Of a DNA stretch of 64,000 bases, positions 1 to 64,000 are shown in pieces; the stretch's first letter is position 1, and every line of letters begins with the position of its first letter. The stretch comes from Oscillospiraceae bacterium (GTDB lineage: Bacteria; Bacillota; Clostridia; Oscillospirales; CAG-272): positions 76,206 to 140,205 of the forward strand of contig SVSG01000001.1 of NCBI GenBank assembly GCA_015064415.1, written 5' to 3'. The position numbers and the translations under genes were made by a program. The notes under the pieces were generated by a model, which ran no database searches, was not told the origin of the DNA, and saw only the letters and a list, made by a program, of their open reading frames with translations.

Positions 1-660
1 CAAGCGTGTTTCCTCCGTCCTTGTGACGCGTGTCATGCGGTGTGAAAGCGTCGCGCGCAGATCGTTCCATCTCGCCGCGAAGGATCGCGTGCCGCTTTCC
101 AGAAAAACAAGATCATCCGTGTCCTTCAACAGCAAAAGCGCCGTGGCACCCTCAGACCTGTAATGATAGACCACACCCTCGTCATATGCTTCAAAGGAAA
201 GGTCATGCACCGAAACGCTTGCCACGAATCTGTCGTTTATGTAAAACGGAAACGCCTGCTCGGTGCGCAAAAGCGCCGTTGCATCGGCCTCCTTGCCGTT
301 CAGCGTGTGCACGCGTACCAGGGCCTGCGCGCCGTACGCGTTGCTGTGCGTGACCTCGATCACAGAGATCTCAGCCCGCACCTCTTCGCCCATTTTATCC
401 TTCCATACATGCTGTGCGCGGTAAGAGTCAAGCAATACGCGCCCTGTCCCAATGCAAAGAGCCGCAAGCAACAAAAACACGAAAAGACGCGTATACGAGC
501 TTTTGCGGCGCAGGAAAAGAATCAAGAAAAGAGCGGCCGCGACGGCAAAAAGCGCGGTAACGACAAAAAGCAGCCGGAAAGGCAGGAAATAGGCAAGAAA
601 AGTGACGATCAAAAGCCCTGCACAGGCAAGCGCCAGCGGGCGGTTTTTGAAAATTGCCAT
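1..660 (-). CDS. Membrane protein, ComEC/Rec2-like N-terminus (partial; 3' end lies outside the window)
   Basis: Absent from the ORF track because it has no stop codon inside the window. My reverse-strand translation from ATG 660-658 (GGAGGG 5 nt upstream) stays open for 220 codons to the window edge: MAIFKNRPLALACAGLLIVTFLAYFLPFRLLFVVTALFAVAAALFLILFL... It has several N-terminal TM helices and then a soluble beta-rich segment, as in ComEC N-termini (DUF4131-like). The family call is from memory of that architecture. Confidence 0.45.
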   Translation of the reverse strand, partial: MAIFKNRPLALACAGLLIVTFLAYFLPFRLLFVVTALFAVAAALFLILFLRRKSSYTRLFVFLLLAALCIGTGRVLLDSYRAQHVWKDKMGEEVRAEISVIEVTHSNAYGAQALVRVHTLNGKEADATALLRTEQAFPFYINDRFVASVSVHDLSFEAYDEGVVYHYRSEGATALLLLKDTDDLVFLESGTRSFAARWNDLRATLSHRMTRVTRTEETRL

Positions 661-745
661 ATTTTCCCTCCTTTATCCTTTTTTCGCCATTATACGACAA
701 ATACTGCCATTCTGTCAACTCTTGACCCCTTTTTTGGGAAAATAC

Positions 746-773
746 TTGACAAAATCTGTTTTTTGGTTATAAT
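746..773 (+). promoter_or_regulatory. Sigma-A type promoter of the ACP gene
   Basis: TTGACA (746-751), 16-nt spacer, TATAAT (768-773). It lies 45 nt upstream of ATG 819. Confidence 0.55.
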
Positions 774-818
774 TAAAGTATCAAATAACGTCCCGCGCGG
801 GACGCCGGAGGAATTGTT

Positions 819-1040
819 ATGTTTGAAAAGTTGAAGGCACTGTTGGTTGAAGAGCTGCAGATTGATGAAAATGATATCTCCATGGAAGCAGAGCTTTCCA
901 ACGACCTGAATATCAACTCGATCGAGCTTGCCGATCTTGTCATGATGTGCGAGGAAAAGTTCGGTATCGAAATTTCCGAGACCGACTCCAACAAGTTCAT
1001 CACCGTCGGCGACGTGGTCAACTATCTGGAATCTCTTTAA
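819..1040 (+). CDS. Acyl carrier protein family, stand-alone (73 aa)
   Basis: Small acidic four-helix pattern. The phosphopantetheine-site region LNINSIELADLVM resembles the DSL/DSI motif of ACPs. GGAGG lies 7 nt before the ATG. Confidence 0.8.
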   Translation: MFEKLKALLVEELQIDENDISMEAELSNDLNINSIELADLVMMCEEKFGIEISETDSNKFITVGDVVNYLESL

Positions 1041-1050
1041 TCTCTATAAG

Positions 1051-1083
1051 AAAAGGCGGGCGCCGCGGCGCCCGCCTTTTCTT
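1051..1083 (+). terminator. Rho-independent terminator after the ACP gene
   Basis: GC-rich palindrome ggcgggcgcc/ggcgcccgcc (1055-1076) flanked by AAAA and TTTTCTT. Confidence 0.7.
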
Positions 1084-1144
1084 ATGGCATTTTTCTCTTC
1101 CCCACGGCATATAATTTGCCAAATATCTGCCGTGAGGTGCTGTT

Positions 1145-1888
1145 ATGAAAAAACACGGAAGCTTTTTTGCTTTCTTAGCACTGTTTGTGTGTTGCGGGCT
1201 GATCGCCTCCGCACTTTTTTACCATGCCGAGGGCCTTTTTGGTGCAATGCTGACCAATGCCGCGGAAAAAGACGCGCCCGTGATCATTCTTGACGCGGGA
1301 CACGGCGGCGAGGACGGCGGCGCCACGGGGACGAACGGCGTGCCGGAAAAGGATCTCAACTTGTCGCTTTCCCGCACGCTGGCGGCACTTTTGCGCGGTG
1401 CGGGCTATACCGTGGTGCAAACGCGCACCGAGGATAAGCTGCTTTACCCTGCGGGCACGAAAAAGGGGCACAAAAAGCAAGGGGACCTCACGGCTCGTCT
1501 TGCTTATACCGAAAAATATCCGAACAGCATCTTCGTTAGCATCCATATGAACACCTTTCCCCTGCCCGATTGCGAGGGCGTGCAGGTCTGGTACTCGGAA
1601 AATCACGAAAATTCTGCCGTATTGGCAAAAGCCATTCAGGAAAACGTGAAGGCACTCTTGCAGCCAAGCAACCACCGCCGTATCAAGGCCGCCACAAGCA
1701 GTATTTATATCCTCAAGCACGCCAAAACACCTGCGGTGCTGGTGGAGTGCGGTTTTTTGTCCACACCTGCGGAATGCGCGCTTTTGTCGGATGCCGCGTA
1801 TCGCCAAAAGCTGGCGCTTGTGCTATTTGATGCCATCTGCGATAATTTGCGATCCGCCACTTGCGAAAGTGAGGAAAATGATGTATAA
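1145..1888 (+). CDS. cwlD: N-acetylmuramoyl-L-alanine amidase, CwlD-like (germination-specific)
   Basis: N-terminal TM helix followed by the amidase_3 motifs IILDAGHGGEDGGATG, SIHMN and VLVECGFLS. Size and layout match CwlD. Confidence 0.7.
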   Translation: MKKHGSFFAFLALFVCCGLIASALFYHAEGLFGAMLTNAAEKDAPVIILDAGHGGEDGGATGTNGVPEKDLNLSLSRTLAALLRGAGYTVVQTRTEDKLLYPAGTKKGHKKQGDLTARLAYTEKYPNSIFVSIHMNTFPLPDCEGVQVWYSENHENSAVLAKAIQENVKALLQPSNHRRIKAATSSIYILKHAKTPAVLVECGFLSTPAECALLSDAAYRQKLALVLFDAICDNLRSATCESEENDV

Positions 1889-1918
1889 TGAAAGCAGTAA
1901 AGTGCTTTGGAGGTCGAA

Positions 1919-3304
1919 ATGAAGGGACTGAAAACCGTTTATATCTGCTCGGAATGCACCGCGCGCTCCCCGAAATGGATGGGAAAATGCCCCACCTGCG
2001 GCGCGTGGAACAGCTTTGTGGAGGACGTGGAGGAGCAAGCCATCAAGGAAGCGCCCACCGCCCGTCGCGCGCTCACGGCGCGTGAGGGCACGCGCCATGC
2101 CGTTCCCTACAAGCAAATGGAGATGCCGAGCTATATCCGCACCGCCACGGGTCTTGGTGAGCTGGATCGCGTGCTTGGCGGCGGCCTGGTGCTTGGCTCC
2201 GTTGTCTTGCTTGCAGGTGAGCCCGGTATCGGCAAATCCACGCTGCTGATGCAGATCTCCGACATCGTGGGCACGCGGCGCAAGGTGCTGTACGTGTCGG
2301 GCGAGGAATCCGACGGACAGCTGAAGCTTCGTGCCGAGCGCCTTGGCGTGCAGGGCGATAACCTTTCCATCCTTACGGAAACGAATATCGAGCATATTTT
2401 AGAGGAAATTTCGCGTGTAAAACCCGAGGTTTTGATCGTGGACTCGATCCAGACCATTTACAGCAGTGCCATTTCCTCCACGCAGGGCACGGTCACGCAG
2501 GTGAAGGAAACCGCCCTTGCCTTTATCAATCGCGCGAAAACCGACAATATTTCCGTCATTCTGGTCGGTCATGTCAACAAGGAGGGCACCATTGCGGGCC
2601 CCAAGGTGCTGGAGCACATGGTGGACGCGGTGCTTTACTTTGAGGGTGAGCGCCAGCAGACCTACCGCATCATCCGCGCCATCAAGAACCGCTACGGCTC
2701 CACCAACGAGATCGGCGTGTTCGAAATGACGGACGAAGGGCTTTGCGAGGTGGAGAACCCCTCGGAAATGCTGCTCGACGGCAGACCGAAGGAAACGCCC
2801 GGCAACTGTGCCGTCTGCACGATGGAGGGCACGCGCCCTTTGATTGCGGAAATTCAGGCGCTTGTTTCCCCCACCACCTTCCCCGCGCCGCGCCGCACCT
2901 CCAACGGCATCGATTATAACCGTCTGTGCCTCATTTTGGCGGTACTGGAAAAGCGCTTGGGGCTTCGTTTTTCACAAAATGACGTCTACTTAAACGTCAT
3001 CGGTGGTCTGCACTTGGACGAGCCCGCCTCGGATATGGCGGTCGCGATGGCGCTCATTTCCTCGCTTACCGACCGCGCCGTGCCCGATGACCTGATCGCC
3101 ATCGGCGAGCTGGGGCTTTCGGGCGAATGCCGCGCCGTTTCGGGGCTTGACCACCGCGTCAAGGAGGCGGCACGCCTTGGCTTCACCCGCGCCGTGGTCC
3201 CCGCCAGAAACTTAGAAAAACGCAAGATCAAGGCCGACATTCAGCTCATCCCCATCGGCTCTATTTTTGAGATTTTGAAGCTACTTGCACCCAAACAAAA
3301 CTAA
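1919..3304 (+). CDS. radA: DNA repair protein RadA/Sms
   Basis: Zinc ribbon CSECTARSPKWMGKCPTCGAWNSF, Walker A GEPGIGKST, KNRYG motif and Lon-like C-terminus. The start is moved to ATG 1919 (GGAGG 5 nt upstream) from the track's TTG at 1907. Confidence 0.95.
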   Translation: MKGLKTVYICSECTARSPKWMGKCPTCGAWNSFVEDVEEQAIKEAPTARRALTAREGTRHAVPYKQMEMPSYIRTATGLGELDRVLGGGLVLGSVVLLAGEPGIGKSTLLMQISDIVGTRRKVLYVSGEESDGQLKLRAERLGVQGDNLSILTETNIEHILEEISRVKPEVLIVDSIQTIYSSAISSTQGTVTQVKETALAFINRAKTDNISVILVGHVNKEGTIAGPKVLEHMVDAVLYFEGERQQTYRIIRAIKNRYGSTNEIGVFEMTDEGLCEVENPSEMLLDGRPKETPGNCAVCTMEGTRPLIAEIQALVSPTTFPAPRRTSNGIDYNRLCLILAVLEKRLGLRFSQNDVYLNVIGGLHLDEPASDMAVAMALISSLTDRAVPDDLIAIGELGLSGECRAVSGLDHRVKEAARLGFTRAVVPARNLEKRKIKADIQLIPIGSIFEILKLLAPKQN

Positions 3305-3312
3305 AAAAGGAA

Positions 3313-3345
3313 ACAGGCACGCGCCGCAGCGCGTGCCTGTCTTTT
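3313..3345. terminator. Bidirectional terminator between convergent radA and the GH78 gene
   Basis: A 12-bp stem acaggcacgcgc/gcgcgtgcctgt (3313-3340) with A-run upstream and T-run downstream. Confidence 0.7.
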
Positions 3346-3353
3346 GCATCTAT

Positions 3354-5969
3354 TTAACTACATATTGCTTGAATCTCATATTCTCCCGATTCAAGCAAAA
3401 CGTTACGAGAAAACACGCTCCCGTTCACGATCAGTTCGTTTGCAAAATCAAGGCAAAGGCGACAAGTCGAATTTGCCGGAACGAACAAACGGTATTTCCA
3501 TCCCTTTTCATTTCGTGAAAAAGAGAGCGCGATGTTTCCGCTTGCGGTATCGAAAGAAACAGAAAGCTCTTGAATACTTTTGATATGGCACGGGCGAAGC
3601 AAAAACTCCTTAAATCCGGGCGCTGTCGGCAAAATTCCCGCAAGATGCGTATAGTACGCATACAAAAAGCTACCGTGCATGGGGTGATTATAGGAGCCAA
3701 CGCCCTTTTCTCGCGGCATAACCGCTCGCATATCCAATTGCTCGTAAAGAGTCGTGCCCCCTTCGTCCAACAAGGTGGCAAAGCTATCCGTGCTTTTGTG
3801 AAACAAAATATCATACACAACATCACCGCACCCGCACTCCAAAAGCGCCGGAATGAGATATTTGTTGGCGTAGATCCCCGTCGGCATCGCATAGTTATCC
3901 TCTTTGATTCTACAGATCAAAGCCGCCAGTAAGTCCTTCTTTTCCCCCTCGGGATAAAGCCCCAATTTCAAGGCAACACCATCCGTGCCCCAATAGCCGT
4001 AGGAGTGCTTCTCCCGCTCATAAAACTTCTCAATAAATGCGCGCTTTATGTGAAGCGCCAGATCTGCGTAATACCCGGCATCGCCCAGCGAAAGTGCCTC
4101 ACAAAGCTCAGACATCATGAAGCTAAGCTCAAAAAGCATCATCGTGGAGGAATGCACCGTTGGCATACGGCGTGGAGACTCTAATCCGCATGGGGGATTC
4201 CAATCCCCATACGTTACCCTGTCCTCGCGGTCATAAAAAATAAAATTCTCGGCGCTTGCGAGCTCCTCTTCATAAAAGCGGCGCATCAATTTAAAATTTT
4301 TCCTTACCGTTTGCGTATCTCCGCAATATTTGTACATGTAATAAGGAATTATGATTAGCGCACACCCCCAAAGAGGCGCCGCCTTACCGCAGGTGCGCTT
4401 GCCGGGTGCGATATTGGGAACATATCCAAGCTGCAGAGCGCTTGTACGAATGTCCTGTACATATTTTTCGTAGCATGCCAGCGAATCGTAGGAAATCAGT
4501 CCCCAATTGACAAGGACTTGCGCATCACCGAGCCAGCCGCAACGCTCACGTACAGGGCAATCCTCCGGGAAGCCGTGAAAATTTGAGCGGAAGGTATTAT
4601 CCATGACTCGATACAAGCGATTCCAATAAGGATCCGAGCAATGAAAGTCGGCAACTTTTGCAAAATCCGTTGACAACTGCAACGCCTTGCACATAGAAGG
4701 AGTCGGTTGCGTTGCGTATCCGTTGGAAACGTCAAAAAAGCCGGTCATTTCCACATAGCGAAATCCGTGATAGGTAAAGCGAGGTCTGTATACCTCTCCG
4801 TCAGGATCACCGCGGCAAATATAGATATCTTGTTGGATGCATTGTGTGGCGTATCCGCCCGTGGAACGATAATCAGGTGCGCCGCCTGCATTCAAAGCTT
4901 CTGCGTATCGGAAGGTATAAAGCGCCCCTTTTGGGGACGGGGGCAAATGAAATTCCGGCACTCCCGCAATATTTTCACCAATGTCAAAGAGCCACGCGCT
5001 GTCACGCTCGCCGCTCACAGAGCGAACGGACGCGGCAGGCAGCTCGCGCAAAACGCGTACGGGTGGGATATCACAGGGCAACAATTTACCCTTTGGAGAC
5101 TGCTCCTCTATCACGCTGCACCAACCGTCTTCCTCGCCTTCAAACTGTGCGAAATCTGAAGTTTCAAGACGCGCATCGTAAATCTCCCCGGCATAAACAT
5201 TGTTCATCGTAATGGGGCTATATCGATACATCCAATCGGTGGTATTCGTTGCAATTTCGCGGGTAGTGCCGTCCAAAAGTTCAATGAACAGCTTTAATTT
5301 CACGCACGGAGAGCCATAGCAACGCGACGCTCCTCCCTTGCTGCCGGGCAAAGCGCGCCCTTGTCCCCAAAAGCCATTTCCCAGCCAAACAACAATGGCG
5401 TTACCGCCATCCCGCAAAAGCGAGGTCACATCTATTTTTCGATAATAGACCTCTGTCGTATAGTTTGACATAGGGGGGTCTATAAAACAGTCGTCTGCGC
5501 GGTATCCGTTTACGTAATATTCCGCATAGCCAAGACCGCAAGCGTACAGGGTGGCGCGTTTTGTCCCAGTTACATTGAATTTACTACGCAAAAAAGGCGA
5601 CCATTCAGGTATCATCTGCGAGGGGGTGATCCAAAGTGCGCCCTCCCAGTCACGCTCGTCAAGTGCTGTCGAAAAGTGCAATGTTTTTGTAGCCGCTTCG
5701 CCGCCTGAATCCGAAACGTCGAGCTGAAGCGTATAATCGCTTCCGGACTCTAAAAGGAGACCGGGTGCCTCTATGTCAAACGATCTGTCCGATAAAACGA
5801 CATCGCTATCATATACGCTCTTCTCATTCTTAAAAATCCGAAGCCGATATGAGATCTGCCACACCCCTTTGAAGTCGGAACGAAGCTTCCATGCGAAGCG
5901 AAGGTCTTGCAAACGTACCATCTGAGGCGCCTTGTTATGATTGATGCTCAGATCGTATAATGTTAGCAT
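3354..5969 (-). CDS. Alpha-L-rhamnosidase, glycoside hydrolase family 78 (871 aa, no signal peptide)
   Basis: The N-terminal pattern LRFAWKL...WQISYRLRIF matches GH78 N-domains. The six-hairpin catalytic motif FPEDCPVRERCGWLGDAQV is also present. Confidence 0.85.
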   Translation of the reverse strand: MLTLYDLSINHNKAPQMVRLQDLRFAWKLRSDFKGVWQISYRLRIFKNEKSVYDSDVVLSDRSFDIEAPGLLLESGSDYTLQLDVSDSGGEAATKTLHFSTALDERDWEGALWITPSQMIPEWSPFLRSKFNVTGTKRATLYACGLGYAEYYVNGYRADDCFIDPPMSNYTTEVYYRKIDVTSLLRDGGNAIVVWLGNGFWGQGRALPGSKGGASRCYGSPCVKLKLFIELLDGTTREIATNTTDWMYRYSPITMNNVYAGEIYDARLETSDFAQFEGEEDGWCSVIEEQSPKGKLLPCDIPPVRVLRELPAASVRSVSGERDSAWLFDIGENIAGVPEFHLPPSPKGALYTFRYAEALNAGGAPDYRSTGGYATQCIQQDIYICRGDPDGEVYRPRFTYHGFRYVEMTGFFDVSNGYATQPTPSMCKALQLSTDFAKVADFHCSDPYWNRLYRVMDNTFRSNFHGFPEDCPVRERCGWLGDAQVLVNWGLISYDSLACYEKYVQDIRTSALQLGYVPNIAPGKRTCGKAAPLWGCALIIIPYYMYKYCGDTQTVRKNFKLMRRFYEEELASAENFIFYDREDRVTYGDWNPPCGLESPRRMPTVHSSTMMLFELSFMMSELCEALSLGDAGYYADLALHIKRAFIEKFYEREKHSYGYWGTDGVALKLGLYPEGEKKDLLAALICRIKEDNYAMPTGIYANKYLIPALLECGCGDVVYDILFHKSTDSFATLLDEGGTTLYEQLDMRAVMPREKGVGSYNHPMHGSFLYAYYTHLAGILPTAPGFKEFLLRPCHIKSIQELSVSFDTASGNIALSFSRNEKGWKYRLFVPANSTCRLCLDFANELIVNGSVFSRNVLLESGEYEIQAICS

Positions 5970-5983
5970 ATCGCTGCCCCCCC

Positions 5984-8491
5984 TTAATGCGTATCGTACC
6001 AGTTCTCGCCCGTGGCGGCCTCTACCTTGAGCTTGACCGCAAGCGAAACGGCGTTTTCCATCTCGCTTACAAGAATTTCGCGCGCCTTGTCAGCGACGTC
6101 CTTGTGACACTCGACGATCAGTTCGTCGTGCACCTGCAACACAAGTCGCGCGTCAAGTCCGCTTGCCGCGAGCTTTTCTGCCACGCGGATCATCGCGATC
6201 TTGATGATGTCGGCGGCGGTGCCCTGAATGGGGCTGTTCATCGCCACGCGCTCGCCAAAGTGTTGCATGTTTTTATTCTGCATTTTCAGCTCGGGGATAT
6301 AGCGTCTGCGACCGAACAGCGTGGTCACAAACCCGTCGCGGTACGCTTGCTCGATCACACCCTTGAGGTAAGCGTCAATGCTCGGATAAGCGGCAAAATA
6401 GCTGTTGATATACTCCTTTGCCTTGGCGACGGGAATGTGCAGATCCTCGGAAAGGCTGAACGCGCCCATGCCGTAAAGAATACCGAAATTGACCGCTTTC
6501 GCGCGCTTGCGAAGGTCGGGGGTGACCATCTCGCGCGGCACACCAAACACAGTCGCGGCGGTGGCGGTGTGGATGTCCTCGCCGCTTGCAAATGCCGTGA
6601 TCATCTGTTCATCATTTGAAAGCGCTGCAAGCAAACGAAGCTCGATTTGCGAGTAGTCTGCGTCAATTAATAAATAATCGTTCTTCTCGGGAATAAAATA
6701 GCGCCGCAATTCCTTGCCAAGCTCGGTGCGGATCGGGATGTTTTGCAGGTTCGGCTCGGCGGAGGAAAGCCGCCCCGTGGCAGTACCCGTCTGCTTAAAG
6801 ACGGTGTGAATACGCCCGTCCTCCTCGATCTGCTTCACCAGCCCCTCGGCATAGGTGCTGTTTAATTTCGTCACCTGACGGTAGTCTAAAATATCCTCAA
6901 TGATCTCGTGATAGGGGCGCAATTTTTCCAGCACCTCGGCATTGGTGGAATACCCCGTTTTCGTCTTTTTGCCGTGCGGCAGCGAAAGACGCTCGAACAG
7001 CACCTCACCGAGCTGCTTGGGCGATTGGATGTTGAACTCTCCTCCCGCGTGATAGTAGATGCGTTCCGCCAATTCCTTTGCCACCGTGGAAAGCTGTTCG
7101 CCGTAGCTGACAAGCCCCTCGCGATTGACGCGGAAGCCGATCAGCTCCATATCCGCCAGCACCGCGCAAAGCGGCATTTCGATCTCGTAAAGCAAGCTGC
7201 CCGCATTCTCGTTTTCAATGCGATCCTTGGTCTCGCGGTAAAGGGCCATTACCGAGAGCAGATCGTGCGGGGGCTCTGCGGGCGTGGTGCCAAGATACTG
7301 CAATGCAAGGCGCGAGAGGTCAAATCCGCCCTCCCCTGCATTGAGCACGTAGCACGCCAGCATCGTGTCATAATATGCACCGCGATAGGTGATCCCCTTG
7401 CCCGCCAGCGTTTTATAAAGCGTTTTTGCATCGTGGCAAACGATCTTTTTGCCGCTTGCAAGCAGACATTTCAAACTCTCGTCGGTAATTTCGCGGATGC
7501 TCTCACCGTCCGAGCAGAAATTGCCCTTTTCATACACGCCAAGTGCTACCACATCGGGCAGATCGGCAATATTTTCGCACGCCACCACCTCGGGAAGCGG
7601 TACTTGCTCGGTGCTTGCCACCGTTTCCGCAGCGTCAAGCCCCATGCGCTTGATGAAGCTGTGAAACTCAAATTTTGTGAAAAGTGCGCGACATTCCGCG
7701 CGGTGGGGGCCATCGTAGGCATAGCTCTCCAAGCCGCCCGCAAGCGGCACCTCGCGGCAAATTCTTGCCAGCTTTTGAGAAAGGAAGGCGCTATCCTTCC
7801 CCTCCTCCAGCTTGCGGCGCACAGAGGACGTGAGCTGTGCCTCGGGAAGGTCGTTGTATACCCCTTCAAGCGAGCCGTGCTCTGCGATCAATTTCAGCGC
7901 CGTTTTTTCGCCGATGCCGGGCACACCGGGGATGTTATCGGAGCTATCCCCCATCAGCGCCTTGACGTCCACGAACTGCGTGCTTTCCACGCCGTATTTC
8001 TCGCGGAATTGCTCTTTTCCCATCAGAACGGTGTCGTTATTGGTGGCAAGCAGGATATGCACACGATCCGAGATCAGCTGCAGCGCGTCGCGGTCGCCTG
8101 TCAGAATATACGCCTCAAAGTCCTCTTCCTCCGCCATTCTCGACAGCGTACCGAGGATATCGTCCGCCTCATAGCCCGCAAGCTCCAGCGGCACAAAGCC
8201 AAGCGCGGCGGCCGTTTCTTTTGCCAAGGGCAACTGCACTGCCAGCTCCTCGGGCATCGGCTTGCGTCCCGCCTTATATGCCTCAAACATCTCGTGGCGG
8301 AAGGTGGGGTGTTTCAGATCAAACGCGATCGCGCAAAAATCCGGCTTGACAGCCGTGAGATTGCGCTCCAGAATATTTACCATGCCGAAAAGCGCGTTGG
8401 TGGGCAGCCCCTCCTTGGTGGAAAGCGGGCGCACGCCGTAAAACGCACGATTGAGTATACTGTTGCCGTCAACGGCCAAAATTTTCTTCAT
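5984..8491 (-). CDS. polA: DNA polymerase I
   Basis: 5'-nuclease N-terminus (LAVDGNSILNRAFYG), family A polymerase motifs (DYSQIELRLLA, RRxAKAVNFGILYG, QVHDEL). Confidence 0.97.
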   Translation of the reverse strand: MKKILAVDGNSILNRAFYGVRPLSTKEGLPTNALFGMVNILERNLTAVKPDFCAIAFDLKHPTFRHEMFEAYKAGRKPMPEELAVQLPLAKETAAALGFVPLELAGYEADDILGTLSRMAEEEDFEAYILTGDRDALQLISDRVHILLATNNDTVLMGKEQFREKYGVESTQFVDVKALMGDSSDNIPGVPGIGEKTALKLIAEHGSLEGVYNDLPEAQLTSSVRRKLEEGKDSAFLSQKLARICREVPLAGGLESYAYDGPHRAECRALFTKFEFHSFIKRMGLDAAETVASTEQVPLPEVVACENIADLPDVVALGVYEKGNFCSDGESIREITDESLKCLLASGKKIVCHDAKTLYKTLAGKGITYRGAYYDTMLACYVLNAGEGGFDLSRLALQYLGTTPAEPPHDLLSVMALYRETKDRIENENAGSLLYEIEMPLCAVLADMELIGFRVNREGLVSYGEQLSTVAKELAERIYYHAGGEFNIQSPKQLGEVLFERLSLPHGKKTKTGYSTNAEVLEKLRPYHEIIEDILDYRQVTKLNSTYAEGLVKQIEEDGRIHTVFKQTGTATGRLSSAEPNLQNIPIRTELGKELRRYFIPEKNDYLLIDADYSQIELRLLAALSNDEQMITAFASGEDIHTATAATVFGVPREMVTPDLRKRAKAVNFGILYGMGAFSLSEDLHIPVAKAKEYINSYFAAYPSIDAYLKGVIEQAYRDGFVTTLFGRRRYIPELKMQNKNMQHFGERVAMNSPIQGTAADIIKIAMIRVAEKLAASGLDARLVLQVHDELIVECHKDVADKAREILVSEMENAVSLAVKLKVEAATGENWYDTH

Positions 8492-8533
8492 AACGTCCTC
8501 CCCTCCCGCAAACGCGGCGGAAATCTACTTATT

Positions 8534-8562
8534 ATTTTACCATTTTTTCGCCGCCGTGTCAA
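8534..8562 (-). promoter_or_regulatory. Candidate promoter of polA
   Basis: Minus strand reads TTGACA (8562-8557), 17-nt spacer ending in TGg, TAAAAT (8539-8534). Confidence 0.5.
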
Positions 8563-8591
8563 CAAAACAAGCGCTTTTTGCGCGTTATCTA

Positions 8592-8620
8592 TTGCCTTTT
8601 TGCGCATTTTGTGCTACAAT
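8592..8620 (+). promoter_or_regulatory. Candidate promoter of the 8650-10296 gene set
   Basis: TTGCCT (8592-8597), 17-nt spacer with TGc, TACAAT (8615-8620). Divergent from the polA promoter. Confidence 0.5.
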
Positions 8621-8649
8621 ATAAACAATGCTGTTACAAGGAGCCGTCT

Positions 8650-9081
8650 ATGAACTCAAAAGATTACGCCAAGCGTATTTTGCTTGGTACCTGCGTCTAT
8701 TATACCGTTGTCACGTTTCTGATCCTGTTTTTATATTTTCTCATCAATTTTGATCTTTCCGCAGGCGTGCACCCCGTCGCACTGATCACCATTTTGCCCT
8801 TTGCCTTCTTTTTTTCCGTCGCCAATACCATTTACCGCCACACGGAGCTTCCGACCTGGGCCAAGCTCCTCTTGCATTACGTCTTGACGGTCGGCGGCGC
8901 CTTTGTGTGTCTGTATCTGCCAAACAAAAACCCCTCCCAACAGACCGCCGCTTCCATGCTCCTTTTTGCGGTGTTTACGGTGATCTATTTCGTCATTATG
9001 GGCATTGTTTTGGCCGTGGCGGCACGCATCAAGCGCGTCAAACGCGACGAGGCAAATTATCACAGCGTATATAAAAAATAA
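8650..9081 (+). CDS. Small integral membrane protein (143 aa, 4 predicted TM helices), function unknown
   Basis: Hydrophobic helices in the translation. Start taken at ATG 8650 with AAGGAG upstream; the track ORF begins at an upstream TTG. Confidence 0.6.
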   Translation: MNSKDYAKRILLGTCVYYTVVTFLILFLYFLINFDLSAGVHPVALITILPFAFFFSVANTIYRHTELPTWAKLLLHYVLTVGGAFVCLYLPNKNPSQQTAASMLLFAVFTVIYFVIMGIVLAVAARIKRVKRDEANYHSVYKK

Positions 9082-9127
9082 TTCATACAAATAATACGGT
9101 TGCAACCCAAAAAGGGAGGTCTTTTTG

Positions 9128-9817
9128 ATGCGTTACAACCGTATTTTTTTCATTTTACTCGTTTTTACTCTTTTCTTCGGCTCCTGTCAGCAAACAAAAG
9201 CGGCGCAATCGGAACCACCGGAGGATTTTATACAAAAGGTCACCTTCCTCGGTGACTCCATCACCGCGCACATGGCGGCAAGAGCGCAGGTGAGCGCCGC
9301 GCAGATCTGGGCCACCAAGGAGCGCTATCTCAATCTGGACAGCCGCATCACTTACGCGAAGATCGTGGCGCCCGACACGGGCAAGGAGGATTTGATCGCG
9401 GATGTGGCGGCACGATTGAAGCCACCGTATCTTATCATCACGCTTGGCGTGGACTACGGGGTCTATTATTACCGAAACGATCTCGCGCTTCTTGTAAAAT
9501 ACTACGAAAAGCTGATCGACAGCATCGAAAGCGCCTCGCCGCAAACAAAGGTCATCTTGCAATCGATCTTCCCCGTCACGAAGGATTGCAAAAATATCAC
9601 CAACGAGATGATCGACAACGCTAACGCCGCGATTCGAGAGATGGCGGCGCGACGCGCTATTCCCTATTTGGATACGCAGTCGGTATTGCGGGATGAGGAC
9701 GGATTTTTGCGCGCGGCATACTGCTCCGACACGGACGGTATTCACCTGAGCGCAAGCGGCTATGAGCAAATATTATCCTATATCCGTGCCAAGGCAGAGA
9801 CAGCGGGGTGGGCGTGA
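9128..9817 (+). CDS. SGNH/GDSL-family hydrolase, probable lipoprotein
   Basis: Signal peptide ending FFGSC. Block I motif VTFLGDSITAHM and C-terminal DGIHLS (block V). Confidence 0.75.
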   Translation: MRYNRIFFILLVFTLFFGSCQQTKAAQSEPPEDFIQKVTFLGDSITAHMAARAQVSAAQIWATKERYLNLDSRITYAKIVAPDTGKEDLIADVAARLKPPYLIITLGVDYGVYYYRNDLALLVKYYEKLIDSIESASPQTKVILQSIFPVTKDCKNITNEMIDNANAAIREMAARRAIPYLDTQSVLRDEDGFLRAAYCSDTDGIHLSASGYEQILSYIRAKAETAGWA

Positions 9818-10296
9818 TGAAGAAATGGATGATCTTCTGGCTTTCACTCGCCTTGCTTCTTCCCTCCTGTCGGCGTGCCGAGGCGGCGGGCGGATCGCTG
9901 GATATTCTGGTCACGCGCGTGCAGAACGCCATTTCCTCCGAGGAGGATTTCGTGATCGCGGACGCGGATTTTACGGTGGATCATTTTGGCGAGCCCACTT
10001 TCTTGCAGGATGCCATCGTGGCGCTTGGAAATGGCAAAAAAACGCGAGAATTCGGCCTTTTCCGCTTGAAGGACCGCACAAAGGCCGCAGAGCTGAAGGC
10101 AAGCGTACGGCAATATCTGAAGGGCGAGCAGGAGGCGTTGATCTCACTCTCGGCGCTTTACCCCACGGAAGAGCTGGAGGCGCGCCTTGCGCTGTATCAA
10201 AATGCCACCGTGGGCAGCGAGGGGATGCTTGTTTACTATTTCGTGCTTGACAAAAAGGAGACCAAGCTTGCCATCGAAGCGTTGACGGGAAGATAA
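9817..10296 (+). CDS. DUF4358-like lipoprotein
   Basis: Signal peptide with LLLPSC lipobox. ATG 9817 shares one nt with the upstream TGA stop. The family call is from memory of the frequent SGNH+DUF4358 pairing in Clostridia. Confidence 0.6.
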   Translation: MKKWMIFWLSLALLLPSCRRAEAAGGSLDILVTRVQNAISSEEDFVIADADFTVDHFGEPTFLQDAIVALGNGKKTREFGLFRLKDRTKAAELKASVRQYLKGEQEALISLSALYPTEELEARLALYQNATVGSEGMLVYYFVLDKKETKLAIEALTGR

Positions 10297-10324
10297 AAAA
10301 GAGGAGCAAAAGCTCCTCTTTTAT
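10297..10324. terminator. Bidirectional terminator between convergent genes
   Basis: aagaggagc-aaaa-gctcctctt (10299-10320) flanked by A-run and T-run. Confidence 0.7.
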
Positions 10325-10743
10325 CTTTTTTGCAGTTCTTTTAAGCGTGCGCGGATAAGCGGCAGGGCCTTCGTTGCATCCTCTGCTTCCAGTACGGCTT
10401 GCTCAATGGGGCATCTGCCCTCACCCGTGCGGTTTTTGATATACGGTACAAGCGTGTCAAATTCCACTGAAACGGCGGCGCGCCGCAATACCTCCAGCGC
10501 GCTTTCGCTGATCACATGGGCAAAGAGAGCGCGAACGCCGAGCAACACGTAAAGAAAGGCGGCACCCTTCCCCACCACCTTATCGGCGGCGCAAAAGGCG
10601 CGGAAATCGCGCCCGCTGTCAAGAAAGCCAAGCAACGGTGCCACACCGCGCAAGGAGGAGGAAAACGTCTCCCCGTCATGGAAGAGCACGCAGGTGAATT
10701 TCCCCCCTAAAAGCTCGCTTTTCGCGTTTTGCAGGTCAAGCAT
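10321..10743 (-). CDS. DUF1893 (TM1506-like) domain protein
   Basis: 140 aa beginning MLDLQNAKSELLGGKFTCVLFHDGETF...GVAPLLGFL...DKVVGKGAAFL, recalled as the DUF1893 pattern. Its start overlaps the upstream stop by 8 nt. Confidence 0.6.
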   Translation of the reverse strand: MLDLQNAKSELLGGKFTCVLFHDGETFSSSLRGVAPLLGFLDSGRDFRAFCAADKVVGKGAAFLYVLLGVRALFAHVISESALEVLRRAAVSVEFDTLVPYIKNRTGEGRCPIEQAVLEAEDATKALPLIRARLKELQKR

Positions 10744-11830
10744 TTTTTCTTTCCTTCAGATACGTCATCACGGAGGCGATCTTGATCTCCTGCGGGCAGA
10801 CCTTTTCGCATTGCTTGCAGGAAATGCACGCGGTGGGCACGTTTTCACCCGTCACACGGCGCGTGGCGTTGTATTCAGCAAAAATTTGCGAAATGGGCAG
10901 CTTTTTGGGGCATTTTTCCTCGCAATAACGGCACGCGGTGCAAGGCAACGCGTTTTGCGCCACCATATCGTCCGCAATTTCAAAAATTGCTTGCAATTCC
11001 TTCTCAGTGAAGGGCTTTTCCTCGCTGAAAGTCGCGATATTTTCCTTGACCTGCGCAAGGTTTGACATACCGGACAGCGTAACGCAGATCCCCTTTTGAC
11101 TTTGGATAAAGCGGAAAGCCATCGCGGCGGGAGATTCCTCGGCGCGGATCGCCTTCATCTTAACAAGGTGCTCGGGAGAAAGTGCGGCCAGCTTGCCGCC
11201 GCGCACGGGCTCCATGACCCAGATGGGGATGTTGCGTTCGTTCAGAATGCGCACCTTTTCCCCTGCGGCCTGATAGTTCCAGTCCAGATAGTTGAGCTGG
11301 ATCTGGCAAAATTCCATATGCGCGCCGTACGCATCCAAGAAACGTACGAATTGCCCGTTGGAGGCGTGCGTGGAAAAACCGAGATGCTTGATCCTTCCCT
11401 TTTTCTTTTGCTCCAGCAGGTAATCCAAAAGCCCGTATGCGGGGTTCAGATAATCGTCGATCGTTTTATCGCTGACGTTGTGGAACAGATAAAAGTCGAA
11501 ATGATCCACGCGGCAGCGCTTCAGCTGCTCCTCGAAGATATCTTCCTTCTTTTCCAGATTTTTGGGATCCAACCCCGGAAATTTGGTGGCAAGATAAAAG
11601 CTTTCGCGCGGATAGGCGGAAAGGATCTCACCCATCACGCTCTCCGACTTACCGGCATGGTAAAACCACGCGGTGTCAAAATAATTGACGCCGTTTCGGA
11701 AGGCGTGATCCACGATCTCGCGCGTTTTTTCCATATCCACGGCGGCGGGATCCTCCCCCACCGTGGGAAAGCGCATCGTGCCAAGACCGAGGGCGGATAA
11801 TTTCAGGTCTGCAAATTGCTTGTAGATCAT
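10736..11830 (-). CDS. Aldo/keto reductase fused to a C-terminal 2x[4Fe-4S]-type ferredoxin segment
   Basis: AKR N-terminus (LGLGTMRF, NYFDTAWFYHAGKSE). C-terminal CTACRYCEEKCP and CISCKQCEKVCP cysteine clusters. Confidence 0.85.
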   Translation of the reverse strand: MIYKQFADLKLSALGLGTMRFPTVGEDPAAVDMEKTREIVDHAFRNGVNYFDTAWFYHAGKSESVMGEILSAYPRESFYLATKFPGLDPKNLEKKEDIFEEQLKRCRVDHFDFYLFHNVSDKTIDDYLNPAYGLLDYLLEQKKKGRIKHLGFSTHASNGQFVRFLDAYGAHMEFCQIQLNYLDWNYQAAGEKVRILNERNIPIWVMEPVRGGKLAALSPEHLVKMKAIRAEESPAAMAFRFIQSQKGICVTLSGMSNLAQVKENIATFSEEKPFTEKELQAIFEIADDMVAQNALPCTACRYCEEKCPKKLPISQIFAEYNATRRVTGENVPTACISCKQCEKVCPQEIKIASVMTYLKERKNA

Positions 11831-11842
11831 AGAACGTTCCCT

Positions 11843-13285
11843 TTATTTCTTATGCTTTTGCGTCTTGATCATGCCGTACTTGATATCCCACAGCTTTTGC
11901 GAAAGGTCCACGTAGTAATTATGGGGATTATCAAATCTCTTGACCTCTTCCCACATGCTTTCCAGCGATGTCTGACAGTTGGCGCGGATCTGTTGGAGAG
12001 TGGGCAGCTCGTAGACCTGCTTGCCGTTTTTGAAGATCGGCACCAGCAGCTCTTCGGCTCTGAAATTTTCCAGAGTTTTCGTCTTCCACGTGTTGTCAGG
12101 ATCAAAGATCTCAAGGGGCTTGGTATCGTCCACCACTTCGTCCCACACGCAAATCAGGTCCGCTTCCGCCTTGCCGGTATCGCGGCCAAACAGACGGTAC
12201 ACCTTCTTGAAATGGGGGGTGGTGATCTTGCCCACGTTCTCGCTCAGCTTGATCTTGGGGGTGATATTCCCTTCGGCATCCTCCACGGCGCAAAGCTTAT
12301 ACACGCCACCGAATACGGGGTCGCTCTTGGCGGTGATCAATCTCTCGCCCACGCCAAAGGCATCGATCTTGGCGTCCTGATGCAGAAGGCCGCGAATGAT
12401 ATACTCATCCAACGAGTTGGAGGCCACGATCTTGCAGTCGGGCAAGCCCGCCTCGTCCAGCATCTTACGGATCTTGCGGGAAAGATAGGCAATATCGCCC
12501 GAGTCAATGCGCACCGCGCACTTGGTGATGCCGCATTCCTTGAACGCCTTGATGGCGTTGGGGAGACCGCTTTCCAGAACGTTAAAGGTATCCACAAGCA
12601 ACGTGGGGGCGTTGGGATAAAGCTTACAATAGGTCAAAAAGGCCTCGTATTCGCTATCGAACATCTGCACCCAGGAGTGCGCCATCGTGCCCCCTGCGGG
12701 CACGCCGAAGGCCTGATCAGCCACGGCGCAGGCGGTGCTGTGCACACCGCCGATGTACGCGGCTCTGGCACCCAGAATGGCCGCATCCGCGCCTTGCGCG
12801 CGACGAGAGCCGAACTCGCTCACACCGCGTCCCTTGGCGGCACGGGTGATCCTTGCGGCCTTGGTGGCGATCAGACATTGGTGGTTGAGGGAAAGAAGCA
12901 GATAGGTTTCGATAAACTGCGCCTCAATGGCAGGGGCGCGCACGGTGATCAGGGGCTCGCCCGGGAACACAACGGTGCCCTCCGGTACGGCCCACACGTC
13001 GCCCGTAAAACGGAAATCGGCAAGATAGTGCAAAAATTCCTCAGAGAAGCAGCCGCGGGCGCGCAGATATGCGATGTCCTCCGCGTCAAAGTGCAGATCG
13101 TTGATATAGTCCACCACCTGCTCAAGCCCCGCTGCGATGGCATACCCGCCCTCGTCGGGATTTTTGCGGAAATACAAGTCAAAATAGGCAATGCGGTCCT
13201 TCATGCCGGCATTGAAATACCCGTTCCCCATAGTCAACTCATAATAGTCGACCAGCATCGTCAGATTACGTGAGATGTTTTTCAT
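11843..13285 (-). CDS. pncB: Nicotinate phosphoribosyltransferase
   Basis: 480 aa with LVDYYELTMGNGYF, FGSRRAQG and the C-terminal domain typical of the long Firmicutes PncB. Confidence 0.92.
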   Translation of the reverse strand: MKNISRNLTMLVDYYELTMGNGYFNAGMKDRIAYFDLYFRKNPDEGGYAIAAGLEQVVDYINDLHFDAEDIAYLRARGCFSEEFLHYLADFRFTGDVWAVPEGTVVFPGEPLITVRAPAIEAQFIETYLLLSLNHQCLIATKAARITRAAKGRGVSEFGSRRAQGADAAILGARAAYIGGVHSTACAVADQAFGVPAGGTMAHSWVQMFDSEYEAFLTYCKLYPNAPTLLVDTFNVLESGLPNAIKAFKECGITKCAVRIDSGDIAYLSRKIRKMLDEAGLPDCKIVASNSLDEYIIRGLLHQDAKIDAFGVGERLITAKSDPVFGGVYKLCAVEDAEGNITPKIKLSENVGKITTPHFKKVYRLFGRDTGKAEADLICVWDEVVDDTKPLEIFDPDNTWKTKTLENFRAEELLVPIFKNGKQVYELPTLQQIRANCQTSLESMWEEVKRFDNPHNYYVDLSQKLWDIKYGMIKTQKHKK

Positions 13286-15951
13286 GATTTCGCCTTTCTT
13301 TTTTCTTTTGAAGCTTTATTTTTGCGGTATTTTTTTGCTTTTTGTCCGATCAACAGCAGCGAGAGGATCGCAATGCTGGAAAGCACGATCACAGCCGTTA
13401 CCACCACGGGAACGGTGTAATCACGCTCCTGCGCTTGCTGTGTCTCTTTGTCCGCGTTCTGGCGAACGGCATTGATACGATCGGCAAGCTCGGCACTTCC
13501 CAGTGACTTGCTGTGAAGTGTGAGATGGTTCATCTGCAGGGTGTACTCTCCTTGCTGCCCGTCCAGCGGACGCGCCATCACGCGCACACACTTGAGCGAG
13601 GTAAGCGGCAGGATGTTTTTGTAAAGATCCAGATAAAACGTACTGTTTTCCCCCGCGTGCAACACTGCGGACGCGTACAGCGTGGTATCCTCACCGATCA
13701 AACGGAGCTGCACTTCGTATCTTGTATCCGCCTCTCCGATCACACCAAGCTGCAGTGAGATCATCGGGGCGAAGGAAAGATTGACGGGGGCATTGAAGTG
13801 GTATGCCATTTCCCCGTACGCCCCTGCACCGGAAAGCGTGGCGGTCAGCGCGTGCCCGCCGTTTGGTGCGGCCAGTACGGAAAGCAGAGTGCAGGAGGGG
13901 CCCGAATACCAGTCCATCACGTCGGTGGCGGTTGTAAAGTTCCAAAGCGGATGACTGCCCTTGGGGGCGCTTTCCTCACCAAAGGGCGTTGTGCTGAGCG
14001 CAACGCGATATACAAGACGCGAGCGGAAATCCGTTTCGGCAAGCGCGGGATACAGCTCGGCAATGCTCTTGATACCAAGAGTTTGCAAGGCCGTGGTGGC
14101 CGCCTGCGCGTAATTGTCGGTATCGATGTAGCGCGCCAGATAGGAAATGGCGGCGCGGCCGCTTGGCTTGCCCTCGCGCTCGGCAAGCGAAAAATCCACA
14201 AGGAAGGTGCTTACGGCACCCTCAAGATGCAATGCCGCATATTTTAAAAGATACTCGGCGCGCAATACCTCGTCGCTTTGCGTGGCATCCGGTAACCACG
14301 AGAAGATAAACGTCGTTTCAAGATAAGAGCTTTGCGCGGCCAGTGCCTGCAGCCCGCTCACGAATTGTTGCAAGCGATCGATCCCGAAAAAGCCGGTTTC
14401 GCTTGCGCTCCATCTGTCCGCAAGGGCGCGGCTTTCCAGCATCACGCCAAAGGGCTGGGGCTCCAGCACGTGCGCCTCAAGGGCTGCAAGCAAGGAAGGA
14501 AGAAAGAGCGCCGTATAAAAATCGCGCGACGCATGCAGAGAGTCCGCATCCTCCGGCCATATCGCGTCGGAAACGGGCACCACCGCGTGCAGGTTGGGAA
14601 TGTTGCGCCGCGCCGCGCCGACGATCAGATGCAGCGTCGTGGCATACAGTGCGGAATAAGAGGCAAGATCGGTGGCAGCGGTATAGCTGTAATTAGATAC
14701 CAGATCCGCCGCTCTGCCAAGGATCACGCCCGTGATGCCGCTTTGCGCGTAACGCGTACTGAGAAAGTCGATCATCGCGTACAGATCGTGCTGAGCGGCC
14801 TCGGTGCGAACCACGGGCAAGCGATTCAGCACGCCGTTTGGGGCCTCATCCACGAAGGAAAGCCCCTTGGCATCACTGCTTACCAGGAAACGAAGATACA
14901 CCTTGGCACCGATCCCGGCAAGATTTTGAACGTTGCGATCAAGCTCGGCCACGTAGGTTTGATCAAAGTAGTAATAGTCAAACTCGCCCGCGTACAGGAT
15001 GCCGCCGTTCTGCACACCCTGCATACGGTCAAGATACACGTCCACCACCGCCATATCGGGGGTGAGCTCCATGACCGCACCGAAATCTTCGGTATGATAG
15101 CCCTTGAATCCCTCTGCGGGTTTGGTTTCGGCAGGGGCAAAGGAAGGATAGGTGGGGGTACAAAGCGGTACACGCTCTCCCGAGGAGGTAATGGCGGCCA
15201 CCACGTATCGGGAGAAAAGATCGCTTGAGCTTTGCACACTTACCGTAAAGGAAAAATCAAAGGAAATTCCGGTACGGGCGATCGGGGTCTTGCTGGAAAG
15301 GTGCATGTCCTCCCCTTCCGCCAGCGAAAACAACGCCAAGCTTTCCCCCTCGTAACGAACGGTGGCAGCATAACTGAGCTCGCCGCTGATCTCGATCTCA
15401 CCGCTTTCCTTGTTATAATGACAGCGCGAAAGCGTGGCCTCATCAGAAGCGTCGCGCACGTAGGAGGAAAGATTGAACAGCGAAAGCAGGGTCAGCGTAC
15501 CGCCGGCGCCGTTGCCGGAAAGGGTGATCTCAAGCTCCGTAACATCCGCACCGATGTGCGGCAACCCCAGCACAAAGGATTGCTTTGCGGTCGAGGCGGG
15601 CTCAATGTTTTTTTCAGCAGTTTCAGCGAAAAGCTCCTCATACAGCACGTAGCTGATGGTGACGGAAAGCTTGGTCGCGCCGGATTGGTTAATAAGGGAT
15701 ACGTAGAGCGCATTGCTGCTTCCCTCCAGAAAGGAAAGCTCGCTTGTCCTGAAGCTGCTTTCTCCGTTGACGGGCAAGGAAAAGCTGTCATCCTGCAGGG
15801 TGAACGTTTCGTCATCTTTTCCGGCAAGGGTGGTGAAAACAAAGCGTGTTCCCCCTTCCTCGCTCGCAGCTACCGGTAGGATCCAAACACCGGAAAGTGT
15901 CAGGAAAAGCGCCAGAAATGCGGCTATTATTTTTTTAGGGGCGTTTTTCAT
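13282..15951 (-). CDS. Large secreted protein with C-terminal membrane anchor (889 aa), function unknown; central region possibly a TIM-barrel glycosidase-like domain
   Basis: Signal peptide MKNAPKKIIAAFLALFLTLSGVWILPVAAS. C-terminal TM helix VVVTAVIVLSSIAILSLLLIG followed by a Lys-rich tail. Start set at ATG 15951 (AAGGAG upstream) because a terminator and promoter occupy 15982-16069. The stop TGA overlaps the pncB ATG (ATGA). Confidence 0.7.
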   Translation of the reverse strand: MKNAPKKIIAAFLALFLTLSGVWILPVAASEEGGTRFVFTTLAGKDDETFTLQDDSFSLPVNGESSFRTSELSFLEGSSNALYVSLINQSGATKLSVTISYVLYEELFAETAEKNIEPASTAKQSFVLGLPHIGADVTELEITLSGNGAGGTLTLLSLFNLSSYVRDASDEATLSRCHYNKESGEIEISGELSYAATVRYEGESLALFSLAEGEDMHLSSKTPIARTGISFDFSFTVSVQSSSDLFSRYVVAAITSSGERVPLCTPTYPSFAPAETKPAEGFKGYHTEDFGAVMELTPDMAVVDVYLDRMQGVQNGGILYAGEFDYYYFDQTYVAELDRNVQNLAGIGAKVYLRFLVSSDAKGLSFVDEAPNGVLNRLPVVRTEAAQHDLYAMIDFLSTRYAQSGITGVILGRAADLVSNYSYTAATDLASYSALYATTLHLIVGAARRNIPNLHAVVPVSDAIWPEDADSLHASRDFYTALFLPSLLAALEAHVLEPQPFGVMLESRALADRWSASETGFFGIDRLQQFVSGLQALAAQSSYLETTFIFSWLPDATQSDEVLRAEYLLKYAALHLEGAVSTFLVDFSLAEREGKPSGRAAISYLARYIDTDNYAQAATTALQTLGIKSIAELYPALAETDFRSRLVYRVALSTTPFGEESAPKGSHPLWNFTTATDVMDWYSGPSCTLLSVLAAPNGGHALTATLSGAGAYGEMAYHFNAPVNLSFAPMISLQLGVIGEADTRYEVQLRLIGEDTTLYASAVLHAGENSTFYLDLYKNILPLTSLKCVRVMARPLDGQQGEYTLQMNHLTLHSKSLGSAELADRINAVRQNADKETQQAQERDYTVPVVVTAVIVLSSIAILSLLLIGQKAKKYRKNKASKEKRKAKS

Positions 15952-15981
15952 ACCGACAGTCTCCTTTTTTGATTTTATTCT

Positions 15982-16010
15982 ATTATAACATATAATTCGC
16001 GTTTTGAAAA
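15982..16010 (-). promoter_or_regulatory. Candidate promoter of the 889-aa protein/pncB operon
   Basis: Minus strand reads TTTTCA (16010-16005), 17-nt spacer ending in TATG, TATAAT (15987-15982), a TRTG extended -10. Confidence 0.5.
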
Positions 16011-16020
16011 GCCCTTTTGT

Positions 16021-16069
16021 AAAATAAAAAAGAAAGAAAACAGAAAAGCGGGCACCGTGCGGTGCCCGC
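16021..16069 (-). terminator. Rho-independent terminator after dpaB
   Basis: A 9-bp stem gcgggcacc/ggtgcccgc (16048-16069) 5 nt after the stop, followed on the minus strand by TTTTCTGTTTTCTTTCTTTTTTATTTT. Confidence 0.75.
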
Positions 16070-16073
16070 TTTC

Positions 16074-16634
16074 TCATACCTGGAACAGTCTTTGGTACTG
16101 TTTGCCCTGCAAAGCTGCCTCAAGCGTTGGAGCAAGCTGGGAAAAATCCGCCACAAGCGAGTGCGGCTTTTTCTCGGGATCATCCTGCTTCATCGGCACG
16201 AAATAAACGTTTTTGCGTGTGAGAAGTGCTCCGATGTTTTTCAGATTCACGGAAAGCGCATCGTTGGAGGCCAGCGCGATCACCAGCGGGCGGTTGTTGC
16301 GCAAATGCGCCTTGGCCGCCATGGTGACCGAGGAATCCGTGATGCCACACGCCATTTTGGCAAGCGTATTTCCCGTACAAGGACAAATGATCAGCGCGTC
16401 CAGCGGGTGCGCGGGGCCCAGCGGCTCAGCCCCCACCACGGTGTGAATCAACGGCCGTCCCGTCAGCATCTCAATCCGCTCACAGACTGCCCGCGCCGTG
16501 GAAAAGCGGGTGTCGGTGGAAAAAACGCTTTCGCTGACGATGCCCTGCACGGGATATTTTTTACAGAGCGTTTCCATCTCCGAAAGCCCCTTTGCAACCG
16601 TACAAAAGGAACCGCAGAGCGCAAATCCGATCAT
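16074..16634 (-). CDS. dpaB: Dipicolinate synthase subunit B (SpoVFB)
   Basis: Flavoprotein-like 186 aa beginning MIGFALCGSFCT. Overlaps dpaA by 4 nt, giving the classic spoVFA-spoVFB pair. Confidence 0.85.
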   Translation of the reverse strand: MIGFALCGSFCTVAKGLSEMETLCKKYPVQGIVSESVFSTDTRFSTARAVCERIEMLTGRPLIHTVVGAEPLGPAHPLDALIICPCTGNTLAKMACGITDSSVTMAAKAHLRNNRPLVIALASNDALSVNLKNIGALLTRKNVYFVPMKQDDPEKKPHSLVADFSQLAPTLEAALQGKQYQRLFQV

Positions 16635-17521
16635 AGCAAGCCCTCCTTTTTCATGTGCAGAATGACCGTGTCGGCAATGATCTCCCCCGCGCTCTCGGGC
16701 GCATATTTGCCGGGTAAGGAAAGCGCCCAGATCACCGTGTGCCCCTGCGCACTTGCCGCATCCACGTCAATGCCGCCGGGGGCGGAGGCAAGATCGATCA
16801 AAAGCGTTTCCTTCGGGATGCTTTTCAGCACCTCCTTGGTGAAAAGCCAGTGCGGCACGGTATTGAATACCACCGCCTTTCCCTGTGCCAGCAATGCGAC
16901 GGAGTCGGGCCCCTCCAGACGGCGGATATAGTGCCCCGCTCCCGCGGCCTCGGCCAGCGCCGCGGGCTTTCGCGCGCCCACGGTCACTTTTGCCCCCATC
17001 GCGCCAAGCAAGCGCGAGAGGGCGCGCCCCACGCGTCCGTAGCCCGTAACGGCAACGGGTAAGCCCGCTACCGTCCGCTTCATGCGCTCCATCAGAATGG
17101 CCACAGCCCCCTCGGCGGTCGGGATGGCGTTTCTTTGCTCAAATTCCTCGCTCTTCGCGTAATCGAACAGCACGTGCCCCGCATCCTCCGCCATCGCGCG
17201 CACCGCAGGGCTGAAACGCCCGCCCGCAAGCAACGTACCGCAGGGCACCGTGGAGAAGATCTCCCGCAAAAGCGGCGCTTCCTCCCCGCTTGCAAGCGGC
17301 ACATGCAACCGCCTCCCGTCGGGGGAAACGGGTAAAGGCAAAAGCACCGCCTCGGCACCTGCAAGCGCCCCTTGTACGTCCGCACACCACCTCGCCCCCG
17401 AGGCAAGCTTCTCCCTCGGTAAGCCGTACGCGCGAACGGCGGCCCCTTTCGCCAAAAGATACTCTATCAAGGAAAATTGGCGGGCATCCCCGCCCAGAAC
17501 AGCAAAATTTTTCTCTAACAT
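16631..17521 (-). CDS. dpaA: Dipicolinate synthase subunit A (SpoVFA)
   Basis: NAD-binding dehydrogenase-like protein (VAVTGYGRVGRAL), 296 aa, immediately upstream of dpaB. Confidence 0.85.
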   Translation of the reverse strand: MLEKNFAVLGGDARQFSLIEYLLAKGAAVRAYGLPREKLASGARWCADVQGALAGAEAVLLPLPVSPDGRRLHVPLASGEEAPLLREIFSTVPCGTLLAGGRFSPAVRAMAEDAGHVLFDYAKSEEFEQRNAIPTAEGAVAILMERMKRTVAGLPVAVTGYGRVGRALSRLLGAMGAKVTVGARKPAALAEAAGAGHYIRRLEGPDSVALLAQGKAVVFNTVPHWLFTKEVLKSIPKETLLIDLASAPGGIDVDAASAQGHTVIWALSLPGKYAPESAGEIIADTVILHMKKEGLL

Positions 17522-17582
17522 TGCAAAATCCTCGCATCATACAGCGTTCACTGTAAGAATATGTCGATTTTGCACCTGCGGT

Positions 17583-17612
17583 GAAAAAAGTCCCGAGCAA
17601 GCGCTCGGGACT
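17583..17612 (-). terminator. Rho-independent terminator after polC
   Basis: agtcccgagc/gctcgggact stem (17589-17612) 5 nt after the stop, followed by TTTTTT on the minus strand. Confidence 0.75.
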
Positions 17613-17616
17613 TTTC

Positions 17617-20600
17617 TTAAAAGAAGCTTAACTGCTCGGTCTCGTTGATGCCGTCAAGCACCCCTGCCAAGCGCAGCTTTTCGATGACTTTTTTGTTCAA
17701 TCCCGCGCGGATCTGCAGATCCTCCACGGAGAAAAAGGGCTCCTCTTCTCTTGCCTTGATGATGCTTTCCGCGGCGTTTTCGCCCACGCCGTCCAAAGAG
17801 GAGAACGGCATGCGGATCCCCGTCTTTTCGGGCAGGAAGGCACGCGCATCCGATTTGTTCAGATCCACGGGCAGGAAGCGAATATTGCGGCACAGACACT
17901 CAAGCGCCAGCTGGAATGCGGGAACCGAGGCGCGCTCCTTGGGAGAGGCCTCCTTGCCGCGCTTTTCAATGTCCTTGATCGTGGCCGTGATGTGGGCCTT
18001 GCCCTTCATGACCGTCTCTGCGTCAAAGCCACCGGGCGCCACCGTAAACATCGCACAGTAGAAGGCCTGCGGCATATGCACCTTGTACCACCCCAGACGG
18101 ATGGCGGACATTACGTACGCCGCCGCGTGCGCCTTCGGGAACATGTATTTGATCTTTTTGCAGGAGGTGATGTACCATTCGGGCACGTTGTGCTCGCGCA
18201 TTTCGGCCTCCCATTCGGGGGTCAGGCCCTTGCCCTTTCGCACAGACTCCATGATTTTAAAGGAGTGCTCGTTGGGTAATCCGTAACGGATCAGGTCGTT
18301 CATAATGTTATCGCGACATCCGATCACGTGGGAAATATCACAGATATTTTCCTTGATCAGATCCTGCGCATTGCCCACCCACACGTCGGTACCGTGAGAA
18401 AGCCCCGAGATCTGCAAAAGGTCGGCAAAGGTTGTGGGCTTCGCCTCCTCTACCATCTTCATGACAAAACGCGTACCGAACTCAGGCAGGCCAAAGGTGC
18501 CGATCTTCGCGTCGATATCCTCGGGCGAAATGCCAAGGGGCTTGGTGGACAAAAACAGCTCATATACCGATTTATCGTTCATCGGCACGTCCATGACGCT
18601 GGTGTCGCTGAACTTTTCCAGCCACTTGTATTTGGTCGGAATATCGTGCCCCAGCTCGTCCAGCTTGAGCAAGGTATCATGCAGATAGTGGAAGGTAAAG
18701 TGCGTGGTCACGATATCCGAATTCGGATCGTCGGCGGGGTGCTGTACGGGACAGAAATCGTAGATCTCGTACTCCTTGGGCACTACCACGATGCCGCCGG
18801 GATGCTGGCCCGTGGTCTGCTTGACGCCCATGCAGCCAAGCGCCAGGCGGTTGATCTCCGCGCGCGGGATGCTGAGCCCCTTGCCCTCCAGATACTTGAG
18901 CACGAAGCCGTACGCGGTCTTGTCCGCCACACCGCCCACCGTGCCTGCACGGAACACGTTTTCCGCGCCGAAGAGCTCCTCGGTGTATTTGTGCACGCGT
19001 CCTTGTACCTCGCCCGAAAAGTTCAGGTCGATATCGGGCGATTTGTCGCCATGGAAGCCAAGGAAGGTCTCAAAGGGGATATCGTGCCCGTCCGCATTGA
19101 GCTTGTGCCCACAGCGCGGACAGTTCTTGTCCGGCAGGTCAAAGCCGGAGCCGATGCTGCCGTCGGTAAAGAATTCGTTGAACTGGCACTTGGGGCACCA
19201 GTAGTGCGGCGGCAAGGGATTTACCTCGGAAATACCCGACATGGACGCCACCACGGAGGAGCCCACCGAGCCGCGCGAGCCGACCAGATACCCTTGGCTC
19301 TCGCTGTAAAACACCAGCTTTTGCGCGATCATGTAAAGCACAGCAAAGCCGTGCTTGATGATGGAATCCAGCTCCTTGGAAAGGCGGTACTGCACAAGCT
19401 CGGGCAAGGGATCGCCGTACATGGATTTGGCGCGATCGTAGCAAAGGCGTTGCAGATCCTCCTCCGCGCCCTCCATGTTGGGGGTAAAGGTACCCTTCGG
19501 GAAGGGGCGGATGTCGCTTTCGACCATATCGTTGATGGCGTTGGTATTGGTCACGACCACCTCGTAGGCCTTCTCTTCCCCAAGGTAGGAGAATTCCTCC
19601 AGCATTTCCTCCGTCGTGCGATAGTACAGGTGGCTGTCTTTATCCTGATCCTTGAATTTGACGCTGACAAGCACCTTGCGGAAGATCTCGTCCTCATCGT
19701 TCATAAAATGTGCGTCGCAGGTGGCAACCACGGGGATGCCAAGCTTCTCACCAAGGGCGACCACACGGCGGTTCAGATCGCGCAGGCCCTCCTCATCCGC
19801 GATCTTCCCTTCTTCTACAAGGAAGCGGTTGTTGCAAATGGGCTGGATCTCCAGATAATCGTAAAATTTGGCGATCTCCTCGATCTCGCTTTCCGATTTT
19901 TCATCCAGAATGGCGCGGATCAGCTCGCCCGCCTCACACGCGGAGCCGATGATCAGCCCTTCGCGATGCTTTTCCAGCTCAGTCTTGGGAATGCGGGGGA
20001 AACGGCGGTAATAATTCAGATAGCTGTAAGAGATCAGCTTGTAAAGATTTTTCAGACCAACGGCGTTTTTCACCAGAATGACCTGGTGATACGTGGGAAG
20101 ATGCAAGGGATCTGCCGAGGCGCTCATTTCATTTTGCAGCTCGGTGAAATCGTGGATCTCCATTCCCAGCATTTTTTCCTGCATTTTGAAAAAGATCTCC
20201 GCCAGCATTTCCGCATCGTCCGAGGCGCGGTGATGATTGAAGTCACCAAGGCCGAAATATTCGGCCAGAATATTCAGCTTGTGCGTTTTCAGATCCGTGT
20301 TGATGTGGCGAGAGAGCGCCACGGTATCCAGATACGGATTTTCAAACGGCACACCCAGCTTTTTGGCCGCCGCACGGATAAAGCCGATATCGAAATCGGC
20401 GTTGTGCGCGATCAGCAGGCGATCCCCCACGAAAGAAAGAAATTCGGGCAGAACGTCGGCGATCACGCGCGCATCCTTCACCATCTCGTCGGTAATACCC
20501 GTCAGCTTGACCACGTCGGCGGGGATCGGCATCTGCGGGTTCACAAAGGTGTTGTAGCGCTCCAGCACCTTGCCGTTTTTCACCAGTACGGCACCGATCT

Positions 20601-22002
20601 CGGTGATGGCACAGGTGCGGTTGGAAAGGCCCGTCGTCTCAATATCAAAAACAACAAATTCGTCCTCAAAGCCGCCATTGTACTTGCCGTAAAGCGCACT
20701 GGCGGTATCGTTGACGAAGTAGGCCTCCATGCCCCAGATCACCTTCTGACCGATCTTTTCGGCCACCAGCATGGCCTCCTGGAAGCCCTGCACGTTGCCG
20801 TGGTCGGTGATCGCTACGGCGGGGTGTCCCCACGCCTTTGCCATCTTGACCACCTTGTCGGGCGGAATGATGGCATCCATCGTGGACATGGCGGTGTGCA
20901 GATGCAGCTCTACGCGCTTCACGGGCGCATTGTCCGTGCGCTGTACGCGCTTGACGATCGCCATCGCATTATAGTAAAAGCTGACGTCCACGTCTACCAC
21001 GTCGCGGTGCACGTCATGCTTGGCATAGCCGTGCAAAGCCAGCGCGGTGCCGTTGCCGATGGTTTTGGAAAGTGCCTTTGCCTCATCCAGCGGCAGGCCG
21101 AATTTTTTGACCATAATGGAGGAGTTTCCGTCCGTTACGCCAAAGGAAATGTTATACTTATCCCCCGCGCGTGTCACGTCCTCGGTATAACCGAAGACCT
21201 CGCCCACGATGGTGATGCCGCGCATTTGCTTATCGATGCGCGCGATGGGCACGGGACGGATCTCGAAGGGCTCACCCGCGATCCATTCGGGCGCGGAAAC
21301 GTCAAAGCGATACACGCCGACCTTACAAATACCGTCCTCAACGGCCACGTCCTCGGTCTTGCCGACAAGGGACATGGCGCGCTGTTTGTCATCCTCCTGC
21401 GGAGCGGGCGCTTCGCTCGGCGCCGTGCGCGCTTGCCGGTGTGCCTCCTCGCTTGCGCGGCGGATCTGCTCCTGCCACTCGGCAAGCTCGTCCGTGCGGG
21501 CTTGGGAAAAATCAGCCGCTAAGGCGTCCGAGTGCAGGATCTGCACGCGGTAATTGAGGCCGAATTCACTGCGGATGATGCCGGAGATCACCTCGTGCGT
21601 CTGCGCAAGCTCGAAAAGCAGTAAGCTTTCGTCAAGATAGGGCATTTCAATGGTGAGGGTATCCCCCTCCAGACGCGCCTCGTACGTATGAAAAAAGCCG
21701 CGTGCCACGATGCCGATGCGCTCGGTCTCCGCAATCAGCTCGGGAATGTAATTTTCGTTGAAAAACTCGGCGGGATAGCGCGGCAAAAGGCGCACGTGCG
21801 AGAGGTCATAGGCCTTGGCGATCTCCGCCTCCGCCTCGTAAAGCTCTCTTTTTTTCACCAAAGCGGGAAAGGCCGCACTGACCTCCAGAATACGCTGTTC
21901 CTTGTCTGCACGCATCCGGATATCCGATGCACCCGCAAGCCAGTTGGCAAAGTGCTCGGACGGGGTATATTTATGGAATATTTCAAAAAAGCTTTTTGCC
22001 AT
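17617..22002 (-). CDS. polC: DNA polymerase III alpha subunit, PolC type
   Basis: 1,461 aa with an inserted DnaQ-like exonuclease (FVVFDIETTGL, HRASDDA), a PHP domain, the polymerase core and a C-terminal HhH. Confidence 0.97.
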   Translation of the reverse strand: MAKSFFEIFHKYTPSEHFANWLAGASDIRMRADKEQRILEVSAAFPALVKKRELYEAEAEIAKAYDLSHVRLLPRYPAEFFNENYIPELIAETERIGIVARGFFHTYEARLEGDTLTIEMPYLDESLLLFELAQTHEVISGIIRSEFGLNYRVQILHSDALAADFSQARTDELAEWQEQIRRASEEAHRQARTAPSEAPAPQEDDKQRAMSLVGKTEDVAVEDGICKVGVYRFDVSAPEWIAGEPFEIRPVPIARIDKQMRGITIVGEVFGYTEDVTRAGDKYNISFGVTDGNSSIMVKKFGLPLDEAKALSKTIGNGTALALHGYAKHDVHRDVVDVDVSFYYNAMAIVKRVQRTDNAPVKRVELHLHTAMSTMDAIIPPDKVVKMAKAWGHPAVAITDHGNVQGFQEAMLVAEKIGQKVIWGMEAYFVNDTASALYGKYNGGFEDEFVVFDIETTGLSNRTCAITEIGAVLVKNGKVLERYNTFVNPQMPIPADVVKLTGITDEMVKDARVIADVLPEFLSFVGDRLLIAHNADFDIGFIRAAAKKLGVPFENPYLDTVALSRHINTDLKTHKLNILAEYFGLGDFNHHRASDDAEMLAEIFFKMQEKMLGMEIHDFTELQNEMSASADPLHLPTYHQVILVKNAVGLKNLYKLISYSYLNYYRRFPRIPKTELEKHREGLIIGSACEAGELIRAILDEKSESEIEEIAKFYDYLEIQPICNNRFLVEEGKIADEEGLRDLNRRVVALGEKLGIPVVATCDAHFMNDEDEIFRKVLVSVKFKDQDKDSHLYYRTTEEMLEEFSYLGEEKAYEVVVTNTNAINDMVESDIRPFPKGTFTPNMEGAEEDLQRLCYDRAKSMYGDPLPELVQYRLSKELDSIIKHGFAVLYMIAQKLVFYSESQGYLVGSRGSVGSSVVASMSGISEVNPLPPHYWCPKCQFNEFFTDGSIGSGFDLPDKNCPRCGHKLNADGHDIPFETFLGFHGDKSPDIDLNFSGEVQGRVHKYTEELFGAENVFRAGTVGGVADKTAYGFVLKYLEGKGLSIPRAEINRLALGCMGVKQTTGQHPGGIVVVPKEYEIYDFCPVQHPADDPNSDIVTTHFTFHYLHDTLLKLDELGHDIPTKYKWLEKFSDTSVMDVPMNDKSVYELFLSTKPLGISPEDIDAKIGTFGLPEFGTRFVMKMVEEAKPTTFADLLQISGLSHGTDVWVGNAQDLIKENICDISHVIGCRDNIMNDLIRYGLPNEHSFKIMESVRKGKGLTPEWEAEMREHNVPEWYITSCKKIKYMFPKAHAAAYVMSAIRLGWYKVHMPQAFYCAMFTVAPGGFDAETVMKGKAHITATIKDIEKRGKEASPKERASVPAFQLALECLCRNIRFLPVDLNKSDARAFLPEKTGIRMPFSSLDGVGENAAESIIKAREEEPFFSVEDLQIRAGLNKKVIEKLRLAGVLDGINETEQLSFF

Positions 22003-22064
22003 ACTGCGGGCAATCCTTTCTTTGTCATTGACTCTATTTTAGCATAGGCAACGCGACGTTTTCG

Positions 22065-23156
22065 TCACGTTGCCCCGCTTTTTCTTTTCTTCAATTCTGA
22101 AATAAGGACGGGAATGACGTCCTCCTCCGGTATTTTGCGCAGGATCTCTCCCCTTGCGATCAACAACGCTTCGCCGCTACCGCCGCAGATGCCAAGATCT
22201 GCCTCGCGCGCTTCACCGGGGCCGTTGACGGCACATCCCATCAGCGCCACGCGCAGGGGTAGATCCATCAGTCCTTCGGCGCGGGCGGCTGCCTCAAAGC
22301 GCGCCGCCAGTGCGATCAGATCGATCTTGGTGCGCCCGCAGGTGGGACAGCTGACGATATTCAAGCCACATTGTCCTTCCACGCTCAGTGCCGACAAAAT
22401 GCGCTTTGCCGCGGCAATTTCCGCCACGGGATCCGCGGTAAGAGAGACGCGCAGCGTGTCACCGATGCCGTCCGCAAGCAATGCGCCGATGCCGATGGCG
22501 CTTTTGATGCTGCCCATCTGCTCACCGCCCGCCTCGGTCACGCCAAGGTGAAGCGGATAGCGCGTTTTTTCGGCCAGAATGCGGTTGGCGGCGATCATGG
22601 TCTGCACGTCGGAGGATTTGATCGAGATCACGATATCCTCAAAATCACATTTTTGTAAAAGCGCGGCATGGTAAAGGCCGCTTTCGGCCAGTGCCTCGGC
22701 TGTGGGGGCGCCGTACTTGGCAAGAATTTCTTTTTCCAGCGAGCCGCCGTTCACCCCAATGCGGATCGGAATGCCGCGCGCGCGGCAGGCATCTGCGACG
22801 GCGCGCACGTGCGCATCCTCCCCGATGTTGCCGGGATTGATACGGATCTTATCCACGCCGCGCTCAGCACACGCCAGCGCCACGCGGTAATCAAAGTGAA
22901 TGTCAGCCACAAGCGGAATTCCGACACCCGCCTCCTTGATGGCGAAAATGCTGTCCGCGGCCGCCACGTCGGGTACGGTCATGCGCACAACGTCACAGCC
23001 CGCGGCTTCCAGCGCGCGTATCTGCGCAAGCGTTGCCGCCACGTCATGCGTGTCGGTATTCGTCATGGATTGGATCGCCAGAGGGGCGTTGCCGCCAATT
23101 TGCACGTTCCCTACGCGGACGGCGTGTGTGCTGCGGCGAATTTCATTGTAGATCAT
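22065..23156 (-). CDS. ispG: 4-hydroxy-3-methylbut-2-enyl diphosphate synthase
   Basis: MTNTDTHD, SCPTCGR and GCAVNGPGE motifs. Confidence 0.95.
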   Translation of the reverse strand: MIYNEIRRSTHAVRVGNVQIGGNAPLAIQSMTNTDTHDVAATLAQIRALEAAGCDVVRMTVPDVAAADSIFAIKEAGVGIPLVADIHFDYRVALACAERGVDKIRINPGNIGEDAHVRAVADACRARGIPIRIGVNGGSLEKEILAKYGAPTAEALAESGLYHAALLQKCDFEDIVISIKSSDVQTMIAANRILAEKTRYPLHLGVTEAGGEQMGSIKSAIGIGALLADGIGDTLRVSLTADPVAEIAAAKRILSALSVEGQCGLNIVSCPTCGRTKIDLIALAARFEAAARAEGLMDLPLRVALMGCAVNGPGEAREADLGICGGSGEALLIARGEILRKIPEEDVIPVLISELKKRKSGAT

Positions 23157-24208
23157 CAGGCAAATAACCCCGCGATATCTTTACACGCAACGAGGATCAT
23201 CAAGCCGAACAGCAGCATCATCCCCACGAAATGGATATATCCTTCTATTTTTCTGTTGATCGGCCGTCTTGCCACAAGCTCAATCAAAAGGAACAGCAAG
23301 CGTCCCCCGTCCAGCGCGGGCAGCGGCAACAGGTTGAACACACCGAGATTGACGGTGATGACCGTCATCAGATACACAAAATTGATAAAGCCAAGGGAGG
23401 CCGCATTCGCCACCTCCTGCGTGATGCCGATGGGGCCGGACACGGCGTTCAGACCGTAGCGTCCGCGCAAAAGATCGGCCAGCTGATCAAATATCATTTT
23501 GACCGTGGACATCGAACGGAAAAAGGTATGCTTGATCACGCTGATAAAGCCCTTTTCCTCGCCGTACACCTTGAAATCGGCAGAGCCGAACAGGATCCCC
23601 TGCTCTTCGATCGAGGGGAACTGTACACCGGGCAAAAAGATCTCCTCGCCGTCGCGGATGACGGTCAGATCAATGGCGACTACACCCTCTGCGGCCTCGA
23701 CCTTGCCCTGATTGATGATCTCATAGATCAGCTCGTTACCGGTATGAATGTTGACCCCGCCGACCTCGGTCACGATATCACCCACCTGCAGCCCGAAATT
23801 TTGGCTGACGGCGTTTTCGTCAAACGCCCCCACTTGATTGGTGGCAAGCTTAGCGGAGGAAAGCACGATGATCAGCATTAAGGCAAAGCCGAGCAGCACG
23901 TTCATCACGGCGCCCGCGATCACAATGATGATGCGCTTCCACGTCGCCTTGTTGGAAAAGGCGGAGGGATCGTCACACTCCTCGTCCTCGCCCACCATGC
24001 TGACGTAACCGCCGAACGGAATGGCGCGCAAGGAATACACCGTATCGTATTTTTTGCCTTTCACAGAAAAGATCTTCGGCCCCATGCCGATGGAAAATTC
24101 ATGGATGCCAACACCGAAAAGACGTGCAGTCAGGAAGTGCCCCAGCTCATGGATCACGACCAGAAGGCCGAACATCAGTATGGCAAGTATCACGTAAAGA
24201 AAGGTCAT
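23156..24208 (-). CDS. rseP: RIP site-2 metalloprotease RseP/YluC family
   Basis: HELGHF zinc motif in the first TM helix, one PDZ-like segment and C-terminal NLLPLPALDGG. Confidence 0.9.
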   Translation of the reverse strand: MTFLYVILAILMFGLLVVIHELGHFLTARLFGVGIHEFSIGMGPKIFSVKGKKYDTVYSLRAIPFGGYVSMVGEDEECDDPSAFSNKATWKRIIIVIAGAVMNVLLGFALMLIIVLSSAKLATNQVGAFDENAVSQNFGLQVGDIVTEVGGVNIHTGNELIYEIINQGKVEAAEGVVAIDLTVIRDGEEIFLPGVQFPSIEEQGILFGSADFKVYGEEKGFISVIKHTFFRSMSTVKMIFDQLADLLRGRYGLNAVSGPIGITQEVANAASLGFINFVYLMTVITVNLGVFNLLPLPALDGGRLLFLLIELVARRPINRKIEGYIHFVGMMLLFGLMILVACKDIAGLFA

Positions 24209-24229
24209 AAAAGCTCCTTTATTTCATTC

Positions 24230-25387
24230 TTACAGCAACGCGGCGGCGCGTTCGCGCGCCTCGCGGTCGATGTCAAGAATCTCAGAAAGCGTGCGGCACT
24301 TTGCCGCGTGCGGCATATCCTCTACCACGCGCACCACGTTTTCGATCAACCCCAGCATGGAAATGCGGCGGTTCAAAAAGGCGTGCACGGCCACCTCGTT
24401 GGCGGCGTTGAGCGCGGCGGGCGTGGCACCGCCCATGGAAAACGCACGCTTGGCCAGCGGCAAAAGCGGGAAGTTTTCCCCATCCGGCTCGGCAAAGCTC
24501 AGTTTTCCAAGCTTGCAAAGATCCAGCGGTGGGATCACCGCACTTGTACGGTGAGGTGCGGTCAGCGCATACTGCACGCAAAGGCGCATATCCGGCACCG
24601 ACATCTGCGCGATGACGCTGTTATCTATATATTCCACCATGGAATGAATTATACTCTCGCGGTGCACCACCACGTCGATGCGCTCGGCGGGCACGTCAAA
24701 CAAATGCGCGGCCTCGATCACCTCAAAGCCCTTGTTCATCATCGTGGCACAGTCTACGGTGATCTTCGCGCCCATTTTCCACGTGGGATGCGCCAACGCC
24801 TCATCCACGGAAATATGCGCAAGCTCTGCCTTGGTCTTGCCAAAAAAAGGGCCGCCCGAGGCGGTAAGGATCAGCTTTTTGATCTCGCCGTGCGTACCGG
24901 CGCGCAATGCCTGAAAAATAGCACAATGCTCGCTGTCCACGGGCGTGATGGCGCAGCCCTTCTCCTTTGCCTTTGCCATTACGATATCGCCTGCAACCAC
25001 CAGCGACTCCTTGTTGGCAAGCGCCAGATTCATACCGCTTTCCAGCACGGCAAGCGTGGGCAAAAGGCCCGCTTCACCGAGAATTGAGTTGACGGCAAAG
25101 GCGGCGTCGCTCTCGCGGATCATTTCTTCGATCCCGCGCACGCCCGCGTACACGCGCGTGGGCGCGTCGGCAAGTGCCGCGCGTAATTCCTGCGCGGCAC
25201 CCTCATCGGCCATCGCCACGGCGGGCACGGCAAGCGCTCTTGCCTGCTCTGCCACACGGCGCCAATTGCGCGCGGCAGAAAGGCCGCGCACACGGATGCC
25301 GCACTGACGGCAAACGTCGATCGCCTGCTCACCAACGGAGCCGGTCGAGCCCAGTATCAATATCGAGGGAAAATTCGTTTCCTTCAT
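24230..25387 (-). CDS. dxr: 1-deoxy-D-xylulose 5-phosphate reductoisomerase
   Basis: ILGSTGSVG, LANKESLV and DSEH motifs. Confidence 0.95.
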   Translation of the reverse strand: MKETNFPSILILGSTGSVGEQAIDVCRQCGIRVRGLSAARNWRRVAEQARALAVPAVAMADEGAAQELRAALADAPTRVYAGVRGIEEMIRESDAAFAVNSILGEAGLLPTLAVLESGMNLALANKESLVVAGDIVMAKAKEKGCAITPVDSEHCAIFQALRAGTHGEIKKLILTASGGPFFGKTKAELAHISVDEALAHPTWKMGAKITVDCATMMNKGFEVIEAAHLFDVPAERIDVVVHRESIIHSMVEYIDNSVIAQMSVPDMRLCVQYALTAPHRTSAVIPPLDLCKLGKLSFAEPDGENFPLLPLAKRAFSMGGATPAALNAANEVAVHAFLNRRISMLGLIENVVRVVEDMPHAAKCRTLSEILDIDREARERAAALL

Positions 25388-25396
25388 AAAAACCTC

Positions 25397-26281
25397 TTAT
25401 GCAAACAACGGGAAATAGGTATTGATCAGCGTCAACACGATGGTCACGGCCATGCAGGAGTCAAAACGGTCCAAAAGTCCACCGTGACCGGGCAGAATGC
25501 CACCGTAGTCCTTGATACCGTACTGACGCTTGATGGCAGACATGGCAAAATCACCGATCTGCGACACGACAGCAATGATCAGACCGCTGACGGCAAGCAC
25601 GACGTAATTGGGTGCCGCGCCGAACCAGACGTTCGCAAGAAGCCCGTAAAGGATCGTCACCAACGCACAGCAAACCGCGCCGCCAATGGCACCCTCCACC
25701 GTCTTTTTGGGGCTGACAGCGGGGATCAGCTTGTGCTTGCCGAAAAGACGGCCCGTAAAGTAGGCAAAGGTATCCGTCACCCAACCGAACACAAACGGAA
25801 TGAGATACAGAAATTTACCGTTTTTCGGCACATTGCGAAGCAAAATCACGGCAGAATACGCGCCGATGATATACACCGAGGTCATGAACACCAGCGCGAT
25901 CTTTCCCGTTTGCAGCTGCTCCTTTTCCGGGGTGCTTTCGGGATCCTTGCCGTAGGTAAACACCAGAATGCAGAAAAAATACACCGCAAATACAAGAACG
26001 GCGAGAATGGCGACGCGGATAAAATCCTCGCGTGCGGCGTACATCACACGCGCCAGCATCGGGAAAGCAAGCGCTGCCAGATACAGCGGTATGGCCAGGA
26101 AATAATTTTTATCAAGCCCCACGCAACGCAAAAGCTCGAACACCGAAACGAACGCGATGGCCGAGATCAGAAGCGGAAACATATAGTGCAAGGGGTTATT
26201 CAGTCCCACCGGCTCGGAAAACCAGAAAAACGGAAAAATACCGGCAATGGCAACCAAGGCCGTGATAATACGGGTCTTCAT
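25397..26281 (-). CDS. cdsA: Phosphatidate cytidylyltransferase
   Basis: Polytopic membrane protein with the C-terminal signature SAIKRQYGIKDYGGILPGHGGLLDRFDS. Start set at ATG 26281 (GGAG upstream) rather than the track's TTG at 26302. Confidence 0.9.
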   Translation of the reverse strand: MKTRIITALVAIAGIFPFFWFSEPVGLNNPLHYMFPLLISAIAFVSVFELLRCVGLDKNYFLAIPLYLAALAFPMLARVMYAAREDFIRVAILAVLVFAVYFFCILVFTYGKDPESTPEKEQLQTGKIALVFMTSVYIIGAYSAVILLRNVPKNGKFLYLIPFVFGWVTDTFAYFTGRLFGKHKLIPAVSPKKTVEGAIGGAVCCALVTILYGLLANVWFGAAPNYVVLAVSGLIIAVVSQIGDFAMSAIKRQYGIKDYGGILPGHGGLLDRFDSCMAVTIVLTLINTYFPLFA

Positions 26282-26298
26282 AAAAGCTCCTTTCAAGC

Positions 26299-26997
26299 TC
26301 AAACACCGCCAAAACGGCGTTTACGTTTATAAAATGCTTCGACGGCGGCATCAATTTCGGCAGGGCCAAAATCGGGCCAGAGAACGTCAGTAAAATAAAA
26401 CTCAGCATAGGCGCATTGCCACAGCAAAAAATTGGAAATGCGCAGATCACCGCCCGTGCGCACGATCAGGTCGGGGTCATCCCTGCCCTTCGTGTCCAGC
26501 GCGGCGGCGAAATCTGCCTCGGTAACGTTTCGGGCACCGGAGGCGATCAACGCGTTACACGCGCGCACGATCTCGTCACGCCCGCCGTAATTGAGGGCAA
26601 TATTGAGCACGCGCGGCTTATTGGCAGTCAGCTTTTCTAGACGCTCCATGCGTGCACGGCGCTTTTCCTCAAAGGGAGACTTATCCCCCAAAAAGCAGAT
26701 GTGCATGTTGTATTCGTCTATCTTTTTTTCACATTCCGCGAGATAATGATCCATCAGCTTCATGATGGTCTCTACTTCTTTTGGGGGCCGCTTCCAGTTT
26801 TCCGTGGAAAAGGCATAGACCGTGACGGTCTGAATGCCAAGCTTTTCGCAGTGCTTCAGCACCGTTTCAAAGGCCGTTACCCCGAATCGGTGCCCGTGAT
26901 CGCGCGGCAAACCGCGCTTTTTGGCCCAGCGACCGTTGCCGTCCATGATAAAGGCAATGTGCTTCAAGGGCTGCTGCGACGTGATATTTTCGCTCAT
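26299..26997 (-). CDS. uppS: Undecaprenyl diphosphate synthase (isoprenyl transferase)
   Basis: HIAFIMDGNGRWAK, FSTENWKRP and RTGGDLRISNFLLWQ motifs. Confidence 0.95.
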   Translation of the reverse strand: MSENITSQQPLKHIAFIMDGNGRWAKKRGLPRDHGHRFGVTAFETVLKHCEKLGIQTVTVYAFSTENWKRPPKEVETIMKLMDHYLAECEKKIDEYNMHICFLGDKSPFEEKRRARMERLEKLTANKPRVLNIALNYGGRDEIVRACNALIASGARNVTEADFAAALDTKGRDDPDLIVRTGGDLRISNFLLWQCAYAEFYFTDVLWPDFGPAEIDAAVEAFYKRKRRFGGV

Positions 26998-27007
26998 AAT
27001 ACTCCTT

Positions 27008-27037
27008 CAAAAAGAAAGGGGCGGTAAAAGCCGCCCC
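27008..27037 (-). terminator. Stem-loop plus T-run between frr and uppS (terminator/attenuator)
   Basis: ggggcgg/ccgcccc stem (27018-27037) followed on the minus strand by TTTCTTTTTG. Confidence 0.55.
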
Positions 27038-27042
27038 CATCA

Positions 27043-27597
27043 TCAAATAGCCATTACTTCGCTCTGCTTCTTGGCAGCGGCTGCGTCGATCTGCTTAATG
27101 TACTTATCGGTCAGATCCTGGATGGATTTTTCGGAGGATTTTGCCTCATCCTCGGTCATTGTGCTGTCCTTTTGCATCTTCTTGATCGTATCGTTGGCAT
27201 CACGGCGGATGTTACGAACGGCAACCTTGGCCTCCTCTGCCATCTTGGAGACCTGCTTGCACAGCTCCTTACGGCGCTCCTCGGTGGGCTGGGGGAATAC
27301 AAGGCGTAGCTTCGTGCCATCGTTTGCGGGGGTAATACCCACGTCGGAGGCAAGGATCGCCTTCTCCATGGCCTTGAGCGTAGAGCCGTCATAGGGCTTG
27401 ATCTCCAGCGTTCTGGAGTCTGCCAGACGGATGTCTGCCATATCCTTGAGGGGCGTTTGCGCGCCGTAATACTCAAAGGTCACACGGTTCAGCACAGCGG
27501 CACTTGCCTGGCCTGCGCGAACGGTATCAAAGTTGCTGTTCAGGGAAAAGATCGCCTTTTCCATTCTGGTTTCAAAATCTTTCGTGTTCAGTTTCAT
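27043..27597 (-). CDS. frr: Ribosome recycling factor
   Basis: 184 aa with the typical RRF sequence (PTEERRKEL, VRNIRRDAND). Confidence 0.97.
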   Translation of the reverse strand: MKLNTKDFETRMEKAIFSLNSNFDTVRAGQASAAVLNRVTFEYYGAQTPLKDMADIRLADSRTLEIKPYDGSTLKAMEKAILASDVGITPANDGTKLRLVFPQPTEERRKELCKQVSKMAEEAKVAVRNIRRDANDTIKKMQKDSTMTEDEAKSSEKSIQDLTDKYIKQIDAAAAKKQSEVMAI

Positions 27598-27620
27598 AAC
27601 GTTGCTCTCTTTCTTAAAAA

Positions 27621-28331
27621 TTAACGGTGCAGCTCGGTGCCTACGTGGTCACCCATGACCACGCGATAGATATTGTCGGGATCTGAAAGTGCAAATGCAT
27701 AACAGCAGATGCCGTTATCCATACAGAAGGTGGTGGCGGAAAGATCAAGCGCCTTGAGCTCTTTGTCCAGCACCTCTTTGTACGTGATCTCGCGATAGCG
27801 CGTTGCGGTGGGGTCCTTGTGCGGGTCGGCGGTGTAAATACCGTCGATATTCTTTGCCATCAGCACGGCATCCGCCTCGATCTCGGCGGCGCGTAACACG
27901 GCGGCCGTATCGGTCGAGAAGAAGGGCTGACCGAGACCGCATGCAAAAATAACGGTCTTTCCCTTCTCCAGCGCGCGCTTGGCGTCACGCACGGTGAAGG
28001 CGTCGGCAAAAGCGGGCATCTCCACAGCGCTCATCACCACAGCATCAAGACCCGCGGCGTTGAAACGGTCCTGCAGTGCCAGCGCATTGATCGCCGTTGC
28101 CAGCATGCCCATGTGGTCGGCCTGCGTGCGGTCCATCTCCCCGCCCTGACGGCCGCGCCAGATGTTCCCTGCACCCACGATCACGCCGATCTCAACGCCC
28201 TCGTTGCGACAACGTACCAAGACCTTGGCGATCGTGTCGATAAAATCAAAATTGAGGATCCCCTGCCCTCCGGCCGAAAGTGCTTCGCCCGAAAGCTTCA
28301 ACAAAATGCGTTTGTACTTAGGAGTAGTCAT
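27621..28331 (-). CDS. pyrH: UMP kinase
   Basis: KRILLKLSGEAL, VVGAGNIWRG and TDTAAVLRA motifs. Confidence 0.97.
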   Translation of the reverse strand: MTTPKYKRILLKLSGEALSAGGQGILNFDFIDTIAKVLVRCRNEGVEIGVIVGAGNIWRGRQGGEMDRTQADHMGMLATAINALALQDRFNAAGLDAVVMSAVEMPAFADAFTVRDAKRALEKGKTVIFACGLGQPFFSTDTAAVLRAAEIEADAVLMAKNIDGIYTADPHKDPTATRYREITYKEVLDKELKALDLSATTFCMDNGICCYAFALSDPDNIYRVVMGDHVGTELHR

Positions 28332-28362
28332 CGCGATACCTCACTTTTATGTACTTATCTAT

Positions 28363-28391
28363 ATTTTACCCTATTTTTTATAATTTGTAAA
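28363..28391 (-). promoter_or_regulatory. Candidate promoter of pyrH-frr
   Basis: Minus strand reads TTTACA (28391-28386), 17-nt spacer, TAAAAT (28368-28363), inside an AT-rich spacer. Confidence 0.5.
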
Positions 28392-28420
28392 GAGCATTAA
28401 AGAAAAAATATAAAAGAAAA

Positions 28421-28468
28421 AGAAAAAATGATAAAACCGCACCGCAAGCGGATGCCTGCGGTGCGGTT
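28421..28468 (-). terminator. Rho-independent terminator after tsf
   Basis: aaccgcaccgca/tgcggtgcggtt stem (28435-28468), followed on the minus strand by TTATCATTTTTTCT. Confidence 0.7.
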
Positions 28469-28493
28469 GGAAAGCAATATTTCAGAATTCAGA

Positions 28494-29423
28494 TTACTGC
28501 TTCACGCCGGAAAGCTTTGCGATCTCGGCTGCGTAGTCCTCTTCCTTCTTCTCGATGCCCTCGCCCTTTTCGTAGAGCACGAAGGAGCAGATCTTGATGT
28601 CGCCGCCAAGCTCCTTAGCGGTAGCAGCGGTGTATGCGCCAACGGACATGCTGTCTTCCTTCACGTAAGCCTGCTCAACAAGGCAAACACGCTCGTAGAA
28701 CTTGCCAAGACGGCCGGAAACGATCTTTTCGAGAATGGAGTCGGGCTTGTTAGCGTTCTTGGGATCGTTCTTCATCTGAGCAATCAGAACTGCCTTCTCC
28801 TCAGCAACTGCCTCAGCGGGAACGTCCTCGATGTTCACGTACTGGGGAGGATTGCCTGCAGCGATCTGCAGAGCGACGTTCTTTGCGTACTCGGCAAAGC
28901 CGTCCTTGTCAGCCACGTCGGTGCAGAACTTGACGATAACACCGGTGGAGCCAAAGCCGTGGATATAGGTGGAGGTCACGCCCTCAACGATCACGAAACG
29001 ACGAACGGAGATGTTCTCCTTGATGATAGCGATCTGCTCCACAAGGGTCTCCTGAACGGTGTTAGAGGTGCCGTTGAAGTTCATAGCCATCAGCTCAGCC
29101 ACGTTAGCGGGCTTGTTGGCAACGATGGTCTCAAGAAGCCCCGTCACGAATGCCTTGAAAGCGTCGCTCTTAGCGGCAAAGTCGGTCTCGGAGTTTACCT
29201 CGACCATTGCGGTCACGCCGTTCTTGGAGAGGATGTCAACACGGCCCTCAGCAGCGACACGGCCGGCCTTCTTCTCAGCGGTGGCAAGGCCCTTCTCACG
29301 AAGGATCTTGACTGCCTTCTCTACGTCGCCCTCAGCCTCAACGAGAGCCTTCTTGCAGTCCATCATGCCAAGACCGGTCTTTGCACGAAGAGCTGCTACG
29401 TCCTTTGCGGTAATATTAGCCAT
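28494..29423 (-). CDS. tsf: Translation elongation factor Ts
   Basis: Begins MANITAKDVAALRAKTGLGMMDCKKAL. Start set at ATG 29423; the track ORF extends 40 codons upstream into rpsB. Confidence 0.97.
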   Translation of the reverse strand: MANITAKDVAALRAKTGLGMMDCKKALVEAEGDVEKAVKILREKGLATAEKKAGRVAAEGRVDILSKNGVTAMVEVNSETDFAAKSDAFKAFVTGLLETIVANKPANVAELMAMNFNGTSNTVQETLVEQIAIIKENISVRRFVIVEGVTSTYIHGFGSTGVIVKFCTDVADKDGFAEYAKNVALQIAAGNPPQYVNIEDVPAEAVAEEKAVLIAQMKNDPKNANKPDSILEKIVSGRLGKFYERVCLVEQAYVKEDSMSVGAYTAATAKELGGDIKICSFVLYEKGEGIEKKEEDYAAEIAKLSGVKQ

Positions 29424-29448
29424 TGTTTTTATCTCCTTGTAACAAAAA

Positions 29449-30192
29449 TTACTCAGCGTCTGCCTCTGCAGCGGCCTCGGTTTCAGCGGCCTCAGCAGCA
29501 ACAGTGTCCTCGCCCTGCTTGCCCTCGATGACGGCGTCAGCAATAGCGGAGGAGATCAGCTTGATGGCGCGGATAGCGTCATCGTTGCCGGGGATGATAT
29601 AATCAGCATCGTCGGGATCGCAGTTGGTGTCAACGATAGCGATGACCGGAATGCCAAGCTTCTTGGCCTCAAGCACTGCGTTGTGCTCCTTGTGGGGGTC
29701 AACGATAAATACGGCAGAGGGGAGCTGCTCCATGGTCTTGATACCGCCGTAGCTCTTCTCAAGGTCGAAGATCTCCTTCTGCTTGCCGATTACTTCCTTC
29801 TTGGGGAGAAGGTCGAAGGTGCCCTCTTCCTGCATCTTGGTAAGGTTGTTGAGACGGGCGATGGACTTCTTGATGGTCTTGAAGTTGGTCATCATACCGC
29901 CGGGCCAACGTACGTTCACGTAGTACATGCCGCAACGGGTTGCCTCTTCCTTGATGGCCTCTGCGGCCTGCTTCTTGGTACCGACGAACAGGATGGTACC
30001 GTTGTTGGCAGCGAGGTCGCGAACGAAGTTGTAAGCTTCCTCAAACTTCTTCACCGTCTTCTGCAGATCGATAATGTAGATACCGTTGCGCTCGGTGAAG
30101 ATGTACTCCTGCATCTTGGGGTTCCATCTTCTGGTGTGATGTCCGAAATGGACGCCTGCTTCAAGCAGCTGCTTGATAGAAATAACTGACAT
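29449..30192 (-). CDS. rpsB: 30S ribosomal protein S2
   Basis: Begins [27 protein letters not shown]. Start set at ATG 30192, 8 nt after GGAGG. Confidence 0.97.
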
Positions 30193-30316
30193 TTTCATGT
30201 CCTCCTTTGGTTTTTTCCACCACGGGATCCGATGCAGAGACCGCACGGCGTGCGGCACCGACTGCACTTGTAATCACGTGTGTGAATTTTTGTCTTGCTT
30301 TGCGCAAGCGGGAATT

Positions 30317-30345
30317 ATTATAACATAAACGTGCACACAATGCAA
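30317..30345 (-). promoter_or_regulatory. Candidate promoter of rpsB-tsf
   Basis: Minus strand reads TTGCAT (30345-30340), 17-nt spacer ending in TATG, TATAAT (30322-30317). Confidence 0.55.
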
Positions 30346-30402
30346 TACCCTACGCACACGTTTACATTTTTTTTACATTTGAGAGTGCAATTCCCTGTTA
30401 AG

Positions 30403-30437
30403 CCTTGCCCCGCGCCCTTTTCGGGCGTGGGGCAAGG
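30403..30437 (-). terminator. 14-bp stem-loop 5 nt after the giant lipoprotein stop (no clear U-tract)
   Basis: ccttgccccgcgcc/ggcgtggggcaagg with one G-U pair. No T-run on either side, so it may be a weak terminator or an RNA-stability element. Confidence 0.35.
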
Positions 30438-30441
30438 AGGG

Positions 30442-33400
30442 TCAGGTGCGCTTCCAGTAATAAATTTCGTAGGTCGATCTCAGATAGGTTGCCGCGGTGG
30501 ATGCGTCGGACAGGTCGGCGGCAGGGATGGCCGTGCCGCTTGTAGCGGTGTCGGAGGAAGCGTACCACCAGCCGTTGGGGTTGGCAAAGGTGACGGAGGT
30601 CAACTTAGAGCAATCGCAGAACGCATACCGGCCGATGCTCGTCACGCTCGCGGGGATGGTGACAGAGGTCAGGTTAGAGCAATTCTCAAACGCAGAAGAG
30701 CCGATGCTCGTCACGCTCGCGGGGATGGTGACGGAAGTCAGGTTAGAGCAAAATCGGAACGCACCACCGCCGATGCTGGTCAGTTGGCTGTTTGCGCCAA
30801 ACTCCACCGTGGTCAGTTTAGAGCAACCGTAGAACGCATCATCGCCGATGCTCGTCACGCTCGCGGGGATGGTGACGGAGGTCAGAGAGCAACGGCAGAA
30901 CGCATCATTGCCGATGCTTGTCAGTTGGCTGTTTGCACCAAATGTAACCGTGGTCAGGTTAGAGCAATTCTCAAACGCAGAAGAGCCGATGCTCGTCACG
31001 CTCGCGGGGATGGTGACGGAGGTCAGGTTAGAGCAATAGTAGAACGCCCGATAGCCGATGCCGGTCAGTTGGCTGTTTGTGCCAAACTCCACCGCGGTCA
31101 GGCTAATGCAATTGTAGAACGCCTCATCGCCGATGCTCGTCACGCTCGCGGGGATGGTGACGGTGGTCAGTTTATAGCAATAGAAGAACGCAGAATCGCC
31201 GATGCTTGTCACGCTCGCGGGGATGGTGACGGAGGTCAACTGAGAGCAACCGCGGAACGCATAATCGCCGATGCTCGTCACGCTCGCGGGGATGGTGATA
31301 GAGGTCAGGCCGGTGCAACCGTTGAACGCATAGCTTTTAATGGCCGTAATGCCGCTTGGAATCTCCAACGCGGTGACCAATTGACCGTTCAAATACAAAT
31401 TCTTTGCATAATACAACGGATTGGCATAAGAGTCTCCGAATGTAATATTGCACCACGCCGCAAGATCACTGATGTAAACAGCGTTTAGGTTAAAGCAATA
31501 GAAGAACGCCTTATAGCCGATGCTCATCACGCTCGCGGGGATGGTGACGGAGGTCAGACTATCGCAATCGTAGAACGCATAAGCTTTAATGGCCGTAACA
31601 CCGCTTGGAATATCCAACGCGGTGACCAATTGACCGTTTAAATACAGATTCTCTGCATCATACAACGGATTGGCATAAAAGTTTTCGAATGTAATATTAC
31701 ACCACGCCGCAAGGTCACTGATGTAAACCGCGGTCAGGCCGGTGCAATTGTAGAACGCAGAATCGCCGATGCTTGTCACGCTCGCGGGGATGGTGACGGA
31801 GGTCAACTGAGAGCAACCGCGGAACGCATAATCGCCGATGCTCGTCACGCTCGCGGGGATGGTGATAGAGGTCAGGCCGGTGCAACCGTTGAACGCATAG
31901 CTTTTAATGGCCGTAATGCCGCTTGGAATCTCCAACGCGGTGACCAATTGACCGTTCAAATAAAAATTTTTTGCATACCACAACGGATTGGCATAAGAGT
32001 ATTCGAATGTAATATTACACCACGCCGCAAGGTCGGTGATGTAAACAGCGGTCAGGTTAGAGCAATAGTAGAACGCATCATCGCCGATGCTCGTCACGCT
32101 CGCGGGGATGGTGACGGAGGTCAACTTAGAGCAATCCTCGAACGCAGAATTGCCGATGCTCGTCACGGCAACGCCCTTGTAGGTGGCGGGGATGACAACC
32201 TCGGTAGTGGTGCCGGTATAATCGGTGACGGTATAGGTGCCTCCGCTTAAGGCAAATTTCAAACCGATCTCCACATAAGCGTGTGCGCACACGGTGCATA
32301 TATTTTGCGCGTTGTAGGTATGAGGGACCTTTTCATGCATATAGTTGCAGCCGCTATTCGAGCAACTACCCCAATGTCCGATCGCATCCTTTTCCCAAGT
32401 AGTGGCCGGGGCGTGCTTGCTTGCATCGATCGGGATCGCCTCGGTGACCTTGTGGGAGCAGGTCGTGCAGGTCTTATAATGGCTGCCCTCGGCCACGCAG
32501 GTGGGGGCAAGGTTCTCGACCCAGTTGCCGTAGCTGTGGGTAGTCTTGCTCAGCTGCACACCACAGCCCGTGCGGGTGCACACCTTCCAATGGTTTGTGC
32601 CGTCGGTCGTCCAAGTGGTGGCGGGGGCGTGGTTACTTGCGTCGATCGGGATCGCCTCGGTGACCTTGTGGGAGCAGGTCGTGCAGGTCTTGTAATGGCT
32701 TCCCTCGGCCACGCAGGTGGGGGCAAGGGTTTCGGTCCACGCGCCATAGGTGTGGGTAGTCTTGCTCAACTGCACGGTGCAGCCCGTGCGGGTGCACTTG
32801 TGCCAGTGCCCTGTTTCATCGCTTGTCCAATCTGCAGCCGGCGCGTGCTTGCTTGCGTCGATCGGGATCGCCTCGGTGACCTTGTGGGAGCAGGTCGTGC
32901 AGGTCTTATAATGGCTGCCCTCGGCCACACAGGTGGGGGCGAGGGTTTCGACCCAGTTGCCGTAGCTGTGGGTAGTCTTGCTCAACTGCACGGTGCAACC
33001 GTTATTGGTGCACTTGTGCCAGTGCCCTGTTGCATCCTTTTCCCAAGCAGTGGCCGGGGCGTGCTTGCTTGCGTCGATCGGGATCGCCTCGGTTTGTCTG
33101 TAAGCGCAGACCGTGCAATCTCTGTAATGGCTGCCCTCGGCCACGCAGGTGGGGGCGAGGGTCTCGACCCATTCACCGTAGGTGTGGGTAGTCTTGTTCA
33201 CTTGCGCAGTACAGCCCGTGCGGGTGCACTTGTGCCAGTGCCCTGTTGCATCCTTTTCCCAAGCAGTGGCCGGGGCGTGCTTGCTTGCGTCGATCGGGAT
33301 CGCCTCGGTCACCTTGTGGGAGCAGGTCGTGCAGATCTTATAATGGCTGCCCTCTGCCACACAGGTGGGGGCAAGGGTCTCGACCCAGTTGCCGTAGCTG

Positions 33401-35874
33401 TGGGTAGTCTTGCTCAGCTGCGCGGTGCAGCCGGTGCGGGTGCAGACCTTCCAATGGTGGGTACCGTCGGTCGTCCAAGTGGTGGCGGGGGCGTGATCAA
33501 GCTGCGGAATGGTGTGATGGGTGCGATCCAGCTCGTCACCGCAGACCTCACAGTAAATGGCCATATCATACGTGCCCATTACGGTACACTTGGGCTCCAC
33601 GCGGTTTTCCTCAACGGCGGCAAGGGGCACCGCGACGTTGCAGTGGCACTTATAGCCGTAGAACACACCGTTGATATAGACCTTGCCAAGCGCCTGCGCC
33701 CTCCACCAGGGGGAGCCGTTCCACGCGCCGTAGTTCGGCTCGGTCACGGTATCGGGATAGGTCACGCTTGTGAGGTAGGGCAGATAATTGTAGCTTTGAA
33801 AGCCGCGCACGGCGGTGGCACCCTCCTCGATGACAACAGCCACCAGCTTGGGGGTGTTTTTGTGCTCAAAGGGCTCAAACAGCCGCTCGGGCACCACGGC
33901 CTCGGGGGCAAGGGTCAGCGTAATACCCGCCCCCGCAATGCCCGCGTTGTAAAAAATGTAGTTTTCCCCGCCCATATCGCCCGCAAGGGTGCTGGCAAGG
34001 TAGACGGCGCGCAGGCTCTGGCACTCGTAAAAGGCGGAGTTGCCCCACAGCTGAATATTGCCAAGGATGCGCAGGGTCTGCAAACCGTCACAGTAGGAGA
34101 ATGCCGAATTGCCGATGCGGGTGATGCCCGCGTGCAGCTCTACGTTCACAAGACTGACGCAATACTGGAACGCGGCGTTGCCGATGGTGGTCAGCACCTC
34201 GGAAAAGGTAACGCTTTGCAGCGCCTCGGCATGGCGGAAGGACATATTGCCCAGGGTGGTGACGGTGTCGGGCATATCAAAGCACCGCAGCGCCTTGCAG
34301 TTATCAAAGGCCATGTTGTCAATGGTCAACAGCCCCTCGCTTACCGTAACGCTTTCCATGGCGGTGCAATAGGAAAAGGCGGAAATACCAATGATCTGCA
34401 CACCCTCTCTCACCGCGGCCGAGATCAGACCGGTGCAGTTTGCAAAGGTCTCCTCTCTGATCCATGTGACGCTGCCGGGTACAACGATCTCACCAAGGGC
34501 GGTGCAGTTTTTAAAGGCGCGCTCGCCAAGGTAAGAAACGCTGGTGGGCAGTTCTATCGCGGTAAGTGCCGTGCAGCCCATAAAGGCCTCGTCCTCGATG
34601 GTCTGGATGGTGTTGGGCAGAATGATCTTTTCCAGATCGGTGTTGCCCCTGAACGCCTCAGTGCCGATGGTGATCACGCGCAGACCGTCGTGCAATCGGG
34701 GGATCTCAACCTCGGTGAAATCGCCCACGATGCCGGTGACAACGTAAAAGCTGTAATCGGAGGTGGGGGTAAACAGCAGCACGTAGCCGTCATAAAAGGT
34801 TTCGCTGCCCTTTGTGCCGCAGACGCAGGAACGGTAATAGGTGGCGGGCGCGGTGGCGCTTGCGCCGGAGGCGAGATACGCCGCCGTTTTTACCTTACGG
34901 TCATAAACGTGTGCGCCCGTGGGCAACACGTCGCGCGTTTCGTCCGCACCGCAAGCGCAGGTGCGGGTCTCCACGCCCTTTGCCTGACAGGTGGCGGGTG
35001 TGGTGATGTTCCAATTGCCAAAGCTATGGGCGTTGGGGTTGATCGCTACGTCACGGCTTTCGGTCTTGCCGCAGGTGCAGGTGCGGGTCTCCTCGCCTTT
35101 TGCCTGACAGGTGGCGGGTGTGGTTGTGCCCCATTGACCCCAAGCAACGTGATTGCTCATATTCTTGGCAACGTCACGCGTTTCGTCCGCACCGCAAGCG
35201 CAGGAGCGGGTCTCCTCGCCCTTTGCTTGACAGGTGGCGGGTGTGGTGATGCCCCATTGACCCCAAGCAACGTGATTGCTCATATTCTTGGAAACGTCAC
35301 GTGTTTCGTCCGCACCGCAAGCGCAGGAGCGGGTCTCCACGCCCTTGGCCTGACAGGTGGCGGGTGTGATTGTGCCCCATTGACCCCAAGCAACGTGATT
35401 GCTCATATTCTTGGCAACGTCACGCGTTTCGTCCGCACCGCAAGCGCAGGTGCGGGTCTCCACGCCCTTTGCTTGACAGGTGGCGGGTGTGATTGTGCCC
35501 CAATTGCCAAAGGTATGGGCGTTGGGGTCGATCGCCACGTCGCGGCTTTTGGTCTCGCCACAAGCGCAGGTGCGGGTCTCCACGCCTTTTGTCGTACAGG
35601 TAGGTGCGGTGGTTTCTACCCATTCGCCAAAGCTGTGGGTATGCTCAGGCGTGGCGGGGGTATCGCCGCCGGGTGTGTCGGTGCCGCCGGGGGGCGTTAC
35701 AATATCAATGCCGTCTGTATAGCTCTCGTTACACTTGTCGCAAAGCGCGTTGTCGTCCGCATCGCGGTGCTGACAGACGGGGGCGGGAGTGGGCTCCTCC
35801 TCGCAGGCGGTCAGCGCAAGGGCGCAGACCAGGCACAGGAGGGCGGCCAGCAATATCAAAAATCGTTTTTTCAT
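30442..35874 (-). CDS. Giant surface lipoprotein (1,810 aa) with two BspA-type leucine-rich-repeat blocks and Cys/His-rich tandem modules
   Basis: Lipobox signal peptide MKKRFLILLAALLCLVCALALTAC. Repeated 23-aa units of the type SVTIPASVTSIGDxAFxxCxxLT. 41-aa and 72-aa Cys-rich repeats (listed separately below). Confidence 0.85.
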   Translation of the reverse strand: MKKRFLILLAALLCLVCALALTACEEEPTPAPVCQHRDADDNALCDKCNESYTDGIDIVTPPGGTDTPGGDTPATPEHTHSFGEWVETTAPTCTTKGVETRTCACGETKSRDVAIDPNAHTFGNWGTITPATCQAKGVETRTCACGADETRDVAKNMSNHVAWGQWGTITPATCQAKGVETRSCACGADETRDVSKNMSNHVAWGQWGITTPATCQAKGEETRSCACGADETRDVAKNMSNHVAWGQWGTTTPATCQAKGEETRTCTCGKTESRDVAINPNAHSFGNWNITTPATCQAKGVETRTCACGADETRDVLPTGAHVYDRKVKTAAYLASGASATAPATYYRSCVCGTKGSETFYDGYVLLFTPTSDYSFYVVTGIVGDFTEVEIPRLHDGLRVITIGTEAFRGNTDLEKIILPNTIQTIEDEAFMGCTALTAIELPTSVSYLGERAFKNCTALGEIVVPGSVTWIREETFANCTGLISAAVREGVQIIGISAFSYCTAMESVTVSEGLLTIDNMAFDNCKALRCFDMPDTVTTLGNMSFRHAEALQSVTFSEVLTTIGNAAFQYCVSLVNVELHAGITRIGNSAFSYCDGLQTLRILGNIQLWGNSAFYECQSLRAVYLASTLAGDMGGENYIFYNAGIAGAGITLTLAPEAVVPERLFEPFEHKNTPKLVAVVIEEGATAVRGFQSYNYLPYLTSVTYPDTVTEPNYGAWNGSPWWRAQALGKVYINGVFYGYKCHCNVAVPLAAVEENRVEPKCTVMGTYDMAIYCEVCGDELDRTHHTIPQLDHAPATTWTTDGTHHWKVCTRTGCTAQLSKTTHSYGNWVETLAPTCVAEGSHYKICTTCSHKVTEAIPIDASKHAPATAWEKDATGHWHKCTRTGCTAQVNKTTHTYGEWVETLAPTCVAEGSHYRDCTVCAYRQTEAIPIDASKHAPATAWEKDATGHWHKCTNNGCTVQLSKTTHSYGNWVETLAPTCVAEGSHYKTCTTCSHKVTEAIPIDASKHAPAADWTSDETGHWHKCTRTGCTVQLSKTTHTYGAWTETLAPTCVAEGSHYKTCTTCSHKVTEAIPIDASNHAPATTWTTDGTNHWKVCTRTGCGVQLSKTTHSYGNWVENLAPTCVAEGSHYKTCTTCSHKVTEAIPIDASKHAPATTWEKDAIGHWGSCSNSGCNYMHEKVPHTYNAQNICTVCAHAYVEIGLKFALSGGTYTVTDYTGTTTEVVIPATYKGVAVTSIGNSAFEDCSKLTSVTIPASVTSIGDDAFYYCSNLTAVYITDLAAWCNITFEYSYANPLWYAKNFYLNGQLVTALEIPSGITAIKSYAFNGCTGLTSITIPASVTSIGDYAFRGCSQLTSVTIPASVTSIGDSAFYNCTGLTAVYISDLAAWCNITFENFYANPLYDAENLYLNGQLVTALDIPSGVTAIKAYAFYDCDSLTSVTIPASVMSIGYKAFFYCFNLNAVYISDLAAWCNITFGDSYANPLYYAKNLYLNGQLVTALEIPSGITAIKSYAFNGCTGLTSITIPASVTSIGDYAFRGCSQLTSVTIPASVTSIGDSAFFYCYKLTTVTIPASVTSIGDEAFYNCISLTAVEFGTNSQLTGIGYRAFYYCSNLTSVTIPASVTSIGSSAFENCSNLTTVTFGANSQLTSIGNDAFCRCSLTSVTIPASVTSIGDDAFYGCSKLTTVEFGANSQLTSIGGGAFRFCSNLTSVTIPASVTSIGSSAFENCSNLTSVTIPASVTSIGRYAFCDCSKLTSVTFANPNGWWYASSDTATSGTAIPAADLSDASTAATYLRSTYEIYYWKRT
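31185..31394 (-). repeat. Copy A of a ~210-bp perfect direct repeat (partner at 31752-31961)
   Basis: Hand comparison found the two stretches identical base for base, with an offset of 567 bp (189 codons, in frame). Confidence 0.8.
31752..31961 (-). repeat. Copy B of the ~210-bp perfect direct repeat
   Basis: See copy A. Divergence begins at ...accgttcaaata|a versus |c. Confidence 0.8.
32275..33651 (-). repeat. 216-bp (72-aa) tandem Cys/His-rich modules, 5 full plus 2 partial
   Basis: The marker cgatcgggatcgcc recurs at 32427, 32643, 32859, 33075 and 33291 (exact 216-bp spacing). Protein units start with HAPAT at residues 794, 866, 938, 1010, 1082 and 1154. Confidence 0.85.
34000..34692 (-). 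repeat. LRR block 1 (more divergent BspA-type LRRs)
   Basis: Protein residues ~395-625 with units such as IGTEAFRGNTDLEKIILPNTIQTIEDEAFMGCTALTAIELP. Confidence 0.7.
34921..35643 (-). repeat. 123-bp (40-41 aa) tandem Cys-rich modules, 6 copies
   Basis: Units begin at residues 80, 120, 160, 201, 242 and 283 (H-x-F/A-G/W-x-W...PATCQAKGxETRxCACG). The DNA marker gtttcgtccgcaccgcaagcgcag is spaced 123 bp apart. Confidence 0.85.
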
Positions 35875-35904
35875 GGCCTTTCTCCTTTCAAAAGGATGAT
35901 TTTG

Positions 35905-38220
35905 TCAAAGCGCGGTGACGAGCAGCTCGCCGTCCTTGACGTCAACGCGGGCGTGCGTAATAGAGCGCTCGAAGTCCGCAATGATCTTCTCGGCCAGCGC
36001 ATCCTCCACGTGGGTCTGGATATAACGGCGCATGTTACGCGCACCGTATTTGTGCGAGTAGGACTCCCGTGCGATCACGGCAAGCGCCGCGTCGGTGAAG
36101 GTAAGCGTAATTCCCTTTTCTGCCAGCGCCGACTTGAGCTCATTCATCATAATGGCGGCGATCCTTGCAAAATCCTCCTCGGTCAGCGCGCGGAAGGTGA
36201 TGACCTCGTCCACGCGGTTGAGAAATTCGGGACGCAGGAAGCGGGAAAGCGCTTTTTCGGTGCGCGCATCCTCGATCTGCTGCTCCCCCGTACCGAAGCC
36301 CGCAAGCGCGCCTGCGCGATCGGAGCCCGCGTTCGTGGTCATGATCAACACGGTGTTTTCAAAGTTCACGGTCTTACCGCGCGCGTCGGTGATGCGCCCG
36401 TCATCCAAAATCTGAAGCAGGACGTTAAGCACGTCGGGATGCGCCTTTTCGATCTCGTCGAACAGCACCACGGAATAGGGGCGGCGGCGGATCTTTTCGG
36501 TCAGCTGCCCCGCCTCGTCATACCCCACGTATCCGGGAGGCGCTCCGATGATGCGGGAGACCGAGTGCTTTTCCATGAACTCGGACATATCCAGACGGAT
36601 CAGTGTTTCGGGGCTGTCGAAAAGATCGGCGGCAAGCGTTTTCACAAGCTCGGTCTTGCCCACGCCCGTGGGGCCTGCAAAAATAAAGGAGACCGGCTTG
36701 CGCTTGTAGGAAACGCCGGCGCGATTGCGCTTAATGGCGCGGGCGACGGCCTCAACGGCCTGATTTTGTCCGATGATGCGCTTCTTGAGACGCTCCTCAA
36801 GACCCGAAATGCGCTTGAACTCGTTTTCGCTGATATTGGCGGCAGGAATCCCCGTCCAGATCTCGATGACCTGGGCCAGATTCTCCTCGGTCATGCAGAC
36901 CTTTCCCAGATCCGGCTCGATCTGTGCAAGGCGCTCTGCCAGCTGCAGCTCCTTTGCCTTGATGCGCGCAAGATCCTCAAAACGCTGCTTCTCGGATTGC
37001 TCGTCATTGGCAAGATCTGCCTCTAAGGCCTCCCGTTTCTCTTTTTCGCGCAACATTTGTTCTTTTATTTCATAACTTTCGTTCATAACAGAGCTGTTGA
37101 GCGAAAGCTCTGCGGCGGCCTCATCCAAAAGGTCAATGGCCTTATCCGGCAGGTATCTGTCGGTAATATAGCGCTCGGAAAGCACCACGGCGCGGCGCAG
37201 GATATCATCGGAAATATGAACGCCGTGAAATTCCTCGTAGTAATGCTTGATGCCCTTCAGCATTTCCACGGCATCGTCCACGGAGGGCTCGTTCACGGTG
37301 ACGGGCTGGAAACGGCGCTCCAGCGCGGTGTCCTTTTCGATATATTTGCGGTACTCCGTCAGCGTGGTGGCACCGATGATCTGCACCTCGCCGCGCGAGA
37401 GCGCGGGCTTGAGAATATTGGCGGCGTTCGTGCCTCCCTCTGCGTTTCCGGTGCCCACGATATTGTGCACCTCGTCGATCACAAGGATGATATTTCCCGC
37501 CTCGGTCACCTCGTTCAAAAGTCCCATAATACGGCTTTCAAACTGGCCGCGGAACTGCGTGCCCGCTACCAGCGCGGTCATGTCTACCAGATACACCTCT
37601 TTGCCGCGCAATTTGTACGGCACGTCATTGTCAGCCAAACGCTGTGCAAGCGCCTCCGCGATCGCGGTCTTGCCCACACCGGGCTCACCGATCAGGCAAG
37701 GATTGTTCTTTTGTCTGCGCGAAAGGATCTGGATGACGCGCGCCAGTTCCCTGTCGCGTCCCACGATGCGGTCCAATCTCCCCTCCGCCGCGCGGCGGGT
37801 CAGATTCCGACAGTAGGTCTCCAAAAGCTTGCGCTTTTTCTCCTTGGGTGCCTTTTCCTTCTTTTTTTGCTTTTCCCCGTCCTTTTCCTCCTCGGCACTT
37901 TCCTCCTTGGGATTGCCGAAAAGGCCGCTTTCGCGGAAGAGCTTCGGGAAATCGATGGCCGGCGCGCCGCCGTCCTCATTATCATCGCTGTCGCTCGGCA
38001 ACCCACCTTGGATCAGTCCGTTGATCTCCTCTTCCAGATTTTCCATCTGCTCAGGGGAAATACCAAGCTTGCCGATCACGTTTCCCATCATCTGATCGGT
38101 GGGCAACCCCAATTCTTTGGCGCAACGGATGCAAAGTCCCTCGGTCTTGCGCTGTCCGTTTTCCACCTTGGTCACAAACACGGTTGCCACGCGCTTGTTA
38201 CACTTGGAACACATCATCAT
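35905..38220 (-). CDS. clpE: Clp/Hsp100 AAA+ ATPase, ClpE-type (N-terminal zinc ribbon, two AAA modules)
   Basis: N-terminus MMMCSKCNKRVATVF...GLCIRCAKELG (CxxC...CxxC). Walker A motifs GEPGVGKT and GPTGVGKT, plus the ClpA/B signature. Confidence 0.75.
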   Translation of the reverse strand: MMMCSKCNKRVATVFVTKVENGQRKTEGLCIRCAKELGLPTDQMMGNVIGKLGISPEQMENLEEEINGLIQGGLPSDSDDNEDGGAPAIDFPKLFRESGLFGNPKEESAEEEKDGEKQKKKEKAPKEKKRKLLETYCRNLTRRAAEGRLDRIVGRDRELARVIQILSRRQKNNPCLIGEPGVGKTAIAEALAQRLADNDVPYKLRGKEVYLVDMTALVAGTQFRGQFESRIMGLLNEVTEAGNIILVIDEVHNIVGTGNAEGGTNAANILKPALSRGEVQIIGATTLTEYRKYIEKDTALERRFQPVTVNEPSVDDAVEMLKGIKHYYEEFHGVHISDDILRRAVVLSERYITDRYLPDKAIDLLDEAAAELSLNSSVMNESYEIKEQMLREKEKREALEADLANDEQSEKQRFEDLARIKAKELQLAERLAQIEPDLGKVCMTEENLAQVIEIWTGIPAANISENEFKRISGLEERLKKRIIGQNQAVEAVARAIKRNRAGVSYKRKPVSFIFAGPTGVGKTELVKTLAADLFDSPETLIRLDMSEFMEKHSVSRIIGAPPGYVGYDEAGQLTEKIRRRPYSVVLFDEIEKAHPDVLNVLLQILDDGRITDARGKTVNFENTVLIMTTNAGSDRAGALAGFGTGEQQIEDARTEKALSRFLRPEFLNRVDEVITFRALTEEDFARIAAIMMNELKSALAEKGITLTFTDAALAVIARESYSHKYGARNMRRYIQTHVEDALAEKIIADFERSITHARVDVKDGELLVTAL

Positions 38221-38241
38221 AATTATATATACCTTTCTTGC

Positions 38242-39468
38242 TCATTCAAATTCAACGTAAATGGCCTTTGCATCGTACGCCACGCGCAAGGCGCTTTTGC
38301 TCACACTCCAGAAGGAGGTTGCCCCCGGCTCGCATGCAACGGTCGAGGACGTCTGATCGCCAAGGTGCAATCTCACGATCTGCGCGTCGCAAAGAAGAAA
38401 GACGTACTCGCCCGAAAACGTGGCACGCTCCACCTTTCCCTGCCATGCGGCATCATACACGGTGTCACCGTCTGCATCCAGAAAAACGATGCGGTTGTTG
38501 CCGTGTAACGCGTCCTCTTCAAGGAGAAGCAGCACACCCGCCTCGCTTACTTCAAAAGAAAGCGGCACGCCCGCCCCGAAGCCGATTTCTCCTCTTACGT
38601 CGCCGTCCGGATCAAGCACGCGCAAGGAGTTGTTGCCAAGCACGGCAAGATGGCGATGATCGGTAAAGGAAATGCGGAGTGCAAGCTCTTCGCACGCGAC
38701 GCTGTAAAGCGGTTGCTCGTCGCCGATGCGATAGCATTCCACCACACTTTTCGCGATGCCGTTCTCGGTCGAAATACCGGAGCAGGCCACGTATTTTCCA
38801 TTCTCGGAAATGGCGACGTCCGTGGTCGCGCTACCGCGCATGAAGCGCTGGATCAGATTGAAATTGGCATCGTACAGCAATATTTGCGACAGATGCGTGT
38901 CACTTGTCGTCACTACGGCAAAATGCCCCGTATCCGCGGCACAAACGGCCAGAATAGGGAAAGCGGTCTTCCCCTCAAACAATACCTTGTACGCGTTGGT
39001 CACGGTAAAGCTTGTTGTGGCGAAATCGTACGCGATCAGATATTTTTGCGAGCTTGCCGCGCGCGGTGACGTCAGCGTCATCGGCACGTCCAACAGTCGC
39101 TCACCGTCAGGGGAATAGATCTCCACCCCGCCCGAGGACACCACGGCCACGCCATCACGGTATGCGCAAGCCACGCGCTCGCCCTCTTCATACGTATAAA
39201 AAACGTCGCGATAGTCAGAGGAAAGGAAGGAGGAGACCGAGCGAAGATCCATTCCAAAGCTGTAAATGCTGTTTTGTGTAAAGGCCTGCGCGCCAATCGC
39301 CATGAAAACGATCACAAAAAGCGGCAGGGCGATCAAAAGGACGCGAAAAGCCAGCGTATAGGCATCCGCCGGATGCGACCAGTATCCCGTTTTTTTTGGC
39401 TCTTTTTGTGTTGGCGTTGTCTCGGTTGCGGGCGGCAATGCCAAGGGCTGCTTGGAAGCTTTGCTCAT
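38242..39468 (-). CDS. Membrane-anchored protein of unknown function (408 aa), beta-rich ectodomain (possibly DUF5711-like beta-propeller)
   Basis: Pro/Thr-rich N-terminus, a single TM helix (FRVLLIALPLFVIVFMAIGAQAF), then repeated short beta-strand/turn segments. The family name is recalled from memory only. Confidence 0.55.
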   Translation of the reverse strand: MSKASKQPLALPPATETTPTQKEPKKTGYWSHPADAYTLAFRVLLIALPLFVIVFMAIGAQAFTQNSIYSFGMDLRSVSSFLSSDYRDVFYTYEEGERVACAYRDGVAVVSSGGVEIYSPDGERLLDVPMTLTSPRAASSQKYLIAYDFATTSFTVTNAYKVLFEGKTAFPILAVCAADTGHFAVVTTSDTHLSQILLYDANFNLIQRFMRGSATTDVAISENGKYVACSGISTENGIAKSVVECYRIGDEQPLYSVACEELALRISFTDHRHLAVLGNNSLRVLDPDGDVRGEIGFGAGVPLSFEVSEAGVLLLLEEDALHGNNRIVFLDADGDTVYDAAWQGKVERATFSGEYVFLLCDAQIVRLHLGDQTSSTVACEPGATSFWSVSKSALRVAYDAKAIYVEFE

Positions 39469-39487
39469 CTGCGCTCTCCTTTCTGTG

Positions 39488-40264
39488 TTAATTGCGATAC
39501 GTCACCCGATCCAGATACAGACCGCACGCGGGAGCTGTGCTCCCCGCCTTGGTGCGATCCTTCTCCCGCAGCACGCGCAACACGTCCTCGGGAGTCATGC
39601 GCCCTGCGGCCACCGCCGCCAGCGTTCCGACCATGATCCGTACCATATTATAAAGAAATCCGTCCGCACGCACGCGGAAGGAGATCAAATCCCCCTTTCG
39701 CGTCACGGTGGCAGACATTACGTGCCGTACGGCATCCTTCGGTGCCGTGTCCGCGCCCACCGCGCGGAAAGCGGAAAAATCCTGCTTCCCCACAAAATGA
39801 GCGGCCGCCGCTTGCATCGCGGCAAGCGCCGCCCCGTCAATGGGGGTGGGAATGTGCCAGGCGCGCCCCTCAAAGAAGGGGTTTCTCTCGCGCCCGTTAT
39901 AGATTAGATACTCATATTCCTTGCTTTCCACGCCGTAACGGGCGTGAAAATCCAAGGGCACCTCCTCGGCCGAAAGGACGGAGATGTCCTCCGGCAAATG
40001 CGCGTTCATGGCGCGCGGAATACGTACTGCGGGAATGGAGGTCTGTAAAAAGCACTCCCCTTTTTTTGTTACGGTGGCGCAAAAGCCGCGCGCGTGCACG
40101 CCGCTGTCGGTGCGACTGCACCCCACCACGTCGCAGGGGTAGCCGAAAAGCGCCTCTGCGGCCTTGTTCAGCATCTCCTGCACGGTGACGCCGTTGGGCT
40201 GCACCTGATAGCCGCAATACGCCGCACCGTTATAGCAGATCGTCAAAAGAATTTTCTTTTGCAT
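39488..40264 (-). CDS. truA: tRNA pseudouridine(38-40) synthase
   Basis: Begins MQKKILLTICYNGAAYCGYQVQ, with the catalytic GCSRTDSGVHA motif. Start set at ATG 40264. Confidence 0.93.
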   Translation of the reverse strand: MQKKILLTICYNGAAYCGYQVQPNGVTVQEMLNKAAEALFGYPCDVVGCSRTDSGVHARGFCATVTKKGECFLQTSIPAVRIPRAMNAHLPEDISVLSAEEVPLDFHARYGVESKEYEYLIYNGRERNPFFEGRAWHIPTPIDGAALAAMQAAAAHFVGKQDFSAFRAVGADTAPKDAVRHVMSATVTRKGDLISFRVRADGFLYNMVRIMVGTLAAVAAGRMTPEDVLRVLREKDRTKAGSTAPACGLYLDRVTYRN

Positions 40265-40271
40265 ACGCACC

Positions 40272-41093
40272 TCACGGCATCGTATAACCGATGCCAAGAC
40301 GGTTCAGATACAGGATACCCGCGCCAAAGCCAATCACCAGCAACAACGCCGCAAAATCGCGAAAATGTAGGTGCGGCACCGTCATTTTCGTTCTTCCGGA
40401 GCCCCCGCGATAACAACGGCATTCCATGGCTGTCGCCAGTTCCTCCGCACGGCGGAAGGCGGAAACGAAAAGCGGAATGAGGATCGGGATCAAGGCCTTT
40501 GCGCGCTTGATCAGCCCGCCGTGTGCAAAATCCACGCCGCGCGCCTTTTGCGCGTTCATGATCTTGCCCGTTTCCTCGGAAAGTAGCGGGATAAAGCGCA
40601 GTGCGATCGTCATCATCATGGCGAACTCATGCACAGGAACGCGGATCAAGCGCAAGGGAGCAAGCAAGCTCTCCAGTGCGTCGGTCAGCGCGATGGGGGT
40701 GGTGGTATAGGTCAGAAACAGACTGGTGCCCATGATCAGCACAACGATGCGCAGCAGCATAAACGCCGCGCTATACAGCCCCTCCACGTAAATTTGCAGC
40801 TTCCACCAGGCAAAAAGCAGATTTTCACCCTTCACAAAAAACAGATTCAACACGGCCGTGAAGCACATGATGAAAAGGATGGGGCGTATTGCGCGCAGAA
40901 TGACGCGCAACGGAATACGTGCCAGAAGGATCAGCACAAGGGCGGAAAACGCCAGCGCCGCAAAGGAAAGCACGTTTTTGCAAAGGAAGGTGCAAACGAT
41001 ATATAAAATAGCAAGGATCACCTTCATCCGCGCATCCAGACGGTGCACGGGTGAGGAGACGGGATAATACTGTCCCAATGCAATACTACTCAT
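40272..41093 (-). CDS. ecfT: ECF transporter transmembrane component
   Basis: Polytopic protein with the coupling-helix region ARGVDF..., located downstream of two ecfA genes. Confidence 0.9.
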   Translation of the reverse strand: MSSIALGQYYPVSSPVHRLDARMKVILAILYIVCTFLCKNVLSFAALAFSALVLILLARIPLRVILRAIRPILFIMCFTAVLNLFFVKGENLLFAWWKLQIYVEGLYSAAFMLLRIVVLIMGTSLFLTYTTTPIALTDALESLLAPLRLIRVPVHEFAMMMTIALRFIPLLSEETGKIMNAQKARGVDFAHGGLIKRAKALIPILIPLFVSAFRRAEELATAMECRCYRGGSGRTKMTVPHLHFRDFAALLLVIGFGAGILYLNRLGIGYTMP

Positions 41094-41115
41094 TTCTGAT
41101 ATCCTTTACTTGTTC

Positions 41116-41961
41116 TCAAAGCAGATTTTCAATGGCGCGCAGGGCGGCTTCCACGGTGTAGATCCCCTTGGGCAATCTGACGCCGCGTGCGGCAAGCAAG
41201 AGCGCCAGATGCGTGATCTGCGGCACGTCAAGCCCCACGGAGCGCAATTCCTCGGCATGCGCAAACACCTCGTCGCGCGAGCCCGCAAGAAAGACCTTGG
41301 CGTGCGCCATCACCACGATATCGTCACAGTAAACGGCCATATCCTCCATACTGTGACTCACGATGATCACGGTGGCCCCCGTTTTGTGTCCGTAATCCGC
41401 AACGGCCTGCAAAATGATATCGCGACCGCGCGGGTCAAGCCCTGCCGCGGGCTCGTCAAGTACCAATACCTCGGGGCGCATGGCCATCACGCCCGCGATC
41501 GCCGCACGGCGCTTCTGCCCGCCCGAAAGGTCAAAGGGAGATTTATCAAGATCGGCGGCAGTAAGCCCCACGATCTCAGCCGCTTCCGCCACACGGGCGC
41601 TGATCTCCTCCTCGGAAAGGCCCATATTGCGCGGGCCGAAGGCAATGTCGGCGCGTACGGTCTCCTCAAAGAGCTGATATTCGGGATACTGCATCACAAG
41701 TCCCACGCGAAAACGGATGTCGCGCATTTTCTTGGGATTTTCCCAAATATCCTTGCCGTCCAGTAAAATACGCCCCTCGCTCGGCTTTTCCAAGCCGTTG
41801 AAAAGCTGTACCATCGTGGATTTTCCGGAGCCGGTATGTCCGATGATGCCCGTAATGCTTCCCTCGCGCACGGTAAGGCATACGTCGTCCAATGCCTTTA
41901 CGGCAAAGGGCGTACCCGGCTCATAGGTGTAAGATACGTGTTCAAGCGTTACCCTTGCCAT
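41116..41961 (-). CDS. ecfA2: ECF transporter ATPase component 2
   Basis: ABC ATPase with GHTGSGKST, LSGGQKRR and VLVLDEP motifs. Confidence 0.9.
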   Translation of the reverse strand: MARVTLEHVSYTYEPGTPFAVKALDDVCLTVREGSITGIIGHTGSGKSTMVQLFNGLEKPSEGRILLDGKDIWENPKKMRDIRFRVGLVMQYPEYQLFEETVRADIAFGPRNMGLSEEEISARVAEAAEIVGLTAADLDKSPFDLSGGQKRRAAIAGVMAMRPEVLVLDEPAAGLDPRGRDIILQAVADYGHKTGATVIIVSHSMEDMAVYCDDIVVMAHAKVFLAGSRDEVFAHAEELRSVGLDVPQITHLALLLAARGVRLPKGIYTVEAALRAIENLL

Positions 41962-42823
41962 GATGCTCCTCCAATGCGCGGCAGATCATCTCTGCACATT
42001 CTTCCGTGGTCACGGGCTCACCGTCGATCACAAGCCCCTTCTTGCGCAGCGCGTGCACAAGCGAGGTACACTGCGGCACGTCAAGTCCCGTTGCGACAAG
42101 CTCCTCCGCTCTTGCAAAGACCTCAAAGGGCTTGCCGTCCATCAGCACCTTCCCCTCGTCCAGCACGATCACGCGGTCGGCGCGCGCCGCCTCGTTCATA
42201 TAGTGCGTGATGGTGATCACGGTGATGCCGCGCTCACGGTTCAGCTTTTCAAAGGTCTCCACCACCTCGCGCCGTCCCACGGGGTCCAGCATCGCGGTGG
42301 ACTCATCAAAGATCATGCAGTTCGGCATCATCGCAATGATGCCCGCGATAGCCACGCGCTGCTTTTGACCGCCCGAGAGACGGTGCGGCTCGGATTTGGC
42401 AAAATTACTCATACCGACGGCGGCAAGCGCCTCATCCACGCGGCGGCGGATCTCCGCGCTCGGCACGCCGAGGTTTTCGGGGCCGAAGGCAACGTCCTCC
42501 TCCACGATGGTGGCAACCAGCTGGTTGTCGGGATTCTGGAACACCATTCCCACCTCGCGACGCAGGGCGTACACGTCATCCTCGGTAAGCTCCGGGGAGG
42601 TCAGCTCGCGCCCCGCGACCCAAAGCTCACCCGAATCCGGCTCCAGGATCATATTCAAAAGCTTGGCAAAGGTGGATTTTCCCGAGCCGTTGTGCCCGAG
42701 GATTGCCACGTATTCCCCTTTTTGAATTTCAAGCGAAAGACCGCGCAACACGGAAACGGGCTCCTGCCCTTCCTCCTTGTACGTGTAATACAGATCCTTC
42801 GCACGAATAAATGCTTCCTTCAT
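41942..42823 (-). CDS. ecfA1: ECF transporter ATPase component 1
   Basis: ABC ATPase with GHNGSGKST, LSGGQKQR and MIFDEST motifs. Confidence 0.9.
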   Translation of the reverse strand: MKEAFIRAKDLYYTYKEEGQEPVSVLRGLSLEIQKGEYVAILGHNGSGKSTFAKLLNMILEPDSGELWVAGRELTSPELTEDDVYALRREVGMVFQNPDNQLVATIVEEDVAFGPENLGVPSAEIRRRVDEALAAVGMSNFAKSEPHRLSGGQKQRVAIAGIIAMMPNCMIFDESTAMLDPVGRREVVETFEKLNRERGITVITITHYMNEAARADRVIVLDEGKVLMDGKPFEVFARAEELVATGLDVPQCTSLVHALRKKGLVIDGEPVTTEECAEMICRALEEHHGKGNA

Positions 42824-42832
42824 TCTCTAACC

Positions 42833-43693
42833 TCACAGCTCCCAACGGGCAGAGGCGCCCGCGGGCAAAAATGCGCCCGTTTGCTTGACGGGAATGCCAA
42901 GCTCGCCTGCGGTGCAGGTGCCGCCGAAGCGACTTTTGACACGCAGCTCCAGAATATAGCTCATCGCCAGAGGGGAAAGCCCCGTGGTGTAAGAGTTGAT
43001 CAAGAAAAACAGCGGCTCGGGAGAGAGGAGCTTCGCCGCAAGCGTGACAAGCTCATCCACGCACTCCTCGATCTTCCACACCTCACCCGAGGGGCCGCGC
43101 CCGTAGGAGGGCGGGTCCATGATGATCGCATCGTAAAAATGCCCGCGCTTGATCTCGCGCTCGACAAACTTCTTGCAATCGTCCACGATGTAGCGAATCG
43201 GCGCCTCGGCAAGGCCGGAAAGACGCGCGTTTTCCTTCGCCTGCGCGACCATCCCCTTGGCGGCATCCACGTGCACCACGCTGGCACCCGCCTTGGCCGC
43301 GGCGATCGTCGCACCGCCCGTATAGGCAAACAGATTCAGCACCTTGATGGGGCGTCCCGCGCGGCGGATCTTTTCCGAGAACCAGTCCCAGTTGGCGGCC
43401 TGCTCCGGGAAAAGACCCGTGTGTTTAAAGCCCATCGGACGGATCAAAAATTTGAGATCGCCATAGGCGATGTTCCATTGCTCGGGCAAGCGGCTGTTCT
43501 TCCAGCCGCCACCGCCCGCCGAGGAGCGACGATAGGTTGCATCCGCCTTTTTCCATGCGGGGTGCTTGGCGGCATCGCGCCACAGGATCTGCGGATCCGG
43601 GCGCACCAGAATATATTTTCCCCAACGCTCCAGTCGCTCTCCGTCAGAGGCGTCCAGAAGCTCGTAATCCTGCCAATTATCACAAATCCACAC
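42833..43693 (-). CDS. Class I SAM-dependent methyltransferase (RlmI/RlmK C-terminal-domain type, probable rRNA methyltransferase)
   Basis: SAM-binding motif VLNLFAYTGGATIAAAKAGA followed by IIMDPPSYGRG (DPP motif). Confidence 0.75.
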   Translation of the reverse strand: MWICDNWQDYELLDASDGERLERWGKYILVRPDPQILWRDAAKHPAWKKADATYRRSSAGGGGWKNSRLPEQWNIAYGDLKFLIRPMGFKHTGLFPEQAANWDWFSEKIRRAGRPIKVLNLFAYTGGATIAAAKAGASVVHVDAAKGMVAQAKENARLSGLAEAPIRYIVDDCKKFVEREIKRGHFYDAIIMDPPSYGRGPSGEVWKIEECVDELVTLAAKLLSPEPLFFLINSYTTGLSPLAMSYILELRVKSRFGGTCTAGELGIPVKQTGAFLPAGASARWEL

Positions 43694-43707
43694 GTCGGTG
43701 TTCTCCT

Positions 43708-44205
43708 TTATCGGTTAAAATATTGCGCAATGCGCGAGGGGCCGCAATGCCCGTGACATACGGCGATCGCCAACGCATCTGCTGTATCGTCGGGCTTTGG
43801 GGGCGCGGGCAAGCGCAGAATGTTCGTCACCATAGCGATGACCTGCTTTTTTTCCGCCTTGCCGTATCCCACCACCGCCTGCTTGACCTGCATCGGGGTG
43901 TATTCCGCGATTTTGAGCCCCTTTTGCTCGCCGCAAAGCAGCACGATGCCGCGTGCCTCGGCCACGCGGATGCCGGTGGTGATGTTGTTGGTGAAAAAGA
44001 GCTCCTCCACGGCCATTTCCGCGGGATTGAAATGATCGATGATCGCGTTCAATTGCTTATAGATCATCGCAAGCCGTTCCTCAGTCCTTGTACCTGCGGG
44101 TGTCTGGATCGAGCCGTAGCCAAGCGTCTTGAACCGCCCGCCCGCATAATCCACCACGCCCCAGCCAACAATGGCAAGGCCCGGGTCAATTCCCAAAATA
44201 ACCAT
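43708..44205 (-). CDS. ruvC: Crossover junction endodeoxyribonuclease RuvC
   Basis: Begins MVILGIDPGLAIVGWGVVD, with the C-terminal DTADALAIAVCH. Start set at ATG 44205 (GGAG upstream). Confidence 0.93.
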   Translation of the reverse strand: MVILGIDPGLAIVGWGVVDYAGGRFKTLGYGSIQTPAGTRTEERLAMIYKQLNAIIDHFNPAEMAVEELFFTNNITTGIRVAEARGIVLLCGEQKGLKIAEYTPMQVKQAVVGYGKAEKKQVIAMVTNILRLPAPPKPDDTADALAIAVCHGHCGPSRIAQYFNR

Positions 44206-44250
44206 AGCGCTCCTTTCCGACAAACACTGCCCCAATCATAATTTCTCTTT

Positions 44251-44279
44251 ATTATAACATAAAAATCTGTTTCCGTCAA
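44251..44279 (-). promoter_or_regulatory. Candidate promoter of ruvC and the downstream operon
   Basis: Minus strand reads TTGACG (44279-44274), 17-nt spacer ending in TATG, TATAAT (44256-44251). Confidence 0.55.
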
Positions 44280-44305
44280 ACATTTTGAAAAAATATTATT
44301 TTATA

Positions 44306-44334
44306 TTTACTTCTTTGAAATTTTATGTTATAAT
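44306..44334 (+). promoter_or_regulatory. Candidate promoter of DUF951-ruvA-ruvB
   Basis: TTTACT (44306-44311), 17-nt spacer ending in TATG, TATAAT (44329-44334). Confidence 0.5.
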
Positions 44335-44363
44335 TTACTTAATAACGTGAAAGGAGCGTGCCG

Positions 44364-44567
44364 ATGCAGATCCTCAAAATTCTACCCGATATGGTGCTTG
44401 AGCTCAAGAAGCCGCACCCGTGCGGTGAGCGCCGCTTCCGCGTGTTGCGCGTGGGCAGCATCTGCCGTGTTGTCTGCCTTGGATGCGGACGCGACATGGA
44501 TCTGGATCGCATCAAGCTGGAACGCGCCGTCAAGCGCATCGAGCCCGCCCCTACCGACACCCCGTAA
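44364..44567 (+). CDS. DUF951 family small protein (67 aa)
   Basis: Sequence MQILKILPDMVLELKKPHPCGERRFRVLRVGSICRVVCLGCGRDMDLDR, with AAGGAG 7 nt upstream. Confidence 0.75.
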   Translation: MQILKILPDMVLELKKPHPCGERRFRVLRVGSICRVVCLGCGRDMDLDRIKLERAVKRIEPAPTDTP

Positions 44568-44577
44568 GGAGATTACT

Positions 44578-45189
44578 ATGTTTTATTATATCAAAGGCCC
44601 CCTGGCCGTGCTCAAGCCGAATTTCGCCGTGATCGATGCCGGCGGCGTGGGCTATAAGATCACCATTGGCGAGCGCACGCACACCGCGCTTGTCGGAAAA
44701 ACCGAGGCCAAGCTTTTCACGCATCTTGCCGTGCGCGAGGACGGACAGGAGCTGTTCGGCTTTCTCACGGAACAGGAGCTTGACACCTTCCTGTTGCTGA
44801 CCAGCGTGTCCGGCGTGGGCCCGAAGGGTGCCATCGCCGTGCTTTCGCATTTCACCCCCGAGCAATTCGTGATGGCCGTTTGCACCGAGGACAAAAAGGC
44901 CATTGCCAAGGCAAGCGGCATCGGCCCCAAAATTGCCGCGCGCATCATTCTGGAACTGCACGATAAGCTGGCCGCCGGCAGCGCCAATCCGGATCTTGGC
45001 GGTGATTTTGCCGCCGTTCCCCTGCCGCAGGCAGCCGCCCCCGCAGGCGGTGCCATGGCAGACGCGCAGGAGGCGCTTCTTGTGCTTGGCTACAACCGTA
45101 CCGAAATTCTGCGCGCCCTTGCGGGTGTGGACACTGCAGGACTTTCCTCCGAGCAGATCATCCGCGCCGCGCTGAAAAAACTGATGTAA
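44578..45189 (+). CDS. ruvA: Holliday junction DNA helicase RuvA
   Basis: Begins MFYYIKGPLAVLKPNFAVIDAGGVGYKI, with an HhH pair (VSGVGPKGA, ASGIGPKIA). Start set at ATG 44578 inside the longer track ORF. Confidence 0.95.
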   Translation: MFYYIKGPLAVLKPNFAVIDAGGVGYKITIGERTHTALVGKTEAKLFTHLAVREDGQELFGFLTEQELDTFLLLTSVSGVGPKGAIAVLSHFTPEQFVMAVCTEDKKAIAKASGIGPKIAARIILELHDKLAAGSANPDLGGDFAAVPLPQAAAPAGGAMADAQEALLVLGYNRTEILRALAGVDTAGLSSEQIIRAALKKLM

Positions 45190-45201
45190 GGAGGACAGAT
45201 C

Positions 45202-46281
45202 ATGGATTTCACCAACGATTTTGCCGAATTTGACTTTGAAAACCGCATCATGTCCACCTCCGAAACACACGGTGACACCGAGCCGGACGTTTCCCTTCGC
45301 CCGCAGACGCTTGCCGACTACGTCGGTCAGGAAAAGGCAAAGGAAAACCTGAAGATTTATATCGACGCCGCCAAAAAACGCGGCGATTCGCTGGATCACG
45401 TGTTGCTTTACGGCCCTCCCGGCCTTGGTAAGACCACGCTTTCCAACATCATTGCAAACGAAATGGGCGTAAATATCCGCGTGACCTCCGGCCCCGCCAT
45501 TGAAAAACAGGGTGACCTTGCGGCACTGCTCACCAACCTTTCGGAGGGTGACGTGCTCTTCATCGACGAGATCCACCGTCTCTCCCGCTCGGTGGAGGAG
45601 GTGCTTTACCCCGCCATGGAGGACTACGCGCTGGACATCATCATCGGCAAGGGCCCTTCCGCACGCAGTATCCGCATCGATCTGCCCAAATTCACGCTGA
45701 TCGGCGCGACCACGCGCGCAGGACAACTGAGCACCCCCTTGCGCGACCGCTTCGGCGTGGTGCTGAAGCTGGAGCTTTACACCCCCGAGGAGCTTGCCGC
45801 CATCGTGCGCCGCAGTGCCGACATTCTGGGCGTTTCGCTCTCCGAGGACGGCGCGATCGAGATCGCCTCTCGTTCCCGCGGCACGCCGCGTATTGCCAAC
45901 CGCCTTCTCAAGCGTGTGCGCGACTTCGCGCAGGTCAAGGGCGACGGTGCCATTACCTCCGAAATTGCCAATTATGCCCTGCAAAAGCTGGAGATCGACA
46001 AGCTGGGTCTGGATGCCGTCGACCGCCATATGCTATCCTCTATCATCAAGTTCTATGACGGCGGCCCCGTGGGTCTGGAAACGCTTGCCGCCACCATCGG
46101 TGAGGAGGCCGTCACGCTGGAGGACGTGTACGAGCCGTATCTGATGCAGATCGGCTTCCTTTCCCGCACGCCGCGTGGGCGTTGCGTCACACGCCGCGCC
46201 TTCGAGCACCTCGGTATTCCCTACCACGCCCCCAACCGCCCGGGCGAGCAGCTGACCGTCTTTGACGACGGATTGATATAA
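45202..46281 (+). CDS. ruvB: Holliday junction DNA helicase RuvB
   Basis: [27 protein letters not shown] and [11 protein letters not shown] motifs. Confidence 0.97.
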
Positions 46282-46379
46282 ACAAAAAGGTCACCGCAAA
46301 GGACGTGCAAAATTAGCGGAGAAATTATAGTCAGTTGGTTCATATGGCGCAGGTTTGATTCGCAGTAAACAAATAATTA

Positions 46380-46411
46380 ACGCCGACAGTTTTTTAGAAA
46401 TCTGTCGGCGT
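46380..46411. terminator. Hairpin serving convergent ruvB and the small membrane-protein gene
   Basis: acgccgacag/ctgtcggcgt 10-bp stem with A/T-rich flanks. It lies 100 nt after the ruvB stop and 27 nt after the minus-strand stop. Confidence 0.45.
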
Positions 46412-46437
46412 TTGCTATTCGATAAATTGGAATTTGA

Positions 46438-46809
46438 TTACTTGGTTGCTTTTTTAACAGAGCCAATAAACTTCTCGCAAATGATACCTGCCAATGTAAG
46501 GCAAACAAATACAACAACCCAAATTATCCATAGATTATTTGTAGTTCCGCCGCCCACATCAACACCATCGGTTTGAAAAATCACACCTGCAATAAAACCT
46601 GCAATATATGCAAAGGCAGTGCAAATGGGGGTTATTTTGCCTTTAAAGAAAAAAGAAATTGCCACAGGAATCAATCCAACAATGAATAAACAAGCAGGCA
46701 ATCCTATGTTTCCGTGAATATCAAAGAATACATATCTACATAGCATAAAGCCAATGAAAAGCACAAACAATGAAAGCAAATGAACAATTATATTTTTCTT
46801 GTTTAACAT
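46438..46809 (-). CDS. Small integral membrane protein (123 aa, about 4 TM helices), unknown function, AT-rich gene
   Basis: Begins MLNKKNIIVHLLSLFVLFIGFMLC... Start at ATG 46809 with AAAGGAG 9 nt upstream. Spot count of 23/60 G+C at 46441-46500, against 37/60 at 45601-45660 in ruvB. Confidence 0.55.
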   Translation of the reverse strand: MLNKKNIIVHLLSLFVLFIGFMLCRYVFFDIHGNIGLPACLFIVGLIPVAISFFFKGKITPICTAFAYIAGFIAGVIFQTDGVDVGGGTTNNLWIIWVVVFVCLTLAGIICEKFIGSVKKATK

Positions 46810-46930
46810 ACAATCACACTCCTTTGCCAAATTCTTATTTATCGTTCCGTTTTATCGCCAGTTTTGCCTTTGTATTACAAAGGCACAGGGCAAAGCCCAT
46901 ACCCCTAAAGATGCACGAGCGCGTCCAAAG

Positions 46931-47050
46931 GCTCCCTTGTGTAAAGGGAGCTGTCGCGTTAGCGACTGAGGGATTGTTTCCTGCTATTTTAGGTTTTTTT
47001 GCAATCCTTCCGTCAGCCTTCGGCTGCCACCTCCCTTTACACAAGGGAGG
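46931..47050. repeat. 120-bp imperfect palindrome built from nested hairpins (REP/MITE-like element or structured leader RNA)
   Basis: Terminal hairpins gctccctt-gtgta-aagggagc (46931-46951) and cctccctt-tacac-aagggagg (47030-47050) are reverse complements of each other. Inner arms gactgagggattg (46964-46976) and caatccttccgtc (47002-47014) pair with 2 mismatches. Each arm has its own mini-hairpin (tcgc-gtta-gcga; cagcc-ttc-ggctg). Confidence 0.6.
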
Positions 47051-47065
47051 CTTTTTGTTAGCCCC

Positions 47066-47094
47066 ATTATAACACAAATCGGCAGAGAAAACAA
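47066..47094 (-). promoter_or_regulatory. Possible promoter driving the structured leader and small membrane protein
   Basis: Minus strand reads TTGTTT (47094-47089), 17-nt spacer ending in TGTG, TATAAT (47071-47066). The -35 is weak and overlaps the upstream terminator loop. Confidence 0.35.
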
Positions 47095-47105
47095 GTTCTC
47101 TGCCG
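47080..47105 (-). terminator. Terminator hairpin after the MBG-repeat lipoprotein gene
   Basis: Perfect 10-bp stem cggcagagaa/ttctctgccg, followed on the minus strand by ATTTGTGTT. Confidence 0.55.
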
Positions 47106-47166
47106 AAGTTTTGTGCCCGCCTATTTCTCCGCTAAGAATGCAGAGAGAACGCGGTGACCTTTTTGT

Positions 47167-48972
47167 TTATATCAAGGTTGCGGCAAAGCCCGCTGTATCC
47201 AACACGTACTTATCTGCATCCTTGCCGCAAAGCTCGGCGCTGACAAGAACAGCCCCCGCCTCGGCCGAGGAGAAGGTCAGAAGCACGTACACGTCATCCC
47301 CTTGCGCCACGGTGGTCAGCAAATAGGTCTGATTGTTGCAAAGCTTGCGCGTGCTCTCGCCGTTTGTTACGAACACGGCCTTGGTTGCATTCAGGCGCAG
47401 CGTCACCGCGCGGATCTCTGCACTGAATTCGGAAAGATCCAACGTATAATACTGCGCGTTTTCTCCAAAAACCTTAACGCCAAGGAGAGCGGCACCGGGC
47501 TCGGCGCCCTCAAACACAAGCATAAGTCCGACGGGAGCCGATGCTGCCACACCGCGCACGTACTCGCTCGTGCAGGAAAGCGGATGCTCGTGCATCCCGT
47601 TGTAAGCAAGCGAAAGCGCGCCCGATAGCTTGAGCACAGCTTTTTCCACCGTAAGAGAGAGCGTCATATCTCCCACCACGGTAAAGTTCCCGTTTGTCGA
47701 AGGAAGCGCGCGGAAGCTGACCATTTGCCCCGTGCAAAGCCCGATCTGCCCGACCGTGCCCTCCAGCGTGAAGGTCTCTCCCTCGGGGATCTGTGCAAAA
47801 TCGGCGTGGGTGAGGTGTAAGGTCAGCCGATTGGTGGCATCAAATAGCTTGGAAGCACGATGATCGGAAAGCGCGGAAAGATCCAACACACACGGCAGGA
47901 TCGTGGCGGTATACCCCTCGGTAAGGCAATAATTCTCTGCCCCTTCGCCCGTGAAGGAAACGCCGTTTTCCGACAGGACACTGCCGGCATCCTTGCCCTC
48001 AAAGCGAAGCGTGACACTAAGACGCTCCTCGCCCACACCTGTGGGAAGCGAAAGCGCGATCTCGCTTTGAGCGCAGTAAGGCACGGTTGCGGGAGGTGTG
48101 AAGGGGGCGGGAGCGACCGCGAGACGCAAGGAAAGTGCGCCCTCAAAGGCGTAATTGGAATTGAGCGAGGATCTGACCGTGGCGGACACCTCAGTCACGT
48201 CGCACACGTCAACGATACCCGTGGAAAGCACCAACGTACTGCTCTCGTCGCTCAGAAAACCGCCGTGCACGCTCTGATCCAAGAAAACCGAAACAAGATC
48301 CGTGCCGTCATACACCTTGGCGGCGCTCAGCGCGTCAAGCGTGGACAGATCAAGGACCTTCGGCAAAATGCGTGCCGTATAATCGGGGTGCATCACGTAG
48401 TTTTCCGCGCGTTCGCCAATGATCTGAACGTAGCTGACGGGTGCGCCAACGTTACAATGCTCAAAGGTGACCGCATAGCCGATCTTATCGTTCTCCACTG
48501 CGGGCACGTTTTCCACCGTAAATACGGAAGCGCCGCTGTAGCGAAATTCATCCCTTGCAAGGGGCGTGATCACGAAGGGCGTAATGGAAAAGAGCGCCGT
48601 GGCCTCACCGACGAAGGTACTGGTACCGTCCTCTACGGTCTTCACCACCAATTTGTAGTCGCCAACAAAGGTGGGAGGGGTTGAAAGCTGCACGTACGTA
48701 TCCCCGTTTTGCTTGTACCAGAAATAATCCACGCGGGGATCACTGTCCAGATTGGACGTGTATGTGGGATAGATGGCGGGCTTTCCGTCATAGGTTTTGG
48801 AAAGTCCCTCGGTATTGATGTAAATTTCGATCGCCTGCGACGGCGTAGCAGCGGTGCCCTCTGAGCCGTAGCGCGCACTTATGAGCACTGCCCCGTACGC
48901 CTCGCCCGCACAAGCGCACAACAAAAACAGGAAACAAATTCCCACACACAAAAGCAAAATTTTTCTTTTCAT
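47167..48972 (-). CDS. Secreted/lipoprotein with repeated MBG (YDG-type) domains, putative adhesin (601 aa)
   Basis: Signal peptide MKRKILLLCVGICFLFLLCAC. Recurrent TYDGKPA, KVYDGTD, KLFDATN and GExAENYxL...YTAxILP modules typical of MBG domains (from memory). Confidence 0.65.
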   Translation of the reverse strand: MKRKILLLCVGICFLFLLCACAGEAYGAVLISARYGSEGTAATPSQAIEIYINTEGLSKTYDGKPAIYPTYTSNLDSDPRVDYFWYKQNGDTYVQLSTPPTFVGDYKLVVKTVEDGTSTFVGEATALFSITPFVITPLARDEFRYSGASVFTVENVPAVENDKIGYAVTFEHCNVGAPVSYVQIIGERAENYVMHPDYTARILPKVLDLSTLDALSAAKVYDGTDLVSVFLDQSVHGGFLSDESSTLVLSTGIVDVCDVTEVSATVRSSLNSNYAFEGALSLRLAVAPAPFTPPATVPYCAQSEIALSLPTGVGEERLSVTLRFEGKDAGSVLSENGVSFTGEGAENYCLTEGYTATILPCVLDLSALSDHRASKLFDATNRLTLHLTHADFAQIPEGETFTLEGTVGQIGLCTGQMVSFRALPSTNGNFTVVGDMTLSLTVEKAVLKLSGALSLAYNGMHEHPLSCTSEYVRGVAASAPVGLMLVFEGAEPGAALLGVKVFGENAQYYTLDLSEFSAEIRAVTLRLNATKAVFVTNGESTRKLCNNQTYLLTTVAQGDDVYVLLTFSSAEAGAVLVSAELCGKDADKYVLDTAGFAATLI

Positions 48973-49025
48973 AAAGAACCTCCTTACGGCACAGCCGCAA
49001 TTCATCATTCTTTATTGTATCACAT

Positions 49026-50444
49026 TTACCCCCGCTTTTCAATAGATTTTCCCCTTTTTCCAAGCTTTGCAAAGAAAGCGCGTGCGCGCCGCCATACAAA
49101 TAAAAGCGCTTCACGCATTTCTTTTGCCAGCACAAGCGGGGCAAGAAGCAGAAAAAAGACGGACAGCACGTGGCTTCGCCGTGCAAAAAGTACGCCTCCG
49201 AGGAAAAACAGGACAAGGGCGCCAAAGCTTTTCCCGAAAAAGCGCGGAAAAGCAAGCTCGCGCGACGTATGCCGCAAGCGAAGGAAAAAAAGTCCGCCGA
49301 AGGAGAGCGCTCCCGCGCAGGCCGCCCCCATTGCGCCCCCCTTCGGAATCAGCCAAAAACAAAACAGCAGGTGCAAGAGAGCACCGCTAAAGATCGTCCG
49401 AAAAGAAGCCGCAGAGCGCATGTGCAACGTATAAATACTGTCCAGAAAGTGGGCCAGCGCCGCACACACCGCCCCGAGCGAGAGAAGCGGCAGAAGCGTG
49501 ACGGCATCCTCATACCCCCGCGCCAAAAAAAGCGGCACCAGCGAAGGGGCGGCAACACCGAGCAACACACCAAGCAGGATCATAAAGGGCAGAAAAAGCG
49601 CATAGATCCTGCCGAAAAGTGCACCCTTATCCCCTTCCTCGCGGATCGCGGCGTAATGCCAGACCTCCAAAAAAATGCCGCTTGCAAACCCGATCAACGC
49701 GGGAAAGCGCCCCGCCGCCGCGTAAACCCCCAGCGCGCTTTCCCCATGATAATGCAGAAGAATATACCGCTCGGCCGAGCTCATTACCCAGAAAAGCAAG
49801 GCCGTCGGGATCAGCGGGAGCGCAAAGCGCAGCATTTTTCGGAGCAAGGGCGCACGCGCCCTTTTTTCCTCGCGCATCCAAGGCAACAAAAGGATCAGTA
49901 ACACCAAAAACGTGATCAGATCCCCCAAGATCACCCCAAGCAAATAACCGCGCGCGCCCCATCCCCATCGCAAAAGGAATAAAACCTGTAAAAGCACCGT
50001 CAACACGGCACAAAAGCACTGTTGCAGGGAAAAAAGGCCGAAAGCCCCCTTGGCGCGCAGTATCTGCGCCCCCATACTGTGCAAAACCGAAGAAAATATA
50101 TAGGCAAGCAAAAGCCCGCGATAGCCACCACTCATTCCCGCAAGTGCGCCAAGGGGCAACAAAAAAAGCGTGAACAAAAAGCCGAAAAGCATCAAAATGC
50201 CTCCCACAAAGACGCTTCCCTCCTCCCCTTGTGCGACGAAACGGAAAAGCGCCTGCGGCGCGTAGCAGGAGGCCACGGGAATGAGCAACACCGCAGTGGT
50301 CACAAAAATTTCCACCGTTCCGAACTCCGCAGGAGTCAGCGCCGCCGTGTAAAGCGGCAGCAGCAGCATGGAAAGCAGCTTACATAGTGCAGCGCCGCCC
50401 CCCAGCAACAGCGTATTGGAAAATAAGCGTCCTTCCCGTGACAT
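49026..50444 (-). CDS. Polysaccharide/oligosaccharide flippase family (MOP superfamily, Wzx/MurJ/SpoVB-like)
   Basis: 472 aa with about 14 TM helices, beginning MSREGRLFSNTLLLGGGAALCKLLSMLLLPLYTAALTPAEFG. Start set at ATG 50444 (GGAGG upstream). Confidence 0.8.
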   Translation of the reverse strand: MSREGRLFSNTLLLGGGAALCKLLSMLLLPLYTAALTPAEFGTVEIFVTTAVLLIPVASCYAPQALFRFVAQGEEGSVFVGGILMLFGFLFTLFLLPLGALAGMSGGYRGLLLAYIFSSVLHSMGAQILRAKGAFGLFSLQQCFCAVLTVLLQVLFLLRWGWGARGYLLGVILGDLITFLVLLILLLPWMREEKRARAPLLRKMLRFALPLIPTALLFWVMSSAERYILLHYHGESALGVYAAAGRFPALIGFASGIFLEVWHYAAIREEGDKGALFGRIYALFLPFMILLGVLLGVAAPSLVPLFLARGYEDAVTLLPLLSLGAVCAALAHFLDSIYTLHMRSAASFRTIFSGALLHLLFCFWLIPKGGAMGAACAGALSFGGLFFLRLRHTSRELAFPRFFGKSFGALVLFFLGGVLFARRSHVLSVFFLLLAPLVLAKEMREALLFVWRRARAFFAKLGKRGKSIEKRG

Positions 50445-50526
50445 AAAAATTCCTCCCGCGCAAAATCTCACTTTTAATATGCACAGATCACGCGGTGAAA
50501 ACATCAAGAAGTTTTTAACTGAAAAC

Positions 50527-50553
50527 GAAAAAAGCCGCATATGCGGCTTTTTT
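50527..50553. terminator. Bidirectional-type terminator after glgD
   Basis: aaaaaagccgcatatgcggctttttt, abutting the glgD stop codon. Confidence 0.7.
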
Positions 50554-51596
50554 CAGTTGATGACCCTACCCTCCTCCACGAAAAAGGGCAACGAGGGGTG
50601 TCCCGCAAGCGAAACGTTGCCCCCAAGTATCACATTTTTGTCCAGAATTGTGCCGCTGATGCGCGCATTCCCCGAAAGCATGCTGCGCTCTAAGAGCACA
50701 GCGTTTTCCACCACGCAATTCGCCCCGACGTGCACCCCTCTGAAAAGCACGGAATTGACGACCTTGCCCTCGATCACACAGCCGTCCGCGATCAGCGATC
50801 TTTGCACCTCGGCGCCCTTCCCGTATTTCACGGGCGGCAGGTTCTGCGCCTTGGTCAGAAGCGGCGTTCTGCTGTTCTCCATCAGGGTGCGGCGCACCTC
50901 GACGTCGCTTGCCAGCAGCATGTGCAAACGATAGTAATCCGACACGGAATGCAAACGGAAAAAGCGCTCCGAGAACCGATAGCTGCCCACGTTGCCGCGC
51001 GCCGCCTCCCGCCGCACCGCTTCCCCATAGAAGGAGGCCGTGCGCTCTTCCTCCGCACGCCGCAAAAGCTCGCGCAAAAAATCGGTGCGCGCGATCCACA
51101 CGTGAAGCGAGCCGTAATCGCCAAGTCCTTCCCCTTCGGCACTTCCCACCGTCATGGGCAGACCGCTTTTTTTGTGCGCCTGTACGAATGCGGAAAAATC
51201 CGGCATTCCGACCGCGTCGCAATCACAGCAAAGCACGTGTTCCTCCTCCATGCGCTCGACCATGCCGCGCACGCTGACAAGCGTGCGCATCCGCGACTCA
51301 TAGCTCTCGGCAGGATTGGCATAAGCGGCATTGTAAGGCGGCAAAATGTGGATGCCGCCGTTGTGACGCGCGAGATCCCAATCCTTACCCGAGCCGATGT
51401 GCTCCATCAAGGATTGATAATTGTGGTGCGCCACCACGTAAATGCGCGTAATTCCCGTTCCCACCATGGCAGAAAGCGGAAAATCGATCAGGCGATACCG
51501 CCCGCCGAAGGGCACCGCCCCCGTGGTGCGCTTCCCCGTCAGCGGAGAGAGCTCCGTATCATGCAAATTGGATAAGATCAACCCCGCCACGCTCAT
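50553..51596 (-). CDS. glgD: Glucose-1-phosphate adenylyltransferase subunit GlgD
   Basis: GlgC paralog lacking the catalytic N-terminal motif, with a left-handed beta-helix C-terminus. Overlaps the glgC stop. Confidence 0.88.
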
Positions 51597-52720
51597 GCTT
51601 CCGTCCCCCTTCCGATCACGGTCAGTTTTTCCTTTTCCCCAATGACAGCACCCTTTGCCACCGTCACCATTTCATCCAGAATACTGTGCACCACCGTTGC
51701 ACCCTTTTCCACGTGCGCGCCGTTCATCAGAACGCTGTCGATCACACACGCACCCTCCTCTACCACCACGTCGGGGGAAAGCACCGAGCGCTCTACGCGC
51801 CCGTCGATGCGGCACCCCTGCGACAGAATGCTTTCCTGCACGGAGCCGTGCGCGCCGACGTATTGCGGCGTACTGCCGTCACTGCGTGAAAAAATGCGTC
51901 CGTTCCCCCGAAAAAGGTCGAAGGCAGGGTGCTCGCCGATCAGATCCATATTCGCCTGCCATAAGCTTTCCAGCGTTCCCACGTCGCGCCAATATCCCGC
52001 AAAGCGGTGCACGGCAAGCCGTCCGCCCTCCCGCAGCATGGCGGGAATGACGTTTTTGCCGAAATCGTTTTTCGAGGATCTGTCTGCCTCGTCCGCCTCC
52101 AGATACCGAAACAGATATTCCGTGTTGAACACGTAAATGCCCATAGAGGCAAGCGTGCTTTTCGGCTCCTTCGGTTTCTCCTCAAAATCCGTAATGAAGT
52201 CGTTCTCGTCTGCTGAAAGAATGCCGAATCGGTTTGCCTCGTCGATCGGTACGTCAATGACGGCGATCGTGCAATCGGCGCGCTTTTCCTTGTGCTGCTC
52301 GATCAGGGCGCGATAATTCATCCGATAGATGTGATCGCCCGACAGCACCAATACGTATTTGGGGGCATAGCGCTCCAAAAACTGCCTGTTCTGCCAGACG
52401 GCGTTGGCGGTGCCGTGATACCAATCTCCACCGCGCTTGGCCTTGTAGGGCGGCAGGATCTGCACCCCACCGAAATTGCGGTCCAGATCCCATGGCTGTC
52501 CGTTTCCGATATATTCGTTCAACAAAAGCGGCTGATACTGCGTCAGCACCCCGACCGTATCAATACCGGAATTGGCACAGTTGGAAAGCGTGAAATCCAC
52601 GATACGGTATTTTCCGCCGAAGGGCACCGCGGGCTTTGCCAGATACTGCGTCAAGGGCTGTAAGCGGCTCCCCTCACCGCCCGCCAGCAGCATCGCTACA
52701 CATTCTTTTTGTTTTCTCAT
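51593..52720 (-). CDS. glgC: Glucose-1-phosphate adenylyltransferase
   Basis: Begins [24 protein letters not shown], followed by [15 protein letters not shown]. Start set at ATG 52720. Confidence 0.95.
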
Positions 52721-52819
52721 AGATACCCCTTTCAAAAGTACTCTTACTATTATGTTACTGTCGAAATGGTAAAATTATGCGGATTTCGTATTTTTGGTAC
52801 TTGTGCGGAATATTTTAAT

Positions 52820-52835
52820 AATCTTTCGGAAGATT
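52820..52835. promoter_or_regulatory. Perfect 16-bp palindrome AATCTTTCGGAAGATT, candidate operator
   Basis: Located 5 nt upstream of the -35 of the paralog-array promoter, in the glgC-divergent spacer. Confidence 0.3.
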
Positions 52836-52840
52836 TTATA

Positions 52841-52869
52841 TTGACACCCCCGTGATATTATGTTAAACT
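52841..52869 (+). promoter_or_regulatory. Candidate promoter of the triplicated-gene/PHP unit
   Basis: TTGACA (52841-52846), 17-nt spacer ending in TATG, TAAACT (52864-52869). A leader hairpin tgcaatc-aaa-gattgca (52869-52885) precedes the GGAGG. Confidence 0.55.
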
Positions 52870-52901
52870 GCAATCAAAGATTGCAAATACGGAGGCATGA
52901 C

Positions 52902-54272
52902 ATGAAAACGCTCAGCTTGGCACAACACCGTGCGCGAATCGAAAATATCCGCACGGCCGAGGAAAGCAACAAAAAATATCTGCGCCGCAAGCGCATTCAC
53001 GATTATCTGTCGGGGCAGGCGATCTATAACCTTGGGGAATATCCCGCCCCCTTTTCCATCGCGCCCACGGAATACGATCACGCGCTGCTTGCCGATCTTG
53101 CCGAAAACGGCGTAAAGCTGATCCAGATCCACGAGGAGTGGAACGACAGCATCCGCCGCCTTGGCGCGGACAAATTTTCCTGCCACGATGCGCAAGGGAT
53201 GAAGGAATTTATCAAATTGTGTCACTCCTTCGGCATCAAGATCATCCCCTACGCCTCCACCGGCTTTTTCCATGAGTTTGACCCCGATTTTACGGAGGAA
53301 TTCTGCCGCGCCGACTCGCGGCTTCGTCAATTGTATTTTTCCTACCGCTTAGGCTTCGCGGGCAGTGAAAAATGGCGCGCGTATATGCTGCCGCGCATGA
53401 TGAAGATCCTGGACGATTACGAATTTGACGGGCTTTACAACGATATGGGCTACGACGGCAAACGCTTTGCCCGCTATGAGGCAATCAAGCGCGGCTCGCT
53501 GGATTTTTCCCTGCCCTACGATCCCATTGTGGAGGATCTGCTTGCCGCCGTTTACGGCGAGATCAAATCCCGCGGCGGCGTGTATAAGGTGCATTTTGAC
53601 CGCAACAGCGCCCCGCCCGTGAAGGAAAAGATCTATGATTATCTCTGGATCGGTGAGGCGATGGAAAACACCGAGATCGGCACGGGAAAGCTTTACGAGG
53701 ACTACGTGGTGCCTTGCCCCGATTTCGGCTTTAACACCGATCCCGCCCATATGAATTGCAATTTTGAGTATCACTATGCAAGAACCATTCCATTCCTGCA
53801 GTTCCCGCTTCTCACGCGCGGCAGACCGATGACGGGAAAGCGTGCGCTGGAAAATATCCCCTATTACGGCGAAAAAACACCGCGTACCGAGTACGGCTTT
53901 TACCTTTTGGCGCACGAATATGCGAAAGCACATCCGAACGGCCCGCACGTTTACAGCACGTGGTCCTCGATTCCGCCGCTGGAGGGCGATTACGAGGCAT
54001 GGAAGCGCTACCACGCGCTGTACGCCCCGATGGTGGAGGAGAATTCCGTCGCTTACATCGAGCTGCGCGAGTGCCGCGAAATTCTTTCCGACATTCCCGA
54101 AAAGGTCTATATTTCCATGTTTGTCAACGAGCAAAAATATCTCGTTGTCTCCAACTTTACGGGCAAAAAGTACACCTTGACCCTCGCCGACACTTGGACT
54201 GACCGCGAAACTAAAATACAAAGCAAGACCTTCACCGTAAAGAATGAAAGCATCATTTTCTTGCAAAAATAA
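52902..54272 (+). CDS. Uncharacterised cytoplasmic protein, paralog 1 of 3 (456 aa); predicted (beta/alpha)8 glycosidase-like fold (inference)
   Basis: Start at ATG 52902 (GGAGG upstream). Shares invariant blocks with the next two genes (QHRARIENIR, IQIHEEWNDSIR, DGLYNDMGYDG, YDYLWIGE, VVPCPD, MVEENSVAYIELREC). Confidence 0.8.
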   Translation: MKTLSLAQHRARIENIRTAEESNKKYLRRKRIHDYLSGQAIYNLGEYPAPFSIAPTEYDHALLADLAENGVKLIQIHEEWNDSIRRLGADKFSCHDAQGMKEFIKLCHSFGIKIIPYASTGFFHEFDPDFTEEFCRADSRLRQLYFSYRLGFAGSEKWRAYMLPRMMKILDDYEFDGLYNDMGYDGKRFARYEAIKRGSLDFSLPYDPIVEDLLAAVYGEIKSRGGVYKVHFDRNSAPPVKEKIYDYLWIGEAMENTEIGTGKLYEDYVVPCPDFGFNTDPAHMNCNFEYHYARTIPFLQFPLLTRGRPMTGKRALENIPYYGEKTPRTEYGFYLLAHEYAKAHPNGPHVYSTWSSIPPLEGDYEAWKRYHALYAPMVEENSVAYIELRECREILSDIPEKVYISMFVNEQKYLVVSNFTGKKYTLTLADTWTDRETKIQSKTFTVKNESIIFLQK

Positions 54273-54281
54273 GGAGGCAGT

Positions 54282-55640
54282 ATGAAAAATCTGACACTGG
54301 AGCAGCACCGCGCGCGCATTGAAAACATCCGCACAGCTGAGGAAAACAACAAAAAATATCTGCGCCGCAAGCGCATTCACGAATATTTGGCAGGACAGGC
54401 CACCTACAACCTTGGGGACTACCCAAAAAAGTTCTCCATCGCCCCCACCGAATACGATTACGAGCTGCTTGGCAAGCTGGCGGGTGCGGGTGTGAAGCTG
54501 ATTCAGATCCACGAGGAGTGGAATGACTCGATCCGTCACCTCGGTGCGGACAAATACTCCTCGCACGATCCGGAAGGATTGCAAAAGTTCGTGGATCTGT
54601 GCCACTCGCTCGGCATGAAGATCATCCCCTACATCTCTACCGGCTTTTTCCACGAATTTGACCCCGATTTCACGGAAAAATTCTGCCGTGTACAGCGCCG
54701 TCTGCGCGACAACTACTTCTCCTACCGCATCTGCTGGGCGGGCTCGCCCGAATGGCGCGAATACCTCCTGCCCCGCACCTTTGCCGCCCTTGACCGGTAC
54801 GGCTTTGACGGCATTTACAACGATTGGGGCTACGACGGGCGCTGCTACGCGCGCTATATGGCGATCAAAGAGGGGCGTATCGACAATACCATGCCCTACG
54901 ATCCCACGCTGGAGGACCTGCTCGGCTTTGTTTATGGCGAGGTCAAAAAGCGCGGCGGCGTTTACAAGATGCACTGCGACCTCAACTACGCCCCGCCCGT
55001 CAAGGATAAGGTGTATGATTACCTTTGGATCGGTGAATGTGTGACTGACCCCAAGATCGGTGACGGCAAAAACCACCCCGATTACGTGGTGCCCTGCCCT
55101 GACTTTGCGCGCGGCATCTCCGGCAGCTACGAGGCGAATTTCGCCAAGACCATTCCCTTTTTGCAGTTCCCGCTGTTCACCTGCGGTCGCCCCTTGATGG
55201 GCGAGCGCGTCACACAAGATGTGCAGTATTACGGCGATCCCAACAACCACGCCACCGACTACGGCTTCAATCACCGCGTGCTCAACTATATGAAGGAGCA
55301 TCCGAACGGCCCGTACACCTACAGTCTGTGGTCCGCGATCCCGAGCGACCCCAACGAATTCCCCATCTGGAGCAAGTATTTCGCGCTCTATCAGCCGATG
55401 GTGGAGGAAAACTCCGTCGCTTATATCGAGCTGCGTGAATGCCTTGACGTGCTCTCTCCCATCCCCGACGAGGTCTATATGTCGATGTTCGTCAATGAGA
55501 AAAAGTATCTGGTCCTTTCCAACTTCACGGGCAAGGATTACGAGCTGCAGCTTGCCGAAGTCTGGTGCGATCGCGAAAACGGCACCAAGGCCGCAAGCTT
55601 TACGGTGCCCCACGGAAAGATTCTGTTTCTTGAAAAATAA
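54282..55640 (+). CDS. Uncharacterised cytoplasmic protein, paralog 2 of 3 (452 aa)
   Basis: Starts 9 nt after paralog 1 with AAGGAGG upstream. Carries the same conserved blocks. Confidence 0.8.
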   Translation: MKNLTLEQHRARIENIRTAEENNKKYLRRKRIHEYLAGQATYNLGDYPKKFSIAPTEYDYELLGKLAGAGVKLIQIHEEWNDSIRHLGADKYSSHDPEGLQKFVDLCHSLGMKIIPYISTGFFHEFDPDFTEKFCRVQRRLRDNYFSYRICWAGSPEWREYLLPRTFAALDRYGFDGIYNDWGYDGRCYARYMAIKEGRIDNTMPYDPTLEDLLGFVYGEVKKRGGVYKMHCDLNYAPPVKDKVYDYLWIGECVTDPKIGDGKNHPDYVVPCPDFARGISGSYEANFAKTIPFLQFPLFTCGRPLMGERVTQDVQYYGDPNNHATDYGFNHRVLNYMKEHPNGPYTYSLWSAIPSDPNEFPIWSKYFALYQPMVEENSVAYIELRECLDVLSPIPDEVYMSMFVNEKKYLVLSNFTGKDYELQLAEVWCDRENGTKAASFTVPHGKILFLEK

Positions 55641-55734
55641 ATCGGACACGAATTCATAAATTTTATACCCGATATCCTATAGAATTTCTTTTTTGGATAT
55701 GATACAATAAAGCATATCCAACAAGGAGGTACCT

Positions 55735-57102
55735 ATGAAGAACTTAACTCTGGAGCAACACCGCGCGCGTATTGAAAATATCCGCAAGGCGGAGCAAAGC
55801 AACAAAAAATACTACACAAGACACCGCATTCACGATTATCTTTCGGGTCAGGTCATTTATAATATGGGCGAATACCCCGCCAAATTTTCCATGGCACCCG
55901 ATGAATATGATTATAACCTATTGAAGGGCTTTGCCGATCAGGGCATCGGTCTTGTCCAGATCCATGAGGAGTGGAATGACAGCATCCGTCGCTTTGGCGG
56001 ACACAAGTATACCTGCCACGATCCGGAGGGGTTCAAAAAATTCATTGATCTGTGCCACAGTCTGGGGCTGAAGATCATCGCCTACGCCTCCACCGGCTTT
56101 CTCGACGAGCGCGATCCCGATTTCACGGAAAAGTTCTGTCGCATCGAAAGCCGCCTTGCGCAAACCTACTTCAACTACCGCAAATGCTGGCTCGGATCCC
56201 CCGAATGGCGTCATTATATGTTGCCCTTGACACAGGCTATCCTTGATACATACGAATTGGACGGCCTTTACAACGACCTTGGCTATGACGGTGAGCGTGT
56301 GGCGCGCTACGAGGCCATCAAGCGCGGCTCGCTGGATTTCACCGCCCCCTACGATCCGGATCTTGAGGATGCGCTTGGTGCTATTTACGGCGAGATCAAG
56401 AAGCGCGGCGGCATTTACAAGCTCCACCGCGGGCACAACGATGCGCCCCCCGTCAAGGATCGCGTGTATGACTATCTTTGGATCGGTGAAAGCATCACGA
56501 ACCCCGTCATTGGTGCGGGCAAGGAGTACTTGCCCTACATCGTGCCCTGCCCCGACCACGGGCGCGCCGGTGTGGATGCGAGCAACGCGGGCGAGCTTTC
56601 CTATATGAAGACCATCCCCTTTATGCAGTTCCCCCTGCTCACCCACGGCAGACCCCGCCGCGGTGCAGGCATTGATCTACCCGGCGTAGAATATTTCAGC
56701 AAAACGGGCGTCAAATCCGAGTACGCCTACAACGCGCGCATCCGCGAATATGCCAAGACACATCCCGACGGCCCTCACGTATTAAGCGGCTGGTCTGCCG
56801 TTCCCCCGCAGGAGGGCGAATATGAGGTCTGGAGCAAGTATTATGCGCTCTATCGCCCGATGGTAGAGGAAAACTCGGTCGCCTATATCGAGCTACGCGA
56901 GTGCGACGAGATCCTTTCGACAATTCCCGAAAAGCTGTATGCCTCGATGTTTGTCAATGAGGAGACCTATCTTGTCGCCTCCAACTTCACGGGCGCACCT
57001 TACGAATTAAAGCTCGCCGATACGTGGACAAACCGTGAGACAAACGAGCGCAGCAATAGCTTTATTATTCCTGACAAATTTATCCTATTCTTAAAGAAAT
57101 AA
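55735..57102 (+). CDS. Uncharacterised cytoplasmic protein, paralog 3 of 3 (455 aa)
   Basis: Starts 94 nt after paralog 2 with AAGGAGG upstream. 69/100 identical to paralog 2 over the first 100 residues (hand count). Confidence 0.8.
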   Translation: MKNLTLEQHRARIENIRKAEQSNKKYYTRHRIHDYLSGQVIYNMGEYPAKFSMAPDEYDYNLLKGFADQGIGLVQIHEEWNDSIRRFGGHKYTCHDPEGFKKFIDLCHSLGLKIIAYASTGFLDERDPDFTEKFCRIESRLAQTYFNYRKCWLGSPEWRHYMLPLTQAILDTYELDGLYNDLGYDGERVARYEAIKRGSLDFTAPYDPDLEDALGAIYGEIKKRGGIYKLHRGHNDAPPVKDRVYDYLWIGESITNPVIGAGKEYLPYIVPCPDHGRAGVDASNAGELSYMKTIPFMQFPLLTHGRPRRGAGIDLPGVEYFSKTGVKSEYAYNARIREYAKTHPDGPHVLSGWSAVPPQEGEYEVWSKYYALYRPMVEENSVAYIELRECDEILSTIPEKLYASMFVNEETYLVASNFTGAPYELKLADTWTNRETNERSNSFIIPDKFILFLKK

Positions 57103-57118
57103 ACAAAGGAGCGATCTT

Positions 57119-58063
57119 ATGCTAAATAAAAGCTTTTCTTGCTTTGGCGATCCAGGGGCTTGGTGCAAGGGAAACCTACACTCACACACCACCAATTCGG
57201 ATGGCGATTGTTCCCCTGAAGAGGTTGTGGATTGGTACTGTAAAAACGGTTACGATTTTCTTTGTATTACAGACCATAATGTTATTACGGACGTTTCCAA
57301 GCTACAACGAGATGACTTTTTGGTTTTACCCGGTATAGAATTCGGTTATCGTACAGACGAGGATCCCGACTATGTTTTGGATATGCTTGGCATCAATATG
57401 ACAACCCTGCCGGATTTTTTAGATCCGGAGCACTGCGGCAAGGTTGGAAATTGTAAAGATATCTCTCCCCAGCGCATTATAGACGAAGTAAACAGACAGG
57501 GCGGTATTGCTGTGATGTGCCACCCCTATTACTATGCTAATTTAATTTCCCCGTATCTGCGTTATCACTCCTACGCAGGGCTTGAGGTATATAATTTTGT
57601 GTGCGACGAGCTATGTGGCAGAGCGCAATCAGAAATTTATTTGGATGCCCTATTACTTCGGGGCGCTAAACTGTTTGCATTTGCCAGCGACGATAGCCAC
57701 GAGCCGGATTTCGGTCATGCTTGGATCGAGGTAAAGGCGGCAGAAAAAACGATACCCGCCATTTTAACAGCCATTCGCGAGGGAAGCTTTTATGCCACGA
57801 CCGGCATCAAAATATTTAACGTGACTTACCACGATTCGATAGCGGAAATCGAATTTGACCGTCCGTGCGACGCCGTTTTTATGAACAGTCGCTCGCAAGG
57901 AATGGTAAAAGCGAGAGCCAATACTTACAAATACGTAGATGGGAGAATGCATTATTTTGCCAGCTATAAGCTACGCGGAACAGAAAGCTATTTGCGTATT
58001 GAACTGCGCGATAAAGTGGGTAACAGGGCCTATACAAATCCCATATTTTTAAAAGATATATAA
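57119..58063 (+). CDS. PHP-domain metal-dependent phosphoesterase (CehA/McbA-like), 314 aa
   Basis: GNLHSHTTNSDG (HxH motif), ITDHN, MCHP and SDDSH metal-ligand motifs, plus a C-terminal beta-rich extension. Confidence 0.85.
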   Translation: MLNKSFSCFGDPGAWCKGNLHSHTTNSDGDCSPEEVVDWYCKNGYDFLCITDHNVITDVSKLQRDDFLVLPGIEFGYRTDEDPDYVLDMLGINMTTLPDFLDPEHCGKVGNCKDISPQRIIDEVNRQGGIAVMCHPYYYANLISPYLRYHSYAGLEVYNFVCDELCGRAQSEIYLDALLLRGAKLFAFASDDSHEPDFGHAWIEVKAAEKTIPAILTAIREGSFYATTGIKIFNVTYHDSIAEIEFDRPCDAVFMNSRSQGMVKARANTYKYVDGRMHYFASYKLRGTESYLRIELRDKVGNRAYTNPIFLKDI

Positions 58064-58104
58064 AAAGCAAGGCGTTCCCCCTTCAAGGGAACGCCTTGCT
58101 TTTT
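58062..58104. terminator. Strong bidirectional terminator between the PHP gene and the histidine phosphatase gene
   Basis: A 13-bp stem gcaaggcgttccc/gggaacgccttgc (58067-58099) flanked by AAAAA and TTTTT. Confidence 0.8.
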
Positions 58105-58738
58105 ATATATTGAGATGTGTCACAGCGCTTAGATGCGAGTCATGCGAAAACTCGACAGGACAAAAGCGTTCCCCGTCAAATTCCGCCACAGAATAGGAGG
58201 CATTGGAGGGATAGGGCTGCGTTTCGTTCGCCTCCTCGTGTGAAAGACCGCGGATGATCGCCCAGAAGGAACGGATCACCGCGCCGTGAGAGGCGATCAG
58301 AACGCTTCCTCCCTCGTGCGCCTTAGCGATCTTCAAAACGGCGTTGTAAAAACGCGCGCCGCACTCATCCGTGCTCTCCCCCTCAGGCATCCGAAAGCCG
58401 AAAAAGCGGTTGCGAAAGCCGTTCACGTAAAGCTCGTGCTCGCGCTCCTCCAGCCCCTTAAAGCTCTCACCCTCCCAGCGGCCGCAGAAAATCTCGCGCA
58501 GCTCCTCACGCTCGATCACGGGAAGCCCGCGCAGCTCGGCGTGCGGCCTTGCGGTAGCGGATGCGCGGCAAAGGTCGCTGGTATACACCGCGTCGATCTG
58601 CTCGCTTGCAAGATGCGCGGCGGTTTCCATCGCCTGCTTGACACCCAAGGCAGACAGCGGCACGTCGGTGTGTCCCGCAATATACCCGTCAAGGTTCGCC
58701 TGACTTTCTCCGTGGCGAACCAGAATGATTTTCGTCAT
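58103..58738 (-). CDS. Histidine phosphatase superfamily protein (phosphoglycerate mutase/CobC-like)
   Basis: Begins MTKIILVRHGESQANLDG (RHG motif), with a downstream SHGAVIR. Confidence 0.85.
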   Translation of the reverse strand: MTKIILVRHGESQANLDGYIAGHTDVPLSALGVKQAMETAAHLASEQIDAVYTSDLCRASATARPHAELRGLPVIEREELREIFCGRWEGESFKGLEEREHELYVNGFRNRFFGFRMPEGESTDECGARFYNAVLKIAKAHEGGSVLIASHGAVIRSFWAIIRGLSHEEANETQPYPSNASYSVAEFDGERFCPVEFSHDSHLSAVTHLNI

Positions 58739-58745
58739 ATCGAAA

Positions 58746-59477
58746 TCAGTCGCAGTTTTCCCAGTTGTGGTAGACGTTCATCACATCGTCATCCTCTTCC
58801 AGCACCTCAAGCAGAAGACCCATGAACTTGAGCTCGTCGGCGTCGGACAGCGTAACGGAGGTAGAGGCGATCTTGTCCTTCTCGGCGGAAAGGATGGGAT
58901 AACCTGCGGCCTCCAGCGCCTCCTTCACGGCGTAAAGATCCTCCACCACGGTGTAGATCTCGAACACGCCGTCGCCTGCGGCAAAGTCCTCGGCACCGCT
59001 CTCCAGAGCGGTCTCCATCAGCTTATCCTCCTCGATGTCGCCATCCTCGTTGTTCACGATGATGACACCCTTGTCCTCAAAGAGGAAGGACACGCAACCG
59101 GAGGTACCCATGTTGCCGTGATACTTGTTGAAGTAAGAGCGCACGTTGCCTGCGGTACGGTTGCGGTTGTCGGTGGTGGTCTCCACGATCACGGCAACGC
59201 CGCCGGGACCGTAGCCCTCGTAGGTGATCTCCTCGTAATCCTCACCGGTGCTGCCCATTGCCTTCTTGATGATACGCTCGATGTTATCGTTGGGCACGTT
59301 GTTGGCCTTCGCCTTCTGAATGAGGTCGCGCAGCTTGGAGTTGGAGTTGGGGTCTCCGCCGCCTGCCTTGACAGCCACGGCCATCTCTTTACCGATCTTG
59401 GTAAACACCTTCGCCTTTTGCGCGTCGGTCTTTTCTTTCTTGTGCTTGATATTCGCCCATTTGCTATGTCCGGACAT
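58746..59477 (-). CDS. yebC: YebC/PmpR family transcriptional regulator
   Basis: Begins MSGHSKWANIKHKKEKTDAQKAKVFTK, the canonical YebC N-terminus. Confidence 0.93.
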   Translation of the reverse strand: MSGHSKWANIKHKKEKTDAQKAKVFTKIGKEMAVAVKAGGGDPNSNSKLRDLIQKAKANNVPNDNIERIIKKAMGSTGEDYEEITYEGYGPGGVAVIVETTTDNRNRTAGNVRSYFNKYHGNMGTSGCVSFLFEDKGVIIVNNEDGDIEEDKLMETALESGAEDFAAGDGVFEIYTVVEDLYAVKEALEAAGYPILSAEKDKIASTSVTLSDADELKFMGLLLEVLEEDDDVMNVYHNWENCD

Positions 59478-59490
59478 ACTTTTATTCTCC

Positions 59491-61224
59491 TTAAATTTTT
59501 TCCATGGTTTTCAGGCAGATCAGCGGGAACGCGTTGCCAAGCACGATGTTGGCGGCACGCGTGATCGCCACACGGGTGGCGCGCACACTCTCATCCTCTG
59601 CCGACAGGATGGGACAGTTGTGGTAGAAACGGTTGAACGCCGCAGCGACGTCCAGAATATAACGCGTGATCACGGAGGGCTCGTAGTCCGCAATCGCGGC
59701 CTGCACGCGCTCGGGGAACTTGGCAAGCACCTTTAAAAGCGCCGCCTCGTCCTTGTCGGTGATCTTCATCTCGCCCGTCTGCTCTCCTGCGCGGCGCAGC
59801 ACCGAGCAGGTACGCGCATAGGTGTACTGCACGTAAGGCCCCGTGTTGCCGTCAAAGTTGAGGGCATCCTCCATCACGAAATTGATGTCCTTGATGCGGC
59901 TATTGGAAAGATAATAGAACACGATCGCGCCAACGCCCACAGCCTCAGCGATCTCGTCCTTGTTCTCCAGATCGGGGTTCTTCTGCTCCATAATACCCGC
60001 CACCTCTTCGATCGCGGCCTTGAACAGATCCTTGAGCAACACCACGTTGCCCGTTCTTGTCGCCAGCTTGGCGCCGTTGATGCTCACGGTGCCGTAAGGC
60101 ACGTGCACAAGCTCGCCATACCAAGGATAGCCCATCATCTCCACGACCTTGAACCACTGGGCAAAATGCAAGCTCTGGCCGGCGGAGGTCACGTAGATGG
60201 CTTTATCAAAGTTGTATTCGTTCTTGCGGTATACGGCGGCGGCGATATCGCGCGTCGGATACAGCGTCGAGCCGTCACGCTTGAGAATGAGGCACGGCGG
60301 CATATTGTAGTCGGCAAGATCCACGATGGAAGCACCGTCGTCAATCTTAAGCAGCCCCATATCGCGCAGCTTTTGCACCTGCGCAGGCATCTTGTCGGTG
60401 TAGAAGCTCTCACCCTTGTAGCTGTCAAATTCGATGCCCAGCTGCTTGTAGGTTTTCTGGTACTCCTCTAAGCTGATCTCGATAAACCAGCGCCACAGCG
60501 CCAGATTTTCCTCGTCACCAAGCTCCAGCTTGTGGAACTCGGCACGTGCTTCGTCACCAAGTGCGGGATCGGCGGGAATGCCCTTTTCCTCGTTACCGGA
60601 AATGGCGTTGTTGATCATCACGTAAAGCTCGACCAGCTTGTCGATGCCGCCCTGTTCGATCATTTCCTTGTTGCCCCACTTTTTGTAGGCAACGATCAGT
60701 TTACCGAACTGTGTGCCCCAGTCGCCAAGGTAGTTGATGCCCACGCAATCGTAGCCGGCAAACTCGTGCAGCTTTTTGAGCGAGTGACCGATCACGGTCG
60801 TGCCAAGGTGACCGATGTGGAAGGGCTTTGCCACGTTGGGCGAGGAGTAGTCCAGCACCACGGTCTTTCCCTTTCCCACGTCGGAGCCGCCGTAGCGGGT
60901 ATTCTTTTCAAAAATTTCGCCCATGACGTCGGAGAGCAGATACGCGTTGGAAACGGTGATGTTCAAGTAACCGTTCACGGCCTCGGCGTGCTCCACGCAA
61001 TCAAGCCCCTGCAAGCACTCGCAAAGCGCAGAGGCGATCTGCACGGGCGCGCGGCGCAAGGTGCGCGACAGCTTGAAGCAAGGCAGGGCGAGGTCGCCCA
61101 TCGTATCGTCAGGCGGATATTCCAGCATCAGCGCAAGCTCCTCTTGAGAAAGCGCCTCAGGCGCGCCAAGCGCCTTGATGCCTTCGGCCAGTGCGGCCGC
61201 AATTTTTTTCTTAATCGTCAGCAT
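59491..61224 (-). CDS. argS: Arginine--tRNA ligase
   Basis: SSPNVAKPFHIGH (HIGH motif) and a C-terminal DALR anticodon-binding domain. Confidence 0.97.
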   Translation of the reverse strand: MLTIKKKIAAALAEGIKALGAPEALSQEELALMLEYPPDDTMGDLALPCFKLSRTLRRAPVQIASALCECLQGLDCVEHAEAVNGYLNITVSNAYLLSDVMGEIFEKNTRYGGSDVGKGKTVVLDYSSPNVAKPFHIGHLGTTVIGHSLKKLHEFAGYDCVGINYLGDWGTQFGKLIVAYKKWGNKEMIEQGGIDKLVELYVMINNAISGNEEKGIPADPALGDEARAEFHKLELGDEENLALWRWFIEISLEEYQKTYKQLGIEFDSYKGESFYTDKMPAQVQKLRDMGLLKIDDGASIVDLADYNMPPCLILKRDGSTLYPTRDIAAAVYRKNEYNFDKAIYVTSAGQSLHFAQWFKVVEMMGYPWYGELVHVPYGTVSINGAKLATRTGNVVLLKDLFKAAIEEVAGIMEQKNPDLENKDEIAEAVGVGAIVFYYLSNSRIKDINFVMEDALNFDGNTGPYVQYTYARTCSVLRRAGEQTGEMKITDKDEAALLKVLAKFPERVQAAIADYEPSVITRYILDVAAAFNRFYHNCPILSAEDESVRATRVAITRAANIVLGNAFPLICLKTMEKI

Positions 61225-61253
61225 AATAAACCTCTTTGTTTTAATGACAATTT

Positions 61254-61282
61254 ATTATATTACATTCCGCGTGAAAAATCAA
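61254..61282 (-). promoter_or_regulatory. Candidate promoter of argS
   Basis: Minus strand reads TTGATT (61282-61277), 17-nt spacer, TATAAT (61259-61254). The leader is only about 25 nt. Confidence 0.55.
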
Positions 61283-61290
61283 GCCCTGAA

Positions 61291-62628
61291 TTACTCTCCG
61301 GCAACAGAAAGATTTCTGACCAGAACGTCGGGAGCGGCAATGATGCTTGTGCCGGGCAGACCCATCTGCACGTTGTCGGCAACGCCGTCAATGGCCTTCA
61401 GAAGATCAAAGAAGTTTCCCGCCACGGTAAAGCTGTGCACGGGCTTGGTGATCTTGCCGTCCTCCACAAGAAATCCGGCGCTTTCGATCGAGAAGTCTCC
61501 CGTCACAGCGTTGGCGCCCGCATGCAGGCCCTTGAGCTCTGTGATATAAAGGCCGTTGCCCATGCGCGTGATCAGCTCGTCACACGTCTCATTTCCCTTT
61601 TCAATGCGCAGGCAGTAGGGGGCGATGGCAACCGGATCCGCATAGCCGCGCACCGCGTTGCCCGTGCTTTCCACACCTGCCTTTTTGGCGGTCGTCAGAT
61701 CGTACAAGAGGGTCTTCAGCACGCCCTTTTCGATCAAGATCTTTTCTCTTGTGGGGACGCCCTCCGCGTCAAACGGGCACTGCACGGTGTTCTCGGCGTA
61801 AAAGGGATCGTCCACCAGCGTAAGGCACTCGGCCGCGACCTGCTCGCCCACCTTGCCCGCAAGTAAGGAAAGCCCCTGCAACGCGGCCTTGCCGCTGAAA
61901 ATGCTTCTGTGAGCAGCAAGCAACGAGCGCACCTGACGTGCATCAAAGATCACATCATAAGTGCCGGTCTTGACAAGCCCCGCACCAAGGCGAGAGAGCG
62001 CCTCGTCAGTTGCCTTTTTCACGATACCGCTGTCGGTATCCAGCGTGGCGGCCATCCCCATGCCGTAAGAGGGCTCGTTGCCGTCGTTGATGATGGGCTC
62101 CACGTAGGTGTAAACGGCGCCCGTCTCGGAAGAAAGCGAAAGTCCCTTGGAATTGGCCAGCGCCACCGTTCTGCGGGTGGCACCCGCCCCGGAGGCGGTA
62201 CCGTCTGTCATCATATCGTTCTCGGCGTACAGCTTTTCCTGCAGCGTCATTGCCGTCTGGCGAAGAGTAGCCACACCGGGAAGCTCGGGAATTTTTACGT
62301 TAATTTTCTGATAATCAGCAGCAGTGGCACCGGCAAAGAAGATCGGCTCCTCGTCGGCATCGGTCACGGCGGCATTTGCCATGGCACGTGCCACAAGCGC
62401 CTCTAATTTTTCCTTTTCCATACATTGGGTGGCAGCGGAGCCGACGCGTCCATCCACCGCGCAACGGAAGCAAACGCCACCGCTGACGCCGGAGGAGCAG
62501 GAATTCATCTGACCGTTGAGTGCCTCGGCAGATTGATCGTCGGTCAGACAGTAATAAATATCAAATTCGGTCAACTCCGCTTCTTTCGCGGCCTCGAACA
62601 GAATTTCCTTGATTTTCTCGAATTTCAT
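61291..62628 (-). CDS. TldD/PmbA family metalloprotease, PmbA (TldE)-like subunit
   Basis: 445 aa of the PmbA_TldD family with a C-terminal GDFS...G motif. Its start overlaps the upstream TldD stop by 4 nt. Confidence 0.85.
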   Translation of the reverse strand: MKFEKIKEILFEAAKEAELTEFDIYYCLTDDQSAEALNGQMNSCSSGVSGGVCFRCAVDGRVGSAATQCMEKEKLEALVARAMANAAVTDADEEPIFFAGATAADYQKINVKIPELPGVATLRQTAMTLQEKLYAENDMMTDGTASGAGATRRTVALANSKGLSLSSETGAVYTYVEPIINDGNEPSYGMGMAATLDTDSGIVKKATDEALSRLGAGLVKTGTYDVIFDARQVRSLLAAHRSIFSGKAALQGLSLLAGKVGEQVAAECLTLVDDPFYAENTVQCPFDAEGVPTREKILIEKGVLKTLLYDLTTAKKAGVESTGNAVRGYADPVAIAPYCLRIEKGNETCDELITRMGNGLYITELKGLHAGANAVTGDFSIESAGFLVEDGKITKPVHSFTVAGNFFDLLKAIDGVADNVQMGLPGTSIIAAPDVLVRNLSVAGE

Positions 62629-64000
62629 GAGCGACCTCCTACGGTAATTTTCTTGACACGGATCAAGGGCTGGCCCACGTCGGTAGGCACGCTACCGCTG
62701 GAGGAGCCGCACATGCCCTGCCCCGTGGCAAGGTTCTGACCCACCATATCGATGTCCTGCAGGATCTGAGAGCCGGTGCCGATCAGCGAAGCACCGCGCA
62801 CGGCCTCGCAGATCTTACCGTTGCGCACGATGTAGCCCTCCTGCACGGAGAAGTTGAACTCGCCCGTCAGGGGGTTCACGGAGCCGCCGCCCATTTGCTT
62901 TGCGTAAAGGCCGTATTCGATGGAATCGATAATGTCCTCGTTTTTATCGGGACCGTTGTCAATGAAGGTGTTTGTCATACGGGAGGTGGGCTCAAAGGTA
63001 TAATTTTCGCGGCGGCTGTTTCCCGTCATGGGCATGCCCATGCGGCGGGAGCCGAGGCGGTCCACCATATAGCCCTTCAGAATACCGTTTTCGATCAGCA
63101 CGTTGCGCTGTGCGGGGTTACCCTCGTCATCAATGCCGAACGAGCCCCACGCACCGGGAATGGTACCGTCATCGATGGCGGTCACCTTGGGATTGGCGAT
63201 CTGTTGCCCGAGCTTTCCCGCCATTTGCGAAGCGCCGATGCCAACGGAGGTTGCCTCCAGCGAGTGCCCGCACGCCTCATGGAAAATAACGCCGCCGAAG
63301 CCGTTTTCAATGGCAACGGTCATCGTGCCTGCGGGACAGTACACAGCGCCAAGGTTGGTGAGGGCCTGCTTTGCGGCACGCTCACCAATGTCGGCAGGAC
63401 GTACCTTTTCAAAGAATTCGATGCCCATACCGGCACCGGGGCTGTAGGAGCCGGACTGATTCTCGCCCGCATCACTTGCCACTGCGTTGACGGCAAGACG
63501 CGTACGCACCTTGCGGTCATCGGCAAAAAGCCCCTCGGTATTGGCAACCATAAAGCAACGGTTGACGTCAAGATAAGTGCCCTGCACCTGCGAGATCTTG
63601 TCGCTCACGTTACGGGCGGCATCGCACGCCTCGCGCAGAAGATCTGCCTTCGTGGCGGCAGGCACGTCGGAGGGATTGCGCAAAATCTCGTCTGCCGGCA
63701 CCACGGATTTGATCAGCGCGGGAACAGCGATCCCCTTCTTCGCCTCACCCACGGCACCTGCCAGATTGGCGGCGCACTTCAAAAGTCCCTCGCGGGAGGT
63801 ATCGGAGGTTGAGGCATAGTAAGTTTTGGTGCCAAGGAACGCGCGGATGCCCACGCCGGACAGCATCATATCCTTCACGGACTCAATTTTGCCCGAAACC
63901 AATCTCAGCTGATAGGAACGCTCCTGCTCGGCAAATATCTCAGCGAAATCCGCCCCCGTGGAGACGGCGATGCCAAGCAACTCCTCTATCAAAGCTTTCG
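62625..64000 (-). CDS. tldD: TldD family metalloprotease (5' end probably outside the window)
   Basis: HEACGHSLE metal-binding motif. The track start at 63992 is a TTG and the frame stays open to the window edge, so the N-terminus is likely truncated by the window. Confidence 0.85.
   Translation of the reverse strand, partial: KALIEELLGIAVSTGADFAEIFAEQERSYQLRLVSGKIESVKDMMLSGVGIRAFLGTKTYYASTSDTSREGLLKCAANLAGAVGEAKKGIAVPALIKSVVPADEILRNPSDVPAATKADLLREACDAARNVSDKISQVQGTYLDVNRCFMVANTEGLFADDRKVRTRLAVNAVASDAGENQSGSYSPGAGMGIEFFEKVRPADIGERAAKQALTNLGAVYCPAGTMTVAIENGFGGVIFHEACGHSLEATSVGIGASQMAGKLGQQIANPKVTAIDDGTIPGAWGSFGIDDEGNPAQRNVLIENGILKGYMVDRLGSRRMGMPMTGNSRRENYTFEPTSRMTNTFIDNGPDKNEDIIDSIEYGLYAKQMGGGSVNPLTGEFNFSVQEGYIVRNGKICEAVRGASLIGTGSQILQDIDMVGQNLATGQGMCGSSSGSVPTDVGQPLIRVKKITVGGRS

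Follow-up and report, generated by a model that had tools for sequence, protein, structure and literature searches.

An Oscillospiraceae bacterium carries, within the 64,000-nucleotide stretch of contig SVSG01000001.1 analysed here (the window), a gene for a surface lipoprotein in which short units rich in His, Trp, and Cys recur in tandem. The locus raises the questions of what these units are, whether their cysteines hold metal or pair as disulfides, and whether the arrays that they form serve as spacers or as binding modules. The reading favoured here, to which a probability of about 70% is assigned, is that the units form chain-link, zinc-stapled rods that would act as stalks for leucine-rich repeat (LRR) heads in a membrane-anchored lipoprotein adhesin.

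Gene and Domain Layout

The lipoprotein gene is preceded by an AGGAGA Shine-Dalgarno sequence 7 nt upstream of its ATG and is neighboured by a clpC-like gene and by rpsB-tsf-pyrH-frr. Its 1810-aa product is an exact match to NCBI MBE6629307.1, which is labelled "leucine-rich repeat domain-containing protein" and derives from an Oscillospiraceae/Ruminococcaceae MAG; the gene was also found on the 259-kb JGI contig Ga0318466_10000407. The following features were delineated, with the basis for each given in parentheses:

30442..35874, minus strand: whole gene, a single ORF for the 1810-aa surface lipoprotein
35803..35874, minus strand: signal peptide and lipobox (LTAC), aa 1-24, MKKRFLILLAALLCLVCALALTAC (read from the sequence)
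35644..35802, minus strand: post-anchor linker, aa 25-77, with a C34/H36/C45/C48 element (VCQHRDADDNALCDKC) and then a Pro/Gly/Thr-rich stretch (sequence)
34912..35643, minus strand: six A modules of 39-41 aa that form the N-terminal array, aa 78-321 (TRF period 123, HMM matches, AlphaFold2, ligand table)
34780..34911, minus strand: terminal variant module N7, aa 322-365, HVYD...YYRSCVCG..TF (sequence, alignment to IgA protease, last-in-array rule)
33655..34779, minus strand: first BspA-type LRR domain, aa 366-740 (Pfam LRR_5; PDB sequence matches 4fs7 and 4gt6)
33496..33654, minus strand: module A0, a variant that opens the central array, aa 741-793 (sequence, first-in-array rule)
32416..33495, minus strand: five exact 72-aa units, aa 794-1153, each a B module followed by an A module (TRF period 216, HMM, AlphaFold2, homology to 9qa6_A)
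32266..32415, minus strand: sixth B module and a short cap, aa 1154-1203 (H1185, C1193, C1196, H1198), abutting the second LRR domain (sequence; partial HMM match, E 3.4e-08)
30445..32265, minus strand: second, longer BspA-type LRR domain, aa 1204-1810 (Pfam LRR_5 and LRR_8; TRF rows at 31108-32167)

The signal peptide and lipobox agree with the extracellular setting, on a lipoprotein of an anaerobe, that had been proposed for the repeats; by the lipobox rule L-[AST]-[GA]-C, Cys24 is the predicted lipidated anchor residue. The C34/H36/C45/C48 element might bind metal, a guess prompted by its four ligand-type residues. The LRR assignment is secure, with PF13306 (LRR_5) scoring 619 bits against a cut-off of 27.7 on the whole protein (8 stretches, E 2.7e-189), and the second LRR domain has DNA repeats of its own with periods of 69, 249, and 318 bp (TRF, 31108-32167).

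Repeat Modules and Their Number

Two kinds of module alternate or recur in the arrays. The A module, which is the core originally described, follows the pattern H-x2-3-G-x-W...T-C-x3-G-x5-C-x-C in the N-terminal array, while the B module, the "HW-C-C" half of each 72-aa unit, follows H-x5-W-x2-D-x3-H-W-x2-C-x4-C-x8. Tandem Repeats Finder (TRF) reports a 216-bp period at 32395-33444 (4.9 copies, 84% matches, 0% indels, score 1454) and a 123-bp period at 34928-35502 (4.7 copies, 86% matches, 1% indels, score 819). A core HMM run against all six frames of the whole window finds exactly 11 canonical copies, every one of them in the 30442..35874 gene: six N-terminal copies (aa 80-321) and the second halves of the five 72-aa units (aa 825-1153), each 72-aa unit being matched at an HMM E between 1e-45 and 3e-47. 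To these are added six copies of the partner B module and three or four degenerate end copies (aa 322-365, 741-793, 1185-1198, and perhaps 34-48), such that about 20 small Cys/His modules in total flank the two BspA-type LRR domains. Among the end copies, N7 retains its first His and a C350/C352 knuckle and has no loop Cys, and A0 opens with C743-H-C745, followed by a loop cysteine (C763) and a knuckle (C775/C778). The cysteine count is odd in both repeats (three per A module and five per 72-aa unit), and the His columns are as invariant as the Cys columns.

These counts bear out much of the original prediction. Its estimate of about 13 core copies is reached when the degenerate copies are added to the 11 canonical ones, its core motif is correct as written, and the upstream half that it recognized in the 72-aa units is present in six copies of "H..W..D...HW..C...C". 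The interval that it gave, 32275-35643, does contain the repeats, but also takes in the first LRR domain (33655-34779), which is no part of them. Of the two DNA periods that it called exact, 216 bp deserves the term (0% indels), whereas 123 bp is exact in three units only; accordingly, the six N-terminal units are not uniformly 41 aa, as had been supposed, but measure 40, 40, 41, 41, 41, and 39 aa.

Homology to IgA Protease Modules and Family Size

On the lipoprotein, the only matches in Pfam-A and NCBIfam are to LRR families, nothing above threshold was obtained from Pfam on the repeats of ten homologues, and no model in the Pfam-A and NCBIfam copies searched covers the Cys/His modules; the earlier failure to assign them to a named domain is thereby upheld, and no match to a Pfam repeat family arose in those copies. 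Several newer Pfam accessions (PF26918, PF26182, PF21469, PF21349, PF23225, and PF25420) were considered as possible equivalents of the module and rejected, the proteins scanned giving only sub-threshold zinc-finger and rubredoxin-knuckle noise on the repeats, in a Pfam library from which PF26918 and PF26182 were absent.

The modules are nevertheless not without described relatives. A 72-aa unit used as a single sequence matches 9qa6_A (phmmer E 7e-14), and a profile built from 53 two-unit windows matches 9QA6 at E 1.5e-32 (115.5 bits) over chain residues 847-979 and 1073-1143, where the chain index equals the UniProt number minus 29. The A and B modules are thus shown, at the level of sequence, to share ancestry with the subdomains of the Thomasclavelia (T.) ramosa IgA protease that are thought likely to bind zinc. 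In the alignment, the module-opening residues H1 and H32 fall on H935 and H968 of that enzyme, which are the boundaries of its subdomain II (PMC12237041), and N7 resembles subdomain I of its ZBD1. The matched segments have been described from AlphaFold models in three 2025 papers, two of which name them ZBD1/ZBD2 (PLoS Pathog 2025, PMC12237041) or CTD2/CTD4 (PNAS 2025, PMC12415215) and regard them as putative zinc-binding "periscope" domains, a view to which SAXS lends support; the built model of 9QA6 stops at N876, upstream of them. No description of the module was found in the literature beyond these IgA protease papers. The claim of a previously undefined domain therefore stands as regards Pfam and NCBIfam families and falls as regards the literature, given the homology (E 1.5e-32) to ZBD1/ZBD2, or CTD2/CTD4, described in 2025.

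The family is large. At E <= 0.001 a single-unit profile retrieves 50,472 clusters (50% identity), and at E <= 1e-10 it still retrieves 24,697, with 2 to about 80 copies per protein. Inflation of this count by eukaryotic C2H2 zinc-finger arrays was considered and dismissed, as synthetic arrays of 10-35 fingers score at most 4 bits against the profile. The strongest repeat proteins have zero Pfam matches, and members are labelled in databases as "hypothetical", as "Ig-like", or by the name of their head domain. Homologues occur in extracellular contexts (LRR_5, cohesin, dockerin, SLH, LPXTG, and Big_2), and the relatives found all belong to gut, rumen, or oral anaerobic Bacillota; one carrier that has been cultured is [Eubacterium] infirmum NCTC12940. 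A metagenome scan for orthologues differing in repeat number, variation in which is the hallmark of periscope proteins, returned no relative above 49% identity to the unique LRR1 domain; the closest homologue (P0001/L002, 61% identity, not an orthologue) has fewer repeat units.

Predicted Fold

AlphaFold2 gives confident models of both arrays, with three strands per module at aa 862-1013 (pLDDT 96.3, pTM 0.71) and three strands per unit at aa 116-247 (pLDDT 94.7, pTM 0.67). The modules are accordingly predicted, with confidence, to be three-stranded antiparallel sheets of up-down topology arranged end to end. Foldseek returned no significant PDB fold match to the module models; the best, non-significant match of the N-terminal model was complement C6 (E 0.05, TM 0.24), and marginal Foldseek and HMM matches included 5fj9_I, 4c2m_I, 7z1l_I, and L32 (E 0.1 or worse). 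Because the predicted topology is up-down and three-stranded, the beta1-beta2 loop, which bears the "T-C" cysteine, and the beta2-beta3 knuckle would lie at opposite ends of a module.

A Proposed Four-Ligand Rule Across Module Junctions

The ligand geometry proposed here derives from this strand topology together with sequence statistics. At each junction a single metal ion, with Zn(II) the likeliest candidate, would be bound tetrahedrally and staple two consecutive modules together; its site would lie where the second of the two begins. The first ligand would be the first His of that second module, the second and third the two cysteines of its C-x(1-4)-C knuckle, which lies in the beta2-beta3 turn, and the fourth a residue from the beta1-beta2 loop of the preceding module, namely the "T-C" Cys where that module is of type A and the His of "HW" where it is of type B. 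Where the preceding module offers no donor, an extra His two residues upstream (H-x-H) would take the fourth position.

Counts across homologues conform to this scheme. In a set of 2630 unique A modules, drawn from 359 proteins, exactly one downstream His follows in 1794 of the 1929 cases with a loop Cys, and at least two His follow in 358 of the 650 cases lacking one (odds ratio 0.05, p 2e-154; when each protein contributes a single module, p is about 3e-24); repeats within one protein are not independent, which the one-per-protein resampling mitigates for this test alone. The H-x-H start has a frequency of 0.4% where the preceding module has a loop ligand (n=1232) and of 80% where it has none (n=249), and it marks 44 of 64 first-in-array modules as opposed to 10.7% of modules elsewhere (p 5e-27). 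At the other end, the loop Cys/His is kept in only 7 of 148 last-in-array A modules, against 76% elsewhere (p 7e-72), and a B module is never last in an array (0/726). Cys and His replace each other at ligand positions across homologues. The loop-Cys counts on the 2630 A modules were taken on raw sequences, which replaced covariation on fixed HMM columns, the latter being blurred by H-x-H starts that shift the alignment by two residues.

The lipoprotein follows the same rules: N1 begins with H78-T-H80, N2-N6 begin with a single His, N7 is devoid of a loop Cys, and A0 begins with C-H-C. Every array cysteine can be assigned to a predicted tetrad, with about 21 predicted sites in the protein as a whole. 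Interlocked four-ligand sites, in which the fourth ligand is provided by the previous module or by an extra His, are thus supported by comparative statistics. A variant in which a module's loop Cys and knuckle join the next module's His in one site was rejected, since by the strand topology loop and knuckle lie at opposite ends of the module and since last-in-array modules, which have neither a loop Cys nor a downstream His, still retain their first His and knuckle.

Two other accounts of the cysteines have to be set against interlocked sites. The original prediction took the core for a small zinc knuckle or ribbon complete in itself, in which the unit's own His, "T-C" Cys, and C-x-C pair would hold one zinc per 41-aa unit. 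The tally of one His and three Cys per unit suits such a site, as do the weak, sub-threshold matches of homologues to zinc-ribbon and rubredoxin-like knuckle families and the weak matches to L32 and the zinc-ribbon subunits of RNA polymerase. It is nonetheless very unlikely: the AlphaFold2 topology separates the T-C loop from the knuckle, 95% of last-in-array modules have lost the loop Cys while retaining the first His and knuckle, first-in-array modules start with an extra His, and a loop Cys in one module excludes an H-x-H start in the next. The statistics instead assign the "T-C" Cys to the site of the following module, and leave each module dependent on its predecessor for one ligand of its own site. 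Less probable still are metal-free mini-domains stapled by disulfides in the manner of EGF or thrombospondin type-1 domains, which would accord with an extracellular, Cys-rich protein and with the non-significant match of the N-terminal model to complement C6, a protein that carries thrombospondin-type repeats. Such domains have even, paired cysteines and no conserved His ligands, whereas the modules have odd cysteine counts, His residues as invariant as their cysteines, and Cys/His interchange at ligand positions; furthermore, no disulfides were seen in the IgA protease, which required reducing agent for monodispersity, and the hosts are all strict anaerobes, in whose habitats extracellular thiols can remain reduced. 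Because the first and last modules of arrays obey the four-ligand rule, disulfides and self-contained knuckles are both disfavoured, and as between the two options originally left standing, metal or disulfide, the comparative ligand statistics favour a metal site of His/Cys tetrads.

Arrays as Probable Stalks

The placement of arrays in homologues is polar. With anchors and signal peptides called by simple regular expressions, 85 of 94 lipobox proteins have the array towards their N-terminal anchor (median 11.5 aa from the lipobox Cys), and 83 of 92 C-anchored proteins have it towards their C-terminal anchor (median 19 aa). Because arrays adjoin the membrane or wall anchor, a stalk role is supported, in keeping with the spacer function that had been offered as one option; the central array of the lipoprotein, which lies between two LRR domains and away from the anchor, is an exception. 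The protein may accordingly be pictured as a gut Oscillospiraceae adhesin with two BspA-type LRR "heads" on two presumably rigid rods of 31-41-aa three-stranded modules, of which the N-terminal rod would project the first LRR domain across the wall, away from the lipid anchor, and the central rod would set the second LRR domain at a greater distance.

The arrays could instead be devoted mainly to binding glycans, host proteins, or other cells. Each unit has conserved aromatics of exposed type (W7, W15, and W37) and an invariant Gly, the sheets reportedly have no hydrophobic core (PMC12415215), other "stalk" domains such as the InlB B-repeat were later shown to bind receptors, and the central array is not beside the anchor. 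On the other side, the same modules accompany varied heads (protease, LRR, cohesin, dockerin, and FGE-sulfatase), number between 2 and about 80 per protein, lie towards the anchor at whichever end it is, and are dispensable for substrate cleavage in the IgA protease, all of which is typical of spacers and makes a primary binding role unlikely. More doubtful again is a role for the arrays as a surface reservoir or buffer of zinc, or as a switch that responds to zinc or redox state and controls display of the heads, as might be imagined from the roughly 21 sites predicted here, the arrays of up to about 80 modules in relatives, and the exclusively anaerobic character of the relatives found; tetrahedral Cys/His sites are usually tight and structural, and zinc-uptake genes are absent from beside the gene, its neighbours being the clpC-like and rpsB-tsf-pyrH-frr genes listed above.

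Implications

The lipoprotein gene represents the most repetitive form of a building block noted in the literature in one enzyme only, and a better annotation for it would be a lipoprotein adhesin with two LRR heads on putative zinc-module stalks. The simple rule by which the arrays would be built (a first His, a knuckle from the same module, and a fourth ligand that comes in trans or from H-x-H) predicts every ligand, array start, and array end, and could seed a family definition. A zinc dependence, if true, would imply a widespread extracellular use of Cys/His zinc sites that is plausible only in anoxic habitats, and would be relevant to the projection of adhesins, IgA proteases, and cellulosomal components by gut Clostridia. 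A bolder and rather improbable extension is that the modules constitute a family which, among those encountered here that lack a Pfam or NCBIfam model, is one of the largest, and form extracellular "chain-link" metal-stapled rods of anaerobes that would collapse on exposure to oxygen or on sequestration of zinc by the host, turning surface display in gut anaerobes into an environmental switch; because such rods would stay intact only with Zn(II) present and extracellular thiols reduced, how far adhesins, proteases, and cellulosome parts extend would vary with conditions.

Comparison with Known Systems

The nearest known system is the M64 IgA protease of T. ramosa (UniProt Q9AES2, PDB 9QA6), which shares 31-41-aa subdomains predicted to be three-stranded (B corresponding to subdomain II, A to subdomain III, and N7 to subdomain I), putative His/Cys tetrads at subdomain junctions, a place beside the cell anchor, and the want of a fold relative in the PDB, which both of the papers that name the segments likewise report. 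In models of the protease, His/Cys zinc sites are placed at the interfaces between three-stranded sheets (PMC12237041; PMC12415215), and SAXS describes CTD2 as an extended rod (PMC12415215) and detects flexibility somewhere in the C-terminal tail (PLoS Pathogens and EMBO J papers). The protease has only 3+2 non-identical subdomains, split by an Ig-like barrel, in a sortase-anchored enzyme, whereas the lipoprotein has about 20 modules in long, near-identical tandem arrays in an LRR adhesin. Its A-only homotypic array has a predicted 3Cys+1His site at every junction, while the protease has one such site: the PLoS Pathogens tally lists sites 4-6 as 2His+2Cys each and site 8 as 3Cys+1His, a tally that does not correspond one-to-one with the four-ligand rule for every site.

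Classical zinc ribbons (the TFIIS C-terminal domain, Rpb9/A12.2/C11, and L32) share with the modules, as these are predicted, an antiparallel sheet of three strands, a Cys knuckle borne by the beta2-beta3 turn, and a metal placed where this turn and the N-terminus come together at one end of the sheet. Zinc ribbons, however, have two C-x2-C knuckles per domain as against one C-x-C knuckle per module, the Pfam matches of the modules to them remain below cut-offs, and the other two predicted ligands of a module are a His and a residue supplied in trans by the preceding module. Zinc ribbons are also cytoplasmic single domains, whereas the modules form extracellular tandem arrays.

The stalks of periscope proteins and fibrillar adhesins (SasG/Aap G5-E and Rib) resemble the arrays in their closely similar tandem DNA repeats, elongated single-layer beta modules, and position between anchor and head, and the analogy to periscope proteins has already been drawn for the IgA protease modules (PMC12415215). 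Highly similar tandem DNA repeats, a trait of periscope proteins, are present in the lipoprotein gene (216 bp x 4.9, 84%; 123 bp x 4.7, 86%). The folds are unrelated, and the zinc of the Aap stalk lies between protomers, in contrast to the intramolecular, fully coordinated Cys/His sites predicted for the lipoprotein. Finally, both large domains of the lipoprotein are true LRR_5 arrays (PF13306), as in other BspA-type LRR proteins, while the Cys/His modules lie outside LRR_5 and form a separate, unannotated element that is combined with many other heads.

Gene, Protein and Domain Layout

All of the Cys/His repeats reside within one minus-strand ORF of 1810 aa (window 30442..35874), which has a Shine-Dalgarno sequence (AGGAGA) 7 nt 5' of its ATG and encodes a signal peptide terminating in a lipobox (L-T-A-C). 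An identical protein is present in public collections (NCBI MBE6629307.1, "leucine-rich repeat domain-containing protein", Ruminococcaceae/Oscillospiraceae MAG), and the gene also occurs on a 259-kb JGI metagenome contig, flanked by a clpC-like gene and rpsB-tsf-pyrH-frr. When the six-frame translation of the window was searched with an HMM of the repeat core, 11 canonical copies were found, all in this protein and none elsewhere. Tandem Repeats Finder reported a 216-bp period at 32395-33444 (4.9 copies, 84% matches, 0 indels) and a 123-bp period at 34928-35502 (4.7 copies, 86% matches). The original prediction was thus correct in recognizing Cys/His repeats; its interval, 32275-35643, also takes in the first leucine-rich repeat (LRR) domain, and of its two exact periodicities, both confirmed as periods, that of 123 bp is exact in three units only. 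In the layout below, A modules are the 39-41-aa cores with a "T-C" loop Cys and a Cys knuckle, and B modules are the "HW-C-C" halves of the 72-aa units.

Layout of the 1810-aa protein (LRR_5 domains from Pfam)
aa 1-24, minus strand: signal peptide and lipobox
aa 25-77, minus strand: linker containing a small C/H/C/C element
aa 78-321, minus strand: six A modules (N1-N6), 39-41 aa each
aa 322-365, minus strand: variant end module N7
aa 366-740, minus strand: LRR_5 domain 1
aa 741-793, minus strand: variant first module A0
aa 794-1153, minus strand: five exact 72-aa units, each a B and an A module
aa 1154-1203, minus strand: sixth B module and short cap
aa 1204-1810, minus strand: LRR_5 domain 2

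Directly after the lipobox, a small separate Cys/His element, VCQHRDADDNALCDKC (window 35728-35778, minus strand; aa 33-49; C34, H36, C45, and C48), precedes a Pro/Gly/Thr-rich linker; judged by its residues, it could be an additional mini metal site, and similar "C-D-x-D-C-x-x-C-G" elements are present in homologues (e.g., P0040). LRR_5 domain 2 carries nested DNA tandem repeats of its own (window 31108-32167; 69, 249, and 318 bp, 80-87% matches), and recent expansion therefore seems to have affected the heads of the gene as well as its stalks. Two very long antisense (plus-strand) ORFs over the gene (window 32281-37026, 1581 aa; 30295-31488, 397 aa) have low-complexity, Gly/Ala/Arg-rich translations and look less like genes than like shadows cast by a repetitive, GC-rich coding strand. 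Upstream lies the clpC-like AAA+ ATPase gene (window 35905-38220, minus strand), whose product has its own N-terminal C-x2-C...C-x2-C pair (MMMCSKCNKR...GLCIRCAKELG); as the gap to the start codon is only 30 nt, the two genes may be co-transcribed.

Predicted Fold and Metal Sites

AlphaFold2, supplied with alignments assembled from the module windows of homologues, predicted a three-stranded sheet per module both for two 72-aa units (aa 862-1013; mean pLDDT 96.3, pTM 0.71) and for three A modules (aa 116-247; mean pLDDT 94.7, pTM 0.67). Neither model had a Foldseek match in the PDB at E <= 0.001; with the central model, TFIIS-like zinc-ribbon subunits of RNA polymerases I and III were among the marginal matches, and the best marginal match of the N-terminal model is complement C6.

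The invariant positions of the 72-aa unit are H1, H14, C18, C23, H32, C55, C58, and the next H1, while position 45, the "T-C" Cys, varies. A ligand model uniting a module's own loop Cys and knuckle with the next module's His was rejected: the beta1-beta2 loop and the beta2-beta3 knuckle sit at opposite ends of the up-down three-stranded sheet, and the statistics of end modules also contradict it. From the sequence patterns we infer instead a chain-link arrangement: at a module's N-terminal end, the first His and the C-x(1-4)-C knuckle of that module would supply three ligands of the site, and the fourth would be donated by the beta1-beta2 loop of the preceding module (Cys from an A module, the "HW" His from a B module) or, where no loop donor exists, by a His two residues upstream (H-x-H).

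Across 2630 unique A modules (359 proteins), exactly one downstream His accompanies the loop Cys in 1794/1929 cases, whereas at least two occur in 358 of the 650 modules without it (odds ratio 0.05, p 2e-154; with sampling limited to one module per protein, p ~3e-24). Where the preceding module offers a loop ligand (n=1232), H-x-H is found in 0.4% of modules; where it offers none (n=249), in 80%. The motif is also present in 44/64 first-in-array modules versus 10.7% elsewhere. Of 148 last-in-array A modules, 7 keep a loop ligand (76% elsewhere) and 5 have a His downstream (97.5% elsewhere); B modules are never last (0/726). The original prediction had pictured each core as a self-contained knuckle, and these first-module, last-module, and H-x-H statistics call for replacing that picture with interlocked junction sites. 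The window protein conforms to every ligand rule: N1 opens with H78-T-H80 and N2 to N6 with a single His, the loop Cys is missing from terminal N7, and the first central module opens with C743-H-C745. The chain-link assignment would place all Cys of aa 794-1200 (29/29) and aa 80-365 (20/20) in tetrads, giving ~21 predicted sites.

A disulfide-based fold, the other option originally raised, is argued against by the odd Cys counts, the invariant His residues, the Cys/His swaps, and the report that the IgA protease of Thomasclavelia ramosa lacks disulfides and requires reductant. In some B modules (P0028, P0031, and similar), "HWHAATCEH" (Cys-x-His) replaces the C-x(n)-C knuckle, an apparent further Cys-to-His ligand swap.

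Family Size and Spread

Against 1.84 billion cluster representatives, a single-unit (72-aa) profile matched 50,472 proteins at E <= 0.001, 24,697 at E <= 1e-10, and 4,905 at E <= 1e-30. C2H2 zinc fingers do not inflate the count, since synthetic arrays of them gave no score with the profile. Matched stretches reach 80 per protein (proteins of 5219 and 7583 aa), and several giants carry 65-80, among them P0278 (5219 aa), P0248 (7583 aa), and P0326 (4548 aa). Modules are accompanied in homologues by LRR_5, cohesin, dockerin, SLH, DUF6273, FGE-sulfatase, Big_2, fn3, and DUF1566, with LPXTG or TM anchors; source databases name these relatives "hypothetical" or "Ig-like domain-containing", the only labels that NCBI gives to relatives of the giant proteins. 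Many homologues intersperse their A modules with a third common type of module, V-T-A-P-T-C-T-E-x-G-Y-T-T-x-T-C-x-x-C-G-D-S-Y.

In reference genomes, close relatives belong without exception to gut, rumen, or oral anaerobic Bacillota, including Eubacteriales and Faecousia MAGs, Christensenella, Ruminococcus, Faecalibacterium, Anaeroplasma, and the cultured oral anaerobe [Eubacterium] infirmum NCTC12940. The last encodes a 1356-aa anchored protein with a few modules (locus L020, 1291-5361), in whose long N-terminal region another, very Cys-dense motif, C-P-x-C-G-x-C, is repeated many times over. The nearest reference-set genome, Eubacteriales MAG JAZQWJ01, has three separate unit-bearing loci (L002, L003, and L004; 61%, 55%, and 35% identity), indicating that its lineage has paralogous module-bearing surface proteins.

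Role of the Arrays

By heuristic anchor assignment, the array is closer to the N-terminal anchor in 85/94 homologues with a lipobox-like N-terminus (median 11.5 residues from the lipobox Cys, 310 from the C-terminus) and closer to the C-terminal anchor in 83/92 C-anchored homologues (median 19 residues). This anchor-side placement points to a stalk or spacer role in holding functional domains off the cell, a reading with which the very wide range of head domains, the wide copy-number variation, and the extended rod formed by CTD2 of the IgA protease in SAXS (PMC12415215) agree; a stalk/spacer role has been proposed for that enzyme as well (PMC12415215). Extrapolating from ~110 Å for three IgA protease subdomains (PMC12237041), the seven N-terminal modules would be roughly 25 nm long and the thirteen central modules roughly 45 nm. 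Zinc-bearing stalks are what we infer for the arrays; it is also conceivable that they bind ligands, or that their role is conditional on zinc or redox state.

Kinship with the IgA Protease

The original prediction took the repeat domain to be possibly undefined. This stands for the Pfam and NCBIfam copies searched: a Pfam-A and NCBIfam scan of the 1810-aa protein returned LRR families only, with no family on the Cys/His repeats, and a Pfam scan of the repeats of ten homologues gave nothing beyond noise, below threshold, from zinc-finger, rubredoxin, or zinc-ribbon knuckles. It does not stand for the literature. A PDB sequence search yielded one relevant match, the T. ramosa IgA protease (9qa6_A; chain index equals UniProt number minus 29), at E 7e-14 with two units as the query and, with a profile of 53 sequences, at E 1.5e-32 over chain residues 847-979 and 1073-1143. 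The matched segments have been named ZBD1 and ZBD2 (PLoS Pathog 2025, PMC12237041), equivalent to CTD2 and CTD4, and labelled just beta domains elsewhere (EMBO J 2025). The experimental model ends at N876, ahead of ZBD1/ZBD2 (PMC12237041), and the text of PMC12415215 yielded no metal assay; this kind of module is itself still predicted only, and neither Pfam nor NCBIfam has a model of it.

DUF6273 (PF19789), which recurs alongside modules in the homologue sets, is also the N-terminal domain of the IgA protease (EMBO J 2025), hinting at a recurrent DUF6273-plus-zinc-module architecture. H935 and H968 of the enzyme line up with the first His of the B and of the A module, respectively, so the B module corresponds to its subdomain II and the A module to subdomain III; N7 resembles subdomain I. 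We assign the window gene to the ZBD/CTD2-CTD4 module kind of the IgA protease, of which it is a new member and an unusually repetitive one.
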